Assembly (NCBI GenBank): GCA_003973385.1 | Contig: QNYK01000023.1 | Location: forward strand, 2,951 to 66,950 | DNA from: Bacillota bacterium | GTDB lineage: Bacteria; Planctomycetota; UBA8108; UBA1146 | Direction: 5' to 3' | Length of the DNA stretch: 64,000 nucleotides | Shown here: positions 1-64,000 of the stretch, piece after piece | How positions within the stretch are numbered: the stretch's first letter is position 1 | How the letters are laid out: each line of letters starts with the position of its first letter | Program-made: the position numbers and the translations under genes | Notes under the pieces: generated by a model | What the model saw: only the letters and a program-made list of their open reading frames with translations | What the model was told of the DNA's origin: nothing | The model's database searches: none

Positions 1-200
1 ACGGCAAACCCTTCCAGGTATCTGGGCAAACTTCCCTGATCGGCACCGCGAAAGAACCACTTCCCCAGTTGATCGGCATCCGATGAAGGGAGTTCGATCC
101 CCCTCTCCATCGCCAGTTCTATGATCGTTGACGGACGAAGCCCTCCATCGAGGTGATCGTGGAGTTGCACCTTGGGCAGATCATTGATCGATATTGCCAT
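1..200 (-). CDS. add: Adenosine deaminase, N-terminal ~66 aa only. The gene starts at 200 and runs off the window.
   Basis: Reverse-strand translation from the ATG at 198-200 gives MAISINDLPKVQLHDHLDGGLRPSTIIELAMERG..., which matches the LPKVELHxHLDG metal-binding N-terminus of adenosine deaminases. Confidence 0.55.
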   Translation of the reverse strand, partial: MAISINDLPKVQLHDHLDGGLRPSTIIELAMERGIELPSSDADQLGKWFFRGADQGSLPRYLEGFA

Positions 201-298
201 CACCGGTTCCTTGTCTTCATCACCATTTGATCATCCTGTGTCCATGATCACACCCTGCAACCCTGAACTGCCTGCAACCCTGAACAGCCTTGACTGCA

Positions 299-2005
299 TC
301 AATCTTCGCTGGATTCACTGACTCCTGCAGCATCTCCGGAGACGATACCTGGAAAAACAACCGCCGGATCTTCTCCTTCTCTCCTCGCTTCGATCAGCAA
401 TAAACTGCGTGTCGTGATATCGATCATGTCCCGTTGGGCTGCAGAAAGAGTCTCCCAGATTCGACGCTTGACCGACAGCGGGGCGGCGGCACTCGGAGTC
501 CTCAAGGCTCTGGCGACTGCATCGTTTCGGAAATCGAGCGACTGGCTGCCAAAGAGCATCACTTCCAGTTCCTTCGCAAGCAGCAGTCCCCTCAACGACT
601 CGACCTCGGTCCCCCCACCACCGCCCGCTACCAGCGCTCGACCATGAATGCCGACCAGCAGGGATCGCTTCTCCCGATCTCCATCCTCTTCGTCCAGGGT
701 ATCGATGACCAGCGATTTCACCACATCGATCAGATCCTCGGTTTGCGGCCTCGACTCGGACCGGGCCAGCACATCTCTACGTTTCAGCAGTTGCCTCGCC
801 AGTTCCTCTTCTCCCTGCAACCAGGAGGTGACCACAGCTGCCGAAACGATCTCGAGCACGCGCGGCAGTAGTTCGGCTGCGATCCCCTGGCCATCGGTGA
901 GGAGTAACAGTGCTCTCTCATATGCCGGCAAGATACCTGGCTGCGGCAGTGTCGTGACCAACTGCTCGTCATCTCCAAGTAGCACTCGACCGTGGGCAAC
1001 CAGTTGTTGCAAACCGATCCGAACATCGATGGTCGTCAGCACATCTTCGATGTTGGCAGAATTGAGTCCTGTCGAGAGGTCCTCCGACCCGGCACGAAGA
1101 GCACCCTGTGCACCCCAGTAAACTGCGTGAGCTGCCGGGGTCCTCCAGTCGATGGGACCCAGTTCCTCTCCCAGCCTTGCCATCAGATCCGGTGACATGT
1201 TCAACTCGCCTTCGATCAGCCTGCGCCTGAGAAAATCTTCGACCGCCTGTACACCTTCTGGTTCGAGAGTCGGAAATTTCTCAGCCACCCCGGTGCTCAA
1301 GGCCATCTCGGGATCACTAGCAGCCTTCTCGAGACGACTGATCAGGTCGGAATCGGTCACGAGCCCCGCCGACAACTCCCGAACCTGATCGGGAGATCTG
1401 GCAGCGCGGTCGAGAACTTCAAAATAACGGGATGCATCTCGCCCCGGCGGATGACCGAGGATGGTCTGCCAGCGCTGGCACAGACGCCTCTGGTAGTACG
1501 GGGCAGCTTCGTCCTGAAACTCGCCGATCTTGAACCAGAACAGATATGAAAGTTGCCTGTGGATTTCCAGGCTGTGAGGATTGGCCCGCAGCCCCGGCCC
1601 GCGAAGCAAGTCGATCGCCTCACGGACCCAGGCCCAACGCTGTTCTGGATCACGACTATCGAGTGCCATCTCGAACGCCAGCAACCATGCCTGAAAGTTC
1701 CATACCCTGGGAAAATAGGGCTGAAGTTTGGTGATCCAGTGTGCCAGTTCCATCGACTCGTGTAATAACCCCTGGTCTCTGCGCTCCAGCGCACGCAACC
1801 ACAGGGCATCAATGGCCCAACCTCTGAACGCACCCAGTGTTTGTTGCATCAGCAAGACATCCGCAGGTACTCCCGTTGCACTGGAAACGGGCAAGGTGAT
1901 TCCATCATTTTCAAGCCCTCGGTCGAGCGGAATCGTGGTCATCGCTGCGGCGCCGATCAGGATCGATGCCAGTAGCAGCGGGATCGCCTCGGATCGCTGA
2001 ATCAT
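299..2005 (-). CDS. Hypothetical protein with an N-terminal TM anchor and a large soluble domain. It is the last gene of a three-gene ABC transporter operon.
   Basis: 568-aa ORF with one hydrophobic helix at residues 8-25 and no recognisable catalytic motif. Its start overlaps the stop of the upstream permease gene (2002-2005). Confidence 0.55.
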   Translation of the reverse strand: MIQRSEAIPLLLASILIGAAAMTTIPLDRGLENDGITLPVSSATGVPADVLLMQQTLGAFRGWAIDALWLRALERRDQGLLHESMELAHWITKLQPYFPRVWNFQAWLLAFEMALDSRDPEQRWAWVREAIDLLRGPGLRANPHSLEIHRQLSYLFWFKIGEFQDEAAPYYQRRLCQRWQTILGHPPGRDASRYFEVLDRAARSPDQVRELSAGLVTDSDLISRLEKAASDPEMALSTGVAEKFPTLEPEGVQAVEDFLRRRLIEGELNMSPDLMARLGEELGPIDWRTPAAHAVYWGAQGALRAGSEDLSTGLNSANIEDVLTTIDVRIGLQQLVAHGRVLLGDDEQLVTTLPQPGILPAYERALLLLTDGQGIAAELLPRVLEIVSAAVVTSWLQGEEELARQLLKRRDVLARSESRPQTEDLIDVVKSLVIDTLDEEDGDREKRSLLVGIHGRALVAGGGGGTEVESLRGLLLAKELEVMLFGSQSLDFRNDAVARALRTPSAAAPLSVKRRIWETLSAAQRDMIDITTRSLLLIEARREGEDPAVVFPGIVSGDAAGVSESSED

Positions 2006-3426
2006 CTGTCAGCCCCCAGACCATGCTCCTTGCGAGAGCTGATCCAGAGTCCAGTCAGCATCGTGACTCCTGCCCAGAGCAATCCGATCCTGGCCAGCCC
2101 CGACAGCACCTCGCTGTTGGTCACGACTTCACCTGCGGCGACCCGGTCACCGGTGACATGCTGATTCCAGGTCGCCAGTTGGCTGAAGATCCAATCGCCC
2201 CCTTCAGCCAGTGCATCGAGCACGATTCGAGAAGGAGCGTCCTGTCCATGATCGTGGTGAGCAGCATCGTTCGACTCTTCAAAGGCTCCCGAGAATCCAC
2301 CACCTGCCGCTGCGATGAGAAAACAGAACACGAACAGTGTCGCCACTGGCAGGCCGAGAAAGGTAGACACCGTCAACCCCAGCGCAGCGATGAACGCACA
2401 ACGGATCCACAGCAATAACTGGGACCGGATCAAGGTGGACAGATGAGATCCTTCCGGAACACGAAGTTGAATCGCATCGGTTCCGCTCCAGTTCACAGAT
2501 GGAATGCGAACATCCTCATCGACTGCGCCGAGAAACTCGATTCCGATGACGATCTCCCGCTCACCCTCGAGCGCCTCTGGCAAGGGAACTCGGAACCTCA
2601 ACCCGTTGCGGATCAAGATCTCCAGCGAGGATGCTCCCATGTGAACCCTCATGCGAGCGCGCTGGGACCGATGCGCTCTCCCCATGGAGGGACGAAATGC
2701 CAGTTCGGTCCCCTTGCTCAGCCCGGTCGAATAACTGAATCGGTAATCGGAACGACCACCCCTCATGACACTTCTAGATAACCTGTCGAGCCGAGAATAC
2801 GCGATACGGAGCGCTTCTTCATGATCGAGGCGACCCCAACCTGCAGGATCCTCCAGCTTCTGAAATGCCAGGTATTGCTCGATCTCTTCCGGTGTCACCT
2901 GCAGTTGCTCTGGTGGCACCAGCGAGACCGCAGGAGATTCCATCAACACCGTGTTACTGCTGGAGACCTGTCCCGAAATCAGCACCAGCATCAAGGTCGC
3001 TGGAAACAACAACGTGAAACTGGCGGCCAGCAGCCCCAGCCACTTTCCAGGTAATACCGACCACCGACTTCCAGGCTGCACGACCAGAAACCGCATCCTA
3101 CCCGTCACGATCTCATCGCAGAGACTTCCGCAAGCCATCAGCGATGTCAGCAGGATCACGACGGTGGCAATCCACAACTGGCCATAATCGAGCACGATCT
3201 GGAGACGAGCAGACGCTTCCGATGCGTCCTCCACCAGTAGCGGTAACAGTGCCAGCCCGACGAAGAGAATCGCACCTCCAACGGGCAGTACCCCACGACG
3301 CCACCCCTCAGCGAGCAGGGTGCGAGCGATGGAGAAGATCGAAGCACTCTGCAATCTGGATCTGAGTACTGCCGTGACCAGTAATGCCATCAAGAACCAG
3401 GCCAGAATTGCCATCAGCACCGGCAT
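2002..3426 (-). CDS. ABC-2 family transporter permease with a large extracytoplasmic insertion.
   Basis: 474-aa ORF with multiple hydrophobic segments at both ends and a ~200-aa hydrophilic loop. Start and stop overlap the ATPase gene (3426) and the downstream gene (2002). Confidence 0.6.
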   Translation of the reverse strand: MPVLMAILAWFLMALLVTAVLRSRLQSASIFSIARTLLAEGWRRGVLPVGGAILFVGLALLPLLVEDASEASARLQIVLDYGQLWIATVVILLTSLMACGSLCDEIVTGRMRFLVVQPGSRWSVLPGKWLGLLAASFTLLFPATLMLVLISGQVSSSNTVLMESPAVSLVPPEQLQVTPEEIEQYLAFQKLEDPAGWGRLDHEEALRIAYSRLDRLSRSVMRGGRSDYRFSYSTGLSKGTELAFRPSMGRAHRSQRARMRVHMGASSLEILIRNGLRFRVPLPEALEGEREIVIGIEFLGAVDEDVRIPSVNWSGTDAIQLRVPEGSHLSTLIRSQLLLWIRCAFIAALGLTVSTFLGLPVATLFVFCFLIAAAGGGFSGAFEESNDAAHHDHGQDAPSRIVLDALAEGGDWIFSQLATWNQHVTGDRVAAGEVVTNSEVLSGLARIGLLWAGVTMLTGLWISSRKEHGLGADR

Positions 3427-4379
3427 CAGGAGCGCCCCTCAGAACCACCGAGAAAGGCGGGAAGTTGGCCCCCCATTCCAGCGCCAGAGGTCGTCTCCCC
3501 GCTATCGCGCGCCTCTTCCACCGTCTCCAGAAACATCTCCTCCAGGCTCCGGGATCCTGGACCGACCGAGATCACTTCAACCCCTGCTTCCTCGAAGTTC
3601 TGACGAACAGTGGCCAGTACCGCCTCGTCTGGATGCGATGTGGTCCACAGGGTTCGATCATCCCTGGCCAGGATCTGCTCGATCGATCCGGAGGCCTGAA
3701 CCTTTCCGCCGTAAAGGATGGAGACACGATCACAGACCTGTTCCACATCGGCCAACAGGTGGCTACTGATGAGCACTGTTTTCCCCAGTTTCCGAAGACT
3801 GACGATCCAGTCCTTCACCTGTCTGACCCCGATGGGATCGAGTCCATTGGTTGGCTCGTCGAGAATCAGGATCTCGGGATCGTGGATCAGAGCCTGCGCG
3901 ATTCCGATCCGTCGCTGCATACCCTTGGAGTAGTCGCCGATCTCCCGGTGAGCCGCGTCTTGCAGTCCGACCATCTCGAGCAAGTCAGAGATCCTCCCCT
4001 TTCGTTCTCTTGCAGGCACGCGGCCCAGGCTCGCAGAAAGGTCCAGCATCTCGGCACCGGTGAGGAAGGGGTAGAACACCGAATCCTCGGGAAGATAGCC
4101 GATGCGGTTCTTGCTCTGAGGAGTTCCTGGGGGAGTTCCAAGCACCGAGACCGAGCCAGCGCTCGGAAACAGCAATCCAAGCAAGATCTGGATGGTCGTG
4201 GACTTGCCCGATCCGTTCGGTCCCAGCAATCCATACACCTCGCCCGATTGGATGCTGAGGTCGATACCCCGCAGTGCCTCTACTCGGGGACGGAGCCAGA
4301 AGTCCCGAAAGGTCTTGCACAATCCACGAACCTGAATCACTTCTCGCTGCTCGGGATCGAACTTCGAATCGATAGCCAC
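3426..4379 (-). CDS. ABC transporter ATP-binding protein.
   Basis: Walker A GPNGSGKST, ABC signature YSKGMQRRIGIAQ and Walker B ILILDEP are present. The preferred start is the GTG at 4379, which is preceded by GGAGAGGAG. The six-frame ORF extends to 4562 without homology. Confidence 0.85.
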   Translation of the reverse strand: MAIDSKFDPEQREVIQVRGLCKTFRDFWLRPRVEALRGIDLSIQSGEVYGLLGPNGSGKSTTIQILLGLLFPSAGSVSVLGTPPGTPQSKNRIGYLPEDSVFYPFLTGAEMLDLSASLGRVPARERKGRISDLLEMVGLQDAAHREIGDYSKGMQRRIGIAQALIHDPEILILDEPTNGLDPIGVRQVKDWIVSLRKLGKTVLISSHLLADVEQVCDRVSILYGGKVQASGSIEQILARDDRTLWTTSHPDEAVLATVRQNFEEAGVEVISVGPGSRSLEEMFLETVEEARDSGETTSGAGMGGQLPAFLGGSEGRS

Positions 4380-4565
4380 TCTGGGTACTCCTCTCCCCTG
4401 CTCACCCGGTGAGGGAGTATACTGGCAGCCGCGAATGTCGGGGAGCAGCAGCCACATAACATCCTGGCGTAAAAGAAGAGAGGAGCGACCCTGGAGACCG
4501 TGTCCGCCTGGTGGAGGATATCGAAAGCAGCGTTCAGGGAAGGGCTCCGCCCCTCCTATCATGCT

Positions 4566-5435
4566 GCAATGCTACTTCTGGGGATCGGTCTGGTGGCTGT
4601 ATCACCGCTCCTGGGTGCCTTCGCACTCGGAGACGAGCAGCTGCTGCTGGTGGATATCTCACTCAGTACAATGCTCGCCTGTGGCATGTTTCTCGGAGCA
4701 TTCACTGCAGCGTCGAGTCTCGGAGATGAGATCCGTCGACGCACAGTGATGGTCTTGCTGAGCAAACCGGTAACCAGGACAACGGTACTGCTGGGGAAAT
4801 TCGCGGGAATCGCACTCGCCTTGACGATGGCACAGTTGTCCTGGACAGCGACCTTGATGCTGGCCATCCGTCATCGAACCATCCACTCCCATCTCGTCGA
4901 TGATCATGCGCCTGTTCTGCTGATCGGTCTCGTTGCGCTGTTGATCTCCCTTCTGCAAGCAGCCTGGGCTCACAGACGCGGCAAGAGTTTTCCAGCGACC
5001 CTGTCGAGAAACTGCACCTTGTTGCTGGTCAGTGCGGCGCTCTTGGCCTGGACCTGGGCGCCAGATGGGTCGCTGAGATGGCCTGCAACCTCCTTCAACA
5101 CCGACATACTCTGGGCGATGCTGCTGGTGCACGAGGGCGTACTGATCCTTGCCGCTGTCGCGCTGGCTGCTTCGACCCGACTCCCGACCCCTGCAACCAT
5201 CGCTCTCTCCCTGGCAACACTGTTCTGCGGTGTGATCGTGGGATCCCTGATGAGGGGCTCACCGTGGGCGCGCTGGGTGCCAGATCTCCAGCGCTTGTGG
5301 ATCTCAGATGGATTGATCCGCGGTGGTGACATCTCGGTGGCCACGGTCGGCTGGGCGAGCATCTGGGCATTCCTTGTGATGTCAGCAGTCCTCGCTGTTG
5401 GAGTTGCCCTGTTCGCGAGAAGAGATGTGGGATGA
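4566..5435 (+). CDS. ABC-2 type permease-like polytopic membrane protein, divergent from the ABC operon.
   Basis: Six or more hydrophobic helices. The region LSKPVTRTTVLLGKFAGIALAL resembles ABC-2/NosY-type permeases. Start could be 4500 or 4566. Confidence 0.55.
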   Translation, partial: AMLLLGIGLVAVSPLLGAFALGDEQLLLVDISLSTMLACGMFLGAFTAASSLGDEIRRRTVMVLLSKPVTRTTVLLGKFAGIALALTMAQLSWTATLMLAIRHRTIHSHLVDDHAPVLLIGLVALLISLLQAAWAHRRGKSFPATLSRNCTLLLVSAALLAWTWAPDGSLRWPATSFNTDILWAMLLVHEGVLILAAVALAASTRLPTPATIALSLATLFCGVIVGSLMRGSPWARWVPDLQRLWISDGLIRGGDISVATVGWASIWAFLVMSAVLAVGVALFARRDVG

Positions 5436-5438
5436 AAC

Positions 5439-5993
5439 TCAGAAGGGTCGCCGACCCGACAGGGTCTTGAACGAAGCAGTGTGAAATCGCCAGCGGCCAT
5501 CTGTATCTCGCTGGGCATCGGCTTCGATACTGAGCACCCAGACAGGCTTGCTTCCCGGCTTCTTACGCCGCCTGAACTCCAAGGGGGCACTCACCGTCGC
5601 TCGAGTTGCCTCCGCTTCGATCCCATCGAAGATCACCTCGATAGCATCTTCCGAGACAGCCGCTTGCCACAGGAATGAGCGATCTGACCGATCTCTCTGA
5701 CCGAGAAAAATCCTCACCAGAGCACCTCGGAAGGAAGCGGAGTCGAGAGAATAGACCGACTCACTGAAGTCATCTGAACAGTGACGAAGAACGTCACCTG
5801 CCGATTGATGATTGAATCCATCGCGCATATCGAGGATCGACTGGACGAGGCTTGCTCTGGGACTGGAGACGCCACCGAAGAAGAGGAGCATGATCGCCAC
5901 CGCTGCGATGCCCAGGGGAACCACGCCTCGTATCAGGAGTCTGAGCACATCAGCCGCCGATCTGGTGCATCCGTCGACTGGCTGTAATCCCAT
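5439..5993 (-). CDS. Hypothetical small protein with an N-terminal TM segment.
   Basis: ORF 5439-6104; the upstream part overlaps moaA, so an internal Met start (5993 or 5891) is likely. No motif recognised. Confidence 0.35.
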   Translation of the reverse strand: MGLQPVDGCTRSAADVLRLLIRGVVPLGIAAVAIMLLFFGGVSSPRASLVQSILDMRDGFNHQSAGDVLRHCSDDFSESVYSLDSASFRGALVRIFLGQRDRSDRSFLWQAAVSEDAIEVIFDGIEAEATRATVSAPLEFRRRKKPGSKPVWVLSIEADAQRDTDGRWRFHTASFKTLSGRRPF

Positions 5994-6936
5994 CGGCGAG
6001 GGAGTGCCCCACCGGCTTGAGCAGGATGGCAGCCTCGAGGGCTTCCTGAATCTGCACGACGCCTGCACCACTTCTGATGAGAGAACGAAGATCTGCCTCG
6101 TCATCTCTGAGCAGGCAGAGGAGCAGTCTTCCCTCGGCGGAGAGTCTCACTCGGCTGCAGGAGGAACAGAATGGGTCGCTGACCGGACTGATGAATCCAA
6201 CAGTGCCCACAGCATCAGGGAGCCGGAAATTGCGACATTCATCTGAGGGATGGCTGGCAGCGACCGGTTCCAGTTCTCCGAGAGTTGCAGTGATACGCTT
6301 CATCAACTCCGCGCTGGAAACGACTCCATCTCGAGCCGTCTGGGCCTCTTCGCCATCTCCAAATGGCATCAGTTCGATGAAACGGACGCCCCACGGTCTG
6401 GTCAGCGTCTGACGAGCGAGTTCCACAACGTCGTCATCATTTTCCCCACGGACCACCACGGAGTTGATCTTGATCGGCACCAGCCCCGCTTGTTCGGCTG
6501 CTTCGATCCCGGCAAGGATCTTGTTGAGATCCGCCAGACGCATCACCTGACGGATACGAATCTCGTCAAGGGTGTCGATGTGGATGTTGACCCGATTCAG
6601 GCCAGCTTGCCGCAATGCGATCGCCATCCCTGGAAGCAAGATCCCGTTGGTCGTCATGCCGATCTCTGCGTCGGGTGACGCTGCCCGTATTCCTGCGACC
6701 ACCTCGATCAGATCTTTCCTCAGGGTGGGTTCGCCCCCGGTGATACGAAACTTGCGGAAACCGCATCTCACTGCCGCCCTGGCCACGAGAGAGATCTCCT
6801 GCGCCGTCAGCAGTTCATCCTCAGGCAAAAAGCGGAGACCCTCCATCGGCATGCAATAGGAACAGCGTAGATTACACCGGTCCATCACGGAGATACGGAG
6901 GTAATCGATGATTCGGCCATGACCATCGCGCGGCAT
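5950..6936 (-). CDS. moaA: GTP 3',8-cyclase MoaA (radical SAM, molybdenum cofactor biosynthesis).
   Basis: CNLRCSYCMP radical-SAM cysteine triad, GGEPTLRKD, and C-terminal second Fe-S cysteines (CSSCSRVRLSAEGRL); 328 aa. Confidence 0.9.
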   Translation of the reverse strand: MPRDGHGRIIDYLRISVMDRCNLRCSYCMPMEGLRFLPEDELLTAQEISLVARAAVRCGFRKFRITGGEPTLRKDLIEVVAGIRAASPDAEIGMTTNGILLPGMAIALRQAGLNRVNIHIDTLDEIRIRQVMRLADLNKILAGIEAAEQAGLVPIKINSVVVRGENDDDVVELARQTLTRPWGVRFIELMPFGDGEEAQTARDGVVSSAELMKRITATLGELEPVAASHPSDECRNFRLPDAVGTVGFISPVSDPFCSSCSRVRLSAEGRLLLCLLRDDEADLRSLIRSGAGVVQIQEALEAAILLKPVGHSLADGITASRRMHQIGG

Positions 6937-7046
6937 CGACTCTCCCTCCAGGCACGGCTGGCAACCATCGCCAGTCGCTCCAGATCAAATCACTTCGCCG
7001 AAGTGGTTGTGAGAGCCAGTCTACCGCCTTGATCAGGACCTTGAAC

Positions 7047-7631
7047 CTAGTTCTTTTCGATCCACTGATCGATCAACCGGAGAGACTGAACCAACTTTTT
7101 CTTGATCGCGTTGATCTGCAGTCGGGTCATTCCCCTCCCGGCAGCATTCCCTTGCATGTTTTTCCAGGCCCGTTTCGCCTTGGTCGATCGATTGATCCCG
7201 AACTCTCTGCGCCAGTTGGTCACACTCGGCGTGCTGACGCCAAATCTCTGGGCAGTACTCACAACTCCTTCGAGAACCGAGAACTCTGCCACTTCCCGGC
7301 GGAACTGTGCTGAATACTTGCGACCTGTACTTCTCCGCTGCTGTTTCGGAATTGGTTGTTTCGGCAAAGATATCTTCTGTCCCTTCTCTGCCTGGATCTT
7401 GGTCTTCCGCGTCACACCGTAGAGTTTCCTCCAGTTCGTCACGCTCGGTGTAGAAACCTCGAACCTGTCAGCGGCGCGAGCGATCCCGTTCTTGATCGAA
7501 TATTTGACCACCTTGTGGCGGAAACTCTCGGAATATTTGGGTCTTGCGCCTCGGCGTGGCGATACATCGGAAGTTGGTTTTCGGGCTCGGGATTTACTGA
7601 TCCCCCTGCGGGGATTTGCTCCGGGTGACAT
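7047..7631 (-). CDS. Basic protein with two tandem IS3/IS911-OrfA-type helix-turn-helix domains. There is no transposase partner.
   Basis: Two internal repeats: KYSESFRHKVVKYSIKNGIARAADRFEVSTPSVTNWRKLYG and KYSAQFRREVAEFSVLEGVVSTAQRFGVSTPSVTNWRREFG. The protein is Lys/Arg rich. No rve/DDE ORF or terminal inverted repeats nearby. Confidence 0.6.
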   Translation of the reverse strand: MSPGANPRRGISKSRARKPTSDVSPRRGARPKYSESFRHKVVKYSIKNGIARAADRFEVSTPSVTNWRKLYGVTRKTKIQAEKGQKISLPKQPIPKQQRRSTGRKYSAQFRREVAEFSVLEGVVSTAQRFGVSTPSVTNWRREFGINRSTKAKRAWKNMQGNAAGRGMTRLQINAIKKKLVQSLRLIDQWIEKN

Positions 7632-7838
7632 GGATGGCCGTCCATTTCTTCAACATTTTCCGCAACTCGTTATCGGATATTGCCCGATCACAGCAACATA
7701 TTGACCCTGTCTGCAATAATTTCAAGGCGGATCCGCTGTTGGCACGAATCTTCCCGGTCTGTTGGAAGAAATCTCAGGAAATCTGTATGATGTGCGCTCC
7801 AACCGCAGGCATCGCTGCCCTGCCGAGAAGGGCCCCCC

Positions 7839-8795
7839 TTGTCCTCACGACGACAACCTCCTCCACCTCCTGGCCCATCTCCATCTGGAGACCTCGGTGA
7901 AGGAGTACCCGAAGAGGAGCGAATCTTCCGCATCGAAAGACTCGCGAGTCATGTTCGAGACGAAGTCTCCTCGGATGGCTCCGATCTCAAAGATGCGGAA
8001 CTGCTGGCGCTGGCCAAAAGTACCATGCGGGATCGCCCACTGGCCCGATCAGAAATCAAACTGCTCTCCCTGAATCTGGAGCGGATTCGAGCCCAGATCT
8101 CGCGGTTCCTGTCGGGCGAACTGGAGCGATCGCGCTTTCACGACTGGGTCTGCGAGATGCTGAAAATCTCCATCACCATGTTCCTGGCCAGTGAAAGCCC
8201 GAGGGGTCAGACCGCTGAATCCGCGCTGGGTCTGCTGGCGTTGGTCGTAGATGATGACTTCACCTCACCCGACAGTTCTCGACGGCTATGCCAGCTGGTG
8301 CTCGATCGAATCGAATTCCGGCAAACCGTTCCCTGTCGCAGGGCGATTTCCGAGATGCTACGGGAACTGGGCGTAGTCTCGCTCTCGGTGTGCGAACGGG
8401 GGCCTTGCACCGAGGACCCCAGTTGGGTCGATATCTCGTTGCTCCCTCGCCACTTCAGACCAGATTCCCGCCCAACCGAAGGCGACACCTGGTTTCAACC
8501 ACTCTCGGTGAGCACTCGTAGCCTCTGGCAACAGATTTCACCGAACGAACCGTGGGCGAATCGCGAAAATGACCGGGTTCCAGCACTGATCTCCGAGGAT
8601 TCAACCCTTGAGAATGAACTCGAAGGTCTCCAGTTATTCCTCGATCCGGGTGGACTGACGGAGGCGGTGGTGGATTCTTCACGGCTAGGCTCCAGGGAAC
8701 TGAGACGCGCCGTATCTGGATTCCGGTTATTGCATCAGATGAGACGATGCTACCTAGATGGAATTCCCGTACACTTCCACAAGGAGGACTTATGA
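7839..8795 (+). CDS. Hypothetical protein.
   Basis: 318-aa ORF; its stop overlaps the start of the NYN gene. Pro-rich N-terminus; no recognisable motifs. True start may be internal. Confidence 0.45.
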   Translation: MSSRRQPPPPPGPSPSGDLGEGVPEEERIFRIERLASHVRDEVSSDGSDLKDAELLALAKSTMRDRPLARSEIKLLSLNLERIRAQISRFLSGELERSRFHDWVCEMLKISITMFLASESPRGQTAESALGLLALVVDDDFTSPDSSRRLCQLVLDRIEFRQTVPCRRAISEMLRELGVVSLSVCERGPCTEDPSWVDISLLPRHFRPDSRPTEGDTWFQPLSVSTRSLWQQISPNEPWANRENDRVPALISEDSTLENELEGLQLFLDPGGLTEAVVDSSRLGSRELRRAVSGFRLLHQMRRCYLDGIPVHFHKEDL

Positions 8796-9628
8796 AATTC
8801 CGATCTCCGGGAGACAGCGAAGGCAATGGCGACGAATTGAGCGACCTCCAGAATCAATTGGAACAGCTCAAATTCCAAATTGAAGAGGAACGCAAGACTC
8901 ACCAGCAAGAGATGAAGCGCGGCCTTGAGGCATTTCAACGCCTCCAAAAAAATGGCGACAACGGCAAGGAGGAACGCTTCCTTGTTTCCGTGGATGGCCA
9001 CGAACTGTCCCCTCATCAACGAGTCGGTATCTTCGTAGATGTCCAGAACATGTATTACGCTGCGAGGAACATCTTCCAATCAAAGTTAGAATTCTCGAAG
9101 TTATTGAAACACCTTCTTCGAGGTCGTGTACTCGCACGAGCCATGGCCTACATCGTCGAGCGCCCGGGTATGGAACAGGACAAGTTCATCGAGGTCTTGC
9201 GCAGGAATGGCTACGAGGTCAGAAAGCGAGTCGTCGGGGAACGAAATGATTCCACCAACCGCGGTGACTGGAACATCGGTATCACACTCGATGCAGTTTC
9301 CCTCGCCTCGAAGATTGATGTCGCCATCCTGGTCACAGGAGATGGAGATTTCGTACCCCTGGTGGAACGCCTCGCCATCGACGGCGTGAGGGTTGAGATC
9401 GCTTCATTCAGAGAAACCACCTCTTCTGAGTTGTTCCATGCTGCCGACCAGATGCACTTCCTCGACGAGAGAGTGCTGCTCTCGGGGACGCATTTCCAGC
9501 CGGCTGAAGACGAGGAGGAGGAGGTAGAGGAGGAGAAGGAACTGGTACCTTCTCGCTCCAGAAGGCCTCTTCGACGCGCCCGCGGACCTGCGGAAGAGGA
9601 CTTCGATGACGAGGATGAAGAGGACTGA
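8792..9628 (+). CDS. NYN/LabA-like domain protein (predicted PIN-like RNase fold) with an N-terminal coiled coil and an acidic C-terminal tail.
   Basis: GIFVDVQNMYYAARNIF ... DVAILVTGDGDFVPLVERL matches the NYN (PF01936) motifs. The ATG at 8792 overlaps the stop of the upstream ORF. Confidence 0.8.
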   Translation: MKFRSPGDSEGNGDELSDLQNQLEQLKFQIEEERKTHQQEMKRGLEAFQRLQKNGDNGKEERFLVSVDGHELSPHQRVGIFVDVQNMYYAARNIFQSKLEFSKLLKHLLRGRVLARAMAYIVERPGMEQDKFIEVLRRNGYEVRKRVVGERNDSTNRGDWNIGITLDAVSLASKIDVAILVTGDGDFVPLVERLAIDGVRVEIASFRETTSSELFHAADQMHFLDERVLLSGTHFQPAEDEEEEVEEEKELVPSRSRRPLRRARGPAEEDFDDEDEED

Positions 9629-10697
9629 GGGTAACTCCCCCCTCGAACATCGAGCGGGGGGAGACTTGATCTCCGATTACGATTTTGACCTCCCTTCGCG
9701 ATTGGTAGCCCAGCACCCCGCTGAAGTCCGCTCATCGTCTCGTTGCTTTTTCTGCACTCAGTCCTCCAGCATTCCGACCGAAGCACCCTTTCACTCCATC
9801 GCTGACCGGCTGGTAGGAGATGAACTTCTGGTGGTCAATGACACGCGCGTACTTCCTGCGCGAATCCGCTGCACGAGGAGCAGCGGAGGGGCGGTCGAGG
9901 CCTTCATGCTGCGGCCGCTGGGAGCAGGTCGATGGCAAGCTTGGCTCTCGCCTTCTCGGAGAATCAGGGCTGGAGAATGCCTCCAGACCAGCGGCCCACC
10001 GTTGACCGTGATCGAAAGACGAGGATCTGGCTGGGTGGTCGACCTGGGCCCGGAAGAGATACTGGAACAGATCGGCGAGGTCCCGCTTCCACCCTACATC
10101 CACAGGTCAAAGGAGGAACTTCGCCAGGATGGTCTCGACCGCGAACGCTATCAGACCATCTTCGCCCACCATGGAGGCGCAGTGGCGGCTCCGACCGCAG
10201 GGCTCCACTTCGACGAAAGCCTGATCGAAAAACTGCAATCGAAAGGAGTTCAGATCTTGCCAGTGACTCTGCATGTCGGACCTGGCACCTTTCGGCCGAT
10301 CGAGGCCGAGGTGATCCAGGATCACCGCGTCGACCCGGAGTGGTTCTCGGTCACCACTGAAACCAGGAGTTCTCTCGCCACTGCCAGGGATGAGGGACGC
10401 AAGATCATCGCAGTCGGGACAACCTGCCTGCGAGTACTCGAAAGTATCGGCCCCTTCCAGGCAGGTCCCGCCATCGAGTCCGAAACCGATCTGACCATCC
10501 TTCCAGGACATCGCTTCGAACATGTCGACGGCCTGATCACGAATTTCCATCTACCCAGATCATCTCTACTGGTGCTGGTCTGCTCCTTCCTGGGTCGAAG
10601 CAAGACGCTGAGCATCTACCAGCGTGCGATCGAGGCTGAATTTCGATTCTACTCCTACGGAGATTGCATGGCGATCCTGCCAGAAAACCATCGATGA
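9606..10697 (+). CDS. queA: S-adenosylmethionine:tRNA ribosyltransferase-isomerase.
   Basis: Matches QueA along its length: DYDFDLP, LVVNDTRVLPARI, LPPYI, YQTIFA, GAVAAPTAGLHF, GTFRPIE, VGTTCLRVLES, ITNFHLPRSSLLVLV, YRFYSYGDCM. Start may be the TTG at 9666. Confidence 0.9.
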   Translation: MTRMKRTEGNSPLEHRAGGDLISDYDFDLPSRLVAQHPAEVRSSSRCFFCTQSSSIPTEAPFHSIADRLVGDELLVVNDTRVLPARIRCTRSSGGAVEAFMLRPLGAGRWQAWLSPSRRIRAGECLQTSGPPLTVIERRGSGWVVDLGPEEILEQIGEVPLPPYIHRSKEELRQDGLDRERYQTIFAHHGGAVAAPTAGLHFDESLIEKLQSKGVQILPVTLHVGPGTFRPIEAEVIQDHRVDPEWFSVTTETRSSLATARDEGRKIIAVGTTCLRVLESIGPFQAGPAIESETDLTILPGHRFEHVDGLITNFHLPRSSLLVLVCSFLGRSKTLSIYQRAIEAEFRFYSYGDCMAILPENHR

Positions 10698-11341
10698 CGA
10701 TCCGATGCTGGGCCTGTCGGGCATCGTTCTCAGCGGATCACATTCGCCGCGATGGAATCCTGCGAGGCAGGTCGGCCCGATCGGGCGGACCTTATCGGAT
10801 CTATGGTTGTCCCTCCTGCCGTAAGGAGAACCGCATCGAGAATCTCGCGGATGGCAGTTCATATTGTTCTCCCGCCAAGGAGATCGGAATCCTCGACTGG
10901 CTCTTCGGCTGGATCGAACCTCTCGCACCTGAAGACTTCCTGGAGATTCAGCGTTGGCTTCACCTCCATGCTCGCGAGCGTGAGGCTGTCTTCGATGCCC
11001 TGGGAGATCGGCGCTACACCAGATCGTGGTGGCGCCGGATGCTGACCGTTTTCAATCCACACCGCGAGAGAAGCAGGAAGTCCGTCGATACTGGCCAGGG
11101 GCCATCCCGTGACCCTGAAGATTCGCCTACATCAACACCACTACCTCACCCCTATCGGATCCTGGGATTGCCAGCGGAAGCCACTTCAGAGCAGATCCGC
11201 AACCGTTTTCGGGAGCTGGTGAAAAAGACCCACCCCGATAAGCTCCACGCTGCCAACCCCGAGCAGATCGACACCGCCAGCCGCAGATTGCAGCAGCTGA
11301 TCCTTTCCTATGAAGAACTCAAGAAGCGTGGCCAGGTCTAG
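10694..11341 (+). CDS. J-domain (DnaJ-like) protein with an N-terminal CxxC...CxxC zinc-ribbon.
   Basis: C-terminal YRILGLPAEATSEQIRNRFRELVKKTHPDK is a J-domain with the HPD motif. N-terminus has CWAC...CPSC. The ATG at 10694 overlaps the queA stop. Confidence 0.75.
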   Translation: MTIRCWACRASFSADHIRRDGILRGRSARSGGPYRIYGCPSCRKENRIENLADGSSYCSPAKEIGILDWLFGWIEPLAPEDFLEIQRWLHLHAREREAVFDALGDRRYTRSWWRRMLTVFNPHRERSRKSVDTGQGPSRDPEDSPTSTPLPHPYRILGLPAEATSEQIRNRFRELVKKTHPDKLHAANPEQIDTASRRLQQLILSYEELKKRGQV

Positions 11342-11347
11342 CGGCAG

Positions 11348-12865
11348 TCATCCACCAGCACCTGGCATCCAGTCGAGAGCATGTGTCATGAGTGTCACCA
11401 ACAGAACAACAAGCACTCCGACCAGGTTGAGCACAAACCCACAGCGAATCATCGAGCGAATGCTGACCTTTCCGGTGCCAAACACGATGGCATTTGGCGC
11501 CGTGGCAACAGGCAACATGAAGGCGCAGGAAACCGAAAGTACAGCCGGTAGCATCATGTGGATGGGAGCGATCCCGCCCTGCTGCGCCGCTTCTCTCAGG
11601 ATCGGCATCAGCACATGCATCGAGGCCGTGTTCGAGGTGACCTCGGTCAGAAATGTGGTGGCCAACGAGATGGACAGTACGATTCCCGCGAAAGGCAGAT
11701 CAACCCAGCGGGCCATCAGTCCGCCGAAATAACTGGAGAGTTCGCTGTCCTGAAATGCCCCTCCAATGGCGAAACCGCCACCGAATAGCAGCAGCATCCC
11801 CCAGGGAACCTCTTTCGCCTGGTCCCAGTCGAGCAGGGCTGGGCCCCCCCGCCGCGACGGAATCACGAACAATGTGATGGCAGCAGCGACTGCCACGATG
11901 GAATCGTTGAGATAGAGGTGCGCGGACTCGGCCGGGATGCCGAGCCAACCCGCGAGGAGTCCACTCCAGCCCGGTAACCCTGTCCCGCCTCTGGTGATCC
12001 AGAGGAGAGCGGTGCAGATGAACACGCCCAGGACACGCGCCTCTGCCGACGACATCTTGCCCAGCGACTTGCGCTCTTCCATCAGCGAATCCATCCCCTC
12101 CCTGGAAGATCCAGCGGGAAGTGGCAGCAGAAAGCGGGTCATCAAGAATCCGATGATGGGAACGAAGATCAGCACCAGCGGCAATCCGAAAGGAAGCCAA
12201 TGCAGGAAGTCGATGAGCACCGGTGGATCCAGCTCCTCTGCATTTTTGGTAAAGATGAGGTTTGGTGGAGTACCGATGAGAGTGCCAATCCCCCCTACAT
12301 TCGCACCGTAGGCGGTGCAAAGCAGCAAGCACGTTGTAAAAACCCCTCCCGAAGCACCTGCGCTCTTCTCGGTTCGAATCGCCACCGAGATGGCGATGGG
12401 CATCAGCATCAAGGTTGTTGCGGTGTTGGAGATCCACATCGACAGCATCGCGGATGTGATGAGAAATCCGAATGCCAATCTGCGAGGAGAGGAACCGACA
12501 GTGGTCAAGGTCGCCAGTGCGATTCGACGGTGAAGCCCTGAGCATTCGACCGCTCTCGCCAGCAAGAATCCTCCCAGTAGCAACAGGATCAGGTGGTGGG
12601 AGTAGTACTTTGCAGCCACGGAAGCCTCGCAAACGCCGAGTAGCGGCAGCAGCACCGCAGGCACCAACGAAGCGGCGGGGATGGGGATCGCCTCGGTCAC
12701 CCACCAGGTCACGGTCCAGACCGTGACAAGAAGGGTACCGCGGGCGGCTTCCTCGAGCTCCGCCGGCGCCCCCCAGTATGCTAGCAGACCAAACACCGGG
12801 CCGAGCAAGATGGCTCCGAACTTGACCCCTCGTCCGGTCGATGGCTGAGAGCCGCTGCTGTTCAT
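11348..12865 (-). CDS. DASS/SLC13-type anion:Na+ symporter family permease.
   Basis: 505-aa polytopic membrane protein whose N- and C-halves are internally repeated, as is typical of DASS/ArsB-NhaD superfamily permeases. Confidence 0.75.
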   Translation of the reverse strand: MNSSGSQPSTGRGVKFGAILLGPVFGLLAYWGAPAELEEAARGTLLVTVWTVTWWVTEAIPIPAASLVPAVLLPLLGVCEASVAAKYYSHHLILLLLGGFLLARAVECSGLHRRIALATLTTVGSSPRRLAFGFLITSAMLSMWISNTATTLMLMPIAISVAIRTEKSAGASGGVFTTCLLLCTAYGANVGGIGTLIGTPPNLIFTKNAEELDPPVLIDFLHWLPFGLPLVLIFVPIIGFLMTRFLLPLPAGSSREGMDSLMEERKSLGKMSSAEARVLGVFICTALLWITRGGTGLPGWSGLLAGWLGIPAESAHLYLNDSIVAVAAAITLFVIPSRRGGPALLDWDQAKEVPWGMLLLFGGGFAIGGAFQDSELSSYFGGLMARWVDLPFAGIVLSISLATTFLTEVTSNTASMHVLMPILREAAQQGGIAPIHMMLPAVLSVSCAFMLPVATAPNAIVFGTGKVSIRSMIRCGFVLNLVGVLVVLLVTLMTHALDWMPGAGG

Positions 12866-13012
12866 CTGATCCCTCCGAGCGAAACCTCATTGCTGGTACC
12901 ACGTCTATTCTCTACCTCAAAGCACCTATCCCTGTCACCTGTGTGTCGTGGTACCATCAGTGACTCTCGATCCCAAGAGGAACTGTAGCAGATCGTATCG
13001 GGGAGCCAGCGG

Positions 13013-13513
13013 ATGTCACTTGAGTCGTACCCAGCCCAAACTTCTGCGATACCCTGCTTGAAGTCTGTTTCTCCAGGGAGCCCGATCTTGCAGCAACAAC
13101 TGCGAACCCACCTGTACATCGGGCTGCTACTGCTGTCGGTGCCTCTACTCGGGCTGATCGGTTGCACGACCACCATGCTCCGCCCTGAGGTGATCGACGT
13201 TTCTGAAATCTCCAGAGAAAAGGATGTGAAGACCTTCATGGTGTCCCTCAAGGAAGTTGTGCCCCGGCAGCAATTTCAACAGTGGACGAAGGACCATATC
13301 GAGCAGAATCGCCTCGAGATTGAGAACCCGGACCACGAGAACATTCCCATTTTCGAGCTGCATTACCACTTCGTGCACCGTAGTGGGAGATTTCGAACCC
13401 GAAGAATTGCCTATGTGATGTGGAGAAGATCGGAAGATAATCCGGCTCGATTCGAACACCAGTTCACATATCTCGGTTCGGGGATCCCGATGCAATACTG
13501 GAGATCCCGATGA
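13013..13513 (+). CDS. Small lipoprotein, hypothetical.
   Basis: Signal peptide with lipobox LLGLIGC. The stop overlaps the start of the next gene (ATGA at 13510). Confidence 0.5.
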   Translation: MSLESYPAQTSAIPCLKSVSPGSPILQQQLRTHLYIGLLLLSVPLLGLIGCTTTMLRPEVIDVSEISREKDVKTFMVSLKEVVPRQQFQQWTKDHIEQNRLEIENPDHENIPIFELHYHFVHRSGRFRTRRIAYVMWRRSEDNPARFEHQFTYLGSGIPMQYWRSR

Positions 13514-14841
13514 TTCCACGGTGCTTCTCTCGATCTTCGACCTGCAGCGGAAGATGGCTCGCAACCGGGCTGTTGGTCATGTTGCTGCCGTCGATCTGTG
13601 GCTGTGGAGTTTTCTACAAGCACCGTCTCGAAACCCCGGTCGGCCCGCTCTGGACCAACGGAGATATCGAGACGGCACGGAGATACCAGAAGGATCTCGG
13701 CTGGATGAAAGCCGGGCTTTGCGAGAGGTTACCCATCATCACAACGGGAGTAGGATCCGCTTCGATTCTGCTCAAGACTGAGGATAGGAACCGAATCATC
13801 CGTGAAGATGAGATTCGTACTGCAGGGTGGTACAACCACGCACTGTCTCTGATTCAGTTCACACCCTCCTCTCCGGCAGACCGGATACTTCTGCAACGAC
13901 AGCCAGATCCCTTCGGGCATAGAACACTTCTCCATGAACTCACTCACCACTACACGGCTGGTGACTCCAGGATCAGATCGAAGTGGTGGCTCACCGAGGC
14001 GATCTCCTGTTCGATGGAGAGTTCTTTCCTCGATCACCGCGGCCAGTTTCAGGTCCCACCCCTGCACCCGCTGCAGTATCGCAAGGCGAGAGAAGTGCTT
14101 TCTGATCTGGGACGAGCCCGTTTCACCGAGTTCGCCGAGGAGATCGTTTCGGAGTCATGGCTCGGGTTCTATCGAAATGACGGAGAGATCCCCGCTCGAT
14201 ACGCCATCTCCTGGGCGATCCTCTGGACGTTACAGGATCAGATGTCGGGAACTCACGAGACACGCCTGCTGGCAGTCATCGGACTGAAGAAAGACCAGAT
14301 CGTTGCTCGAATACCCGATGTGATCGAGGCGATCACCCCTTCACTTTCCACCCAGTACCGTCGCTACCTGGAATCTGATCGATACCGACGGTGGGCCATC
14401 GACCAGTGGCTACTCGACGATCGCATCGATGGTCGGGCGATACTGGCTGCCATCGAGGTGGAAATGGTGGATTCGCTCGCCTCAGCGTGGGCATGGTCCT
14501 GTACCACCAACTTGATCCTGAGGACGAGGTCAAGACTCAACCGCAACACCAGAAGCGAATGGCAGCAGAGAATCATTGAACAGCTCGAGAGTGGCACGAT
14601 GGAAGTCAGGCAGGCGATCTGTACCGCGATTCCAGAGTACCGCTGGGCTGATCAGTTGATCCCTGCCCTGATCGAGCTGCTCGAAACGGATCGAGCAGAA
14701 CTGCGAGCCGCTGCTGCAGCCGCACTCTCCAGAATCTCCCGGCATCCCACCATCGTCAATCCTGCCTTCTGGATCTCCGCAGCCGAGAGCGACCGATCGA
14801 GGGAGATCGGAGAATGGCGCACCTGGCTCGGTGAAAACTGA
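13510..14841 (+). CDS. Putative HExxH zinc-metallopeptidase-like lipoprotein with C-terminal HEAT-like repeats.
   Basis: Lipobox LPSICGC. Contains LLHELTHHY (HExxH) followed by TEAIS, a possible third Glu ligand. C-terminus has IPALIELLETDRAELRAAAAAALSRIS, a HEAT/PBS-lyase-like repeat. Confidence 0.5.
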   Translation: MIPRCFSRSSTCSGRWLATGLLVMLLPSICGCGVFYKHRLETPVGPLWTNGDIETARRYQKDLGWMKAGLCERLPIITTGVGSASILLKTEDRNRIIREDEIRTAGWYNHALSLIQFTPSSPADRILLQRQPDPFGHRTLLHELTHHYTAGDSRIRSKWWLTEAISCSMESSFLDHRGQFQVPPLHPLQYRKAREVLSDLGRARFTEFAEEIVSESWLGFYRNDGEIPARYAISWAILWTLQDQMSGTHETRLLAVIGLKKDQIVARIPDVIEAITPSLSTQYRRYLESDRYRRWAIDQWLLDDRIDGRAILAAIEVEMVDSLASAWAWSCTTNLILRTRSRLNRNTRSEWQQRIIEQLESGTMEVRQAICTAIPEYRWADQLIPALIELLETDRAELRAAAAAALSRISRHPTIVNPAFWISAAESDRSREIGEWRTWLGEN

Positions 14842-14932
14842 TTCCAGATGCCATCACCCGGTGACTTGACCGCATCCTCTGCGCCTCCGATGCTGTACAG
14901 TCGATGACCGCTTTCGAAGCAGGAGGAATCCG

Positions 14933-15178
14933 ATGAAGATCAAGGTGTTATTGTTTGCCTCGCTCAGGGATCTTGTTGGCAGTGAGAAGATCGAGGTGGA
15001 ACTGAAAGAGGGAGCATCGGTGAAAGATCTCATCGGAGCGATCACCGCGGAGTATCCCGCCCTCGGTGAACGGCTCGCCTCGACCCGAGTCGCTATCGAC
15101 GACCGTTTTTCAACGGAGTCAGATCCCATCGGTGCCAATTCCGAGGTCGCATTGATTCCACCGGTGAGCGGCGGCTAA
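14933..15178 (+). CDS. moaD: Molybdopterin synthase sulfur-carrier subunit.
   Basis: 81-aa ubiquitin-like protein ending in -GG, MKIKVLLFASLRDLVGS...PPVSGG. Confidence 0.85.
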   Translation: MKIKVLLFASLRDLVGSEKIEVELKEGASVKDLIGAITAEYPALGERLASTRVAIDDRFSTESDPIGANSEVALIPPVSGG

Positions 15179-15180
15179 CC

Positions 15181-15612
15181 GTGACAGACACCGATGACAA
15201 CATCCTGGCACGCCTGGTCAGGGAGCCGATTGAGATCCAGCACATCTCCAGCTGGTTGGGAGAACCGAATTGTGGAGCCGTGCTGCTCTTCTGTGGCAAT
15301 GTCAGGGAGTACAATCGTGGCAAAAGTGTCGCCCGCATCGACTATCACGCTCATGAAACGATGGCTCTATCGGAGTTGAGGAAGGTAGCCCAATTCCTTG
15401 TCCACCATGGCGCCACCAGAGCGGTGGCCATCCATCGGCTCGGGTCATTGGATGTCAGTGAGATGAGTATCCTGCTCGGAATCGCCCTCCCCCATCGCAA
15501 GACTGGATTTGGCCTTCTCGAACAGGGCATGGAGATGATCAAGTCAACCGTGCCGATCTGGAAGCATGAACACTACCAGGATGGAACGGTCGAGTGGATC
15601 GAAGGATCTTGA
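15181..15612 (+). CDS. moaE: Molybdopterin synthase catalytic subunit.
   Basis: 143 aa placed directly after moaD. Motifs GAVLLFCGNVRE and VAIHRLGSLDVSEMSILLG are typical of MoaE. Confidence 0.85.
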   Translation: MTDTDDNILARLVREPIEIQHISSWLGEPNCGAVLLFCGNVREYNRGKSVARIDYHAHETMALSELRKVAQFLVHHGATRAVAIHRLGSLDVSEMSILLGIALPHRKTGFGLLEQGMEMIKSTVPIWKHEHYQDGTVEWIEGS

Positions 15613-15634
15613 TCACGGTTGAGGACAGGTAGAC

Positions 15635-16914
15635 TCAGACCGGGTAGTCCCTCAACTTGACTCCGTTGTAGATCTGGCGCGGCCGATGAATGCGGTCGTC
15701 GGGGTCGGATCGCATCTCCAGCCAGTGTGCAATCCAACCGGGCAACCTTCCGAGCGCAAACATCACCGTGAACATGTTTATTGGAATGCCAATCGCCCGG
15801 TACATGATTCCGGAGTAGAAATCGACATTGGGATACAGGTTCCTGTCGACGAAGTAGGAGTCGTTCAGTGCCACCTCTTCGAGCCTTCTGGCGATGTCGA
15901 GAAGGGGATCCTGAACACCGAGGTGATCGAGCAGGCGATCGCAGGCTTCCTTGATGATCTTTGCGCGCGGGTCGTAGTTCTTGTATACGCGGTGGCCGAA
16001 TCCCATCAGTCGAACCGATGAGTTCTTATCCTTGACCAGTTCGATGTAGCGAGCGACATCCCAATCGCCCTCGTGAATCGTGGCGAGTTGGTCGAGAACC
16101 GCCTGGTTAGCGCCTCCATGGCGTGAACCCCACAGAGAAGTGATCCCTGCTGCGATGCACGCATAGAGGTTCGTCAACGCACTCCCTGCCATTCGAACCG
16201 TCGCCGTCGAACAGTTCTGTTCGTGATCAGCGTGGAGAATCAGCAGTAGGTTGAGGGCCCTCTCCACCTCTGGATCGACATGGTAAGGCTCCGCAGGAAC
16301 TCGAAACATCATGTGCAGGAAATTACCGCAGTAGGAGAGTGAGTTGTCGGGATAGATGAATGGCTGCCCGATGGACTTCTTGAAGGAGAATGAAGCCAGC
16401 GTTCTCACCTTCGAGAGCAACCGGCAGACAGTCAGATCGATGTCGGTGTCCTGCTCAGGGTTCTCGTTCTCCGTATAGAAGGTCGACAGCCCCAGCACCA
16501 TGGCTGACAGAATCGCCATCGGGTGTGCCGAAGATGGAAAACCATCAAAGAAGTGCCGCATGTCTTCATGAATCATCGAGTGGCGCCGTAGACTCTGTCG
16601 GAACTGTTCATACTGTTCCGGAGTCGGCAACTCACCATGGATCAGCAGGTAGGAAGTCTCGACGAAGTTCGAATTTGCGGCCAACTGCTCGATCGGGTAG
16701 CCGCGGTATCGAAGAATCCCTTCTTCTCCATCGATGAAGCAGATGGAACTCTTCGTCATTCCAGTATTCACATATCCAGGATCGAGAGTGATGTATCCGC
16801 TCTGCTTTCGCAGCGAGCTGATATCGATAGCCTTCTCACCTTCTGAACCCGTGAATATCGGGAGTTCAATCTCCTGGTCATCGAGACGAAGGATCGCCTT
16901 TTCCGTCTTTGTCT
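15635..16914 (-). CDS. gltA: Citrate synthase (type II).
   Basis: Aligns end-to-end with E. coli GltA: ILHADHEQNCSTATVR, GFGHRVYKNYDPRA, NVDFYSGI. Start assigned to MDGKTK (16914) by alignment with the GltA N-terminus; the ORF extends to 16978. Confidence 0.9.
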
Positions 16915-17197
16915 TCCCGTCCATCGAGTTCCACGTCCGTCCATCATTACACTGACTTGACTGTAATAGTGTCAGCATGAGTTTCCTGCTCCTGAGATCG
17001 ACCCGACCCAGGAGTGCAGGATGAAGTCATCCAGGGAGACCAACGGGGTACCGCGGCGAGGCGATCACAGGAAAAAATCCAGGCTAGCCAGAGCCGAGGA
17101 GCCCTGTGGGTCCAGGAACCGATCATCGATGCAAAATCATACCGAGGCAAGGGGTTCCACCGGCTGTAACGACAACCTGGCTGCCACCATCGCGTCG

Positions 17198-18865
17198 TCA
17201 AATCCTCGAGGGTTCGGTCCGATCCAACCCATCGAATTGCCAGCCATCGAGGGATCGAGCGATGGGAACCCTGCGCCCGATGCCAAACGCCTGCGGTGAG
17301 ACCCGCAGGATGGGAGCGGACTGGCGACGCTTGTGCTCGCTCGATTCGATCAACTGGACAACACGCTCGACCATCTCCGCATCCGAGCCATTGGCCAGGA
17401 TGTCCCTCGCAGACTGTCTGCCTTCGATCCAGGCCTCGAGAACCTCGTCGAGCTGGTCGTAGGGTGGAAGAGAGTCTTCATCCCGCTGATGGGGTGCCAG
17501 TTCTGCAGAAGGAGGCTTGTCGAGTGTCGCCTCCGGCACACAACCCTTGTGACGCTCCAGTTGCGCGATGGCGTAGACCTCGCGCTTTCTCACATCTCCG
17601 AGCGGAGCCAGGCCTCCGCACATATCACCATAAAGAGTGCAGTACCCGACGGACAACTCGGACTTGTTGCCGGTGGCCAGCACCAATGCTGATTCACGAT
17701 TGGAGATGGTCATCAGCACCGTACCACGGATTCGCGCCTGCAGATTCTCCTGGGCAACACCCCACTCTCCGGTGCCGAGTAGAGGTTCCATCGTCGACCG
17801 AAAGGTCCGATAAACAGGGTCGATCGAGACCTCCTCGAAATCGATGCCAAGCCGTCGGGCCAGATCTCTCGCATCCTCCAGACTGCCTTCCGAGGAGAAC
17901 GGTCCCGGCATCCCGACTCCCAGAACCTTGCTGGCTCCGAGCGCCTTCACCGCCAGCAGCGCAGTCACTGCGGAATCGATGCCGCCTGAGAGTCCGATCA
18001 CTGCCCGATCGATGCCACACTTGAGGAAGTAATCTCTGATTCCCAGGATCAGGGCATCGGAGATCTCCTCCACCTCGCCGATTTCAGCGCCGGTTGGTGG
18101 AGTTGCAGATCTCTGCTCTCCGACGATGCGAACTTCCTCGCTGAAGGCTGGCAACATCTCGACCGATCCATCAGGAGTCGCCAGCAAGCTGGCGCCATCA
18201 AAGATCAACTCGGTATTTCCACCGATCAGGTTGGCGAGAACCACATCGACACCAAAGTGAGTGGCCTGATCGATGAAGAGTTGTCGGCGTACAGCGCTTT
18301 TACCCCGATGAAATGGACTGGCGGAGGGACACAGGATGATCTCAGCACCCGCATCTACCAGTTCCTGTCCTGGATCTCGACTGTAGCCCGGCTGTCCGGG
18401 AACACTGTCGGTCCACAGATCCTCACAGATGGCAATCCCGACCTGACGGCCGCAGATCTGATGCACTTCAACCGCGCCACCGGGCTCAAACGTTCTCGCC
18501 TCGTCAAATACATCATAGGTCGGCAACAAGATCTTGTCGGAGTAACCGACGATGCGTCCCCCCTCGATGACTGCAGCGCTATTGTGAACTGGCCTGGCGG
18601 TACCATCCTGGCTACGGCGAAGAGTTCCGACCACGACCGTAGGTTTCCCTGACAGTTTCCGGGCAAGGTCAACCGTGACCCTCTCCACCGCAGCGATGAA
18701 ATCGGGCCGCGTCACCAGATCGAGGGGCGGGTAACCACAGATCGCCAGCTCGGGGAAGACCACGAGATCAGCAGAGGCGACGGAATCGACCGCATCGACG
18801 ATCCGGTCCCTGTTGCCGACCAGATCGCCAACGGTGGTGTTGATCTGTCCGATGGCGATACGCAC
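17198..18865 (-). CDS. nadE: Glutamine-dependent NAD+ synthetase.
   Basis: N-terminal CN-hydrolase domain (VVFPELAICGYPP) plus C-terminal NAD synthetase PP-loop GLSGGIDSAV; 555 aa. Confidence 0.9.
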   Translation of the reverse strand: MRIAIGQINTTVGDLVGNRDRIVDAVDSVASADLVVFPELAICGYPPLDLVTRPDFIAAVERVTVDLARKLSGKPTVVVGTLRRSQDGTARPVHNSAAVIEGGRIVGYSDKILLPTYDVFDEARTFEPGGAVEVHQICGRQVGIAICEDLWTDSVPGQPGYSRDPGQELVDAGAEIILCPSASPFHRGKSAVRRQLFIDQATHFGVDVVLANLIGGNTELIFDGASLLATPDGSVEMLPAFSEEVRIVGEQRSATPPTGAEIGEVEEISDALILGIRDYFLKCGIDRAVIGLSGGIDSAVTALLAVKALGASKVLGVGMPGPFSSEGSLEDARDLARRLGIDFEEVSIDPVYRTFRSTMEPLLGTGEWGVAQENLQARIRGTVLMTISNRESALVLATGNKSELSVGYCTLYGDMCGGLAPLGDVRKREVYAIAQLERHKGCVPEATLDKPPSAELAPHQRDEDSLPPYDQLDEVLEAWIEGRQSARDILANGSDAEMVERVVQLIESSEHKRRQSAPILRVSPQAFGIGRRVPIARSLDGWQFDGLDRTEPSRI

Positions 18866-18872
18866 GATCTCG

Positions 18873-19646
18873 TTATCCCATCATCCGGAAGCCGCCATCG
18901 ACATAGATGACTTCCCCCGTGATCCCGCTCGCAAGTGGAGAGAGCAGGAAAGTGGCAGTATTTCCGACCTCCTCGGTGGTCACACCTCGGCCCAGGGCGG
19001 ATCGCTTCTCGACCTCGCTAAAGATCTTCGAGAAACCGCTGATCCCACGCGCCGCCAGCGTCTGGATCGGACCCGCGCTGATGGCATTGACCCGGATGCC
19101 TCGCTCGCCCAGATCCATCGCCAGGTAGCGCATACTCGCCTCGAGGCTCGCCTTGGCAACTCCCATGACGTTGTAGCCACGCACAGCACGCTCCGCGCCG
19201 AGGTAACTGAGGGTGATCATCGCCGAACCCGACTCCATGCGGCTCGCCGCCGCTCGCGCAAGTCTGGTGAAGGACCAGGAACTGATATCGTGAGCCTTCA
19301 GCCATCCTTCACGGCTGGTGTCGATGTAGCAGCCCTCCAGGTCCTGCTTGTCTGCAAATCCGATCGAATGCACCAGGAAATCGAGACCACCCCACTTCTC
19401 ATCCACTGCAGCAAACAGTTCTTCGATCTGAGATTCATCACTGACATCGCAGGGGAGTAGTATTTCTCCGTCGACCTGCTCGGCGAGAGGCCGAACACGT
19501 CGCTCCAGCCGCTCTCCCTGGTAGGTAAAACCAAGCCGTGCGCCACCCTGATGGAGTACCTGCGCGATCCCCCAGGCGATGCTGCGGTCATTCGCGACTC
19601 CAAGCACAAGCCCGCGGCGTCCCGAGATGCAATCGGCGAAAGCCAT
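18873..19646 (-). CDS. fabI: Enoyl-[acyl-carrier-protein] reductase (NADH), FabI.
   Basis: GLVLGVANDRSIAWGIA, the YxxxxxxK motif in the YNVMGVAKASLE context, and VNAISAGPI. Start at the MAFADC Met (19646); the ORF extends to 19706. Confidence 0.9.
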   Translation of the reverse strand: MAFADCISGRRGLVLGVANDRSIAWGIAQVLHQGGARLGFTYQGERLERRVRPLAEQVDGEILLPCDVSDESQIEELFAAVDEKWGGLDFLVHSIGFADKQDLEGCYIDTSREGWLKAHDISSWSFTRLARAAASRMESGSAMITLSYLGAERAVRGYNVMGVAKASLEASMRYLAMDLGERGIRVNAISAGPIQTLAARGISGFSKIFSEVEKRSALGRGVTTEEVGNTATFLLSPLASGITGEVIYVDGGFRMMG

Positions 19647-19816
19647 CGGTCCCCCTTTCAGGTACCTCCTTGATCCTAACCCGATGAGCACATCGAAGGG
19701 AGCCATCCGCAGTGGATGATCCAGAGATGGTCAACGCCCCCGGAGACCTCCATCGAGGTCCCCGGGGGCGCCTGTGTTCTCGTATCGATCGGTTCAGGAG
19801 CCTGGCTCCACTCGGA

Positions 19817-21751
19817 TCACAATTGTGATCCGCGCGGCTCAGGGTCCTTCTTCTCATCCGAATCCATCGCCTCGGTGACTCGTTCCTGGAAGGTATACCC
19901 CTTGATTCCGCCCTCGACGATGGAATACCGGGAGGCCACCCAGCCGAAGTACTTGTTGAGCAATGCCGACTCCGGAATATTTTCAGGATCGAACAGGAAC
20001 AGCAGTTCCTCGTTCGACGCGATATCCGGGATCATCAGTGGCAACATCCCAACCAGCGGTCTGAACATGTCCGCCACTTGACTGAGATTCTGCCCCATGT
20101 GGGTCATGGATATCGACCAGCCCTGGGTGGACTTGATCTTGGCCATCATCGCAGCAGTGCGCTTGTCGGAGCCGAACGCTTCTCCGTCCTCGTCATCGAG
20201 CAGACGCAGAGCCGCCTTCACATCGTCGACGGAAGTGGAAAAAATCAACCAGTCACCATCCATGGTCCAGGCAGGGATCACCGATGAACCCTGACCCGCA
20301 AACTCCGGGGGCACATCCCCGAGTGGATCAAAACTCCACACGTTCCGCCCCAGAAACTCTTGCTGCTCGATGGCTGGGCCCATCATCTCGGGGCCCGCAA
20401 GGCTCTCCATCAATTTTTCCCAGGGTCCTCGATCTCGGAGTTTGGCACAGATCACCACAGGTGGAGTGGAAGGTCCACCCATCATCGCCGCCATCGGATT
20501 GAAGGCCGATGTCGACGCATCCACAGGCGGAGTATAGGAACATATCGACCCCTCGATGGAGTCCACCAGTTCCATCACATCGACACCCGTCTGCAGTTTC
20601 ACCTCCTCGAGTCCCGCCTCCATCTCGGCCGCCATCTCTTCCGGATCTTGTTCGTTGATCACAGCCCCGATGGAAACGATGATGTCGAAGAGTTTCGAGA
20701 GTTCGAGACGCATCAGGCTGAAGGACGCTATGCCCTCGGGAACAAATCCCGGGATGCTGATATCAGAGTTTGCAGCCGGAATGATGCCCAGGATTCCCTT
20801 ACGGCCCTCGATTCCCACGATGGCATCGGCGCCGATACCATCCTCGGTGTAGTAGCCCCGACTTGCCATACCACTGATGGTCTCAAGGCCGATGGCGTCG
20901 ATGATCTTCGAAGGCTTGAACGCATCAGCAAATGTGTCGCCATCTTCTCCATCGAAACCGGGTTCAGGTGGGCCGCCACCTCCCGCAAACATGTCGAGCA
21001 TGGGGATCAGGTTCCACAGTGCATCGAGATTGAAATAGAGCCGAATCGAGCCTCTACGAAGATGCGTCTGGGCCAGTTGAAAGATGCGAGTGGAATCGAA
21101 TCGATCTCCCACCGCAGTTCCACCTTCGGCGAGATACTGCTCCAGGCTCATCTTGTTGGTTCCGATGACATGATGATCCTCGAACTGACCGACGAAGATG
21201 CCGACTCCGGGCATTTGTTCGATACCGGTGAACTCGATGTCTCCGATACTGAAGGTCCGCATCGGAGTTGGCTGCCCCCTTTCCTCCAGCACTTCTTTGA
21301 GCATCGAGAGGAAATTCTTGTGGGTGGCCCCGAACTCGGCAGGACCGTGAAAGTCAATCACCAGATCCGGCATCGGCATGCCCATGCTGGGATCCATCTG
21401 GTAGCCCAATCCGAAAACAAACTCACCGGTCATCTGGTCGGACATGCTGGAGAGATGCTCCCAGAAGGACTCCAGTTTTTGCTTCGCCTCGGGGTCGTCT
21501 TCGAGGCCTACGGCAACCAGTGCCCCGATCCCCGCCGCAAGTCGCTCGCCAATCTTCTGGATCGATGGCTCCTGCAGGAATTGGGCGATGTCGCTGTCTT
21601 TGTACTGATCACGATCGGCCTGCCAGTCGTCGACCGAGTAGACCAATACAGAGTATTTTCCCAGTTTGCCTCCACCTGCCTGTGCCTGATCGGTGAAACC
21701 GATCGATGTAGACACGGCAAAAAGCGTCAGCATCAGAATTCTGGATACCAT
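19817..21751 (-). CDS. Secreted hypothetical protein (~645 aa).
   Basis: Signal peptide MVSRILMLTLFAVSTSIGFTDQAQA. No catalytic motif recognised. Start assigned to the internal Met at 21751 to avoid overlapping the upstream protease gene. Confidence 0.5.
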   Translation of the reverse strand: MVSRILMLTLFAVSTSIGFTDQAQAGGGKLGKYSVLVYSVDDWQADRDQYKDSDIAQFLQEPSIQKIGERLAAGIGALVAVGLEDDPEAKQKLESFWEHLSSMSDQMTGEFVFGLGYQMDPSMGMPMPDLVIDFHGPAEFGATHKNFLSMLKEVLEERGQPTPMRTFSIGDIEFTGIEQMPGVGIFVGQFEDHHVIGTNKMSLEQYLAEGGTAVGDRFDSTRIFQLAQTHLRRGSIRLYFNLDALWNLIPMLDMFAGGGGPPEPGFDGEDGDTFADAFKPSKIIDAIGLETISGMASRGYYTEDGIGADAIVGIEGRKGILGIIPAANSDISIPGFVPEGIASFSLMRLELSKLFDIIVSIGAVINEQDPEEMAAEMEAGLEEVKLQTGVDVMELVDSIEGSICSYTPPVDASTSAFNPMAAMMGGPSTPPVVICAKLRDRGPWEKLMESLAGPEMMGPAIEQQEFLGRNVWSFDPLGDVPPEFAGQGSSVIPAWTMDGDWLIFSTSVDDVKAALRLLDDEDGEAFGSDKRTAAMMAKIKSTQGWSISMTHMGQNLSQVADMFRPLVGMLPLMIPDIASNEELLFLFDPENIPESALLNKYFGWVASRYSIVEGGIKGYTFQERVTEAMDSDEKKDPEPRGSQL

Positions 21752-21807
21752 GCTGGTATCTCCTTCCACGGGCAAATCACGGCCCGCAATGATCAGGGAA
21801 TTGCGGG

Positions 21808-22758
21808 TCAATCCCCGGGTTGGTTCTTTCTGGGGGGTGGAATGTATCGCACTCCCGTATTTGGTTGGCTTTCGTCAAAGAGAAAGGCCTCCCTACGATC
21901 GATGAAAAACTTCACCTGATCCAGCGGAATCGCAAAATTGAGCCCCTCGGATTGAAGAATCTTCATGTTCGTGACACCGATCACCTCGCCCGCCTCGTTG
22001 AAGAGTGCGCCTCCAGAATTTCCGGGGTTGATCGGAGTTGTGGTCTGGATGTAGACCTGACCCTCGAAAGAGCGATATGGATCAGAGATGATTCCCTCGC
22101 TCACTGTTCGCTCGAAGCCTCGCGGAGTTCCGACCGCGAACACCTTTTGACTGCGATCGAGCGATCCGGCAGCCGCAAACTTGACCGATTTCAGGGGTAG
22201 TTTGCTTGCATCCGGAATTCTCAACAGAGCCAGGTCGAGAAATGGATTGAGCGCGACGATCTCGACATTCTCGATCTGCTGCTTGCGAGCCCCACCGACC
22301 GCATCGTCCAGGTATACGGTGATTTGAATGTCCCTCTCTCCCTCGACGACATGCACATTCGTGATCACCAGTCCATCATCACTGATGATGAAACCACTAC
22401 CGAGACCGCCTCCCGCCAGCACCCGGACAACAGAGCGTCGGGCACGACTCTCCGCTTCCTGTAGAGGCAGCGGAATTCCCGGTCCGATCTGGTAAATGGT
22501 CTCCACATCCGGTCGCTCCAGTTCCTCCCCCGTGGCACTGATCTGCCGCCGGCTGATCACTGAATTGAGGGGTATCTGGATGATGGTGAGGCCGATGTCG
22601 ACGAATAGTTTTTTGTCGTCCTCCTTGATCACACTTCCGGAAACTGAATTGCCTCCGACCAGTTCGATCAACTCGCGATTTGCCGTGGGAGCGGCAGCGA
22701 TCTCGTCATTCGGGGGTGCCTGGGCTCCAGAGAGGGCAGCGACCAGGATGAATGCCAT
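21808..22758 (-). CDS. Secreted trypsin-like (S1C/HtrA-type) serine protease domain protein without PDZ.
   Basis: Signal peptide MAFILVAALSGAQA. TNVHVV (His), DLALLRI (Asp) and GNSGGALFN (Ser) form the catalytic triad context. Confidence 0.8.
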   Translation of the reverse strand: MAFILVAALSGAQAPPNDEIAAAPTANRELIELVGGNSVSGSVIKEDDKKLFVDIGLTIIQIPLNSVISRRQISATGEELERPDVETIYQIGPGIPLPLQEAESRARRSVVRVLAGGGLGSGFIISDDGLVITNVHVVEGERDIQITVYLDDAVGGARKQQIENVEIVALNPFLDLALLRIPDASKLPLKSVKFAAAGSLDRSQKVFAVGTPRGFERTVSEGIISDPYRSFEGQVYIQTTTPINPGNSGGALFNEAGEVIGVTNMKILQSEGLNFAIPLDQVKFFIDRREAFLFDESQPNTGVRYIPPPRKNQPGD

Positions 22759-22930
22759 CAATCTCACACGTACTCTCCCTACTTCAGGACCCGATTCAGA
22801 CCGGCGAGCCAGACAATCCACGATCAAACATATTGCGTGTGGGAGAGTTGTTCTGCAAGGTTCTACCATCGCTTGTACGCCACTTCCCGCGGTGGCCGGT
22901 AGTCTCAAGCAGCGAAATAGGAGGAGATTC

Positions 22931-25159
22931 ATGATCCACCCTGAACTGACACCTCTGAGAGGACTCCTGCTGATGGCGCTGTTGCTGCTGCCAGCGGCAC
23001 AGATGAGTCCCCTCGGGGCCGCAGACGGCGCCTTCGGTTTCTCTGATCTGCTCGTATTCAGGCTCTCTTCAGCAGGAGGTCCCTGGCATTCGACAGACCT
23101 CGATGCAGATGGCGATCAGGATCTGGTCGTGTGGGACTCGAACAGGGGAGAACTGATCCTGCTGCTGCGCGATCCAGAGGTGGTCGGCTTCACCCATCGA
23201 GAAGGGGGCAATACCCTCGTCGATCCTGACGGCTGGAGCCGGATTTCGATACCGGTGCGCACCGATGTCGAGGCACTCGGAAGCGGAGATCTCGATGCGG
23301 ATGGATATCCGGACCTGATCCTGTGTTGCCCGGATGCGAACCGGATCGAGATCCGCTGGGGGGCAGCAGACAGCAGCCGATTCCGTACCGAACTTCGAAT
23401 TCGGTTGCGAGAGATCGCGCGTGGCGATCAGACCCTCGATATCGACACGGGAAATCCAGAGGGACCTGTGATCCGCGTGCTCTCGAAGGAGGGGATTCAC
23501 GAGATCAGAGATGTATCTCGCGACGGTGTCCCCGATATCGAAACCCTGACCGGGACCGCTGCAAATCCGATTTCCATCCATCGCGCCGACATCGATGGAG
23601 ACGGCCACGAGGATTTATTGACCTTCAGTACTGCAGCCACCGACCGCCTGCACCCGCTTCGTCTCAGACCTGGCACTGTGCTGGGGTGGGGAGCTGAAAT
23701 CCTGCTCGAGGCAGAAGATGCCCGGTTGCTGGGGGTCGCCCCCACAGCGGAAGGCACACTGTTGATGATGTCGGACCGGTCCAGACCCGTACTTCGAGGA
23801 GTTCGCCTCGAACGAGGTCGCGGTAGACAATTACTGCCGAACCCGGATGTATATCCTCTTTCGCCGGAGGGGATCGGAGCCGGTGATTTTGCTGTCGGTG
23901 ATATCGACGGCGATGGAGATCCAGACATAGTGATCTCCGATCGCAAGAGTTCACTGCTTCGACCCTTCTGGAACGAAGGCGGGAGCCTCAGAGCGGGTGT
24001 CAAATCACCTACCCTCAAGCAACCCAGATCGATATTGATCCATCGAGGCCAGGTGATCGTCACCAGCCCCGAAGAAGGTGGTGCCGGTTCTTCGGTTCCA
24101 CAGAAATCAGGATTCTCTTTTCCGGCTCTCATCGATGGAGATGAGATCGATTCGTTGATCGGCATCGCAGGCACAGATGACGACTCTCCCCTGGTCAGTT
24201 TGCATGTCGTGAAGGATCCAGATCGATCATCCCGTTCAAAGCCCACCTACCGCCTGATCGAATGGCCCATCGTCGGGGGTCACTCCATCTTGCTGAAATC
24301 GGACCGCGAACCGTCTGCGCTGCATCTCTTCCCCGATTCAGATGGAACCAGAATTGCGGTCGTCGAGATCCCCTTCGAGACGCCCAGGTTCTTCCGAATC
24401 GGCGACAAACAGATCGATCCGATCCAGATCCCCGCCACGGTGGAATCGGGCGGAAGTGTTCAGGCGGGAGCCGATGGACAGTTGCTCATCGCCCGAGAGG
24501 GTCGCTGCAGGATCATCTCGGTCGACAAATCCGAGGCACGTGTGCTGCGCCAGATCGATGCGCCTGGTGGTTCTGCTCGAGTGGTCCAGGCGATACCTGT
24601 GCATCTCGATGATGGTGGACGTGCTCAGATGGTGCTCGTCGATGCCGGCCAGCATTTACTTCACCTCTGCGACGAGACTGGAGTCTATGCCTCGGTCGAA
24701 GGGCCTTATCAAAAGGTGAAACGGGCCCGGACCATCGATCTCGACGGTGATGGATTCGACGAGATCTTGCTGCTAGGCGAGCGATCCCTGCTGGTTATCC
24801 GGCCGACCCAGCTGGAATGGACAGCGACGGAGGTCTTCACCAGGAGACACGAGGAAGAGAATGGCAGGTCGACGGCACTCGCCCTGGGAGATCTCAATGA
24901 CGACGGCATCACCGACCTGATCGTGGTCGACGGTGTCCGCAGCGAACTGGAGATTTTCGCAGGTGGCAACAACCTCTTTTCCAGTGCACTTCGCTTCCCT
25001 GTATTCGAGAAAAAGCTGTTTCGAGGCGGAGGTCGAGCGATCGAGCCTCGTCGGGTGATGGTGCGGGACTTTGACGGGGACGGGCTGCAAGACGTAGCCA
25101 TCCTCGTGCATGATCGGTTGATCATCTATCCGCAGGACTCCACCGGTGGAGTTCGCTGA
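22931..25159 (+). CDS. Secreted FG-GAP/VCBS-repeat β-propeller protein.
   Basis: Signal peptide, then repeated DxDxDG Ca-loop motifs (DLDADGDQDLVVWD, DLDADGYPDLIL, DIDGDGHEDLL, DIDGDGDPDIVI, DLDGDGFDEILL, DLNDDGITDLIV, DFDGDGLQDVAI). AGGAGG RBS before the ATG at 22931. Confidence 0.75.
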   Translation: MIHPELTPLRGLLLMALLLLPAAQMSPLGAADGAFGFSDLLVFRLSSAGGPWHSTDLDADGDQDLVVWDSNRGELILLLRDPEVVGFTHREGGNTLVDPDGWSRISIPVRTDVEALGSGDLDADGYPDLILCCPDANRIEIRWGAADSSRFRTELRIRLREIARGDQTLDIDTGNPEGPVIRVLSKEGIHEIRDVSRDGVPDIETLTGTAANPISIHRADIDGDGHEDLLTFSTAATDRLHPLRLRPGTVLGWGAEILLEAEDARLLGVAPTAEGTLLMMSDRSRPVLRGVRLERGRGRQLLPNPDVYPLSPEGIGAGDFAVGDIDGDGDPDIVISDRKSSLLRPFWNEGGSLRAGVKSPTLKQPRSILIHRGQVIVTSPEEGGAGSSVPQKSGFSFPALIDGDEIDSLIGIAGTDDDSPLVSLHVVKDPDRSSRSKPTYRLIEWPIVGGHSILLKSDREPSALHLFPDSDGTRIAVVEIPFETPRFFRIGDKQIDPIQIPATVESGGSVQAGADGQLLIAREGRCRIISVDKSEARVLRQIDAPGGSARVVQAIPVHLDDGGRAQMVLVDAGQHLLHLCDETGVYASVEGPYQKVKRARTIDLDGDGFDEILLLGERSLLVIRPTQLEWTATEVFTRRHEEENGRSTALALGDLNDDGITDLIVVDGVRSELEIFAGGNNLFSSALRFPVFEKKLFRGGGRAIEPRRVMVRDFDGDGLQDVAILVHDRLIIYPQDSTGGVR

Positions 25160-26457
25160 TGCCAGATAGCTCAACTGACAGTTCGACCTGGTTGATCGAA
25201 GGAGAACTGCTCGAATCGACCGGCAGTTGCCACTCTCGTCTGCGCATCTGTAGCGACAGCGGAACCATTCTCGAACGGGGAGATCTCGACGGAACTCCTG
25301 ATGTGGTCTGGCCCGAGGGTGTGATCGTCTGCCCCGGGTTCATCGATATCCACGTCCATTGTCGTGATGACCCGGGAGGATCGCAGCGCCACAAGGAAGA
25401 CTACCGGAGCGCCAGCGAGGCCGCGATCCACGGTGGAGTCGTCTTACTTGGCGACATGCCAAACAACCCTGATCCCCCGATCGATGCAGACTCCTACCGG
25501 AGAAAGCGCCAACTCGCCGATGAGAAATCGCTCGTCGATGTTGTGCTCTACGGCTTGCTCGCGAGTGGGGGAAGACCGTATCGCAACGATATCCCCTGGA
25601 AGTGCTACTTCGGGCCCAGCGTGGGTGACATCGACTCCTGGGGTGACTCTGCGGTCGCCGAGGTGCTGTCTCCCTTCAGCGGCAGGGTCGTGATGTTTCA
25701 TGCCGAGGATCCCGCGATCCTGGCCACCAATACTGACCGCCCGACCCATGAGCAGCGACGTCCACCCGAAGCGGAGGTCGTGGCGATCCAAACGATCCTG
25801 ACGATTTGCAAACAACTGGACATCCACCCCCACATCGCTCATCTCTCGACTGCGGATGGACTCTCCGTGATCGAGGAAGCTCGTCGGTGTGGACAGCATG
25901 TCACCACCGAAGTCGCACCTCATCACCTCTGTTTCGACATCGAGAATCGGCACCAGTTCGAATGTGGTCAGTGGCTCCAGATGAATCCTCCGCTGCGATC
26001 GGCAACAGACCGCCTTGCACTGATGCAAGGTCTCATCTCTGGCGCGATCGACTGTATCGCCACCGATCATGCTCCCCATTCCATTGCTGAGAATGATGAG
26101 GGGATCTCCGGAGTTCCACTGCTCGATACATTCGGAGGATTTCTGTGTCATCTGGCGAGGGAAGGGGTCCCATGGCCTGTGCTCATCGACCGCGCATCCA
26201 CCACACCTGCCAGGCTATTCGGGGCATTTCACGACGGAGTACTGGGAGACCTTCAGCCTGGAACTCTGGCTTCCATCACGGTGATCGACCTGCGAGAGGA
26301 ATGGCTGGTGGAGAGAAACCAGATCCGCAGCCGCGCTGGCTGGTCTCCCTTTGAAGGCGTTCGATTTCCGGGCCGGGTCGCCGAGACGGTGATACGCGGC
26401 AAGAGGAGAGATCCAGCGACCTCGAACAGGATCGTCACAGCACAGGGAACTTCCTAG
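25159..26457 (+). CDS. pyrC: Dihydroorotase-like cyclic amidohydrolase.
   Basis: FIDIHVHCRD (HxH), HAEDP, HIAHLST and ATDHAPH metal ligands typical of type-I dihydroorotase/allantoinase. Start overlaps the stop of the FG-GAP gene. Confidence 0.75.
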   Translation: MPDSSTDSSTWLIEGELLESTGSCHSRLRICSDSGTILERGDLDGTPDVVWPEGVIVCPGFIDIHVHCRDDPGGSQRHKEDYRSASEAAIHGGVVLLGDMPNNPDPPIDADSYRRKRQLADEKSLVDVVLYGLLASGGRPYRNDIPWKCYFGPSVGDIDSWGDSAVAEVLSPFSGRVVMFHAEDPAILATNTDRPTHEQRRPPEAEVVAIQTILTICKQLDIHPHIAHLSTADGLSVIEEARRCGQHVTTEVAPHHLCFDIENRHQFECGQWLQMNPPLRSATDRLALMQGLISGAIDCIATDHAPHSIAENDEGISGVPLLDTFGGFLCHLAREGVPWPVLIDRASTTPARLFGAFHDGVLGDLQPGTLASITVIDLREEWLVERNQIRSRAGWSPFEGVRFPGRVAETVIRGKRRDPATSNRIVTAQGTS

Positions 26458-28262
26458 GGGCTGGACAGTCCATTCGCATCCAGCGCAACCGAGTTCACCG
26501 TCGTAGCCATCGATGTCAGCGAATAGGGTTTCTGGATGAAGGCATCGAATGGACCGCCATCCTGGATAAGATCCTGGCTATAGCCGCTGGAGAGCACTAG
26601 CGGAAGATGACTCCACCGCTCGCGAATGATCTTCCCCACCGCGAGCCCGTTTTTTCCGGGCATCTCCATATCCACGATCACGACATGGAATTTTCCATCA
26701 AACTCCGTGAGGCACTCTATCCCCTTCTCACCACTCTCTTCAGATACAACTTCGTACCCGATTCTCTTGAGCATCCTGACCATGATCTTGCGAACCAACG
26801 GATCGTCATCGATGACCAGAACTTTGCGACCGATTCCAGAATAGGTGGGTACAGATGTGACCACGTCCCGGACGTCGGGGTCCTCGAAACAGCGCGGCAG
26901 ATACACCTGGAAATTGGTACCTTTACCGAGCTCCGTGCTCACCTTGAGCAGGCCTTGATGCGCCCGAACAATCCCGTGCACCGCTGCAAGCCCGAGTCCC
27001 CTACCCGTGAACTTGGTCGAGAAAAAGGGTTCAAAGCAACGCTCCAGAGTCTCATCAGACATGCCTGTGCCATGATCCTGGACCTCGAATACGACGTACT
27101 CTCCTGGCTCACACATCTCCGCGGTGGAGACACTATCGATCAACTCTGGGGCCTCAAATGTTCTAGAATAAGTCATCACCTCGACCGGTTGAGGATCATC
27201 CTGCGAAGCCTCCGCAGCGTTGATGACCAGGTTCATCACGACCTGCTGTACCTGTGTCTGATTGCAGCGCAGACAAGCACCGCTCGCCTTCAGGTCATAG
27301 AGAACCGGAACCGTCTTGGGCACCGACAGCCGTACCAGGGTAGCGATTTCTTCGACCATCGAATCGAACAGCACGACAACTTCGTTGAGCCGTCCCTTGC
27401 CGGCATAGGCGAGCATCTGTGATGTCAGTTCGGAAGCTTTCTGAGCTCCCCCGTCGATCTCCAGCACCTGGTCCCGGATCTTTTCAGGAAGTGTAGTATC
27501 ATGCAGCAACAGACTTGCATTGCCTGAAATTGCCTGGAGCAGATTGTTGAAATCGTGAGCGATTCCGCCGGCGAGAACACCGAGGCTCTCGAGTTTTTGA
27601 GCCTCCTGGAATCTTGACTCCATCAAACGCTTCTCATCTTCCATCGTCTGCTGACGACTCCGGAGAACTAGCAGTGTCAACGCAGTACCAGCCAGAGTGG
27701 CTGCCCAGATCAACAGGGTGAGCCGATGATTCCTCAAGTTCCGCTCGGTGGCTCGCTGCTGGTGGTCGACAACAGTGCTTTCGATCAGGCGGGTCTTCTC
27801 TAGCACACGCTTGTAGATGGAATCGAAGGTGATGTCACTTTCTGATCCTGCGCCGCTGACAGCCCGAGCAGCCAGTCTGGCATCTGCTGCTTCCTCCAGA
27901 GAAACGATCTCCTGGGCAAGGAGCTGCACATGTTCATCGATGGGTATTCCATCGACCACCTTCGAAATCACTCCACCACCCTTCTCAGGCAGAAAATCCA
28001 GGAACTCGGCTGTTGCAAGATGGGCATCTGAAAAGCGCTCCTGGACCTCGGCAATGTCCTGGGTCGTATCGCCGGTGATCAACTCTTCTGTCCAGAGGTG
28101 TGCCTCAGCAACTCCTTCTCTGACGGTAGATAACCTTGTAATGAGTTGAGAGTAGTTTGCACCTTCGACCAGCCATAGTTGATGGAGGTAGAGCAATGGG
28201 CCCAGCGATGCGATCGCCACAACCACGACCAGAAATGAAAACAGTTGCCCAGAGCGGAACAC
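26454..28262 (-). CDS. Hybrid sensor histidine kinase with N-terminal TM/sensor region, HisKA-HATPase core and C-terminal receiver domain.
   Basis: H-box GGIAHDFNNLLQAI, G-boxes (DHGTGM, GRGLGLA), receiver VLVIDDDPLVRKIM...VIVDMEMPGKNGL. Two N-terminal TM helices. Confidence 0.85.
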   Translation of the reverse strand: MFRSGQLFSFLVVVVAIASLGPLLYLHQLWLVEGANYSQLITRLSTVREGVAEAHLWTEELITGDTTQDIAEVQERFSDAHLATAEFLDFLPEKGGGVISKVVDGIPIDEHVQLLAQEIVSLEEAADARLAARAVSGAGSESDITFDSIYKRVLEKTRLIESTVVDHQQRATERNLRNHRLTLLIWAATLAGTALTLLVLRSRQQTMEDEKRLMESRFQEAQKLESLGVLAGGIAHDFNNLLQAISGNASLLLHDTTLPEKIRDQVLEIDGGAQKASELTSQMLAYAGKGRLNEVVVLFDSMVEEIATLVRLSVPKTVPVLYDLKASGACLRCNQTQVQQVVMNLVINAAEASQDDPQPVEVMTYSRTFEAPELIDSVSTAEMCEPGEYVVFEVQDHGTGMSDETLERCFEPFFSTKFTGRGLGLAAVHGIVRAHQGLLKVSTELGKGTNFQVYLPRCFEDPDVRDVVTSVPTYSGIGRKVLVIDDDPLVRKIMVRMLKRIGYEVVSEESGEKGIECLTEFDGKFHVVIVDMEMPGKNGLAVGKIIRERWSHLPLVLSSGYSQDLIQDGGPFDAFIQKPYSLTSMATTVNSVALDANGLSSP

Positions 28263-28345
28263 TCCAGTCCCCTTTCAATGCGGTTTTCCGGATCGGCACC
28301 GGGAGACAGATGAAGAGAAACTCGTTTCAGAAGAATAGCATCGAG

Positions 28346-28387
28346 GCAAGAAAAAGCGGGATCTGGCGATACCTCGCCAGATCCCGC
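28346..28387 (-). terminator. Rho-independent terminator for the 28415-30484 gene.
   Basis: Perfect 13-bp GC-rich stem GCGGGATCTGGCG/CGCCAGATCCCGC with a 6-nt loop. On the minus strand it is followed by TTTTTCTT, 28 nt after the stop. Confidence 0.6.
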
Positions 28388-28414
28388 CTGAACCTCATTG
28401 ACCGATATGATGCC

Positions 28415-30484
28415 TCAAGGGCAAGAATCGTAGTTCAGGCAGGTAATGGTGTCCGGAGTCGGATCCATACCGCAGGACTCTCCGGGCGCAGGGAGCGAGG
28501 ACGAGCCGAACAGATAGCCCAGCAGGGTCACTGGATCCGAGATGTCGATCTCTCCATCGTCATTGCAATCCACTGCCGATAGGCACGACGGATCCGGCTG
28601 GCCGCTGAACAGGAAACCCAGTGCCCTGACAGCATCGGCGATGTTCACAACGCCGTCATCATTGGGATCTCCCCTTCGAAAACTCGCCGATTCGCAACTA
28701 TCAGGAATCCCATTGGCATCTGCATCCGCTTCAGCACCACTGGCAATGTCGCAACTGTCGGGAATGCTGTTCGAATTGCAGTCTGCAGTCGTTCCCGCAT
28801 CGATCTCACAAACATCGATGGACCCGTTCCCGTTGCAATCATCGGCTATCCCCAGGTCAATCTCGCAGTTGTCGAGGAGCATGTTGCTGTTGCAATCTTC
28901 TGCGGTTCCCGCTGCGATTTCACACAGATCGGGAATGTTATCGAAGTCGCAATCGAAAACGGTTCCATTCTGGATGTCACAGGCATCGTGAACTCCGTTG
29001 CCATTGCAATCATTAGCTGCCAGCTGGCAGACGTCGGGTATCCCGTCTGCGTCGCAATCCTCGGCACCAGCTTCGATATCACAAGAATCTTCGACACCAT
29101 TTGCGTCACAGTCAGTGGTCGGGGTCTGGCAAGAATCAGGAATCAGATCGCCATCACAATCGACTTCAATTCCGGAAGCGATATCACAGGCATCCGGTTC
29201 TCCGTTATTGTTGCAATCGGTCGTGTTTCCGATGGCGCATTCACAGGAATCGACGATGAAGTTGCCGTTGAGATCGAGACTGGCGATGTCTGCAGGAACG
29301 ATCTTGAAGATCTCGCCACCAGACCAGTCGCAGATGTAGACCTCGCCGTAGGCATCCTGCCCGAATCCTGCGATACCGGTGATGCTCTGGGAGCCCGGAG
29401 GATTCAGTTCAGAACTTCTGGTCGTGAACTCGGTGACATTGGTTCCGTTGTACCGGAACGACCAGATCTGGTTGGAACACCAGTCTGCATAGAAGTAGAT
29501 GCCCTGCATATCTGGCATCGCACAGCCGCTGTAAACATTGCCGCCGGTGATCGAGCACCCGCTGCCGTGGTTGTAGACCTGTTGAGGATCGGTCAGGGCG
29601 CTGGAGTTGCAGGTACAACCGGACATGTTCGTACAGTTGTTGCCTTCCATGCAGCGCCAACCGTAATTTTCTCCACCTGGAGAACTCGCCAACTGGATGT
29701 TGATCTCTTCCCAGTTGTACTGCCCCACATCTGCGATGTAGAGGTCTCCGGTCAGTCTGTCGAAAGAGAAGCGCCACGGATTCCGCAGCCCGGTCGCCCA
29801 GATCTCATCGAGAGGTGCACCGGGACCGGCGAATGGATTATCTGCAGGGATCGAATAGGGGGTGCCACCATCGACATCAATCCGGAGCATCTTACCCAGC
29901 CGGGTATTGGGGTTCTGTCCATTGCCCTGGGGATCATTGGCGCTGCCACCATCCCCGAGCCCGATGTACAGGTAGCCATCGATGGGGCTGAATTCCAGCA
30001 TTCCACCATTGTGATTGGAATATGGCTGATTCTGAGTCAGTACGATCTGAGCACTGGATGGAATTGCCACATTTGGATTCGTAGAAGACACCGAGTAGCG
30101 AGCCACCGTCGTGTTCGAAGCATTGTTGGTGTAGTACACGTAGAAGTACCCGTTACTGGAGTAGTCCGGATGAAATGCAAGACCGAGTAATCCTCGTTCA
30201 TCGGCTCCGGAAGTGCCGCCCCCGACGATCGAGTTGATATCGAGGAATGGGGTCGAGATCAGTTGTGCGTTGGTCATGTCGTAGACGCGGATGGTCCCTT
30301 GCTGCTGAACGATGAAGAGACGTTCAAAATCCCCTGCTGGAGCCGTCACCAGTACAGGCCGGGAGACTCCACTGGCGATTCGCCGGGTCGAAAGCGGTGT
30401 CCCCCCTGCGTCGAGCGGAGGAGGTGAGACCAGCAGCAAAATCAGCAGAACGCCGATAAATCTCGTAAAAGCCATCTCGATCAC
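28415..30484 (-). CDS. Secreted PQQ/glucose-sorbosone dehydrogenase (GSDH)-type β-propeller protein with about 10 Cys/Asp-rich Ca-binding-like tandem repeats and a C-terminal dockerin-like domain.
   Basis: Signal peptide. GLLGLAFHPDYSSNGYFYVYYT and GDLYIADVGQ match GSDH propeller motifs. Residues 423-600 are ~19-aa repeats DC[ND]x[ND]GxxDxC[DE]Ixxg. Residues 605-660 are GDPNDDGVVNIADAVRALGFLF + DCNDDGEIDISDPVTLLGYLF, a duplicated dockerin-type Ca loop-helix. Confidence 0.8.
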   Translation of the reverse strand: MIEMAFTRFIGVLLILLLVSPPPLDAGGTPLSTRRIASGVSRPVLVTAPAGDFERLFIVQQQGTIRVYDMTNAQLISTPFLDINSIVGGGTSGADERGLLGLAFHPDYSSNGYFYVYYTNNASNTTVARYSVSSTNPNVAIPSSAQIVLTQNQPYSNHNGGMLEFSPIDGYLYIGLGDGGSANDPQGNGQNPNTRLGKMLRIDVDGGTPYSIPADNPFAGPGAPLDEIWATGLRNPWRFSFDRLTGDLYIADVGQYNWEEINIQLASSPGGENYGWRCMEGNNCTNMSGCTCNSSALTDPQQVYNHGSGCSITGGNVYSGCAMPDMQGIYFYADWCSNQIWSFRYNGTNVTEFTTRSSELNPPGSQSITGIAGFGQDAYGEVYICDWSGGEIFKIVPADIASLDLNGNFIVDSCECAIGNTTDCNNNGEPDACDIASGIEVDCDGDLIPDSCQTPTTDCDANGVEDSCDIEAGAEDCDADGIPDVCQLAANDCNGNGVHDACDIQNGTVFDCDFDNIPDLCEIAAGTAEDCNSNMLLDNCEIDLGIADDCNGNGSIDVCEIDAGTTADCNSNSIPDSCDIASGAEADADANGIPDSCESASFRRGDPNDDGVVNIADAVRALGFLFSGQPDPSCLSAVDCNDDGEIDISDPVTLLGYLFGSSSLPAPGESCGMDPTPDTITCLNYDSCP
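28685..29278 (-). repeat. In-frame tandem array encoding ~10 copies of a 16-19-aa Cys/Asp repeat (thrombospondin-type-3-like) within the GSDH-dockerin protein.
   Basis: Protein-level periodicity DCNNNGEPDACDIASG / DCDANGVEDSCDIEAG / DCNGNGVHDACDIQNG / DCNSNMLLDNCEIDLG / DCNGNGSIDVCEIDAG / DCNSNSIPDSCDIASG, and more. Confidence 0.7.
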
Positions 30485-30611
30485 TCTTTTCTGTCAATCC
30501 GCCACCACTACAGGGCGAGGAGACCGTCTGGAACTCCCCTGAAGTGTACCCCACTGATGCGAGAATTTCGCCGGACAATGGCAAATCTGAGGCCAATTAC
30601 GGTCGAGGAGG

Positions 30612-31472
30612 CTATTCGGAGGCCAAATCGCCCGACTTCGATATCTGGATCAGACGGGCATGAATTTGATCGATGACCTCATGTGGAGTCGATGTTCCTG
30701 CAGTGATCCCGACATGATCCGCCGACGCGAACCACTCGGGTTCCAGTTGTGCCTGACTCTCGATGTGGTGAGCCGTGATGCCGTTCTCCTGACACACCTT
30801 CAATAACTTCAGGGTGTTGGATGAGTTGGCTCCGCCGACCACGATCATGACATCCACCTGAAGCGAGAGTTCTTCGACCGCTTCTTGACGATCCTTGGTC
30901 GGTTTACAGACGGTGTCGATGAACTCGACCTCCATGGTCGGGAATCTGTGTCCGATTTGCTCCAGAATCTCCTTCGCCTGGCGGATGCGATGGGTCGTCT
31001 GACACACGATGCCGACTCTCGATCTGCCCTCGAGTTGTGTCAGATCATCGACACTGCTGATGACGGTGTACTCATCCAGATCCCCGACAATCCCCCTCAC
31101 CTCGACATGGTCAGGTTGGCCGATCACTACCGGATGCCATCCCTCCGCGACCAGTCGCCGGATCGCCTGATGAACCCTGAGCACCAGCGGACATGTGGCA
31201 TCGTAGACGATATGGCCCCGGTCACTCAGTTTCTGCTTGAGGCTCGCTGGCGCTCCGTGCGCTGTGATCATGACGTTGCGGGTCTGTATCTCATCGTCGA
31301 TGGAATCCACCATCTGGACCCCCGCCTCATGCAATTTCTGGACGGTCTGGGGATTGTGGACCAGTTGGCCGACGATGGTCAGATCGGTCGAGATCGAGGA
31401 GGAGAGTGCGGCATCGATAGCATCTCGGACTCCAAAGCATGTCCCCAGGGCACGCGCGCGGGTGATCCTCAT
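30612..31472 (-). CDS. ispH: 4-hydroxy-3-methylbut-2-enyl diphosphate reductase.
   Basis: Three conserved Cys contexts (ALGTCFGV, DATCPLV, FIDTVCKPT); HNPQTV; SSNT. Start at the MRITRARALG Met (31472). Confidence 0.9.
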   Translation of the reverse strand: MRITRARALGTCFGVRDAIDAALSSSISTDLTIVGQLVHNPQTVQKLHEAGVQMVDSIDDEIQTRNVMITAHGAPASLKQKLSDRGHIVYDATCPLVLRVHQAIRRLVAEGWHPVVIGQPDHVEVRGIVGDLDEYTVISSVDDLTQLEGRSRVGIVCQTTHRIRQAKEILEQIGHRFPTMEVEFIDTVCKPTKDRQEAVEELSLQVDVMIVVGGANSSNTLKLLKVCQENGITAHHIESQAQLEPEWFASADHVGITAGTSTPHEVIDQIHARLIQISKSGDLASE

Positions 31473-31657
31473 GACCAGACCTCTTTCATCAGCTACTGGA
31501 AGCCTCCTTTTTACCCGCAAGCATCGGCACCATCGAGGTGATCCACGGCATCTTCAACTCGCTGTTTCGGTTGCATCCTGTGGCCGGATCGGGTGCCATC
31601 GGGGCTCGACTGAAACGGGGGGTGGAAGATGGCAACCACCCTTGAGAGGCACTTTAC

Positions 31658-33346
31658 TTGTCCGTTGAACAGCCTGTTTCCCACGGCCCCAGAATTGTCC
31701 GCGCTCCCAGAGGCAGCGAGATCTCCTGCCAGTCCTGGCTCACCGAAGCGCCACTACGGATGATCATGAACAACCTCGATCCAGAGGTAGCGGAAGATCC
31801 CGACAATCTGGTCGTGTATGGCGGCTCCGGAAAGGCTGCGCGCACGTGGGAATGCTTCGACGCCATCGTTTCTACACTACGACAGATGCGCCCCGACGAG
31901 ACACTCCTGATCCAGAGCGGTAAACCCGTGGGAGTCGCCCGCACACATGCCGATGCTCCGAGAGTGCTGATCGCCAACTCGAATCTTGTTCCGCGCTGGG
32001 GAACCATCGAGGAATTCCGTCGACTGGAGGCGGAAGGCCTGACGATGTACGGCCAGATGACCGCGGGCTCATGGATATACATCGGAACCCAGGGAATCCT
32101 GCAAGGGACCTACGAGACCTTTGTCGAAGCGAGTCGGCAACATTTCGACGGAAACCTCTCTGGCCGTTGGATCCTCACCGCCGGTCTGGGTGGAATGGGT
32201 GGAGCCCAACCACTGGCCGCATCGATGGCTGGCGCAGTGTCTCTGAACATCGAGGTCGATCCTGATCGGATCCGTCGACGCATCGAGACACGTTATCTCG
32301 ATGAGGCATTCGATGATCTGGACAAGGCTCTCGAACGCGTCCATCAACTGTGCCAGGCAGGCGAGGTACGATCTGTTGGCGTCCTGGGTAACGCTGCAGA
32401 GTTGGTTCCCGAGATCCTTGCCAGAGGCATCGTCCCTGACATGGTGACCGATCAAACCAGCGCACATGACGCACTGTGTGGATATGTGCCCGATCAGGTG
32501 ACGCTGGAGGAGGCGCTGCGACTTCGAGGTCAGGATCCTGACCGTTACCTGAAACTATCGATGGACTCGATGCGACGCCATTGCGAGGCGATCGTCGGCC
32601 TGCAAGCAGCGGGTTCCATCGCATTCGATTATGGCAACAACCTCAGGGGTCAGGCGCAGGATGCAGGCCTCGAGAGCGCATTCGACTACCCCGGATTCGT
32701 GCCAGCCTATGTCCGGCCGCTCTTTTGCCGGGGTAAGGGACCATTTCGCTGGGTCGCGCTCAGCGGTGATCCTGCAGACATCTACCGCACCGACGAGGCG
32801 ATTCTCGAATTGTTTCCGGAGGATGAACATCTTTGCCACTGGATCCGTACCGCACAGGAACGAGTCCAGTTCCAGGGACTTCCGGCGAGGATCTGCTGGC
32901 TCGGTTACGGCGAACGTGCTCGCTTCGGCATCAAGATCAATGAACTGGTCGCCAGTGGAGAAATTTCTGCCCCCATCGTCATCGGCCGAGATCATCTCGA
33001 TTGCGGCTCCGTGGCCTCACCTTACAGGGAGACGGAATCGATGCTCGATGGCTCGGATGCCATCGCAGACTGGCCCCTGATCAATCTGATGTTGAACACC
33101 GCCAGCGGAGCCACCTGGGTCTCGCTCCATCATGGCGGCGGCGTTGGTATCGGTAACTCGATACACGCCGGAATGGTGGTGGTCGCCGATGGAACTCCAG
33201 AGGCCTCTGCGCGACTCGAAAGGGTCCTGACCAATGATCCCGGCACCGGGATCTGGCGCCATGTCGATGCTGGATATGAAGATGCCACTCGATTCGCCGA
33301 TGAGAACTCCCTCTGGGTGCCGATGCGTGGGGAGCGACCTCGATGA
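31658..33346 (+). CDS. hutU: Urocanate hydratase.
   Basis: [55 protein letters not shown] and downstream regions align with HutU throughout; 562 aa. Confidence 0.9.
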
Positions 33347-34608
33347 ATCAAAGCATTGACCTCCTGATCGAGAATGTTGGAAGGCTGCTTCCCGGTCATG
33401 CGAAACCCGTCGAGGGAGTTTCGGTAGCGGTCGACGCAGGAAAGATCAAAGCTCTGGGACCGGCGGGAGACCTCGCCGGTCTTTTTGATGGGCGACAGTC
33501 CTTTGATGGCAGCGGTTCACTCCTGACTCCCGGCTTCGTCGACTCACACACTCACCTCGTGTTCGGCGGCAATAGAGCTGGAGAGTTCGTACACCGTTGC
33601 CAGGGTAGAGACTACGAACAGATCGCAGCCGAAGGGGGTGGCATCAGAGCCTCCGTCAAGATGACGCGAGAGGCGAGCCTCGATCAACTGGTCGAAGATG
33701 CCAGGCCCAGACTGGCGCGAATGATCGCAGCTGGATCCACCACCATCGAGATCAAGAGCGGCTACGGTCTCGATGCTGCAACTGAACTGAAGATGCTGCG
33801 AGCCATCCGTCAACTCGCCGAAGAACACCCGATCGAGATCGTGGCCACTTTCATGGGAGCTCACGAGGTCCCCGATGAATGGCAACATGATCGAGCGGAA
33901 TATGTACGGATCATCTGCGAGGAGATGATCCCTCAGGTCGCGGAGGATGGGCTGGCCGAATTCTGCGATGTGTTCTGTGAAAGAGGGGTTTTTGACCCCG
34001 CTGAGAGCACCCGGATTCTCCAGGCAGGCCTCGAACACGGCCTCAAACCCAAGATACACGCCGACGAACTCGCTGCCTCTGGAGGCTCGCTTGTTGCGGG
34101 CGAGATCGGTGCAGTAAGCGCAGATCATCTGATGCAGATCACACCCGATGGGATCGATGCCCTCAGAAGTGCTTCGGTGGTCGCAACACTACTTCCCGGG
34201 ACCACTTTCTATCTACGTAAATCCGGTTACGCTCCGGCTCGGCCGCTGATCGATGCCGGGCTCGATCTGGCCATCGCAACGGACAGGAATCCTGGTTCCT
34301 GCACCATCGAAAGCATGCTGTTCATCGCGGGATTATCCGTGATGCATCTGGGTTTGACTCCTGGAGAAGCACTCCGTGCAGCAACGTATGGAGGGGCCAT
34401 GGCACTCGACCGTGAAAAGGTCTGCGGGTCCATCGAAGAAGGAAAAAGAGCAGATTTGATCCTGTGGAATGCTCCAGACGAGGATGTACTGATTCACGAG
34501 TTCGCCAACGAGGTGCCACGCACCGTCTTCGCCGCAGGCAGGGTCGTCTCCGATTCTCAAGGTGACAGAACTGAAAGATCCGGTGTCCATCCGGACCAGG
34601 GGGTTTGA
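33343..34608 (+). CDS. hutI: Imidazolonepropionase.
   Basis: [32 protein letters not shown] are amidohydrolase HutI motifs. Start overlaps the hutU stop. Confidence 0.9.
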
Positions 34609-36824
34609 ACAAGATGTCCAAGTTCATCGATCGACTTACCCAGGCTATGAAAGAACAAGCATGGGGTGAGTACGAAGAGGCGTGGCTCGACGCCATCGAA
34701 GGCGAGAATGTTCGCTTTTCGGAATACCTCAATGCGACCAGCAATGCGATCACCGCCGGGCACGGAGAAAGAGCAGGTCAGATGATGGAGTTGATTCTCC
34801 AATCAGGACTGACGGACGAACTGACTCCTGACAAGAAGTTAGAGTTTCATGAAGCGCTCGCTTGCAGCCTGCCGCGGAACAAGGATGCCCGCGAGACGCT
34901 GCTCGAACTGTACAGAAAACAGTTCGGGCACATCGAAGGATTTGACAATTGCGTCGAAACTTCAGGTTTGATGGATGGCACCAGACCGGCCGAAGTGATC
35001 CCGCTGTTCAAGCGTATGGTGCACTATCAGCCGGGATCGTATGTCAAACACCGCTCTGGCTGGGGCGTTGGCGTTGTGAAGGAACTGGACCCTGCCCTGG
35101 GAACCGCAACCGTTGATTTCGAGAAAAAGGATGGTCATTCCGTAAAGCTGGAAGCACTGCCGCAGATCTGTGACCCGCTCGAAGCGGATCACTACCTGGT
35201 ACTCGGCTGGCAACGCCCGGAGGAGTTACGGCGAATCGCCGAGGACGAACCGGGCGAATTGATCAAACTGGTACTGAGAACCAGTAGCCGGCCGATCCCG
35301 TTGGCGCGAATTCGGGAAGCGTTGGTCGGAGTCGCGGTTCCAGCCACATCCTGGAGCAAGTGGTGGTCCAGAGCCCGAACCGCGATCAAGAAGGATCCCC
35401 TGGTCGGTCTCTCGGGCGGAAAAAACAACGAGTTGTACCTGCTCGATGGACCCGAAGCACTCGCCACCAGCATCGAGCGGCGCTTCTCTGGTCTCAGCCC
35501 CAAGGACCGCCTCAAGACGATTCGAGAGTGCTTGAGCGAGATTCCGGATGATCAACATCCGCTCCTCGATGGCCAGTTCAAGATACTGCGCCGTGACATC
35601 GTCCGTGGAGACCTCGACCATGCGAATCGAGTCTCCGCACTCTTGCTCCTGCGCGATCACGCACCCGATGGCGAGGAAGAATCTGCCATCGGAGCACTGG
35701 TCTTGAGAGCGGGCCACTGCGCAGATCTGCTCAACTCTCTCGGCCGCGATGACGATTTGCGGGATACGCTGGCGCTGATCCGGGAATTGAACCCTGACGA
35801 CTGGGTGCAATTGCGAAGCGAACTGATCCTGCAAGCAGATGATTCTCTGCGCGAACTTGTACTCAACCTGCTTGACGATTCTGGCGAACTGGCGATTGCT
35901 GATCAGATCGCATCCAGCGTGTTACATAGACCACGCAGATCACCGCTGTTCTTCCTCTATCTGGCACGTTGCTCCGCCTCGGAAAATTCTACGAAGTTCC
36001 CATCACTGAAAGGTGCTTCGGCTCCCGATCTCTTCCGCCAGGCTGCGGCACTGTTTGATCGGCTCTCACTCGAAAATGAGGGATCAGCGAAGAACCCAGG
36101 GCTTGAAATCGCAGTGAAGCGATACAGGCAACACCTCTCGGTGAAGCCATTTGCGCTGCTGAGTAGGGTTCTCGATCGATGTGGCCTGACAGATGCTCGC
36201 GAGATCTACATGCAACTTGCAGGCTCGCGCAGCATCAGCGACTCGAACCTTGACAAGGCCAAGGCCATCATCTTGCGCAAATTCCCCAAGGTACTCGCAG
36301 GACAACCGAGCCGCGGAAGTGTTGCAGTCGCAGAAAGTGCCATCTACTCGACCGAGTTTGGGCTATCCAAAGTTCAAAGCGAACTCGAAGAGATCCGAAA
36401 TGTGAAACTTCCCGAGATATTCAAGGCGATCGGGGATGCCGCAGCACTGGGAGACCTGAGCGAAAATGCAGAGTTCACCTCTGCCATCGAGGAACGAGAA
36501 AACCTGAATCGCAAGGTGATGGAACTTCAGGGAGACCTGGATCGAGCCCGCGTCATCGACCCCGAGGAAGCGAGCATCGATCAGATTGGTCTCGGCAGCC
36601 AGATCCGTTTCCATAACCTCTCTACCGATTCAGTGGCTGAATACTGCCTGCTCGGGCCGTGGGACGGCGGGCCTGACGAGGGGGTACTCTCCTATCTCTC
36701 CCCGCTCGGGAAGGCGATGCTACAGAAAAAGGTCGGTGATCAGTTCGATGTCAAACTGCCGACCGGTGTCCATAGCATCAAGATACTGGAGATCAGTCAG
36801 GGCAAGGTTCCAGAGCAGATTTAG
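34605..36824 (+). CDS. 739-aa protein with a C-terminal GreA/GreB transcript-cleavage-factor module and a ~580-aa uncharacterised N-terminal region.
   Basis: The last ~160 aa align with GreA: coiled coil with GDLSENAEF (cf. GDLKENAEY), ARVID, and FKBP-like tail SPLGKAMLQKKVGDQFDVKLPTGVHSIKILEI. Start overlaps the hutI stop. Confidence 0.7.
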   Translation: MNKMSKFIDRLTQAMKEQAWGEYEEAWLDAIEGENVRFSEYLNATSNAITAGHGERAGQMMELILQSGLTDELTPDKKLEFHEALACSLPRNKDARETLLELYRKQFGHIEGFDNCVETSGLMDGTRPAEVIPLFKRMVHYQPGSYVKHRSGWGVGVVKELDPALGTATVDFEKKDGHSVKLEALPQICDPLEADHYLVLGWQRPEELRRIAEDEPGELIKLVLRTSSRPIPLARIREALVGVAVPATSWSKWWSRARTAIKKDPLVGLSGGKNNELYLLDGPEALATSIERRFSGLSPKDRLKTIRECLSEIPDDQHPLLDGQFKILRRDIVRGDLDHANRVSALLLLRDHAPDGEEESAIGALVLRAGHCADLLNSLGRDDDLRDTLALIRELNPDDWVQLRSELILQADDSLRELVLNLLDDSGELAIADQIASSVLHRPRRSPLFFLYLARCSASENSTKFPSLKGASAPDLFRQAAALFDRLSLENEGSAKNPGLEIAVKRYRQHLSVKPFALLSRVLDRCGLTDAREIYMQLAGSRSISDSNLDKAKAIILRKFPKVLAGQPSRGSVAVAESAIYSTEFGLSKVQSELEEIRNVKLPEIFKAIGDAAALGDLSENAEFTSAIEERENLNRKVMELQGDLDRARVIDPEEASIDQIGLGSQIRFHNLSTDSVAEYCLLGPWDGGPDEGVLSYLSPLGKAMLQKKVGDQFDVKLPTGVHSIKILEISQGKVPEQI

Positions 36825-38196
36825 GCGAATCAGTGGAACCGGTGGCTCCCATCAACTGCTCCAGGAGTATGGTAGCAAAGGCTCCTGCAGGCAGGCTGAA
36901 GTGGACCATCAAACACTGCTGATCATCTTCCCAGACAACTGATGGATCTCCGACCTGGATACGCAAGGGGCGACGCGTACCATCCAGTTTCATCCCCTTG
37001 ACATGGGAGAGCCAGGAGTCGGGCCGCAGTCCCTCGGAAATCAGCACTGCACTTTCAATCTTGCCCGCCTCCCCTTGAGGCAACTTCATCTTTCTCCCGA
37101 AAATGGGCCCGGTCGGACTGATCTGGCCCTCTCTCGCACGCTGTTGCTCTCGGCTCACATCTTCTGCATCGAGAGAGACATGGTATCTGGAGCGCTGTCC
37201 CTCCAGCTGGCAGACATCACCTCCCCACGGCATCCAGAAGCCATCGTTGCTTCTCTGGATCCGTTCCATCAGGACCCAGTTGAAGAGTTCCGCCTGATAT
37301 GCCGAGTAGTACATCTTTCGAAGTGCGTGTGGGATCCTGCGAGCTGCCGCACGGAGGTTGCCGGGGTGAGTCCGCAGCGATGTCAGGAGTGCTGCCTCGG
37401 TGGTCCTACCGGGTGGCAATAGTCTGCGAGCCTCATCGATTTCACCGGCACTGTAGGCTGTTCGATATTCCTCCTCAACTCCATCACGTGGCGCCAGTAG
37501 CAACTCGACAGCCTCGGCAATCTGCCTGCGCAGCAGTGCAGCTCCGATTCGAGCACCATCTCCATGCATTCCGAAGCGTTGCGGACCGTAGAAGTTTGGC
37601 AATCCGCTGACCGCGACCTGCTCGAGGTGTGTTTTCACATGCTCGATCGAGTTGGGCTGCACATCGCGGATCCGGATCTCGAAGCGATTTCCAGACAGGT
37701 GACCTGTTCGAATCTTGTTTCGATGCCGTGAAACCGACACTACCCGGATCCATGGTGCCTCGATCGCCTCGACACCTTTATCGCTCAGCAATTGAACCGA
37801 AAAGGTCTGGGTGGCGATGGCTCTCTTGTCCTTGAATCCTGCAAATCCGACCTGCTCACGCTTCACCGCCAGTGTTCGGGCGATGTGATCGCGCGCCTGG
37901 ATCGTCGTCCGATTGCTCTTCTCGACGGTGATATAGAGATGTTCTCCTGCCCCACAGGGGCTGTAGAGCGGTATCTCGGTGACCCTGAAATCCTCCCAGC
38001 GCTGACGGATGACTCCACCGATGGGAGGGATCTGTGGCAGGATCCTGGGCGGGTGGTATCCGGAGGCGCGATCGGTGCCGAGAACATCTGCGGGATCCAC
38101 CTCGATGATCTGTGCCACCGTCTCGGGATCTGCATCCTCGCCGGTAGCATCCAGAGGCGGGTCCATCGGGGCCTCGTCTGTCGGTTGCTGACTCAT
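36793..38196 (-). CDS. truD: tRNA pseudouridine(13) synthase TruD family.
   Basis: GFAGFKDKRAIATQ matches the TruD motif that includes the catalytic Asp, and RFGMHG is also characteristic of TruD. The ORF extends to 38364; the internal Met at 38196 is preferred. Confidence 0.75.
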   Translation of the reverse strand: MSQQPTDEAPMDPPLDATGEDADPETVAQIIEVDPADVLGTDRASGYHPPRILPQIPPIGGVIRQRWEDFRVTEIPLYSPCGAGEHLYITVEKSNRTTIQARDHIARTLAVKREQVGFAGFKDKRAIATQTFSVQLLSDKGVEAIEAPWIRVVSVSRHRNKIRTGHLSGNRFEIRIRDVQPNSIEHVKTHLEQVAVSGLPNFYGPQRFGMHGDGARIGAALLRRQIAEAVELLLAPRDGVEEEYRTAYSAGEIDEARRLLPPGRTTEAALLTSLRTHPGNLRAAARRIPHALRKMYYSAYQAELFNWVLMERIQRSNDGFWMPWGGDVCQLEGQRSRYHVSLDAEDVSREQQRAREGQISPTGPIFGRKMKLPQGEAGKIESAVLISEGLRPDSWLSHVKGMKLDGTRRPLRIQVGDPSVVWEDDQQCLMVHFSLPAGAFATILLEQLMGATGSTDSPKSALEPCPD

Positions 38197-38507
38197 CCGA
38201 AAGGTTCTCCTGACCCCGAAGGGACGCCCGGCCGCGGCTTCTCGAGCCCCATGCGACGTAATCGGGGATTTCACCCCAACGGAGGGCATCCCGGAGACGA
38301 TCGTACCAGTTTCCACATCGCAGGTGATAACGGTTCCGGGTAGAAGCTGCGACGATCTGCCCACGATGGGTCCCGCACGCCAGGTCTGGCCCTGCTGCTG
38401 ATATTTATGTGGTGTGAACCATCGTCTCCCCTCGACAGCCGGGTGACGCTAGGATATTGCACCCTTGCCGTCGGTGCGTGTTCGTCCCATCAGAGAGGAG
38501 CGAAGAG

Positions 38508-38867
38508 ATGACCACTGTTCCGAGCCGTCAACTCGAGACCTTCGAGAACCCACAGCCTCTGAGAGACTACACGATTCGATTCGACTGTCCCGAGTTCACC
38601 TGCCTGTGCCCGCTCACCGGTCAACCCGATTTTGCCCACTTCGAACTGGAATACGTCCCTGATACTCAATGCATCGAGAGCAAATCATTGAAACTCTACC
38701 TGTGGTCCTATCGAGACGAGGGTGCCTTCCACGAAGCGGTGACCAACCAGATCCTCGACGATCTGGTCGCTGCCTGCTCGCCACGCTGGATCAAGGTGAC
38801 CGGTCACTTCTTCGTCCGCGGCGGCATCACCCCGACCATCACCGTCGAACACGGCACCCGCTGCTGA
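38508..38867 (+). CDS. queF: NADPH-dependent 7-cyano-7-deazaguanine (preQ0) reductase, type I.
   Basis: [15 protein letters not shown] (catalytic Cys) and the QueF motif region [14 protein letters not shown]; 119 aa from the Met at 38508. Confidence 0.9.
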
Positions 38868-38893
38868 TCCGATGGCCACTGGCGACTTGACTC

Positions 38894-38907
38894 CGAACAT
38901 CTGTTCG
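38894..38907. promoter_or_regulatory. Candidate LexA operator (Cheo-box type, CGAAC-N4-GTTCG) upstream of the small ORF and lexA.
   Basis: Perfect palindrome CGAACATCTGTTCG, read directly. It lies 27 nt after the queF stop, 68 nt before the small-ORF ATG and ~240 nt before lexA. A near-identical site lies upstream of dinB. Confidence 0.7.
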
Positions 38908-38974
38908 CCACCATACGGCTACCACTCCATGACGGTGAATTCGTTTCGAATGGTGACTAAAGAAGGAGGAAATT

Positions 38975-39103
38975 ATGGAAGGGTTAGCCGCAGCAGCATT
39001 TGTTTTCAGTCTAGTCGGAGTTGTGGCACTTGTTCGACTGGAAAAACTTACAAAAACCTTGAAAGAGAACGGGATTCTCAAAGAGGACTACAAAGAAGAA
39101 TAA
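38975..39103 (+). CDS. Unannotated 42-aa single-helix membrane peptide in the lexA leader. Candidate SOS-induced toxin or division inhibitor (TisB/SidA-like).
   Basis: ATG at 38975 is preceded by AGAAGGAGGA (5-nt spacer) and a TAA stop at 39101. Product is MEGLAAAAFVFSLVGVVALVRLEKLTKTLKENGILKEDYKEE. The local sequence and codons are AT-rich, unlike the flanking DNA. It is too short for the ORF track. Confidence 0.5.
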   Translation: MEGLAAAAFVFSLVGVVALVRLEKLTKTLKENGILKEDYKEE

Positions 39104-39148
39104 TGCACCGAGCAATAACACTCAGAAACCTCGGAGGTACTCCTGATC

Positions 39149-39823
39149 ATGAAATCCTCAGTCCACCAGAATCCGGGTACCGAGCGGTCCCTGACAGGGA
39201 CTCGTGCTCGGGTTCTCGATGTCATCCAGGCTGGAGTGCAGCAAGGTCGTCGCGCCACGGTTCGGGAAATCGCGGCTCAACTGGGTCTTTCTTCCCCCGC
39301 TTCGGTACACAGACACCTGCGCCGTCTCGAACGAGACGGTTTCATCCGCCGAGATCCGCTCGGTGGTTCCCGCAGTTGGATGCCAACTGCACCGGGTTCG
39401 ATTCCGATCGTTGGCCTCATCGCCGCAGGACAACCGATCGAAAGTTGTACCGATGACGGAAGTCAGCCACTCGAATGGCTCGACATTGCCCCACAAACCT
39501 TTGCCAGTTCCGGTGACATTGTGGCACTCAAGATCAAGGGTAGAAGTATGCAGGATGCGGGAATCCTGTCAGGAGACCTGGCCATCGTCCGGCGACAACC
39601 GATGGTCGAGAATGGTGAAGTCGCTGCCGTCACCGTCGATGGAAAGGGCACGCTCAAGAGCTGGCGAATCGAAACCCCTGGCACAGGCCAGCGATCTCGT
39701 CGACGGGTTCGGCTCAAGGCAGCCCATCCCGAGTTCGAGGATATCGAAGTTGATCCCGAGCATCATTCGATCGAGGTGTTCGGAAAACTGGTCGGGATCA
39801 TTCGTCACTTTGATCGACCCTGA
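39149..39823 (+). CDS. lexA: LexA repressor (S24 peptidase).
   Basis: N-terminal winged HTH (TVREIAAQLGLSSPASVHRHLRRLERDGFI), Ala-Gly cleavage region (LIAAGQPI), and catalytic Ser in KGRSMQDAGI with downstream Lys (KGTLKSW). Confidence 0.92.
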   Translation: MKSSVHQNPGTERSLTGTRARVLDVIQAGVQQGRRATVREIAAQLGLSSPASVHRHLRRLERDGFIRRDPLGGSRSWMPTAPGSIPIVGLIAAGQPIESCTDDGSQPLEWLDIAPQTFASSGDIVALKIKGRSMQDAGILSGDLAIVRRQPMVENGEVAAVTVDGKGTLKSWRIETPGTGQRSRRRVRLKAAHPEFEDIEVDPEHHSIEVFGKLVGIIRHFDRP

Positions 39824-39835
39824 CCGGGAGAACTG

Positions 39836-40099
39836 ATGGCCGAAATCCGCGAAGAAGAGATCCATGAGGCCCTCGACGAGGTGGTCGCCTGCTTTCGTGG
39901 CGGAAAGGTCGAAATCCGTTCTCTGCGCTGGCGTGGTCGTCACCATGTCGTCACGCAGATGCACGCCAGCTGGATCGATCGTTCCGTGCATCCACCGGTA
40001 CATGGCTTCACCGTCACGCTGGAAAGCGACGATCTGATGGAACTGGCGTACCAGGCGGGTGATCTGGTCTGGCGACTGGAACGTCTCTTTCTGGAGTAA
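39836..40099 (+). CDS. Hypothetical 87-aa protein translationally coupled to lexA.
   Basis: GGGAGA RBS and an ATG 13 nt after the lexA stop. No recognisable domain. The last codons lie inside the first unit of the downstream tandem repeat. Confidence 0.5.
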   Translation: MAEIREEEIHEALDEVVACFRGGKVEIRSLRWRGRHHVVTQMHASWIDRSVHPPVHGFTVTLESDDLMELAYQAGDLVWRLERLFLE

Positions 40100-40229
40100 T
40101 CACAGTGTTTCTGGAGTCATCACAGTGTTGTTTCTGGAGTCATCACAGTGTTTCTGGAGTCACCACAGTGTTTCTGGAGTCACCACAGTGTTTCTGGAGT
40201 CACCACAGTGTTTCTGGAGTCATCACAGT
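40088..40229. repeat. Seven tandem copies of the 20-bp unit GTTTCTGGAGTCA(T/C)CACAGT (first copy degenerate), noncoding.
   Basis: Read directly from the sequence. Unit boundaries are 40107, 40130, 40150, 40170, 40190 and 40210, with a 3-bp insertion at 40127-40129. It sits between the convergent 87-aa ORF and the HEAT-vWA gene. Confidence 0.9.
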
Positions 40230-40264
40230 GCCAGGCTGACCGACGCTGTGTTCGGGTTGTGCGG

Positions 40265-42127
40265 TCAGGTCCCTGCATCCTGTTTGCCGAAGGAAGCTTC
40301 CACATCATGGAAGACGCCTCCGGCATCGGCTGCAACTCCCTCGAGAAATGCCCGGTTGGCGCCGCGGATCCGACCCACCGAGAGCACATGAATCCTCGCC
40401 TGCCCCCAGCGATTCCAGCGCCGGATATGCCACCGAAGTCGATCACCGCTCTGAATCTTGCCCTCGGTCGGGGCCCCCTCCGTCAGCAGCATGACGGTGT
40501 CGGTACCGGGCTCGAGAACGGCCCTTCGCAGCGGACCGTGGAGATTCCCCCTCGCGGCTCCACGACCTGTGGGCACCTGCTGGGCGCGAATCTGCTTTTC
40601 GAGTTCTTTGCGGGAGACTCCCAGCGGCTGCACTCGCGGCAGCGCCGGCAGGCTTCGACTGGCAAAGTGCACCACCTGGACCATCGCATCGCGGGGAAGT
40701 TGCCCCAGCACTCTCAGGAGTTCTGCTCGGGCAACGTCGATGCGCCTCGCTCCATCGACATCGAAATTGCCATCGACATCGCGAGACATCCCTCCCGAGA
40801 CATCGGAGAGAAACACGATCCGCTTCGAATCGAGCGGAACACCATGGTATCGAACCACACTCGTTCCTCGGGGGTCGTCATCTGCGCTCGCTTCGCCCGC
40901 TGTGTCCGGGTCGACTTCAGGAACAGGAGCAGCAGCAGTGGATTCCTCCAGCCAGGACTGCTTTCGGCTTTTCCACCATGAATCCCAGGAGCTGGCGGTG
41001 GAGGAGATCCCATCCTGCTCGGTGAGTGCCGCCAGCGTCGACCAGAGTTGCGCCTGCGTGGCTCCCTCCATCGTCGACGCACTCTCGATCAGGCCGCCGA
41101 TGAATTCTCCGCGTCGAGCTCGCGGCAACGAGGCCCCCGGGCCAGCGAGGACCTGAAGTGCAGCACGGCGAATTCTTCCACCCCAGATGCCCTGGCGATC
41201 CTTCCACGGCCGGGTCACCGCCTCGAACGCGGCTTCACCCCCTCGGTCGAGATCCGCCACTGCGAGTGCCTGGAGTGCTGCAATCCGCAACGCAGGAAGC
41301 TTTTTTTCCCGCAGCGCTCGCTCGAGAATCGGCAGCGCCCCGGCAGCGTCATGGATCGCCAGTGCCCGCATCGCCTCGCCTCGCACATACCAGGGCAAGC
41401 CTCGCTTCGCCTGATTCAGCAGCACCTGCAACGACCTCTTGTCGTGACTCCCCTGCGGCAGTGCAGCGAGAGCTCCCAGCGCCATCTCTCGAGCATCTGC
41501 CGAGGGTGACCCGAGCGCCACCGCCAGCAGTTCGAGCAGTAACGATGGGTCGGGACAGCGCAGGTAGATCTCGGCGAGGATCTCCTCGATCCCTTCGGGT
41601 GCTGGATCACGCGCTCCCCTGCGCGGAAAACCGACCCTCAATTTGCTTCGATCCTCGTCGCTCCACTTCTGGATGATGTGTTCGAATACCTCGTCGCGAA
41701 CCGTTCCCGAGGAATCCCCCAGTAGTTCGATCACCTGCTGGATGTCGCCTGGACCCTGCCGCACACGATCGCGGGCCTGGCGCGCCGCCTGAGTCTGTTT
41801 CTCGACGGAACGCTGCTCATCGACGCGCTCCTGCGGAGGTTTCGGTAGCTGGGCCTGGAGCGAAGCCGAGGGGATCGACCACAGAACGATCAGCAGCAGC
41901 GAACTCACGAATCGACACGATGTCGTCGATGTCTCCTGCAGCAGCGGCTGGGGCCTGCCGCCTCCGTGCCGGTCACCGGGGCCAGCGGGATCGGGCCTGT
42001 GCGGGAAAGGGAGCAACGGCCGATCGTTGCAGAGCCCTGGAATCGTCGACTGCTGCCGACACTTCGATGCGAGAATCGGCGCTGGATCGCCCGGGTCATG
42101 CAGTTTCTGGGTCATCGTGGATACCAT
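40265..42127 (-). CDS. Secreted or membrane-anchored HEAT-repeat protein with a C-terminal von Willebrand factor A (vWA) domain.
   Basis: Hydrophobic segment SSLLLIVLWSIPSASLQA. HEAT/PBS-lyase-like repeats (ALGALAALP, AMRALAIHD, RIAALQALAV). vWA MIDAS motif RIVFLSDVSGGMS and VMLLTEGAPTEG. N-terminal Pro-rich 70 aa; start uncertain. Confidence 0.65.
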   Translation of the reverse strand: MVSTMTQKLHDPGDPAPILASKCRQQSTIPGLCNDRPLLPFPHRPDPAGPGDRHGGGRPQPLLQETSTTSCRFVSSLLLIVLWSIPSASLQAQLPKPPQERVDEQRSVEKQTQAARQARDRVRQGPGDIQQVIELLGDSSGTVRDEVFEHIIQKWSDEDRSKLRVGFPRRGARDPAPEGIEEILAEIYLRCPDPSLLLELLAVALGSPSADAREMALGALAALPQGSHDKRSLQVLLNQAKRGLPWYVRGEAMRALAIHDAAGALPILERALREKKLPALRIAALQALAVADLDRGGEAAFEAVTRPWKDRQGIWGGRIRRAALQVLAGPGASLPRARRGEFIGGLIESASTMEGATQAQLWSTLAALTEQDGISSTASSWDSWWKSRKQSWLEESTAAAPVPEVDPDTAGEASADDDPRGTSVVRYHGVPLDSKRIVFLSDVSGGMSRDVDGNFDVDGARRIDVARAELLRVLGQLPRDAMVQVVHFASRSLPALPRVQPLGVSRKELEKQIRAQQVPTGRGAARGNLHGPLRRAVLEPGTDTVMLLTEGAPTEGKIQSGDRLRWHIRRWNRWGQARIHVLSVGRIRGANRAFLEGVAADAGGVFHDVEASFGKQDAGT

Positions 42128-42229
42128 TTCCGGCCAGGATTGCTGTTTCCACCCAGGATCTTAAAAAAAAACAGCAAGAATCGCCACCCCTGATGCATCC
42201 GGAAGCGGACACCTTCATGCTATCTACCG

Positions 42230-42931
42230 ATGGGAGTGGTGATGGCTCAAGGATTCAGGTGGGTTGCGATCTGCGCGGCTGTGCTGCTTTCGGGCTGCTC
42301 CGCCATCGATCTCCGCAGCCGTGGGACTGACCTTGGCGACGCCTTTCGCCTTCGTCTCGGTGCCGGGATCGGGCTCTATGGCGAGGTCGAGGCGACCTCC
42401 TGGATCCACCCGGCGATCGGATTCGCCGATGCCAGCCTGACACCTCGCTACACCCTCGGCTGGGATCCACGCCCCGGGCAGCCGGCGGGGATGTTGAGAA
42501 CCGCTGCTTTTCCGACGCTGTTGGTCGCCTCCAGTTTCTACACGGAACCGTGGGGGCCATCTCGAAGCAGCGACATATCCGCTCCTCTGAGAGGATTTCT
42601 CGGTGCCTGCATCCTGATGGGAAATCACTATGTCGAGGGAGAATCCTGCTCGCTGCTGCGTCTGCACGAACAGATCCCGAACCCTGTCCTGTCTCTGGCT
42701 CCCTCGCTGACGAAGTTGACCGCCAGCGAGCGAAGCAGCAGAAACTCCTGGTTGGCAATTTCGGGTACAATCGGCGTCGTCACCATCGATGTGGGGATCA
42801 ACCCGCTGGAACTGCTCGACGCGGTGCTCGGGTGCTTTTCGATCGATCTGCTCGAAGATGATGAATCCACGGGAGTCCATCTCCCCGACGATGGACCTCG
42901 AGAAACAGCGGAGAGGAATCTTGATGGTTGA
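42230..42931 (+). CDS. Hypothetical lipoprotein.
   Basis: Signal peptide with lipobox VLLSGCSA. The competing antisense ORF (42224-43060) is low-complexity and Arg-rich. Confidence 0.45.
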   Translation: MGVVMAQGFRWVAICAAVLLSGCSAIDLRSRGTDLGDAFRLRLGAGIGLYGEVEATSWIHPAIGFADASLTPRYTLGWDPRPGQPAGMLRTAAFPTLLVASSFYTEPWGPSRSSDISAPLRGFLGACILMGNHYVEGESCSLLRLHEQIPNPVLSLAPSLTKLTASERSSRNSWLAISGTIGVVTIDVGINPLELLDAVLGCFSIDLLEDDESTGVHLPDDGPRETAERNLDG

Positions 42932-45416
42932 AACTTTTCTTCTCTCCCTGGCTCCCTGGCTGCTGCTGGCCGCTGGCGCTCTGGTGTTGATGAAATCGGG
43001 ACGGGTTCGCATCGCATCGACGATGGTGGGAGCGGTCCTCTGTGGCTGGCCACTGGTCACGGGCCAGCCGCCGACCGTGGTCGATCAGTTGATCCGGATC
43101 CTCTTCGGAGCTTTTCTGATCATGGCGTATTTCGCGCCGATTCGCAGATTGCTGATCACTCGCATCCTGATGGCCAAGGTCACGAAAATCCTACCATCCA
43201 TCAGTGATACTGAACGAGAGGCACTGGAGGGCGGCACCGTCTGGTGGGATGCAGAGATCTTCTCTGGATCTCCAGACTGGGACAGCTGGTTCTCGCAGGG
43301 GACATCGGAACTGTCCGTCGAGGAAAAAGAGTTCCTCGATGGGCCCGTCGCCGAACTGGTCCACCTCGTGGACAACTGGAAGGACCGACAGAACGGAACC
43401 ATCTCCGACGAGGTGTTCGAGTTTCTGGCCAAGCACGGTTTCTTTGGCATGATCATCCCGAAACGCTACGGTGGACTCGGTTTTTCCGCAGCCGCCATGT
43501 CTGCAGTGATCTCTCACACCGCGACGATCAGCAATGCGCTCTCGATCACGATCATGGTTCCCAACTCCCTGGGTCCCGGGGAACTGCTGCTTCACTTCGG
43601 CACCGAGGAGCAAAAAGCCACACTGCTGCCTCGACTGGCCAGCGGCGAAGAGATCCCGTGTTTTGCACTGACCGAACCGGAAGCGGGATCCGATGCCGCC
43701 GGTTCGATGAAGAGCCACGGCGTCATCGTCGAACAGCAGGTCGACGGCAAGACTGTGCTGGGAATCCGCCTCAACTGGGAAAAGCGTTACATCACGCTGG
43801 CGCCGAGAGCGACGCTCATCGGCGTCGCATTCCGACTCTTCGACCCTGACCATCTGCTCGGAGAGCAGGATGCTCTGGGGATCACCTGCGCGCTGATCCC
43901 GGCCCATCTCGAAGGGGTCGAGACGGGCCAACGTCACGACCCACTCGGGGTACCCTTTCTCAACGGACCGACCAGCGGCAGAGATGTGTTCGTCCCCATC
44001 GATGCGGTGATCGGCGGAGAGCAAGGCTGCGGTAAGGGCTGGCGGATGCTGATGAAATCGCTGTCGGCTGGGCGAGGCATCTCACTGCCGTCCAGTTCTG
44101 CCGGCGGAGCACAGTTGTGTCTCAGGGTCGCCGGAGCACACGCCTCGGTGAGAGAACAGTTCGGCCTTCCGATCGGGAGATTTGAAGGGGTCCAGGAGCC
44201 GCTGGTTCGATCAGCAGCCAGCAGTTACTCCCTCGATGCATTGCGCCTGGCGACCACCCTCGCAGTAGATAGTGGCGAGAAGCCTGCGGTCATCAGCGCG
44301 GTGGCGAAAGCATTCGCCACCGAACGACTGCGCGACGTCGTCAATGACTGCATGGACATCGTCGCGGGGAATGCCATCTGTCGCGGACCTCGCAATGTAC
44401 TGGCCAATGCCTACTCGGCCGTACCGGTCGGAATCACCGTCGAGGGGGCCAACATACTGACCCGGACGATGATCATCTTCGGTCAGGGCGCGATCCGCTG
44501 TCACCCCCATGTCACCTCTGAACTGGAAGCGATCGAGAAGGGCGATTCGGTCGCTTTCGATCGGGCATTCTGGGGCCATGTGGGCTTCGTCTTCGCCAAT
44601 AGCGCCCGTTCGCTGGTGCACAGGATCTCCGCATATCGATTCTGCGAGAGTAACTTCGACGGCCCGATCGGCCGCTGTCAGCAACGCATCGGAGGACTCT
44701 CGGCACATTTTGCTCTCGCCACCGATTTCGCCATGGCCACCCTGGGCGGCTCGCTCAAGAGAAAGGAACACCTGACCGGACGGCTCGCCGACGCGCTGAC
44801 ATGGATGACGGTCGCCTCCGTGGTGCTCAAGAAGTTCCACGACGAGGATAGACCCGATGGAGATGCAGACCTGGTGAGATATCAGCTGGAAACCTGCGTG
44901 GTCCGCAGCGAGGAGGCACTCGCAGGATTCGTGCAGAATTTACCACTTCGTCCCGCCTCCTGGTTGCTCAGGCTGCTGGGGGTGCCCGCTCGAACCATCA
45001 CCTCCGGACCTTCAGACCAGCTCGCGGACCGGATTGCCGCCGAACTCCTCGACGGATCTCCCCTCTGGCAACGATTGACAGCGGATGTCGTGCCACCGCC
45101 TGCCGGCTCGCCAGGACTCGCCACTCTCGAGTTCGCACTGAAAAAGGTCGTCGCTTCGCGCCCCGACTCCGAGACACTCAAGAGTGCGATCCGGTCGGGA
45201 AAACTCGCCAAGCGCCCTACCTCGACGCTGATCGAACGCGGCCTTGCTGCTGGGGTCATCGACGAGCAAGGCCAGAAGCGACTCGAGGAGGCGGATGAAG
45301 CCCGCAGGGCAGCCATCGAGGTCGATGTGTTTGCGGCAGGAGTTTCCCCCGCGGCAGAGCCCTACTCCATCGACACGCCGGCAGATCCCATCGCCAAGGA
45401 GGGTGCCGGCGAGTAG
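42924..45416 (+). CDS. fadE: FadE-type large acyl-CoA dehydrogenase with N-terminal membrane helices.
   Basis: ~830 aa; N-terminal TM helices as in E. coli FadE. ACAD motifs (GMIIPKRYGGLGFS, FALTEPEAGSDAAG). ATG at 42924 after GAGAGGA. Confidence 0.85.
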   Translation: MVETFLLSLAPWLLLAAGALVLMKSGRVRIASTMVGAVLCGWPLVTGQPPTVVDQLIRILFGAFLIMAYFAPIRRLLITRILMAKVTKILPSISDTEREALEGGTVWWDAEIFSGSPDWDSWFSQGTSELSVEEKEFLDGPVAELVHLVDNWKDRQNGTISDEVFEFLAKHGFFGMIIPKRYGGLGFSAAAMSAVISHTATISNALSITIMVPNSLGPGELLLHFGTEEQKATLLPRLASGEEIPCFALTEPEAGSDAAGSMKSHGVIVEQQVDGKTVLGIRLNWEKRYITLAPRATLIGVAFRLFDPDHLLGEQDALGITCALIPAHLEGVETGQRHDPLGVPFLNGPTSGRDVFVPIDAVIGGEQGCGKGWRMLMKSLSAGRGISLPSSSAGGAQLCLRVAGAHASVREQFGLPIGRFEGVQEPLVRSAASSYSLDALRLATTLAVDSGEKPAVISAVAKAFATERLRDVVNDCMDIVAGNAICRGPRNVLANAYSAVPVGITVEGANILTRTMIIFGQGAIRCHPHVTSELEAIEKGDSVAFDRAFWGHVGFVFANSARSLVHRISAYRFCESNFDGPIGRCQQRIGGLSAHFALATDFAMATLGGSLKRKEHLTGRLADALTWMTVASVVLKKFHDEDRPDGDADLVRYQLETCVVRSEEALAGFVQNLPLRPASWLLRLLGVPARTITSGPSDQLADRIAAELLDGSPLWQRLTADVVPPPAGSPGLATLEFALKKVVASRPDSETLKSAIRSGKLAKRPTSTLIERGLAAGVIDEQGQKRLEEADEARRAAIEVDVFAAGVSPAAEPYSIDTPADPIAKEGAGE

Positions 45417-45493
45417 TGCGGAGATCTTTACCCGGCGTGTGCACAGTACACGACAGGTGGCGCTCGCCACGCTCATGCATCGTCAGCAAACTG

Positions 45494-47842
45494 CTACCTG
45501 TCTGCGGACCCATCCGGGTTGCCGTCTTCATCGATCAGAAAATCACCGCCACCAGGAATGGTCCTCTGCAGGGCAGGTAACAGCACCAGGGCGCCGATCA
45601 TGTTGCCAGCAAACATGAAGCAGAGCAGCACTCCCATGTCAGCCTGCAACTTCAGATCAGAGAAGATCCAGGTCGCCACGCCCAGTGCCAGCGTCAATCC
45701 TGTCACCAGCACCGCGTTCCCGGTTCGCTGCAGTGAAATCAGAAAGGCCCTCTCCAGGTTCGCCCCGGATCGTCTGGCTCGAAGCAGGTGTGAAGTGATG
45801 TAGATGCCATAATCGACACCGATCCCGACCCCGAGTGCGGCCACCGGCAAGGTCGAGACCTTGAGACCGATACCGAAGACGACCATCAACGCGTAGCAGA
45901 GGACGCTGACCAGCACCAGCGGCAAGATCACGCAGAGGGTCGCCCGGATGCTACGGAAGGCGAGTAACCCGAGCACGATCACCACCAGATAGATGGTGAT
46001 GAGCATCTCCAGCTGGGCTGCAGATACGACCTGATTGGTCGCTGCCATGACGCCGACATTTCCGGACGCCAGACGAAACTTTGCATCTTCAGAGCCAAGC
46101 TCTGCAGCGTATTTCTCGACAGCATCGGTGACCCTGACGATCGTCTCGGCCTTGTGGTCCTCGGTGAAGATCAAGACTGGCAAGACACTTGCGTCCGAGT
46201 TGAGCAGTCCGGTGGATGTCTCGATGCTGCTGAGTGATTGTGCCAGCATCTCGCTGTGTCTCGGCAGTTCTCGCCACTTCGGTGAGCCCTCACTCCAGGC
46301 TGCTGCGAGAATCCGAGCCACCTGGGGCAGCGAGATGGTCGAGCGAACCCCTTCGATGTTGGAGATCCTCCACTGGAACTCATCGATACGATCCATCACA
46401 TCATGGTCGATACTCGCATTGGGCTTCGTCTCCACGATCACCGTGATCAGATCGACTCCGATGGAGAAGGAACGGGCGATACTCCGAGTGTCGATGTTAT
46501 AGCGAGATTCCTTGCGCAGTTCCGGAAGCCCCTCATTGGCATCTCCGATGATGACTTCATCGACTCTCTGCCAGCCCCAGAACAACCCGACGATGGCAAT
46601 CAACACCAGCGAGATGGCCACCGGAAAACGCGTACATCGGGAGACGATGCTCCAGAGTTTATCTCGAACGGGTGTCGGTCGGGCGAGTTGCTGAGTGAAC
46701 GAATCCGCGACACGCATTCCACCCAGCAGCAGCGGCAGCAATACGAAACCGGTCGCAAAGATCAGTACCACGCCGACTGCAGACATCACGGCGAGGTGCT
46801 GGATCACACCGATCTCGATGAAGAGCAAGGTCAGGAAACCGACTGAATCGCTGCACAATGCCACAAAACCTGGCAGGAGTAGTTTTCTGAAGGCGTTCCG
46901 GGCTGCTGTGGCAGGATTAGCTCCCGCCACCAACTCGCCGGCAAATGCCCCGGTCATCTGGACCCCGTGCGACATGCCGATGGCAAAGATCAGAAACGGC
47001 ACCAGGATCGACATCGGGTCGAGTCCGTAACCGAGCGTCGTGATCGTTCCCAGCGTCCAGATCACCGCCAGCATCGAGCACGCCATCGGCAGCAATGTCA
47101 GTCGCCAGGAGCCGGAAAAGACACGAACCAGGAATGCGGTCACGAGCAGGGCAACACCGAAAAAGAGAACCACCAGCGTGGCACCGCCTGCGATGTCTGA
47201 AATTGCTTTTGAGAACCCGATGATATGGATATCGATCTCGTCATCGACGAATCGTGAGCGAATCATCTCCTCGAGTCGATTCCCTACCTCGATCGGATTG
47301 GGTCTCTCTTTCGTGTAGGGGTCCTTCTCGACCAGTGTCGCATAGACCATCGCCGCTGAAAAATCGTTGGCGATCAGCCGCCCCACCTGCCCCGAGTAGA
47401 GGACATTTTCGCGCACCTGTCTGGCCATCTCCTCCGTCGGAGCCCATTCGGCGGGGACCACGTTGCCGCCCTCGAAGCCACCCTCGACGATCCTCACGAA
47501 TCGAACATTTGGAGTGAAGATGGATTTCACGGAGGTGCGATCGATCCCGGGCACCTCAGCGAGTGCCGCAGTCACCTGTCGCACCTTCTCGAGGGATGAG
47601 GGGTCGAACAGATCTCCATCGATGGCACGCACCGAGATCAACAGTCGGTTCGCCCCTCCGAACTGCTCCCTGTGCTCGACGAAGGTCTCCATGTAGGGAT
47701 GCTTCAGCGGCAACTGCTTCTCGAAGCCTGCATCGATGGCCAGACGGGCAGCCTGAACTGTCAACAGCACCGAGACGAGAGCCAGCAACCACAACATCAG
47801 GCGACGATTCTCGAAGATGAGTTTTTCGAGCAGGGTCGTCAT
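45494..47842 (-). CDS. RND-superfamily exporter (COG1033/MMPL-like), 12 TM helices with two periplasmic loops.
   Basis: 782 aa, two six-helix bundles each preceded by a large loop. Start overlaps the stop of the upstream BNR gene. Confidence 0.8.
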   Translation of the reverse strand: MTTLLEKLIFENRRLMLWLLALVSVLLTVQAARLAIDAGFEKQLPLKHPYMETFVEHREQFGGANRLLISVRAIDGDLFDPSSLEKVRQVTAALAEVPGIDRTSVKSIFTPNVRFVRIVEGGFEGGNVVPAEWAPTEEMARQVRENVLYSGQVGRLIANDFSAAMVYATLVEKDPYTKERPNPIEVGNRLEEMIRSRFVDDEIDIHIIGFSKAISDIAGGATLVVLFFGVALLVTAFLVRVFSGSWRLTLLPMACSMLAVIWTLGTITTLGYGLDPMSILVPFLIFAIGMSHGVQMTGAFAGELVAGANPATAARNAFRKLLLPGFVALCSDSVGFLTLLFIEIGVIQHLAVMSAVGVVLIFATGFVLLPLLLGGMRVADSFTQQLARPTPVRDKLWSIVSRCTRFPVAISLVLIAIVGLFWGWQRVDEVIIGDANEGLPELRKESRYNIDTRSIARSFSIGVDLITVIVETKPNASIDHDVMDRIDEFQWRISNIEGVRSTISLPQVARILAAAWSEGSPKWRELPRHSEMLAQSLSSIETSTGLLNSDASVLPVLIFTEDHKAETIVRVTDAVEKYAAELGSEDAKFRLASGNVGVMAATNQVVSAAQLEMLITIYLVVIVLGLLAFRSIRATLCVILPLVLVSVLCYALMVVFGIGLKVSTLPVAALGVGIGVDYGIYITSHLLRARRSGANLERAFLISLQRTGNAVLVTGLTLALGVATWIFSDLKLQADMGVLLCFMFAGNMIGALVLLPALQRTIPGGGDFLIDEDGNPDGSADR

Positions 47843-48870
47843 CTTCGACCCTCCTGGCTGGATCCTTCAGCCCCATCGTCTCGTGGCTGTGGGCGCACAA
47901 ATCCCTTCTCACCGACGATCAGCAGTTCTCCACCCGGTAGTTCCACGACGGAACTGAGGATCCTGCGCTCTCCAGGAGAGATGTCCTGCCATCGCCCCTC
48001 AGGCGATCGTCGCAGTGCCAGGCCCTCATCTCCGACCACGACGATGCCTGAATCAGAGAGTCGGCAGCCGCCGAAGAGCGACGCCTCCGACGAAGTCTCG
48101 ATTCGCTTCCAGTTTCCTGGCTCGCCCTCCCACAGGTTGCCACGAAGGCCCATCACGAGCAGCGTCGAGGGTTCCAGCGCCATGATGTGGAAAAATGACC
48201 CGTCGTAGGGACTCTCGAGCAACTGCCAGGTATCTCCCCCGTTTGTGCTTTCAAAGATGGACCCGAACTCACCTGTTGCGATCAGACGAGACGTTGTGTT
48301 CTGAAGCGAGAAGATGTGAGGTCCATCCTCGGAGATCAACTGCTGGCGCCAGTTGTCGCCTCCATCGTCACTGATCATGACCGTGCCGAATGAGCCTGCC
48401 GCAACTATCCTTTTTCCATCGATCGATTGAATCGTGAAGAGCGCGAGATTTGCCTCCGGATCACAATGCACCGACTGCCAGGTCAATCCCCTGTCGAGAG
48501 ATCGCAGCACCGTGGTGTCGTGGCCGGCAGCGAAAGCGATGCCATTTTCGCCGAGAACGATGGAGGTGAGCATCCTCCGCGTTGGTGTTACGATCTGGCG
48601 AAATGATTTTCCACCATCTGTGGACCGAAGTATCAGCCCATGGTCCCCCGCCACGAGCACCACTTCACCTTCGCGGACGACACTGATCAGCAGCGCAGAT
48701 TCTGCCTTGGCAGCGAGATGCGACCGATCCTCGATGGTCGTATCGCGTTGAAGGAGTGCCTCGACCGGAACCTGCCCGGGTTGCAGTACCACCAGCCCCA
48801 GCAGTGCAAGCAGCGGCAACGCCAGCCAGCGACAGCGAGTCACCATTTGCGCCGATACGGCTCGAGTCAT
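47839..48870 (-). CDS. Secreted BNR/Ycf48-like β-propeller protein (photosystem II stability/assembly factor-like).
   Basis: Signal peptide and repeated SxDGGxSW/TW BNR motifs (STDGGKSF, SLDRGLTW, SDDGGDNW, STNGGDTW). Confidence 0.75.
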   Translation of the reverse strand: MTRAVSAQMVTRCRWLALPLLALLGLVVLQPGQVPVEALLQRDTTIEDRSHLAAKAESALLISVVREGEVVLVAGDHGLILRSTDGGKSFRQIVTPTRRMLTSIVLGENGIAFAAGHDTTVLRSLDRGLTWQSVHCDPEANLALFTIQSIDGKRIVAAGSFGTVMISDDGGDNWRQQLISEDGPHIFSLQNTTSRLIATGEFGSIFESTNGGDTWQLLESPYDGSFFHIMALEPSTLLVMGLRGNLWEGEPGNWKRIETSSEASLFGGCRLSDSGIVVVGDEGLALRRSPEGRWQDISPGERRILSSVVELPGGELLIVGEKGFVRPQPRDDGAEGSSQEGRR

Positions 48871-48965
48871 GCTACACCTTCCCGGATGAAAAGAAGCCGG
48901 GCGGGCAGGGTCTGGTCCCCGCCCGCCCGGCCGCTGGTCATGCGCCTGGGGGCATCCCGGCGCGG

Positions 48966-50321
48966 TTATCTTCTGCCGCGCCTCGACAGCGCTGCCGGAG
49001 AGAAGTCCTTGTCCCGGAGAGTGACATCGAACCGCTCCACCTTGCCGGGCGCATTGAATCCGATGGCGAGGTAGCGTCCATTCTGAAGATCGTAGTGAGC
49101 CAGCAGTGTGTCGTAGAGGATCGGAATGTCGTAGTAGACGATGGGATAGGCCTCGGAGACCCTCCAGATCTTGCCGGAGTTGTCGTACTGGTCGATCACC
49201 AGAGGCTGCCAGGAATCCTCATCAAAGTGCATGACACGCTTCGCATAGAGGTGGCTGGTGCCATCCTTGACGGTGGCCTCGACCTTCCAGACCCGGTGAT
49301 GTTCGTAGCGAAGCAGATCCGGATTCAGATGTCCGGCGCGAATCATGCTGTCTGGATCGACCTCTGCGTTGTGGGCCTTGTAACAGTTGTAAGGAACGAT
49401 CATCTCCATGCGGCCGATCAGTTTCCAGTTGTAGCGCTCTGGACTGCCATTGAACATGTCGAACTGATCATTGGTACGCTGTCCGTCACTGGCTGTTCCA
49501 GGGTTGTCGAAGGCGACCTGGGGCGCACGACGAACACGACGAAGTCCAGCACTGTAGACCCACGCCTGACGCGGATCCTTCGCCTGATCGAGTGTCTCAT
49601 GCACATGCAACTTGGTACCCGCCAACCGCGGCGGCGAGATCACTCCCTGGTAAAACTTGGCCAGCACATTGTCAGATGTCTCAGAGGTCATACCTTCGCG
49701 GTTGTAACGCCACAGCACCTGCTCCTCGATACGAACCATCACGAAACTACCATTAGGAGCCGGCGCCACCTGGCCTACGGTCCGGGCCATCACTTCACCG
49801 CGGTATCGCAACATGTGGTTCCAGACCACTTGCAGTCCGTTCTCCGGGATGGGGAACGGAGATGTACGACGACAATTCTTGACGCCATTTCCGTCTGCAG
49901 TCAGTTCTGCGGACACGGCATTTTCCATCGCTGCGGCGTAGATGTCCTCGGGGTAACAGGCGGTTCTTTTCGATTCGTACACATTCATGTACCAGCTCTC
50001 CGGGTACCTCTCGAACATGGCGATCTGCCCGGCCGAGAGGAACTCGGAGTATTTCTGGAAGTTGCTGCTATCGATCTTGTACATCGGCTTATCGTCCGGG
50101 AACGGATCGACATAGTGGTCGCCCGACTTCCAGCCAGAGGGACCCGATGTAAGTCCACCTTGCCACGGTGGAATCGTCTTGCTCTCGTTTCCATCGCGAA
50201 TCGCACCCATGGCGGTCAGTTCCTTGCCAAGTTCAGGACCATCGGAACTGATCGGGGCAGCCGCCAGCAGGCACCAACTGGCCGCCAACAATCCACCGAG
50301 GATGATATTTCGATTCAACAT
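48966..50321 (-). CDS. DUF1329-family (LolA-like) secreted protein.
   Basis: Signal peptide; ~450 aa. Called from remembered resemblance to DUF1329 proteins and from the conserved four-gene context with DUF1302, BNR and RND genes. Confidence 0.65.
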   Translation of the reverse strand: MLNRNIILGGLLAASWCLLAAAPISSDGPELGKELTAMGAIRDGNESKTIPPWQGGLTSGPSGWKSGDHYVDPFPDDKPMYKIDSSNFQKYSEFLSAGQIAMFERYPESWYMNVYESKRTACYPEDIYAAAMENAVSAELTADGNGVKNCRRTSPFPIPENGLQVVWNHMLRYRGEVMARTVGQVAPAPNGSFVMVRIEEQVLWRYNREGMTSETSDNVLAKFYQGVISPPRLAGTKLHVHETLDQAKDPRQAWVYSAGLRRVRRAPQVAFDNPGTASDGQRTNDQFDMFNGSPERYNWKLIGRMEMIVPYNCYKAHNAEVDPDSMIRAGHLNPDLLRYEHHRVWKVEATVKDGTSHLYAKRVMHFDEDSWQPLVIDQYDNSGKIWRVSEAYPIVYYDIPILYDTLLAHYDLQNGRYLAIGFNAPGKVERFDVTLRDKDFSPAALSRRGRR

Positions 50322-50332
50322 TGAGTCTCCTC

Positions 50333-52180
50333 CTAGAATGAGTAACTGGCGGTGAGGGACATGAAGTCACGGTCGTTCCGCAGATTGTAGCGGCTCGCAC
50401 CAAACGAGTTCGTGTACCCGAGTTTCACATCCCACAGTCCAAGCGCACCGACAGTCACCGAAGCACTGACCGTCTTCCTTCCTGCTATGAAGTTCGCCAG
50501 CGGCACCGGGGATGTGCCCTCGATATCGTGAGAGAAGGCGACGATGGGTGCGAGGGACAGCGAGCCGATGGCATTGTAGTACGTCGCCTTGGCCAGCACC
50601 TTGTACCCCATCGACAACTGGTCAGGGAACGCCGAGAGCGGTTCAGCTGCGGGCTGCACCGGCACACCGGGTGAGTTGAAGAAGTCATTTCCACTGGTGT
50701 AGGTGCCCGTTGCCTCGTAGCGGAAGTTGGCCACATCCTCCATGTCGTTGACGAACATGGCTGCGAACTCGCCCACCATCGCCACCTGGTCTGCACCGAG
50801 AATCCCCGCCATCACCTTGGTGAGGCTGAACTGTGCCGTGGCGACATCCTTGCGGACAAAACCATGGATCGTCTCACCGTAATCGAAGGACCCGAGGGCG
50901 CCCTGGCCAAATACGCTGTTGAGAGGTGAGAGCGCCGCGAACAGGATCTCCACATCATCGACCTGCAGAGGCTGGTCGAGGTGCAGCGACGTCTCCCCTT
51001 GCACTGCTATGCCGGTATCGAAGAGGTCGGTATTGAAACTGACCCCGAAGGTGGTGATATCTTCCGGGTACTCGAGGTAGTACTCGGCGCTAGCGCCGTA
51101 ATCCCCCGCAGCAACTCCTGCAGCGGTTCCGGTGACCGCAGTGATGATCGGCAGGCGGCTGTGCAGATTGGTGTAAAAGAACCCGAACTCTGTGCCACCC
51201 AGTTCTTCAGCAAACCATCTGGCCGAGATTCCGTACTGCCCCAGGTCACTGGGAGTCCGATCACCGGTGCGCTGTACAGCCACTCCGATCGGGGAGTTGT
51301 AGCCGGGCACCGATGCGCCGGGAGGGTTATCGATGATATAGACATCATCTGCGGTTCCGGGGATCCCATCCGGGCCATCCGATTGCCCGAAACCGAGCAG
51401 CACGAAGTTCCCCCCTGGGCTGGCGATATCGGTGACGGAGAAGAAGGTCCCGATCGGTTCGAGACGAGTCGGACGCCAGCCGAGCTGGTAAAAGCCCTGC
51501 AACGAGACGGTGTCGGAAAGATCGTAATCGAACTTGGCCGCCGGAATCGGCACCAGCGCTTCCTTGATCTCGGAGCCGGCTGCACGAAGCTTCGACAGGT
51601 CGACCGGATTGACGCCATTCAATCCATTCTGGATGAAGGTGCTTTCACCCCAGTTGATCACCTGACTTCCTACGGTCAGGGTCAACGGGTTGTCACGGCC
51701 ACCGAAATCACGACGAATGTACGCATCGAGTAGTACAGCGTTGAGTCCGGCGAAGCGTTCTGCTGTGCCGCTGAGCGCGGGGCGACCCGCTTTCAGAACA
51801 TCGCCCTCGCGGATGGCAAAGTCGGAGAAGTAGAAGCCCCTGATAAACACGAAGTAATCGTCGTAGTCGAACGAGATCTCGTGCAGCACCTTGAGGTTCT
51901 CGGAGAAGATGTCCCCTGCATCGTAGTTGAGGTTTCCATCGTCACCGTTGAGAGAATTCCCGGTTCCACCGTTGGCGGTTCCGATGAGGCTGAGGTCAGG
52001 ATCAGCGACGCGCCATGAAACTCCTACTGATATGGTTGTGTCGAAGTGGCCCGAAACCTTGCCATTGAGAAGATCGAACTCGATCGCCCCCAGAAACGCT
52101 GGAGTCAGGGTAAAGACGGCCATGAGCAAGGCAGCTTGCAGCCGCACTCTCCTGGCCAGCGGGGAAACGCATCCTCGCAT
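50333..52180 (-). CDS. DUF1302-family outer-membrane β-barrel protein.
   Basis: Signal peptide from the MRGCVS start (AAGGAGG RBS before the ATG at 52180). Alternating amphipathic β-strand pattern. C-terminal ...LTASYSF ends in Phe, as in OMPs. Confidence 0.65.
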   Translation of the reverse strand: MRGCVSPLARRVRLQAALLMAVFTLTPAFLGAIEFDLLNGKVSGHFDTTISVGVSWRVADPDLSLIGTANGGTGNSLNGDDGNLNYDAGDIFSENLKVLHEISFDYDDYFVFIRGFYFSDFAIREGDVLKAGRPALSGTAERFAGLNAVLLDAYIRRDFGGRDNPLTLTVGSQVINWGESTFIQNGLNGVNPVDLSKLRAAGSEIKEALVPIPAAKFDYDLSDTVSLQGFYQLGWRPTRLEPIGTFFSVTDIASPGGNFVLLGFGQSDGPDGIPGTADDVYIIDNPPGASVPGYNSPIGVAVQRTGDRTPSDLGQYGISARWFAEELGGTEFGFFYTNLHSRLPIITAVTGTAAGVAAGDYGASAEYYLEYPEDITTFGVSFNTDLFDTGIAVQGETSLHLDQPLQVDDVEILFAALSPLNSVFGQGALGSFDYGETIHGFVRKDVATAQFSLTKVMAGILGADQVAMVGEFAAMFVNDMEDVANFRYEATGTYTSGNDFFNSPGVPVQPAAEPLSAFPDQLSMGYKVLAKATYYNAIGSLSLAPIVAFSHDIEGTSPVPLANFIAGRKTVSASVTVGALGLWDVKLGYTNSFGASRYNLRNDRDFMSLTASYSF

Positions 52181-52501
52181 CCGGTACACCTCCTTGCTGA
52201 GTGGTACGCACCTCAAGACCTCCAGGAGTAGTGCCAGACTTCCAGCGAGCTCTCCGAAAGATCGTCCGGCCTGAAGAGTAGATGGGATGATCCCGGCACG
52301 TTGGCAGAGAAGGACCCACCTCCTCGCCACACCGATATCGCACCCCTCCTCACCCGGACTGAAGCGTCTACGAGAAGGGAAGATACGGGATCGAGAGGGT
52401 GACAGACAAGAGAGATCTGCTCTGGCATTACCAAGTCGGCTGGCCCAGAGTGTCTGCAGTGGTAGCCAGTCGCGAGGGAATCGTCACCGGAGGAGACCTG
52501 G

Positions 52502-52936
52502 ATGTGCTCAAAAATGGCCGATGAGGCGGATCACTGGCCACTGGCGATCCCGATACCCGTCGCGTGGGGCGATATGGACGCCCTCGGTCATGTCAACAAC
52601 ACCCGGTTCCTGCGCTGGTTCGAGGATGCCCGAATCGAGGCTTTCCGGCGCATCGGATCGGTCGATCTGGGACCCAGCAGCAGCAGCGGGCCGATCCTGG
52701 CCAGGCTCGAGTGTGTATTCAGGCGCCCGGTCGTGTACCCCGATACCGTCACCTCGATGATCCGCGCCAGCGAGATCGGCACCGATCGGTATACCCTGGA
52801 GCATCAACTGGTGTCTGCCGACCAGCAACAGGTGGTCGCGTTCGGAACTTCTCGAATGGTGCAAGTGGACTACCGAAGCGGCGAAAAAGTACCGCTCTCT
52901 GCCGGGATCATCGAAGAACTGGAAAAGCTTCGCTGA
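52502..52936 (+). CDS. Acyl-CoA thioesterase, hotdog fold (YbgC/4HBT family).
   Basis: VAWGDMDALGHVNNTRFLRWFEDAR contains the 4HBT catalytic Asp/His context; 144 aa. Confidence 0.8.
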   Translation: MCSKMADEADHWPLAIPIPVAWGDMDALGHVNNTRFLRWFEDARIEAFRRIGSVDLGPSSSSGPILARLECVFRRPVVYPDTVTSMIRASEIGTDRYTLEHQLVSADQQQVVAFGTSRMVQVDYRSGEKVPLSAGIIEELEKLR

Positions 52937-53785
52937 TCAACTCTCAGGGTAGAGTGACCCGGGGCCATCTACGAACAGATCTGGTAGTGGTGGAATTCCC
53001 GCCTCCGAATTATAAGAATCGGGATCGAGTCCCTGCTCACGGATCACTTCCTCATCGATGAAAAAGTTACCGGTGCAATCGGCAGGGTCGCGACTGACGA
53101 TGGCGCCAAAGGCATCGGCAACGATCTCGGGTCTTCGGGTGGCACGGCGATCCATCCCCGGGATCATCCGAAGTGCTTCGGTATCGATGACGGTTCGAGG
53201 CCATAACCCGTTGACAGCAATCTTGAGCGGTTTCAGTTCCTCGCTCATTCCGAGCACACACAGGCTCATTCCATACTTCGAAATTGTATAGGCGGTGTGT
53301 CGGGCGAACCAGACAGGTCGCATCGATGGCGGCGGGGAGAGGTTCACCACATGGGCACCTTCACCGTGGCTCATCGCGTCGATGGCGGCTCGGGTCAAGG
53401 TATAGGTACCCCTGACATTGACATCGAAGAGCAGATCGACACGCTTCATCGGCGTCTGGGTGACCGGTGTCAGGGAGATGGCACTGGCGTTATTGACGAG
53501 GATGTCGATGCGGCCAAACTCGGCCACTGCAGCAGCCACAGCAGCCTCCACCTGAGCGTCATCCCGGATGTCCATCTTGACGGCAAGCGCTTCAGAGCCC
53601 GCCTCGCGCACCAGATCAGCGGTCTCGTGAATCGTTCCTGGAAGTTGCGGATGAGGGGTATCGGTCTTGGCAGCGATCACCACCTTGGCCCCATCGCGTG
53701 CAGCCCTCAGCGCAATGGCACAACCGATGCCCCGGCTTCCACCGGAGATCATCACGACCTTTCCTGCGAGTGGGAATTCACTCAA
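52937..53785 (-). CDS. SDR-family oxidoreductase.
   Basis: GKVVMISGGSRGIG Rossmann motif, NNAS, and the catalytic YxxxK context (YTISKYGMSL). Confidence 0.85.
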   Translation of the reverse strand: MSEFPLAGKVVMISGGSRGIGCAIALRAARDGAKVVIAAKTDTPHPQLPGTIHETADLVREAGSEALAVKMDIRDDAQVEAAVAAAVAEFGRIDILVNNASAISLTPVTQTPMKRVDLLFDVNVRGTYTLTRAAIDAMSHGEGAHVVNLSPPPSMRPVWFARHTAYTISKYGMSLCVLGMSEELKPLKIAVNGLWPRTVIDTEALRMIPGMDRRATRRPEIVADAFGAIVSRDPADCTGNFFIDEEVIREQGLDPDSYNSEAGIPPLPDLFVDGPGSLYPES

Positions 53786-54600
53786 GACGCACCTCCTGTC
53801 ACGGATCTGTAGTCGGGGGGGCGCTTCTCGATGAAGGCCCGCACACCCTCGGGGAATTCTTCTCCCGCAGCACAGTACCCAAAGCAGATCGCCTCTGCTT
53901 CCAGCACATCTTCAAGATCCCGGGGAGCTGAACGAAGTAGTTTCCGGGTCGCCGCCAGCGCCTGCAACGGACCATCTGCAAGTTGCTGACAGATGCGCAG
54001 CGTTTCCGGCTCGAGTTGCTCTCGTTCTACGGCGCGCGCAAAGAGTCCCCAGGCCTGTGCGGTTTCGCCGTCAATCCTCTCGTTGAGGAGCGCCAGTACC
54101 GAGGCGCGTTGACGACCGATCAAGCGATTCAACTGGTAGGTCGATCCTCCATCCGGGGTCGTTCCGATGCCGGTGTAGGCGAGCGTGATCTTGGCGTCAC
54201 GGGCGCAGATCACCAGGTCGCATGCGAGAGCCAGGCTCAGACCGAATCCGGCACAGGCTCCGTGGACCTGGGCGACGACCGGAACCTGCAACTGATCGAT
54301 GGCCGTGATGGTGCGGTGAACGGTACGGATCTCATCGGTCACTGCCTGACGACGCTGCTCGGGATCGGGGCAGTCGGCAAACATCCCGGCGAACCAGCGC
54401 AGGTCCCCACCCGCCATGAAGCCACGACCCGCACCGACGACCCGGAGCACCCGAACATCGGCATGGGCTGCCACCTCCGTGAGTGCCTGGTCCAGTTCTG
54501 CCACCATCGTCCCATCGAGGGAGTTGAGCTGGCCCGGACGATTCAGCATCAATGTCATGAGGCCAGAATCATCGGGATCTGTCAGTTCCAGCGTTTCCAT
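53782..54600 (-). CDS. Enoyl-CoA hydratase/isomerase (crotonase) family protein.
   Basis: AGGDL oxyanion-hole motif (FMAGGDLRWF), VHGACAGFGLSLALACD. Start at the METLEL Met (54600). Confidence 0.85.
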   Translation of the reverse strand: METLELTDPDDSGLMTLMLNRPGQLNSLDGTMVAELDQALTEVAAHADVRVLRVVGAGRGFMAGGDLRWFAGMFADCPDPEQRRQAVTDEIRTVHRTITAIDQLQVPVVAQVHGACAGFGLSLALACDLVICARDAKITLAYTGIGTTPDGGSTYQLNRLIGRQRASVLALLNERIDGETAQAWGLFARAVEREQLEPETLRICQQLADGPLQALAATRKLLRSAPRDLEDVLEAEAICFGYCAAGEEFPEGVRAFIEKRPPDYRSVTGGAS

Positions 54601-54668
54601 CGGCCGCTCCTCTCGCGGGCGCGCATGGTGCTGTGCCGGGGCCCCCGGCACAAGCGAAGGGTAGATGG

Positions 54669-54682
54669 CGAACATATGTTCG
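54669..54682. promoter_or_regulatory. Candidate LexA operator (Cheo box) in the dinB promoter.
   Basis: Perfect palindrome CGAACATATGTTCG, 41 nt upstream of the dinB ATG and 27 nt before the AAAGGAG RBS. Confidence 0.75.
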
Positions 54683-54722
54683 CTATCCTATCACCCCTCG
54701 CCCCATCGAAAGGAGCCGATCG

Positions 54723-55982
54723 ATGCGCCCGCTGGTCCTGCATCTGGACATCGATGCCTTCTTCGCCTCGGTCGAGCAACTGCGCAACCCTCGGCTGGCG
54801 GGGCGTCCGGTGGCGGTCGGCAGCGGGGTCATCGCATCGTGTTCCTACGAGGCGAGGGAACATGGCCTGCAGGCGGGTATGCCGCTGGGCAAGGCGCTGC
54901 GCCAGTGCCCACCGCTGGTGATCGTGCGCGGACACGAATCGATCTACCGCTGCTACGCCGCCCGTCTGTTCGAGATCTGCCACAACTGGTCTCCGGTGGT
55001 GGAAGAACATCTCGACGAGGCGTATTGCGACCTGGCCGGAACCGAACGGATCTACCCCGATCCACGACAAGAGGTGGCACGACTGCGCGATGAGATCCAT
55101 TCGAGCACCGGATTGACCGTCACGGCGGGACTCGGCCGCAATCGGATGTTCGCCCGACTCATCGGCAAACTGCACAAACCCGATGGACTCGGATACATCG
55201 AACCGGAGCAGGAGGAATCGTTGCTGTTGCAACTACCGATCGAGAGCATCCCCGGAGTCGGCCCCCGCACCGCTACGGTGCTGTCGAACCTCGGCATCGA
55301 GAAGGTGGAACAACTGCGCGAACTGTCGCGCTCGGCGCTATCTGGACTGCTGGGACGAAACGGCGAGATCCTCTACGAACGCTGCCGAGGCGAGGATCAC
55401 CGTCTCATCGGCGGCCGTGAGATCCCCCGTAGCATCCAGCGGGGAACCTCCTTTGACGAGGACATCTCCTGTCCGCGCACTCTCGACGCGATGATCGAGT
55501 ACCTCGCTGAACGCATCGCCAGCAACCTGCGCCAGAGAGGTCTGGAAGCGGGAGGATTGGCACTTCAACTGGTTCACGGCGATCACCGACGCGATCGTCG
55601 ACGCGTCGCGCTGGCCCCACCCACCGCACTCGATCCTCCCATCATCAAGACCGCTCTCGAACTGCGTCGCGCGATGGAGGGACGCCGAACTGCGATCCGC
55701 TTCGTCGGCATCCACCTCGATCGCATCCGGCTCGCTGCCACGGTCGAGCAGGGAGATCTGTTCACGGCCACAACCGAAGACCCTGCTGACACCGATCTGC
55801 AGCAGCAGCAACGCTGGAAGCGACTTCTCGGCCAGGTTGACCGCATCCGGATGCGCCATGGCCACGGCGCACTGCTGCGCGGTAGCGCCCTGGCACTGCA
55901 AGATGGTCGGGATCGGGGTGGAACGGCTCTGGAGCGCGATCGACACGGACTCATCCTCCGCACCTCGTGCCTGACCCGTTGA
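54723..55982 (+). CDS. dinB: Y-family DNA polymerase IV-like (DinB).
   Basis: LHLDIDAFFASVEQ (catalytic Asp), SCSYEAREHG, DEAYCDL. Start assigned to the Met at 54723, just after the RBS and Cheo box. Confidence 0.85.
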   Translation: MRPLVLHLDIDAFFASVEQLRNPRLAGRPVAVGSGVIASCSYEAREHGLQAGMPLGKALRQCPPLVIVRGHESIYRCYAARLFEICHNWSPVVEEHLDEAYCDLAGTERIYPDPRQEVARLRDEIHSSTGLTVTAGLGRNRMFARLIGKLHKPDGLGYIEPEQEESLLLQLPIESIPGVGPRTATVLSNLGIEKVEQLRELSRSALSGLLGRNGEILYERCRGEDHRLIGGREIPRSIQRGTSFDEDISCPRTLDAMIEYLAERIASNLRQRGLEAGGLALQLVHGDHRRDRRRVALAPPTALDPPIIKTALELRRAMEGRRTAIRFVGIHLDRIRLAATVEQGDLFTATTEDPADTDLQQQQRWKRLLGQVDRIRMRHGHGALLRGSALALQDGRDRGGTALERDRHGLILRTSCLTR

Positions 55983-56064
55983 CAGCGGTTATCATGCACG
56001 CCGGCGCCACAGTCCACACCGACGCCACAGTCTACAGCGCGCGAAGAAATACCGGAGGAAGTCG

Positions 56065-57054
56065 ATGACCTACTACGCTGCTTGCTGCCAGACCGATCAG
56101 CCGAATCCGCGCGACCGTGACCAGATGAATGACAACACGACGCGCATCATCGAACAACTCGAACAGGCGGTGATCGGATATCGTCCCTTCCATGATGTGA
56201 AGCTGGTGGTCTTTCCCGAGTTCGCCCACGCAGCACCGATCTACGACAACACCGAGGAACTGACCGAGAAACTCGCCGTCGAGATCCCTAACCGACATAC
56301 CGAAAGGCTCGCCGAGGCGGCGAGCAAGCACGGCGTGTGGATTCAGAGCGGCTCCTTCATCGAGTGCGATTCGCGCTGGTCAGACGCGCTCTTCAACACC
56401 ACCGTACTGATCGGACCGGACGGCAACATCGCAAGCAAATACCGCAAGGTGAACCCGTGGATCCCGTGGGAGATCCACACCAGTCCGCACGACCTCGAAG
56501 GCTACGACGAGCCGCTCTTTCCCGTCACCGAGACCGACATCGGCAAACTGGGGGTCGCCACCTGTTACGACTGGTTGTTCCCGGAGACCTGCCGCGAACT
56601 GACCCTCGGAGGTGCCGAGGTACTGATCCGGATCAGTGCATACATGGATCCGTGGGGTGCCTCCGAACCGATGGACTGGTGGACGGTGATCAATCGATGC
56701 CGCGCCATCGAAAACCTGGCGGCCGTGGTCGCCTGTAACCAGGGTGCCTCCGCAAACCACTACCCGCCCTTTTCTTGGCCCGGCGGCAGCATGATCATCG
56801 ACGCCGATGGTCGCGTCCTGGCCCAGGCCACTGCGGGTCCAGGACAGGCGACGGTCGTTGCCCCGATATCGATCGACAGCATCCGTCAGGAGAGGCGGCG
56901 TCGGTCAGGCCATGCGATGCCAGCGCACCTGAGATCATCGGCTTACCCGAGGCAGCGACAGGAACTCTACCGCACTGATCGCAGCAGTGGATCGCCCTCG
57001 GTCGAGGCCCTCGAGCAGAGCATCGAGCAGGCCAAGGGTCGGATCGGCTGGTAG
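56065..57054 (+). CDS. Carbon-nitrogen hydrolase family protein (aliphatic amidase/formamidase-like).
   Basis: CN-hydrolase triad context: VVFPEFA (Glu), YRKVNPW (Lys), GVATCYDWLFPE (Cys); 329 aa. Confidence 0.8.
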   Translation: MTYYAACCQTDQPNPRDRDQMNDNTTRIIEQLEQAVIGYRPFHDVKLVVFPEFAHAAPIYDNTEELTEKLAVEIPNRHTERLAEAASKHGVWIQSGSFIECDSRWSDALFNTTVLIGPDGNIASKYRKVNPWIPWEIHTSPHDLEGYDEPLFPVTETDIGKLGVATCYDWLFPETCRELTLGGAEVLIRISAYMDPWGASEPMDWWTVINRCRAIENLAAVVACNQGASANHYPPFSWPGGSMIIDADGRVLAQATAGPGQATVVAPISIDSIRQERRRRSGHAMPAHLRSSAYPRQRQELYRTDRSSGSPSVEALEQSIEQAKGRIGW

Positions 57055-57125
57055 AAGCACTGGAATGTGCGACCGCATCTGGCATCCTGATCCTCCATCT
57101 CCTGAACCGATAGAATTTCGAGGCG

Positions 57126-58349
57126 GTGATGCAAGATTCTGACACCACACCCCCCCAGGGGAGTCGTCCGGCTTCGGGCGACCTGGAGCCGCGGCACGAT
57201 CTCGCGCGCCTGAGAATCGATCGCACGCCCCGCACCACTTCACAGCGGTGGCCATTGCTGCTGCTGTTCGGGTGCCTGGCCGCCTACATCGCCTGGAAGG
57301 AACTGCCCCCGCTGGTCTCCTCTCACGATCCAGAAGTGATCACCGCCAGGGTCCAGACCCGTGGCGGTGCCAGCAGCCGCAGCGGCGTGGCCTCCAACGG
57401 CTACATCGTGCCTCGTCGTCGTGCCGCGCTGTCGACCGATATTCCCGGCCGTCTCATCGAGCTCAATGTCGAGGAAGGCTCACGCGTTCAACGAGGAGAT
57501 GTGGTCGCAAGACTCGATAGCCGCGAGTTGCAGGCAGTTCTGGCCCGCTTGCAGGCTGATCGGGTCGCCAGGGAGGCGGAGCAGGAACGATCCCGTCTGG
57601 CACTGGAGCGGCAACAGACACTGTCCCGTACCGATGACGCATCACGAAGCGATCTCGACACGGCGCGGGCCAATGCCAAGGCCGCGGTAGCTCAGGTCGC
57701 CTCGGTCGATGCCTCGATCCAGGAGATCGAGGCCCGCATCGACAAGACCACCGTCTACGCGCCCTTCTCCGGCGTGGTGACCGAGAAAAATGCAGAGGTG
57801 GGGGAGATTGTCTCTTCCATAGCGACTGGAGCCAACGCACGCGGTTCCGTCGTGACGCTGGTCGACTTCGAGTCGCTCGAGGTTCAGATCGAACTGGCAC
57901 AGACCACCCTCGATGTGGCGCGCGCCGGTGCGCCGGTACTGATCTACCTCGATGCCTATCCCGATGAAGGCTATCGGGGCCGGATCCGTCAGGTCTGGCC
58001 CACTGCCAATCGAGCCAAGGCGACGGTCGAGGTTCGTGCCGAGTTCATCGACAGAGATGAGAGACTGCTCCCTGAACTGGGAGTGCGTGTCGTGTTCGTC
58101 CCTGAATCGGAAGCGAACCCGACTCCACCAGCGGTGTTACTGCCGCGGCGAGCACTGCTGGCGCGGGAACAACCGACCGTCATGGTCGTTCGGGATGGTG
58201 TCATAGAGATTCGCACGGTGACCCTTCGAGACGCAGTCGGGGACGACCTGATCGAGATTGGATCGGGGCTGATCGGAGGAGAGACGGTGGTACTCGATGC
58301 AGATCCAACCCTCGCTGATGGCGACCGCGTCAGGTTGAGAAGACCCTGA
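57126..58349 (+). CDS. HlyD/MacA-family periplasmic adaptor (membrane fusion protein).
   Basis: N-terminal TM anchor, coiled-coil segment (ELQAVLARLQADRVAREAEQERSRLALERQ), and β-barrel/lipoyl motifs. Confidence 0.8.
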   Translation: MMQDSDTTPPQGSRPASGDLEPRHDLARLRIDRTPRTTSQRWPLLLLFGCLAAYIAWKELPPLVSSHDPEVITARVQTRGGASSRSGVASNGYIVPRRRAALSTDIPGRLIELNVEEGSRVQRGDVVARLDSRELQAVLARLQADRVAREAEQERSRLALERQQTLSRTDDASRSDLDTARANAKAAVAQVASVDASIQEIEARIDKTTVYAPFSGVVTEKNAEVGEIVSSIATGANARGSVVTLVDFESLEVQIELAQTTLDVARAGAPVLIYLDAYPDEGYRGRIRQVWPTANRAKATVEVRAEFIDRDERLLPELGVRVVFVPESEANPTPPAVLLPRRALLAREQPTVMVVRDGVIEIRTVTLRDAVGDDLIEIGSGLIGGETVVLDADPTLADGDRVRLRRP

Positions 58350-59044
58350 TGACCAGGCAATTCATCACACTCGATCAGGTTTCCAAGAGTTACACCCGTG
58401 GTGGCGAGAAGCTGCAGGTGCTCGATCAGCTCGACTTGACGATTCCAGAGGGTGACTTCGTCGCACTGATGGGACCCAGTGGCTCGGGAAAAACCACCAT
58501 CCTGAACCTCGTCGGCGGTCTCGACTCCTGCGACTCGGGAACCGTGTCGGTCGCAGGCGCAGAGGTGAGTGCGATGTCGAGGAGAGAGTTGCCCGCATGG
58601 CGATCGCGCCATGTCGGCTTCGTGTTCCAGTCCTACAATCTACTACCTGTGCTGACCGCCCACGAAAATGTCATGCTGCCACTTCAACTGACTCCCCTCT
58701 CCGCAGCCGAGCGTCGCAAGCAAGCGGACTTTGCTCTCAGCGTCGTCGATCTGTCCGATCGCGCCTCGCATCGGCCATCGCAACTCTCTGGTGGCCAGGA
58801 GCAACGAGTCGCCATCGCCAGAGCCATCGCTTCCGACCCGGATGTGATCATCGCCGACGAACCCACCGGTGACCTCGATCGACAGAGTGCCGATGATGTG
58901 CTGGAGATCCTTTCTCGCCTCAATGCCGAGCTCGGCAAGACGATCCTGATGGTGACTCATGATCTGATCGCTGCTAAAAAGGCGCGCCGGATCCTGGAAC
59001 TCGACAAGGGTCTACTCGTCGAGGATCCGCAGCAGGAGGCCTGA
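58349..59044 (+). CDS. MacB/LolD-type ABC ATP-binding protein.
   Basis: GPSGSGKTT Walker A, LSGGQEQRVAIARA signature, IIADEPTGDLD Walker B. Start overlaps the adaptor stop. Confidence 0.9.
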   Translation: MTRQFITLDQVSKSYTRGGEKLQVLDQLDLTIPEGDFVALMGPSGSGKTTILNLVGGLDSCDSGTVSVAGAEVSAMSRRELPAWRSRHVGFVFQSYNLLPVLTAHENVMLPLQLTPLSAAERRKQADFALSVVDLSDRASHRPSQLSGGQEQRVAIARAIASDPDVIIADEPTGDLDRQSADDVLEILSRLNAELGKTILMVTHDLIAAKKARRILELDKGLLVEDPQQEA

Positions 59045-59045
59045 C

Positions 59046-60263
59046 GTGCACTTCCCACTTCGACTGGCGCTTCGTCACCTGATGGCCAGGAAAACCCGTA
59101 ACGGGCTGACGATCGTGGCCATCTCCATCGCAGCGTTTCTGCTCTGCTTCCTGATCGCCATCGTTCAGGGCCTGGAAGCGAGCGTTCAAAGTGCCTCGAC
59201 CACCCGCCTGGTGACTCAATCTGCAGTGAGCCTGTTCGTAGATCTGCCGACTTCATACCAGCACAAGATCGACGCCGTCGAGGGGGTGCATCTGACGACC
59301 AAGTTCCGCTGGTTCGGGGCTTACTATCAGGCGAGAAAGAACTTCTTTGCCCAGTTCGCGGTGGACCAGGACCGCTTCCTCGACATGTATACCAGCGACA
59401 TCGAGATCGTCGAGGGACCTGGTGGAGTGACGGGCCCTGAGGCCCGGATCGCGGTCCAGAAAGCGTTCGAGAGCGATCGAAGAGCCGCCATCATCGGAAC
59501 AGGATTGCGTGACAACGAACGCTTCGGATTTCAGATCGGGGATCAGGTTCCGCTGATTCCGATGATCTATCCTCGTACCGATGGAAGCGCCTGGGAATTC
59601 GTCATCGTCGGCTGTTACAGACCATTGAAGGCGCGGATTCCTGATACCACGATGTACTTTCGAGCCGACTACCTCAACGAGGCCATCGTCAGTGGTGAGG
59701 CGTTCGGGGACCACGGTGCGGGAGTCTACTATGTCAACACCGAGGAAGGGGTGCCGGTCGAGCAGATTGCAGAAGAGATCGATGAACTGTTTGTCAACGG
59801 TCCACAACGGACCCAGACCATCACGGAAGCGGCATTTGCATCCTTCTTCGTCTCCGCCATCGGCAACCTGCCGCTGTTTCTCGGCACCATCGGCGGCGCG
59901 GTGTTGTTCTCGATCTTCTTCTCCGTCGTCAACACGATGATGATCACCGGACGACAGCGCCTGCAGGAGGCGGGAATTCTTCAGGCGCTCGGGTTCCGGC
60001 CCCTCGTCAGCACAAACCTGCTGGTATTTGAAGGCCTGGTCATCTCATTGATCGGTGGTGGTGGCGGCATCCTGATCGCCTACCTCAGCGAGGGTGTCCT
60101 CGCTCAACTACTGGGCCAGAGCATCCAGAACTACCAGATCACACCTGACCTGGTGTTGATGGCGATCGGCACCTCCTCGGTCCTCGGCATCGTCGCGGGG
60201 TTGGCTGCGGGGTTGCCCTTCCTCAGGTCCAACCCCACGGAAGCACTCAGGAGCAGCGGATAA
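59046..60263 (+). CDS. FtsX-like (MacB/LolC/DevC-type) ABC permease, first copy.
   Basis: N-terminal TM, large periplasmic domain, then three C-terminal TM helices; 405 aa. Confidence 0.8.
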   Translation: MHFPLRLALRHLMARKTRNGLTIVAISIAAFLLCFLIAIVQGLEASVQSASTTRLVTQSAVSLFVDLPTSYQHKIDAVEGVHLTTKFRWFGAYYQARKNFFAQFAVDQDRFLDMYTSDIEIVEGPGGVTGPEARIAVQKAFESDRRAAIIGTGLRDNERFGFQIGDQVPLIPMIYPRTDGSAWEFVIVGCYRPLKARIPDTTMYFRADYLNEAIVSGEAFGDHGAGVYYVNTEEGVPVEQIAEEIDELFVNGPQRTQTITEAAFASFFVSAIGNLPLFLGTIGGAVLFSIFFSVVNTMMITGRQRLQEAGILQALGFRPLVSTNLLVFEGLVISLIGGGGGILIAYLSEGVLAQLLGQSIQNYQITPDLVLMAIGTSSVLGIVAGLAAGLPFLRSNPTEALRSSG

Positions 60264-60264
60264 G

Positions 60265-61428
60265 ATGGCCCTTCCCACCGGTTACACGACCCGAAACCTG
60301 CTGAGGCGCCGTTCACAGGTGCTCTTCACCGCGCTCGGCATCGGCTTCACGACTGCGGTCCTGTGCGGCGTGCTGTCGCTTCGCAACGGATTCGAACAGT
60401 TGTTCCGACCACTGGGTGCCGATGAAGTGGCGGTCTACCTGCGCATCGGAGCCACTTCCGAGGGAGATTCTGGAATCCCACGCGAGTCCGCTCGCATCAT
60501 CATCAAGGAACGACCAGAGATTCTCAGAGACGCTGCGGGCAGGCCGCTCGCCGCTGCGGAGTGTTTCCTGGCGATGTACATGGAGAAGATCAACGGCGGA
60601 CTGGTGAATGCGCCGCTTCGCGGTATCGAGGCAGCATCCTTGACGCTACATCCGACGCCTCCGCAGCTGATCGAAGGCCGCTGGCCAGACTGGGGCAGCG
60701 ACGAGGTGGTGGTCGGCCGCCCCCTGGTCAACCGGATGAAGAACTGTGCCCTCGGAGACACACTGACGCTCAACACCACTCCATTCGATGTGGTCGGGGT
60801 CTATGAGTTTGACAGTTCGCAAGGCAGCGAAATCTGGGGACCGGTCGATCGGATGCTGGAAGCGCTCGATAGACCTGTCTACAGCCGGGTGATTGCGCGA
60901 GTGCCGCTGGAGCTCGATTACGAGCAGGCGACCCTCGAACTGGAGCAGGATCCTCGTCTCAACATTTCCATCACCAGGCAGAGTGAATACCTGGCCACCC
61001 AGACGACAGGACTCAGCACCTCGTTACTGGTGCTGTCGGTATTCCTCACCCTCATCATGGGCTCCGCTGCAGTGATCGGCACCATGAATACGATGCTCGC
61101 CACCGTCGCCACCCGTACACACGAGATCGGTATCCTGCTCGCCATCGGCTACAGCCGGATCGAGGTGTTCCTCGCCTTCCTGCTCGAATCGGCCCAGGTC
61201 GGATTGATCGGTGGAGCGATGGGACTGCTGATGGTGATCCCGCTGCACGGTGTCGAGACGGGAGCGTCCAACTTCAACACCTTCACCGACATCAGTTTCT
61301 CATTCCGGTTATCCCCCACCATCGCCATCACTGCTGTTGGACTCTCATTCCTGCTCGGGATCATCGGCGGCGCGATCCCGGCGTGGATAGCGGCCAACAG
61401 GCAGGTCGTGGACGCCATCCGACGCTAA
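60265..61428 (+). CDS. FtsX-like ABC permease, second copy.
   Basis: Same topology as the preceding gene; 387 aa. Confidence 0.8.
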   Translation: MALPTGYTTRNLLRRRSQVLFTALGIGFTTAVLCGVLSLRNGFEQLFRPLGADEVAVYLRIGATSEGDSGIPRESARIIIKERPEILRDAAGRPLAAAECFLAMYMEKINGGLVNAPLRGIEAASLTLHPTPPQLIEGRWPDWGSDEVVVGRPLVNRMKNCALGDTLTLNTTPFDVVGVYEFDSSQGSEIWGPVDRMLEALDRPVYSRVIARVPLELDYEQATLELEQDPRLNISITRQSEYLATQTTGLSTSLLVLSVFLTLIMGSAAVIGTMNTMLATVATRTHEIGILLAIGYSRIEVFLAFLLESAQVGLIGGAMGLLMVIPLHGVETGASNFNTFTDISFSFRLSPTIAITAVGLSFLLGIIGGAIPAWIAANRQVVDAIRR

Positions 61429-62294
61429 TTCCTGACAGTTCGCTCTGCTGGTTAGATTGCAGTAGATCCGGTTCCTTCTACAATCTTCATCGCGTCAAAA
61501 CCGCAGACCGATATGTCATCGTCTCAACAGGTCGGAGCCTCTTGAACAGCGCCAACCAGGGAAACCACAACCAGAGCACTCAGCAGCTGGAGATCTCCGT
61601 GGTGATTCCTGCCTTCAACGAGGAGGAGGCGATCCTGCCGCTGCTCGACGAGGTGTTCCAGACGCTGCATGAGATGGGCTGCAGTCACGAGGTGATCGTC
61701 GTCAATGATGGTTCCGACGATGCGACAGAATCCATCCTTCACCGGCGCCGGGAAACATCTCCCCGCCTACGGGTGTTGACCCTGGTGCCGCGCAGCGGCC
61801 AGAGCGCTGCTTTCGAGGCGGGCTTCCGAGCCGCACGAGGAGACCTGATCATCACGATGGACGGCGATGGCCAGAACGATCCCGCAGATATCCCTCGGCT
61901 GGTCGAGGCGATCCCCGGCCACGATGCGGTGCTCGGCGTCAGAGCCCATCGAAAGGATCCATGGATCCGAAAGTTCGCCCAGCGCATCGCAAATGGCGTC
62001 CGCAACACACTGCTGGGGACCCGATTCCAGGATGTGGGTTGCTCGCTCAAGGTGTTTCGACGCCAGATCATCCAGGATCTGACCCTCTACAACGGACTGC
62101 ACCGCTTCTTCCCCTACCTCGTCGAGATGCGAGGCGGCCGCACGCTGGAGGTCGATGTCGGACATCGAGCGCGTCAGCTGGGGACCAGCAAGTACTCTCC
62201 CCTCGGCCGTGGCATTCCGGCCTTTCTCGACCTGTTGATGGTACGTCGGATGAAGAAGAGGGCCCTGCGCTACAACGTCGAGGAGAAACCGTGA
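61383..62294 (+). CDS. GT2 polyprenyl-phosphate glycosyltransferase (DPM1/ArnC-like).
   Basis: ISVVIPAFNEE, VVNDGSDD (DxD), TMDGDGQND. Start uncertain: the ORF's ATG at 61383 overlaps the previous gene, and an in-frame TTG at 61542 is possible. Confidence 0.75.
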   Translation: MDSGQQAGRGRHPTLIPDSSLCWLDCSRSGSFYNLHRVKTADRYVIVSTGRSLLNSANQGNHNQSTQQLEISVVIPAFNEEEAILPLLDEVFQTLHEMGCSHEVIVVNDGSDDATESILHRRRETSPRLRVLTLVPRSGQSAAFEAGFRAARGDLIITMDGDGQNDPADIPRLVEAIPGHDAVLGVRAHRKDPWIRKFAQRIANGVRNTLLGTRFQDVGCSLKVFRRQIIQDLTLYNGLHRFFPYLVEMRGGRTLEVDVGHRARQLGTSKYSPLGRGIPAFLDLLMVRRMKKRALRYNVEEKP

Positions 62295-62692
62295 TGGAAA
62301 CGCTGCTGCTTCCCTGCTGCCTCTCACAGGTGGGTCACTGGTTCGTCAGCCACATCCAGCTGCTGGCACTCCACGACGAGTTCACCGGCACCTTTCTCGA
62401 TATCTTCTGGCAGAAAATCACGGTAGATCACTGGGCCATGATCGGCTTCGGCGGTCAGGCGATCTTCTTCTCGCGCTGGATCGTGCAGTGGATCATCAGC
62501 GAGAAGGCCGGGAAATCGCAGATTCCCATCGCCTTCTGGTGGATCAGCATCACCGGCGGCTGCATCACCTTCATCTACGCCGTCGCCGTGGTGGAACCGG
62601 TGCTGTTGCTGGGTCAATTGCTGGCACTGGTGATGTACACGCGCAACCTGGTCCTCGTCTTCAAGGAGCGTGCGGAGAAACCCATTTCCTGA
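62294..62692 (+). CDS. Small membrane protein with a lipid-A-biosynthesis N-terminal (LAB_N)-like domain.
   Basis: 133 aa with three or four TM helices. The ATG at 62294 overlaps the GT2 stop. LAB_N genes are typically paired with GT2 genes. Confidence 0.6.
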   Translation: METLLLPCCLSQVGHWFVSHIQLLALHDEFTGTFLDIFWQKITVDHWAMIGFGGQAIFFSRWIVQWIISEKAGKSQIPIAFWWISITGGCITFIYAVAVVEPVLLLGQLLALVMYTRNLVLVFKERAEKPIS

Positions 62693-63620
62693 TGAGGGCC
62701 TCAAGGGCAAGCTGCACGAATGAACCCTGCTGCATCAAGAGGGCGACTCCCAGGATGGCCAGCAGCATTCCGAACATCGCCGGGACCGAGATCTTCTTGC
62801 GCAGGAAAATGGCGACCAGAAGCACCATGAATACGGGTGTCATCGACATCTGGGTCGTTGCGATGGCAAGGCCCACCGCCTTGGCCGAGACATGGCTGAG
62901 CCAGATTCCGATGTAGGTGCCGATGAAACTGGCGACGAAGATGCGTCCTGGCACGCCTTTTTTCAGCAGTTGCTGCTTCCACTCCGGTAACGAGCCGGCC
63001 AGCAGTGCGACAAGCCCCCCTCCGATCATCGCCACGGAGATCCGCGCCGCCGACACCTCCAGCGGTGGCAGAGATGAGATCATCACCACTTTCGAGATGG
63101 CGATTCCGGTCGACTGGCAAAAAGCGGCAAAGATGCCGAGCCAGATTCCATCGCGTATCCGACCCTCATGGAGGCCCGACCGATCGCTGGCCAGGGTTCG
63201 ATCGCGGATCACCATGCTGATCCCTGCCAGCGTCAGTGCCATCGCCAGCAGGTGCACCAATTGCAGCGCCTCTGCCAGCAGGAACCAGCCAAAGATGGCG
63301 GAGAAGGGAGGAGTGAGCGTGGTCAGCACCAGCGCCTTGCGCGGTCCCAGGATCTGGATGCTTCGGAAATAGGCGGAGTCGCCGATCTGGATCCCGACCA
63401 CCCCACTGAGCACCAGCAACGAGATGTCTGTCCACGGCGCCTGCTGCCACACCAGCATTCCTGAGCCGAAGAACGGCAAACTCAGACACAGCAGCACCCC
63501 GGCGACGGCGTTTTTCCCCAGGTTCAATGCTGCGGCCGAGGCGTCGAGACGGCTGTAGATGAAACTACCGCTGGCCCAGCACACCGCCGCGGCCAACCCG
63601 GCCACCTCTTGCCATTGCAT
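62661..63620 (-). CDS. EamA/DMT-family transporter.
   Basis: 319 aa and ~10 TM helices forming two EamA-like halves. Confidence 0.8.
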   Translation of the reverse strand: MQWQEVAGLAAAVCWASGSFIYSRLDASAAALNLGKNAVAGVLLCLSLPFFGSGMLVWQQAPWTDISLLVLSGVVGIQIGDSAYFRSIQILGPRKALVLTTLTPPFSAIFGWFLLAEALQLVHLLAMALTLAGISMVIRDRTLASDRSGLHEGRIRDGIWLGIFAAFCQSTGIAISKVVMISSLPPLEVSAARISVAMIGGGLVALLAGSLPEWKQQLLKKGVPGRIFVASFIGTYIGIWLSHVSAKAVGLAIATTQMSMTPVFMVLLVAIFLRKKISVPAMFGMLLAILGVALLMQQGSFVQLALEALIRKWVSPHAP

Positions 63621-63789
63621 CCAGACGCCTCCGATTCCGGGGCAAGGCTACCTGTAGCGAGGCAGGGGGGCGAGCGGGAGTGGCAGATCCGACTGAAAAG
63701 AGCAGCAGCGGATGAACTGCTCGCCTCGCCCAACAGTGGACACCCGGACCTGCACATGCCATCTTCTGACGGCGGAATCAGGAACACGG

Positions 63790-64000
63790 ATGGGAAACCG
63801 GGGGACTCCGTTGCGCTCTATCTTGCTTTTCATGGCCTTGTTCGGTTTCTGGCTGCTCCTCTCCGGACGGTTTGAATCCCGGTTTCTGATCGTCTCGGGC
63901 GTCCTTGCGAGCGCGCTGACGGTGTGGATCTGCCAGCGCCTCGATCTGATCGGCGCCCAGTACCAGCCAGTGAAATCGCTGCCTCGATTCCTGCTCTACC
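63790..64000 (+). CDS. Partial membrane protein, N-terminal 70 aa only; possibly MrpE/MnhE-like.
   Basis: MGNRGTPLRSILLFMALFGFWLLLSGRFESRFLIVSGVLASALTVWI... resembles the start of Na+/H+ antiporter subunit E. Truncated by the window end. Confidence 0.3.
   Translation, partial: MGNRGTPLRSILLFMALFGFWLLLSGRFESRFLIVSGVLASALTVWICQRLDLIGAQYQPVKSLPRFLLY

What the first reader, a model, noticed from the sequence alone, without database searches (positions are those of the whole stretch)
38975..39103. Unannotated 42-aa single-helix peptide with atypical composition. Candidate TisB-like toxin or SidA-like division inhibitor.
Product is MEGLAAAAFVFSLVGVVALVRLEKLTKTLKENGILKEDYKEE: a ~20-residue hydrophobic helix plus a Lys/Glu-rich tail. 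The SD (AGGAGG, 5-nt spacer) is among the strongest in the window. The gene uses AT-rich codons (TTA, AAA, GAA, ACA) that are unusual here and sits in a local low-GC patch (38940-39140). Small LexA-controlled inner-membrane peptides are known as SOS toxins (TisB) and as FtsW/FtsI-directed division inhibitors (SidA). This may be an analogue in a different lineage.
Basis: inference. Interest (0 to 1): 0.7.

Follow-up and report, generated by a model that had tools for sequence, protein, structure and literature searches.

The report
Mobile mini-gene inserted upstream of lexA
The 42-codon gene is real, but it is not a home-grown SOS toxin: it is a 196-bp mobile gene cassette, common in marine bacteria next to the glmS gene and associated with a serine recombinase, that landed between the lexA promoter and lexA in this planctomycete lineage.

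Summary
The ORF at 38975-39103 has an AGGAGG Shine-Dalgarno (SD) site, GC 0.43 and GC3 0.38, against 0.65±0.05 for window genes.

It is a true protein gene. I found more than 300 homologues, almost all 42 aa, with pN/pS 0.18 across 77 distinct alleles.

It is not a lexA-linked family. Elsewhere it is the cargo of a 195-bp cassette in same-strand arrays directly after glmS. Each cassette is bounded by a 20-bp site that mimics the glmS 3' end (ANTCNGTNAC|NGTNGARTRR).

A family of large serine recombinases (LSRs) sits beside this site in 11 of 11 loci examined. One element is seen both integrated and as a circular permutation, which places the crossover at the central AC.

In the window, comparison with relatives that lack the gene shows a 196-bp insertion (38934-39129) with the same half-site exchange. 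It lies between a conserved LexA box/promoter and the lexA ribosome-binding site.

The peptide is therefore probably co-transcribed with lexA and SOS-inducible, but only by accident of insertion. A TisB- or SidA-like role is unsupported. I infer it is a single-pass membrane peptide with a conserved cytoplasmic tail, and its function is unknown. The glmS-linked, LSR-associated cassette arrays appear to be undescribed.

The parts
38888..38893 (+). -35-like hexamer TTGACT of the lexA promoter
   Evidence: It is invariant together with the adjacent box in the window, L001, L002, L004 and L003. No canonical -10 was recognised.
38894..38907 (.). Putative LexA (SOS) box CGAACATCTGTTCG
   Evidence: It is a perfect palindrome, conserved upstream of lexA in relatives both with and without the insert. 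The only other perfect CGAAC-N4-GTTCG in the window (54669-54682) precedes a Y-family polymerase gene.
38924..38943 (+). attL-like hybrid site ACTCCATGAC|GGTGAATTCG (host left half plus cassette right half)
   Evidence: The left half matches the empty site of L004 (ACTCCCTGAC). The right half matches the cassette consensus NGTGGAGTAG, and is better preserved in L141 (AGTGAAGTAG) and L060 (GGTGAAATAG). The site profile hits the equivalent region in L001, L002 and L060.
38934..39129 (+). Inserted 196-bp cassette (canonical length 195 bp)
   Evidence: It is absent from L004 and L003, which keep the queF-SOS box-lexA arrangement. Its boundaries fall where cassette boundaries fall in glmS arrays, at about ATG-40 and stop+26. 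GC is 0.42 against 0.59 for the flanks.
38944..38957 (+). Degraded left arm TTTCGAATGGTGAC
   Evidence: It corresponds to the left arm TTTCGAACAGTGC / GAATGGTGCA of marine cassettes and to the P' arm TAGATTTCGTGAG of LSR elements.
38964..38969 (+). Shine-Dalgarno AGGAGG, 5 nt before the ATG
   Evidence: Read directly from the sequence. An AAGGAG-type SD at the same distance is present in nearly all cassettes.
38975..39103 (+). 42-codon gene for a single-pass membrane peptide with a conserved Lys/Glu tail
   Evidence: Within the planctomycete clade, pN is 0.062 and pS 0.236 for the window against L141.
39104..39119 (+). Degraded right arm TGCACCGAGCAATAAC
   Evidence: It corresponds to TGCACTGTTCCAAA / TGCACCAAACAAA of marine cassettes. 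Its GGTGCA/TGCACC is complementary to the left arm.
39120..39139 (+). attR-like hybrid site ACTCAGAAAC|CTCGGAGGTA (cassette left half plus host right half)
   Evidence: The left half matches the cassette consensus ACTCAGTNAC. The right half matches the L004 empty site TTCGGAGGTG.
39133..39137 (+). lexA ribosome-binding site GGAGG (host sequence)
   Evidence: It is conserved in L004 and L003 directly after the short native leader.
39149..39823 (+). lexA, now the second cistron behind the inserted gene
   Evidence: Pfam LexA_DNA_bind 1.3e-13 and Peptidase_S24 1.8e-18. No terminator-like site was found between the small ORF and lexA.

Best explanation
The ORF is a genuine, horizontally acquired gene carried on a non-autonomous mini-cassette of about 195 bp.

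The cassette family. It occurs in many marine bacteria as promoterless units, each with its own SD, stacked in one orientation directly after glmS. Each unit is bounded by a 20-bp site, ANTCNGTNAC|NGTNGARTRR, which copies the last codons of glmS (K-S-V-T-V-E-stop). Each unit also carries 20-24-nt inverted arms, so an excised circle would hold a palindromic site of about 50 bp with a non-palindromic central AC.

The recombinase. A family of large serine recombinases (LSRs, about 545 aa), encoded on 8-11-kb integrative elements, uses this same site. Integration and circularisation of such an element exchange half-sites exactly at the AC. I infer that these LSRs move the mini-cassettes in trans.

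The event in this window. In an ancestor of this planctomycete clade, one cassette recombined with a look-alike pseudo-attB (ACTCCaTGAC|cTCGGAGGTa). That site happened to lie between the LexA-box promoter and the ribosome-binding site of lexA. The 42-aa gene is therefore now the first cistron of the lexA transcript and should be de-repressed with lexA during the SOS response. This last step is inferred from position, not shown.

The product. It is a bitopic inner-membrane peptide. Residues 3-20 form the transmembrane (TM) segment, and the helix continues to about residue 31. The basic/acidic tail KLTKTLKEnGILxxDYKEE is predicted to be cytoplasmic. The tail is more conserved than the TM segment. 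My best guess (about 45%) is therefore that it binds and modulates a widely conserved membrane-proximal partner rather than acting as a pore-forming toxin.
For: Real gene:
- 310 homologues, nearly all 42 aa.
- pN/pS 0.18 and variation concentrated at third codon positions.
- 212 cluster representatives by HMM search.

Insertion:
- Present between queF and lexA in the window, L001, L002, L060, L061 and L141/L142. Absent in L004 (lexA 83% nt identity) and L003. All of them keep TTGACT-CCGAACATCTGTTCGCC.
- GC3 is 0.38 against 0.65.
- Half-site exchange at both junctions relative to the L004 empty site.

Cassette arrays:
- 161 sites, all on the gene's strand, 0 on the other strand, and about 6 in shuffles. 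These define 98 cassettes. The 42-aa unit is always about 195 bp.
- Arrays start at the true glmS stop codon.
- L054 and L056 differ by one 677-bp cassette bounded within the sites.
- Linkage of the variable site positions switches at the AC.
- The two arms of one cassette are complementary and co-vary: score 8.8 for own arms, 4.7 for swapped arms and 3.6 across a junction, p=2.5e-14.

Recombinase:
- The LSR has Resolvase, Recombinase and Zn_ribbon_recom domains.
- A site lies 15-40 nt after the LSR stop codon in every LSR locus examined.
- L156 reads glmS-attL-[10.6-kb LSR element]-attR-[42-aa cassette].
- L153 is the integrated form and L155 is its circular permutation (99.9% identity). L155 carries attP, which equals the attR left half plus the attL right half.

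LexA box.

Peptide structure.
Against: - No LSR, glmS or further att site lies in the 64-kb window, so mobilisation in this genome is inferred from junction anatomy only.
- No excised 42-aa cassette circle was observed.
- Classical serine integrases recombine attP only with attB. It is therefore unclear how attP-type cassettes stack into arrays; L156 shows insertion into a glmS/cassette junction.
- The pseudo-attB matches only 10 of 15 constrained positions, and 114 such AC-centred 20-mers exist in the window.
- Compensatory changes in the 7-nt spacer of the arms are not required by a dimer-binding model.
- Transcription from the LexA-box promoter and translation of the ORF are not shown. The promoter's -10 element is non-canonical.
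- The peptide's function is a guess.
Confidence: 0.75

Rival explanations
1. One reading: the peptide is a dedicated LexA-controlled effector of the SOS response in this lineage. It would be either a TisB-like membrane-depolarising toxin or a SidA-like inhibitor of the division machinery.
For: It lies between a credible SOS box and lexA with no terminator in between. It is a small hydrophobic helix. The ORF has stayed intact in the clade since insertion, with pN 0.062 against pS 0.236, so it may have been co-opted.
Against: No sequence relationship to any known family. The family's normal home is directly after the housekeeping gene glmS, with a strong SD and sometimes two copies per array. 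That is hard to reconcile with a potent toxin. No antisense or antitoxin RNA signal was found: the best Rfam hit has E=1.6. The leader is not structured, z=-0.81. The relatives L004 and L003 run the same lexA promoter without the gene.
Confidence: 0.08
2. The unit is mobile but is not moved by the serine recombinases. Alternatives are a MITE-like transposon with terminal inverted repeats, an integron-type or Xer-type tyrosine-recombinase cassette, or spread by homologous or illegitimate recombination of a glmS-end fragment.
For: The unit has 20-24-nt terminal inverted repeats. The arrays look like integron arrays. No recombinase gene lies inside or beside most arrays. The L054/L056 junctions do not fit a simple exchange at the AC.
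Against: There is no target-site duplication: the 10 bp flanking the window insert are CATGACGGTG on the left and AGAAACCTCG on the right. There is no attC architecture or G|TTRRRY boundary and no IntI (by inspection). All 161 sites share one orientation. The identical 20-bp site sits next to the LSR gene in 11 of 11 loci, and the LSR element's attL, attR and attP show the same AC crossover.
Confidence: 0.1
3. The reading frame is incidental. The conserved element would be an RNA: a lexA leader, a regulatory upstream ORF or an sRNA.
For: It lies in the 5' UTR of lexA. The cassette ends are complementary and could form an RNA stem.
Against: The substitution pattern is that of a protein: entropy 0.13 at codon position 2 against 1.01 at position 3, and pN/pS 0.18. 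The frame and the 42-codon length are kept in unrelated contexts. There is no Rfam match. The fold is no better than shuffles. The lexA leader works without it in L004 and L003.
Confidence: 0.03

Closest known systems
Integron gene cassettes and cassette arrays
   Same: Both consist of short, promoterless units that mostly carry a single ORF of unknown function. The units are stacked in one orientation at a fixed chromosomal site, each bounded by an imperfect-palindrome recombination site whose sequence varies while its symmetry is kept. New units appear to enter at the proximal end (L156). Cargo is dominated by small proteins of unknown function.
   Different: There is no IntI tyrosine recombinase, no attI and no attC R''-L''/L'-R' layout, and the boundary is not at G|TTRRRY. 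Here the crossover lies at the centre of the palindrome (the AC), so each integrated cassette carries half a site at each end. The primary site is the 3' end of glmS. The associated enzyme is a large serine recombinase.
Staphylococcal cassette chromosome (SCC) elements moved by CcrAB/CcrC large serine recombinases at the 3' end of rlmH (orfX)
   Same: A serine recombinase integrates the element into the 3' end of a conserved housekeeping gene and preserves that gene's ORF. Direct repeats of the gene end bound each element. Tandem composite arrays occur, including recombinase-less units. The SCC side of this comparison comes from my own knowledge of the SCC literature, not from a test run here.
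   Different: The target gene differs (glmS rather than rlmH), as do the hosts (marine Gammaproteobacteria, Planctomycetota and others). The units are miniaturised to 195 bp with one 42-codon gene. The relationship of these LSRs to Ccr was not tested.
Additive flexible genomic islands and tycheposon satellites bounded by repeats of a tRNA 3' end
   Same: [quoted passage not shown]
   Different: Those islands use tRNA genes and tyrosine recombinases, and their units are hundreds of bp to tens of kb. Here the repeated end is glmS, the enzyme is a serine recombinase, and the units carry inverted arms.
TisB/IstR-1, DinQ/AgrB (E. coli) and SidA/DidA (Caulobacter): SOS-induced small inner-membrane peptides
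   Same: The product is a small hydrophobic helix encoded downstream of a LexA box. It would be made during the SOS response if the inferred operon structure is right.
   Different: There is no homology and no antitoxin RNA or occluded leader. The peptide is longer (42 aa) and has a conserved charged cytoplasmic tail. The family is linked to glmS cassette arrays across phyla, and the LexA linkage is a lineage-specific insertion.

Membership tests
TisB-type SOS type I toxin | Sequence membership in the TisB family, or any curated small-toxin family | tested here: not met
   Pfam, NCBIfam, PADLOC, PHROGs and a PDB profile search gave nothing significant. The best Pfam hit had E=0.04, below the gathering score.
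TisB-type SOS type I toxin | LexA box controlling the toxin gene | tested here: met
   CGAACATCTGTTCG lies 67 nt upstream of the ATG, is conserved in relatives, and a second copy precedes a Y-family polymerase gene. Actual regulation was not shown.
TisB-type SOS type I toxin | Antisense or divergent sRNA antitoxin and a structured 5' UTR that blocks ribosome loading | tested here: not met
   No Rfam family matched (best hit E=1.6). The only promoter-like hit starts inside the ORF's 3' end. The SD is full-consensus and exposed. The leader folds no better than shuffles, z=-0.81.
TisB-type SOS type I toxin | Toxicity or membrane depolarisation on expression | not testable with these tools
   Indirect evidence argues against it. 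Homologues follow glmS with a strong SD, and two copies per array occur.
SidA/DidA-type SOS division inhibitor | Homology to SidA/DidA, or conserved linkage to the SOS regulon across relatives | tested here: not met
   No family match. The gene is absent from the lexA locus of L004 and L003 and sits elsewhere in other phyla.
SidA/DidA-type SOS division inhibitor | Binding to FtsW/FtsI/FtsN and a block of constriction | not testable with these tools
   This needs two-hybrid or pull-down assays and microscopy.
Integron gene cassette | attC site (R''-L''...L'-R') with the cassette boundary at G|TTRRRY | tested here: not met
   Boundaries lie at the central AC of ANTCNGTNAC|NGTNGARTRR, and the arms have the opposite polarity (CACTGTT...AACAGTG).
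Integron gene cassette | IntI tyrosine recombinase with attI/Pc next to the array | tested here: not met
   Arrays begin at glmS. No Phage_integrase gene lies next to the arrays.
Integron gene cassette | Promoterless cassettes in one orientation in tandem | tested here: met
   161 of 161 sites are on one strand, defining 98 cassettes, with cargo ORFs almost all on the same strand.
Large-serine-recombinase integrative element (SCC-like or phage-integrase-like) | Recombinase with Resolvase, Recombinase and zinc-ribbon domains | tested here: met
   L059/L156 ORF: 4e-22, 3e-12 and 3e-11, with 699 homologues. This is met in related loci only. None is in the window, and the 42-aa cassette itself encodes none.
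Large-serine-recombinase integrative element (SCC-like or phage-integrase-like) | att sites that are imperfect inverted repeats around a non-palindromic central dinucleotide where crossover occurs | tested here: met
   L153 attL/attR against L155 attP. L156/L157 attL/attR at glmS. The linkage switch at the AC. The window junctions against the L004 empty site.
Large-serine-recombinase integrative element (SCC-like or phage-integrase-like) | Catalysis of cassette excision and integration by the LSR | not testable with these tools
   There is association only: a site follows the LSR gene in 11 of 11 loci, and an LSR element abuts a 42-aa cassette in L156.

The most novel reading that the evidence does not exclude
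A serine-recombinase counterpart of the integron may exist. Diverse marine bacteria, carrying GlmS proteins as little as 41-63% identical to one another, keep arrays of promoterless mini-cassettes at the 3' end of glmS. Each cassette carries a split palindromic att site that mimics the glmS stop region. The cassettes would be exchanged in trans by a large family of glmS-targeting large serine recombinases. The 42-aa membrane peptide is a recurrent cargo: 369 or more metagenome stretches encode it, and it is often the first cassette. In one planctomycete clade a cassette escaped to a pseudo-site and wired a new membrane peptide into the lexA operon, creating a lineage-specific SOS-inducible small protein.
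Probability: 0.5. Interest if true: 0.9.

Novelty: new variant of a known kind. Interest (0 to 1): 0.8.

Why it matters
- It turns an anonymous 42-codon ORF into a dated, mechanistically explained horizontal transfer into the regulatory region of the master SOS repressor.
- It exposes what appears to be an undescribed cassette-capture system in ocean bacteria. The system resembles an integron in logic but is associated with a serine recombinase and anchored on glmS.
- The units are the smallest gene-carrying site-specific elements I am aware of, at 195 bp.
- If the LSRs really act on these sites, they offer a naturally programmable landing pad, because the glmS 3' end is nearly universal in bacteria.
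- The system also gives a way to study how small membrane proteins spread between phyla.
- The peptide is under strong purifying selection in many lineages and has no known function.

Tried and rejected
- Chance ORF: rejected by conservation and pN/pS.
- Known families: Pfam, NCBIfam, PADLOC, PHROGs and a PDB profile search gave nothing.
- Non-coding RNA or leader: no Rfam match and no fold better than shuffles.
- Conserved linkage to lexA: rejected. LexA-based loci from other phyla lack the gene, and peptide-based loci lack lexA.
- Transposon with target-site duplication: rejected for the window because the flanking 10-mers differ.
- Integron attC: the layout and boundary do not fit.
- Recombinase inside the arrays: the long cargo ORFs show no recombinase-like sequence by eye, and no integrase appears in the precomputed Pfam lists.
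- X-drop breakpoint histogram for cassette ends: uninformative, because the site itself is conserved in every context. It was replaced by the linkage test.
- L054/L056 indel: it confirms gain or loss of a cassette within the sites but does not fit a single clean AC exchange.
- tblastn of the peptide against GenBank phages and PLSDB plasmids: no match.
- A scan of viral contigs for the main arm-plus-site pattern gave one chance hit in a tailed-phage-like contig.
- Literature searches for glmS-linked cassette arrays or glmS-targeting serine recombinases found nothing relevant, apart from the tRNA-repeat analogue.

Full report
**1. The observation.**
The window holds an ATG-started, 42-codon ORF at 38975-39103 (+) with the stated product. 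AGGAGG lies 5 nt upstream. That full-consensus Shine-Dalgarno (SD) site followed by a start codon occurs 17 times in the 64 kb.

The local GC dip is real: 0.42 against about 0.59. The ORF's GC3 is 0.38. Forty-five long ORFs of the window average 0.65±0.05, with a minimum of 0.51.

The neighbours are truD (-), queF (38508-38867), lexA (39149-39823) and a conserved 87-aa ORF. The closest genomes are Planctomycetota MAGs, NAT2 and UBA1146.

**2. It is a real protein-coding gene.**
- A peptide search returned 310 proteins, almost all exactly 42 aa and 74-98% identical, mostly from marine metagenomes.
- Seventy-seven distinct nucleotide versions give mean pS 0.595 against pN 0.105. Entropy at codon positions 1/2/3 is 0.40/0.13/1.01.
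- A profile search of 1.84 billion representatives finds a compact family: 212 representatives at E≤1e-3, with natural variants of 37-46 aa. The tail (R/Q)xEKLxKTLKEKG(I/V)LxxDYKEE is more conserved than the hydrophobic segment.
- AlphaFold2 predicts one helix over residues 2-31 with an unstructured acidic end. Residues 3-20 are strongly hydrophobic.
- No curated family, defence-system model, phage family or solved structure matches.

**3. The family is not a lexA-associated family.**
In loci recovered through the peptide, the gene sits exactly 30 nt after the glmS stop codon (atp operon-glmU-glmS or glmM-glmS). In other loci it lies a few hundred bp further down the same strand, or after an XRE-type gene.

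Within Planctomycetota it lies between queF and lexA in the window, L001, L002, L060, L061 and L141/L142. It is missing from L004 (lexA 83% nt identity) and L003. Those two keep queF, the motif cTTGACTCCGAACATCTGTTCGCCA, a short leader and lexA.

**4. Anatomy of the unit.**
Flanks of about 100 copies show a repeated layout, in this order:
- [A(A/G)TCnGTnACnGTnGA(G/A)TA(G/A)]
- [left arm, e.g. TTTnAACAGTGAATTA]
- SD
- ATG, 42 codons, TAA
- [right arm TAATTCACTGTTnAAA..ACTC]
- [nGTnACnGTnGAGTAG]
- the next unit

The 20-bp site is the glmS end (K S V T V E stop), and its variable positions are the wobble positions of those codons.

- With a tolerant pattern there are 161 sites, all on the gene's strand and none on the other, against about 6 in shuffled sequence. 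They define 98 cassettes.
- The 42-aa unit is always about 195 bp.
- Other cargo consists mostly of small membrane proteins, plus SMR-like, DUF805-like, methyltransferase and acetyltransferase genes, nearly all in the same orientation.
- Two nearly identical contigs differ by one 677-bp unit bounded within the sites.
- The two arms of the same cassette are complementary over 20-24 nt and co-vary, for every kind of cargo. Own arms score 8.8, swapped arms 4.7, and arms across a junction 3.6 (p=2.5e-14).
- The variable site positions left of the invariant AC follow the upstream neighbour. Those to the right follow the downstream cassette. The unit boundary is therefore at the central AC.

**5. 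The window copy is an insertion of such a unit.**
Against the L004 empty site (ACTCCCTGAC|TTCGGAGGTG) the window has two hybrid sites:
- ACTCCATGAC|GGTGAATTCG at 38924-38943. Its right half resembles the cassette, and is better preserved as AGTGAAGTAG in L141 and GGTGAAATAG in L060.
- ACTCAGAAAC|CTCGGAGGTA at 39120-39139. Its left half resembles the cassette.

This is reciprocal half-site exchange without a target duplication. The insert is 38934-39129 (196 bp). The site profile recognises the left junction in L001, L002 and L060.

Seven independent assemblies carry the insert with planctomycete genes on both sides, so it is not a chimera. Since insertion the ORF has changed mostly synonymously: pS 0.236 against pN 0.062 for the window against L141. 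The arms have decayed.

**6. The recombinase.**
One IMG/VR contig carries a 554-aa large serine recombinase (LSR) with Resolvase, Recombinase and Zn-ribbon domains. It ends 33 nt before a site that is followed by a 42-aa cassette.

The whole contig reads: glmS 3' end, attL (AGTCAGTGAC|AGTGGAATAA), a 10.6-kb element, attR (ATTCCATCAC|TGTCGAGTAA), then the 42-aa cassette.

The LSR family is large, with 699 homologues at E≤1e-20, including Pseudidiomarina taiwanensis. Every locus examined, down to 50% identity, has a site 15-40 nt after the LSR stop codon on the same strand.

The decisive pair is L153 and L155:
- L153 has host GC 0.52-0.53, and its neighbouring genes are typical of Planctomycetota. 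It carries a 7.9-kb element of GC 0.38.
- The element lies between attL ...PRNLAHSVTVE* ATTCAGTAAC|AGTGGAATAG and attR ATTCCATCAC|CGTCGAGTAA.
- The 8-kb contig L155 is its circular permutation at 99.9% identity. Its attP is ATTCCATCAC|AGTGGAATAG, which is the attR left half plus the attL right half.

This matches the geometry inferred independently for the arrays and for the window. The attP arms form an imperfect palindrome (TATCTAACGAAATTCATTCCA / TATCTCACGAAATCTATTCCA). The left arm of the window's cassette subfamily (TAGTTTCGAATGG) resembles the P' arm (TAGATTTCGTGAG).

That the LSRs move the mini-cassettes in trans is an inference from shared sites and adjacency. It has not been shown.

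**7. Consequence for lexA.**
CGAACATCTGTTCG at 38894-38907 is a credible LexA box. It is conserved upstream of lexA in all relatives. The only other perfect copy in the window lies 40 nt before a Y-family polymerase gene.

The insert sits downstream of this box and of the conserved TTGACT, and upstream of the native lexA GGAGG. No terminator-like site intervenes, and the leader RNA has no unusual structure. The peptide gene is thus most likely the first cistron of the LexA-repressed lexA transcript. This is positional inference.

The pseudo-site scores 10 of 15 against the att consensus, like 114 other AC-centred 20-mers in the window. The location therefore looks fortuitous.

**8. What the peptide does.**
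Its function is unknown. Three points argue against a TisB-like toxin:
- It has a constitutive operon position after glmS with a strong SD.
- Two copies occur in some arrays (L138, L087/88, L143).
- There is no antitoxin or occluded leader.

The conserved charged tail suggests binding to a conserved partner at the inner face of the membrane. My estimates are about 45% for an accessory or modulator peptide, about 15% for a toxin or pore former, about 10% for a role in element biology, and the rest unknown.

**9. Comparison with known systems, and novelty.**
- In logic the arrays resemble integrons. However, they fail the defining attC and IntI features.
- In enzymology and target choice they resemble SCC elements (Ccr serine recombinases at the rlmH 3' end).
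- They also resemble additive islands bounded by repeats of a tRNA 3' end (PMC10872708).

Searches of the paper library found no description of glmS-linked cassette arrays or of glmS-targeting serine recombinases. The library is incomplete, so prior description cannot be excluded.

**10. Open points.**
- How do attP-type units insert once attB has been used?
- Why do the arms keep base-pair complementarity even in their variable spacer?
- Are the 20-bp tandem repeats near the LSR site in P. taiwanensis, and downstream of lexA in the window, related to the system?

Noticed in passing
window 40088-40230: A 20-bp tandem repeat in 7 copies (TTTCTGGAGTCATCACAGTG). It starts as a copy of the last codons plus the stop codon of the 87-aa ORF after lexA. 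L061 has 8 copies. L001, L002, L004 and L141 have none. Its core CATCAC|AGTG equals the core of the LSR attP in L155, which may be coincidence.
   Followed up: partly
L150 10738-10815 (Pseudidiomarina taiwanensis, GCA_003987435.1): Four head-to-tail 20-mers (AAGTCGGTGACTTAGGAATA) closely resemble the glmS-end att site. They lie about 50 nt after the LSR-proximal site and just before Tn7-like tnsA/tnsB genes. A type I restriction-modification system lies upstream of the LSR as apparent cargo.
   Followed up: partly
window 54669-54682 and 54723-55982: A second perfect SOS-box-like palindrome, CGAACATATGTTCG, lies 40 nt upstream of a Y-family (IMS/DinB-like) DNA polymerase gene. It supports CGAACAT-N-TGTTCG as this organism's LexA motif.
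   Followed up: yes
window 39836-40099: An 87-aa ORF starts 13 nt after lexA. It is conserved in L004 (88 aa) and L142 (86 aa), with only a weak DUF6504 similarity (E=0.12). It is probably the third cistron of the lexA operon.
   Followed up: partly
L141/L142, host side of attL: A 15-bp tandem duplication, GCTACCACTCATGAC x2, lies immediately left of the cassette junction in the more distant planctomycete copies.
   Followed up: no
L143 559-2700; L138 2675-5080; L087/L088: Some arrays carry two paralogous copies of the 42-aa gene. The L143 array also holds a Lactamase_B/Apyc1-like (anti-Pycsar-type) gene as a cassette. L095 and L140 contain a 90-bp 'empty' unit between two sites.
   Followed up: partly
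L082, L069, L079, L126, L066, L071 (flanks of the 42-aa gene): A second site subfamily, GTnACTATTGAGTGGGAATAGAGTAGAGAATTAAAAGGAG, flanks other copies of the gene. It recurs in the same locus (L082 at 3950 and 5117), which suggests a parallel cassette system with a different core.
   Followed up: no
L045-L049 and about 12 metagenome loci (GC about 0.33): In one low-GC gammaproteobacterial lineage the gene is fixed after a 70-aa XRE-type HTH gene. The end of that gene (TGTAC|GGTAGAAGAC) looks like another hybrid pseudo-site junction.
   Followed up: no

What the first reader, a model, noticed from the sequence alone, without database searches (positions are those of the whole stretch)
54669..54682. 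Second perfect Cheo-box (CGAACATATGTTCG) in the dinB promoter. The SOS regulon uses a Gram-positive-type LexA motif.
This site is identical to the Bacillus consensus and sits 41 nt upstream of the Y-family polymerase start, in a 122-bp divergent intergenic region. With the 38894 site it gives two independent occurrences of CGAAC-N4-GTTCG in front of canonical SOS genes. That is strong internal evidence for the operator type of this organism's LexA. Motif choice is lineage-informative, since most Proteobacteria use other boxes.
Basis: seen in the sequence. Interest (0 to 1): 0.55.

Follow-up and report, generated by a model that had tools for sequence, protein, structure and literature searches.

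The report
LexA operator in translesion polymerase promoter
The 14-base palindrome is a real, evolutionarily conserved binding site for the DNA-damage repressor LexA in front of an error-prone DNA polymerase gene of an uncultured marine planctomycete. It is an ordinary kind of switch, and it shows that a three-gene "mutagenesis cassette" has been split in two here, with both halves kept under the same control.

Summary
CGAACATATGTTCG lies at 54669-54682, 40 nt before the ATG (54723) of a Y-family polymerase, in a 122-bp divergent intergenic region. A second exact site (38894-38907) lies upstream of lexA. That is two exact matches against 0.06 expected.

The organism is an uncultured marine Planctomycetota (LexA 93% identical to MAG UBA1146). 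Both boxes fill the spacer between -35-like and -10-like hexamers, and this layout recurs in 16 related promoters. In orthologous polymerase promoters, a 35-bp block around the box is 33/35 identical, while the flanks are 41-64% identical. The LexA has a Gram-positive-type recognition helix and intact self-cleavage residues. I conclude this is a LexA operator that blocks the polymerase promoter.

- The "dinB" is the polymerase of the known lexA-imuB-C-polY cassette.
- The two sites are not independent. lexA is followed by an 87-aa ImuB-C gene (39836-40099), so the boxes control two halves of one split cassette.

A genome-wide SOS regulon is therefore not shown; this LexA could serve the cassette only.

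In passing: a horizontally acquired 42-aa membrane-peptide gene sits between the lexA box and lexA. Verdict: new member of a known kind, modest interest.

The parts
54669..54682 (.). LexA operator (Cheo-type box CGAACATATGTTCG) of the polY promoter
   Evidence: Exact palindrome. 2 exact hits vs 0.06 expected. Conserved in 5 orthologous loci. Top PSSM score in the window, 24.5 bits.
54658..54692 (+). Conserved promoter-operator block (phylogenetic footprint) AGGGTAGATGG-box-CTATCCTATC
   Evidence: 33/35 identical to L083/L084 (PolY 81-82% aa identity), against 39/61 and 15/37 in the flanking intergenic DNA.
54662..54667 (+). Putative -35 hexamer TAGATG (weak, 3/6)
   Evidence: Its position corresponds to TTGACn in 15 related promoters aligned on the box. 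Inferred; the consensus scan did not call it.
54684..54689 (+). Putative -10 hexamer TATCCT, 1 nt after the box
   Evidence: The same position holds yAyCCT or TATnnT in all aligned promoters. Inferred.
54723..55982 (+).
   Evidence: Pfam IMS, IMS_C and IMS_HHH_1. It is below the NCBIfam Pol IV equivalog cut-offs. Catalytic LDIDAFF / LDEA motifs, beta-clamp motif QGDLF at 343, and a conserved C-tail shared with cassette PolYs. Its nearest out-of-lineage homologues lie in lexA-imuB-C-polY operons.
53782..54600 (-). Divergent enoyl-CoA hydratase gene (neighbour, probably not part of the system)
   Evidence: Pfam ECH_1. Synteny ECH<- ->polY->CN-hydrolase is conserved in L081-L086.
38894..38907 (.). 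LexA operator (CGAACATCTGTTCG) of the lexA operon promoter
   Evidence: Exact match. Conserved upstream of lexA in L001, L002, L003, L161, L163-L167 and L179-L182.
38887..38892 (+). -35 hexamer TTGACT of the lexA operon promoter
   Evidence: 5/6 match to consensus. TTGAC is conserved at this position in relatives.
38909..38914 (+). Putative -10 hexamer CACCAT (CATCCT in relatives)
   Evidence: Alignment of promoters anchored on the box. Inferred.
38975..39103 (+). 42-aa membrane-peptide ORF inserted in the lexA leader (horizontally acquired)
   Evidence: Strong SD AAGGAGG; 42% GC vs 58% for the window. More than 300 homologues at 74-98% identity. Absent from the leader in L161, L163-L167, L002 and L003; present in L001 and L179-L183.
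39149..39823 (+). lexA (224 aa)
   Evidence: Pfam LexA_DNA_bind + Peptidase_S24. It passes the TIGR00498 equivalog cut-off, 122.8 vs 110.95. The Ala-Gly cleavage site, Ser133 and Lys170 are conserved.
39836..40099 (+). Standalone ImuB-C-like gene (87 aa, DUF6504), 13 nt after lexA
   Evidence: Conserved after lexA in all relatives. 24/38 homologues hit PF20114. Invariant C-terminal Trp. All-beta model, pLDDT 94. Homologues sit in lexA-X-polY(-dnaE2) operons.

Best explanation
The palindrome at 54669-54682 is an operator for the LexA repressor encoded at 39149-39823. It occupies the 16-nt spacer between a -35-like hexamer (TAGATG) and a -10-like hexamer (TATCCT) of the promoter of a Y-family translesion polymerase gene. 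A LexA dimer bound there would exclude RNA polymerase.

After DNA damage, RecA-stimulated self-cleavage of LexA (Ala-Gly site, Ser/Lys dyad present) would release the promoter. An identical arrangement (TTGACT, 1 nt, box, 1 nt, CACCAT) controls the operon [42-aa ORF]-lexA-imuB-C.

[quoted passage not shown] Shown here: the sequence, its non-random occurrence, its conservation, the gene identities, and the cassette relationship.
Inferred: the promoter hexamers, LexA binding, and damage inducibility.
For: 1. Occurrence: 2 exact sites vs 0.06 expected, 0/100 shuffles. They are the two top PSSM scores in 64 kb. They lie before the only two SOS-type transcription units found in the window.
2. Footprint: all 5 orthologous polY loci (81-100% aa identity) keep the box. 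The 35-bp block is 33/35 identical, while the flanks are 64% and 41% identical and carry indels.
3. Autoregulation site: the box is conserved upstream of lexA in relatives down to 48% LexA identity, always as -35, 1-3 nt, box, 1 nt, -10.
4. The same module is found upstream of lexA in 15/41 metagenomic lexA-imuB-C-polY cassettes, and (as CAAAC-N4-GTTTG) before imuB-C-polY in planctomycete UBA4800.
5. LexA helix 3 reads SPASVHRHL. This resembles Firmicutes/Actinobacteria SPSTVHSHL rather than E. coli SPNAAEEHL. The cleavage and catalytic residues are intact and the protein passes the TIGR00498 equivalog cut-off.
6. Positive control: 30 of the other lexA loci fetched (mostly Actinobacteria, known users of this motif) carry exact boxes, nearly all within about 100-500 nt upstream of lexA.
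7. Cassette link: an ImuB-C-like gene follows lexA, its homologues lie in lexA-X-polY operons, and the closest out-of-lineage homologues of the window PolY lie directly behind imuB-C and lexA. The PolYs also share a conserved C-terminal tail. This cassette, including in Planctomycetes, is described in PMC6511836 and PMC3765255.
Against: - There is no binding or expression data.
- The generic sigma-70 scan found no promoter at 54500-54800, so the -35/-10 assignment rests on comparative alignment only.
- No recA, uvrA or other SOS genes lie in the window, so regulon-level use of the motif is untested.
- A promoter-like match inside the inserted 42-aa ORF (39075-39104) could give lexA some LexA-independent transcription.
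- The box is also 68 nt from the divergent ECH start, so an effect on that gene cannot be excluded.
Confidence: 0.82

Rival explanations
1. The boxes are LexA operators, but this LexA is dedicated to the mutagenesis cassette (lexA, imuB-C, polY). It is not the master regulator of a broad SOS regulon, so the motif says little about recA, uvrA and the like in this organism.
For: Every target seen belongs to one ancestral cassette. The promoter-operator module travels with the cassette in many unrelated contigs. [quoted passage not shown] P. putida LexA2 is a further example (my own knowledge).
Against: lexA sits in a stable housekeeping neighbourhood (truD-queF-lexA) across the lineage. It passes the LexA equivalog model. 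No second lexA was seen, though only about 64 kb plus flanks were examined.
Confidence: 0.35
2. The palindrome is bound by a different dimeric transcription factor, for example a regulator of the divergent enoyl-CoA hydratase / fatty-acid genes, and only coincidentally resembles a Cheo box.
For: The site lies in a divergent intergenic region next to lipid-metabolism genes (ECH, SDR, thioesterase). A separate perfect 10-bp palindrome lies nearby at 54632-54652.
Against: The same 14-mer lies upstream of lexA itself and is conserved there across the lineage. It accompanies lexA-imuB-C-polY cassettes that have no ECH neighbour. It sits in the polY-side promoter with the same geometry as at lexA.
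Confidence: 0.04
3. Chance occurrence of a short palindrome in GC-rich DNA.
For: With one mismatch allowed, the motif count in the window is not significant (6 vs 2.7 expected; 7/100 shuffles).
Against: Exact matches: 2 vs 0.06 expected. Both lie in promoters of SOS-type genes. There is a strong phylogenetic footprint.
Confidence: 0.01

Closest known systems
Bacillus subtilis Cheo box / DinR(LexA) operators (CGAAC-N4-GTTCG; Au et al. 2005 as tabulated in PMC9578287) and the actinobacterial SOS box
   Same: The half-sites and spacing are identical; the window site equals the idealised consensus CGAACATATGTTCG. It lies before lexA itself and a Y-family polymerase. The LexA recognition helix is of the same type.
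   Different: The host is a Gram-negative-type PVC bacterium (Planctomycetota). Only one box per promoter was seen. Only cassette genes are known as targets. No experimental binding data exist.
Geobacter sulfurreducens lexA-imuB-C(GSU0042-like)-dinB operon and the 'GeoPolY-like' group (PMC6511836; PMC3765255)
   Same: The three components are the same: LexA, a standalone ~85-aa all-beta ImuB-C with a conserved C-terminal Trp, and an active PolY with a beta-clamp motif and conserved C-tail. [quoted passage not shown]
   Different: Here polY has left the operon (14.6 kb away) and carries its own promoter and LexA box. The operator is Cheo-type rather than the Geobacter motif (my own knowledge). 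An extra 42-aa ORF precedes lexA.
Verrucomicrobia LexA motif TGTTC-N4-GAACA (Erill et al. 2016; cited in PMC8565304, paper not held; motif from my own knowledge)
   Same: Same PVC superphylum. A 14-bp palindrome built from GAAC/GTTC elements, controlling lexA and a mutagenesis cassette.
   Different: The half-sites are in the opposite orientation. The planctomycete lineage here keeps the canonical CGAAC-N4-GTTCG arrangement.
imuA-imuB-dnaE2 LexA-regulated mutagenesis cassette
   Same: A LexA-controlled translesion module that contains an ImuB-C domain. Some homologous cassettes found here also carry dnaE2 (L174, L177).
   Different: The window has no imuA and no dnaE2. The Y-family member has intact catalytic motifs, and ImuB-C is a separate protein.

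Membership tests
LexA operator of the CGAAC-N4-GTTCG (Cheo / Gram-positive) class | 14-bp inverted repeat CGAAC-N4-GTTCG | tested here: met
   Exact at 54669-54682 and 38894-38907.
LexA operator of the CGAAC-N4-GTTCG (Cheo / Gram-positive) class | Located within or overlapping the promoter of a DNA-damage gene | tested here: met
   The box fills the -35/-10 spacer in 16 aligned lexA and polY promoters plus 18 cassette sites. The hexamers are inferred, not mapped.
LexA operator of the CGAAC-N4-GTTCG (Cheo / Gram-positive) class | Present upstream of lexA (autoregulation) and conserved in orthologous promoters | tested here: met
LexA operator of the CGAAC-N4-GTTCG (Cheo / Gram-positive) class | Cognate LexA with a matching DNA-binding domain and a self-cleavage apparatus | tested here: met
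   Passes TIGR00498. Helix 3 is of the Gram-positive type. The AG site, Ser and Lys are conserved.
LexA operator of the CGAAC-N4-GTTCG (Cheo / Gram-positive) class | Specific LexA binding and DNA-damage induction of the downstream gene | not testable with these tools
   Requires EMSA/ChIP and expression data. The organism is uncultured.
LexA operator of the CGAAC-N4-GTTCG (Cheo / Gram-positive) class | Enrichment of the motif at other SOS genes genome-wide (recA, uvrA, etc.) | not tested
   No such genes lie in the window.
lexA-imuB-C-polY SOS mutagenesis cassette | Standalone ImuB-C: ~85 aa, beta-rich, conserved C-terminal Trp, encoded next to lexA | tested here: met
   87 aa, starting 13 nt after lexA. 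W79 is invariant. The model has seven beta-strands (pLDDT 94). 24/38 homologues hit DUF6504.
lexA-imuB-C-polY SOS mutagenesis cassette | Sequence homology of the small protein to the C-terminal domain of ImuB | not tested
The window protein alone gives only E=0.12 to DUF6504. The link rests on context and on PMC3765255. There is no PDB relative.
lexA-imuB-C-polY SOS mutagenesis cassette | Y-family polymerase encoded in the same operon, directly downstream of imuB-C | tested here: not met
   In the window and its close relatives, imuB-C is followed by a convergent HEAT/VWA gene, and polY lies 14.6 kb away with its own box. This makes it a split variant.
lexA-imuB-C-polY SOS mutagenesis cassette | Polymerase orthologous to cassette PolYs, with a beta-clamp motif and conserved C-terminal tail | tested here: met
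   Most of the 38-51% identical homologues sit behind imuB-C. The QxxLF motif, the RLxxxDxIRxRxG motif and the HGFVLRTxCLT tail are shared. Pfam DUF4113 itself was not detected.
DinB / DNA polymerase IV (housekeeping equivalog) | Score above the NCBIfam Pol IV equivalog cut-offs | tested here: not met
   The best score was 243.6 bits against a cut-off of 367; all Pol IV models were below cut-off. The Pfam IMS domains are met.

The most novel reading that the evidence does not exclude
The lexA leader of this planctomycete lineage has captured a ~200-bp fragment from another marine bacterium. The fragment carries a 42-aa single-pass membrane peptide gene that normally sits 30 nt downstream of glmS. 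This places a horizontally mobile small membrane protein under a LexA-controlled promoter. The peptide would then be a newly recruited DNA-damage-induced effector, comparable in logic to TisB, SidA or YneA, in a phylum with unconventional cell division. The LexA itself may be a dedicated regulator of a split ImuB-C/PolY mutasome rather than a global SOS regulator.
Probability: 0.25. Interest if true: 0.6.

Novelty: new member of a known kind. Interest (0 to 1): 0.32.

Why it matters
- It assigns an operator type to LexA in an uncultured marine Planctomycetota lineage. In the literature I could search, nothing beyond "not the E. coli motif" is stated for this phylum.
- It shows that the lexA-imuB-C-polY mutagenesis cassette can be split while both halves keep the same promoter-operator design. 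This is useful for regulon reconstruction in metagenome-assembled genomes.
- It provides a position-specific template (-35, 1-3 nt, CGAAC-N4-GTTCG, 1 nt, -10) for predicting SOS genes in these genomes.
- The mechanism itself is textbook, so the gain is incremental.

Tried and rejected
- The generic sigma-70/terminator scan found nothing at the polY promoter. It found only a weak promoter-like match inside the 42-aa ORF. I relied on comparative alignment instead.
- One-mismatch matches in the window (13453, 14000, 43730, 60393) are all intragenic and not enriched, so I dismissed them as chance.
- Distant polY homologues (<=50% identity) mostly lack a box directly upstream. This first looked like evidence against conservation. 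It is explained because those genes sit inside lexA-imuB-C-polY operons whose promoter lies upstream of lexA.
- Pfam and NCBIfam gave no significant hit for the 87-aa protein alone. The family was identified only through its homologues.
- PDB sequence and fold searches for ImuB-C found no relative.
- A search for an ImuB fusion among the held loci found none.
- Rfam found no RNA family in the lexA region or anywhere in the window.
- Literature searches for a described planctomycete LexA box found none in the held library. Erill 2016 (Verrucomicrobia) is not held and Erill 2007 was not looked up, so prior description cannot be excluded.
- I rejected an N-terminally extended ECH start at 54675 (an ATG inside the box), because indels in L083/L084 break that frame.

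Full report
**Observation**

The sequence at 54669-54682 is CGAACATATGTTCG. The downstream ORF starts at ATG 54723 with a Shine-Dalgarno AAAGGAG at 54709-54715. It encodes a 419-aa Y-family polymerase with Pfam IMS, IMS_C and IMS_HHH_1 domains.

A second exact site, CGAACATCTGTTCG, lies at 38894-38907. Exact matches to CGAAC-N4-GTTCG number 2 in 64 kb against 0.06 expected, and 0 of 100 shuffles reached 2. The one-mismatch count is not significant, and the extra sites are intragenic.

**Organism**

The LexA encoded at 39149-39823 is 93% identical to that of the MAG 'Planctomycetes bacterium UBA1146'. It is 48-76% identical to LexAs on marine (TARA and other) contigs labelled Planctomycetota.

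Gene order (GSDH, lytB, urocanase, amidohydrolase, greA-like, truD, queF, lexA) is conserved across these contigs. The window is therefore from an uncultured marine Planctomycetota lineage, not a Gram-positive or a proteobacterium.

**Is the box functional? Comparative evidence**

*polY promoter.* I fetched polymerase orthologues from metagenomes.
- All five loci with 81-100% protein identity and upstream sequence keep the box, as CGAACATATGTTCG or CGAACAGATGTTCG.
- In the alignment of the intergenic regions, a 35-bp block (54658-54692) is 33/35 identical between the window and L083/L084.
- The flanking intergenic DNA is 39/61 and 15/37 identical and full of indels. This is a clear phylogenetic footprint.

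*lexA promoter.* A box lies upstream of lexA in relatives down to 48% LexA identity. It is exact or has one mismatch in L001, L002, L003, L161, L163-L167 and L179-L182.

*Promoter geometry.* Anchoring 16 such promoters on the box shows a constant design: a -35-like hexamer (TTGACn; TAGATG at polY), 1-3 nt, the 14-bp box, 1 nt, then a -10-like hexamer (CATCCT, TATCCT, TAACCT; CACCAT at the window's lexA). The box thus fills the promoter spacer, the classic position for repression by steric exclusion. The hexamers are inferred; the generic scan did not call them.

**The repressor**

- The LexA passes the NCBIfam LexA equivalog cut-off.
- It has the LexA_DNA_bind and Peptidase_S24 domains.
- It keeps the Ala-Gly cleavage site and the Ser/Lys dyad.
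- Its recognition helix (SPASVHRHL) resembles that of Firmicutes and Actinobacteria LexAs (SPSTVHSHL), not E. coli (SPNAAEEHL).
- As a positive control, 30 of the other lexA loci fetched in the same scan (mostly Actinobacteria) have exact boxes, nearly all upstream of lexA.

**What the two boxes control**

Thirteen nucleotides after lexA lies an 87-aa ORF (39836-40099). It is conserved after lexA in every relative.
- Alone it has no significant family hit.
- 24 of 38 homologues match Pfam DUF6504.
- The family has an invariant C-terminal tryptophan.
- A confident AlphaFold model (pLDDT 94) is all-beta with seven strands and has no PDB relative.
- Three homologues looked up (five loci) all lie in operons lexA - 84-aa gene - Y-family polymerase, sometimes followed by dnaE2.

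This matches the standalone ImuB-C domain of Aravind et al. 2013. They describe small GSU0042-like proteins that are beta-rich, have a conserved C-terminal Trp, and are most often encoded with DinB and LexA (PMC3765255). [quoted passage not shown]

Most of the nearest out-of-lineage homologues of the window polymerase (38-51% identity, about 50 loci) lie directly downstream of an imuB-C gene, and where the contig reaches far enough, usually of lexA too.

The window polymerase shares several features with these cassette polymerases:
- the catalytic motifs;
- a beta-clamp motif (QGDLF);
- a RLxxxDxIRxRxG motif;
- a conserved extreme C-terminal tail (HGLILRTSCLTR).

It does not reach the Pol IV equivalog cut-offs.

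The 'dinB' is therefore the cassette polymerase. In this lineage the cassette is split. The first half, [box]-(42-aa ORF)-lexA-imuB-C, lies at 38894-40099. The second, [box]-polY, lies at 54669-55982 and is embedded between an enoyl-CoA hydratase and a CN-hydrolase gene, a synteny conserved in L081-L086.

This also explains why distant homologues lack a box directly upstream: their promoter lies before lexA. There, 15 of 41 loci carry an exact or one-mismatch Cheo-type box in the same -35/box/-10 arrangement.

Planctomycete UBA4800 (L004) has TTGACA-A-CAAACGTTCGTTTG-T-TATACT before imuB-C-polY, a variant half-site. A Phycisphaerales lexA (L058) has no box.

**Mechanism (best explanation, confidence about 0.8)**

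LexA dimers bind the two operators and block RNA polymerase at both promoters. DNA damage leads to RecA-stimulated LexA self-cleavage. That de-represses lexA, ImuB-C and PolY together, supplying a translesion polymerase with its accessory subunit.

Binding and induction are inferred. The sequence, statistics, conservation and gene identities are shown.

**Limits and rivals**

- The window holds no recA, uvrA, imuA or dnaE2.
- All targets seen belong to one ancestral cassette, whose promoter-operator module appears to travel with it.
A cassette-dedicated LexA remains possible; I give this about 0.35.
- Binding by another factor and a chance occurrence are both very unlikely, given the lexA-linked conservation.

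**Literature**

The held library contains only the statement that planctomycete LexA does not use the E. coli motif (PMC3108266). It holds no description of a planctomycete LexA box. Erill 2016 is not held and Erill 2007 was not looked up, so I cannot exclude prior description.

**Side finding**

Between the lexA box and lexA lies a 42-aa ORF (38975-39103). It has a strong SD, a hydrophobic N-terminal helix followed by a charged tail, and 42% GC against 58% for the window.
- It is absent from the leader in L161, L163-L167, L002 and L003. It is present in L001 and L179-L183.
- It has more than 300 homologues at 74-98% identity, nearly all exactly 42 aa. They come from marine metagenomes, including contigs labelled Gammaproteobacteria and Gemmatimonadota.
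- In six gammaproteobacterial-type loci it always sits 30 nt downstream of glmS.
- The planctomycete insert retains a remnant of the glmS 3' end (ACCGTGGAATGG in L179 against ACCGTGGAGTAG), so a ~200-bp fragment was acquired horizontally.
- Codon changes between phyla are mostly synonymous (14-22 synonymous vs 7-10 non-synonymous codons), which argues for a translated peptide.
- Its function is unknown. Its position makes it a candidate LexA-controlled gene.

**Verdict**

This is a genuine, well-conserved LexA operator of the known CGAAC-N4-GTTCG class, in a planctomycete, controlling one half of a split lexA-imuB-C-polY cassette. It is a new member of a known kind and of modest interest.

Noticed in passing
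window 38975-39103: A 42-aa ORF (MEGLAAAAFVFSLVGVVALVRLEKLTKTLKENGILKEDYKEE) lies between the lexA operator/promoter and lexA. It is GC-poor and has a strong SD. More than 300 near-identical-length homologues (74-98% identity) occur in marine metagenomes from other phyla. In gammaproteobacterial contigs it always lies 30 nt downstream of glmS. The planctomycete copy carries a remnant of the glmS 3' end, which indicates horizontal acquisition of a ~200-bp fragment.
   Followed up: partly
L170-L173, about 3960-4260 (downstream of glmS): In the gammaproteobacterial loci the 42-aa gene is flanked by inverted repeats (TTTACAACAGT / ACTGTTGTAAA). In L173 it is followed by a second copy of the glmS 3' end plus leader (..GTTACAGTTGAGTAGTTCACAACAGTGAATTAAACAGGAGG) that precedes the next gene. 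This looks like cassette-style insertion at the glmS 3' end.
   Followed up: no
window 54632-54652: A perfect 10-bp palindrome, TGTGCCGGGG-C-CCCCGGCACA, lies between the ECH start and the LexA box. In L083/L084 the same place holds a different inverted repeat (GTGCTGT...ACAGCAC). It may be an operator or hairpin belonging to the divergent ECH gene.
   Followed up: no
window 40088-40230: A 20-bp tandem repeat of 7 copies (TTTCTGGAGTCATCACAGTG) starts in the last 12 nt of imuB-C and runs into the gap before the convergent HEAT/VWA gene. L165 has an unrelated 15-bp tandem array between its LexA box and lexA.
   Followed up: no
window 60393-60406: The third-best PSSM site, CGAACAGTTGTTCC (18 bits, one mismatch), lies 128 nt inside a MacB/FtsX-like permease gene (60265-61428). 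It is probably chance.
   Followed up: partly
L087, L174, L177/L178 upstream of lexA: Some lexA-imuB-C-polY(-dnaE2) cassettes carry two Cheo-type boxes 33-35 bp apart. The first sits in the promoter spacer and the second just downstream. Their LexAs are unusually long (322-343 aa).
   Followed up: no
L106 (about 234-1090) and L131 (1-1142): Stop-to-stop reading frames of 287 and 380 aa end in an ImuB-C domain. These may be LexA-ImuB-C fusions or other N-terminal fusions. I did not examine them further.
   Followed up: no
window 7047-7631: An ORF with transposase-type HTH domains (HTH_Tnp_1, HTH_23) lies next to a NYN-domain gene, which hints at a mobile-element remnant.
   Followed up: no
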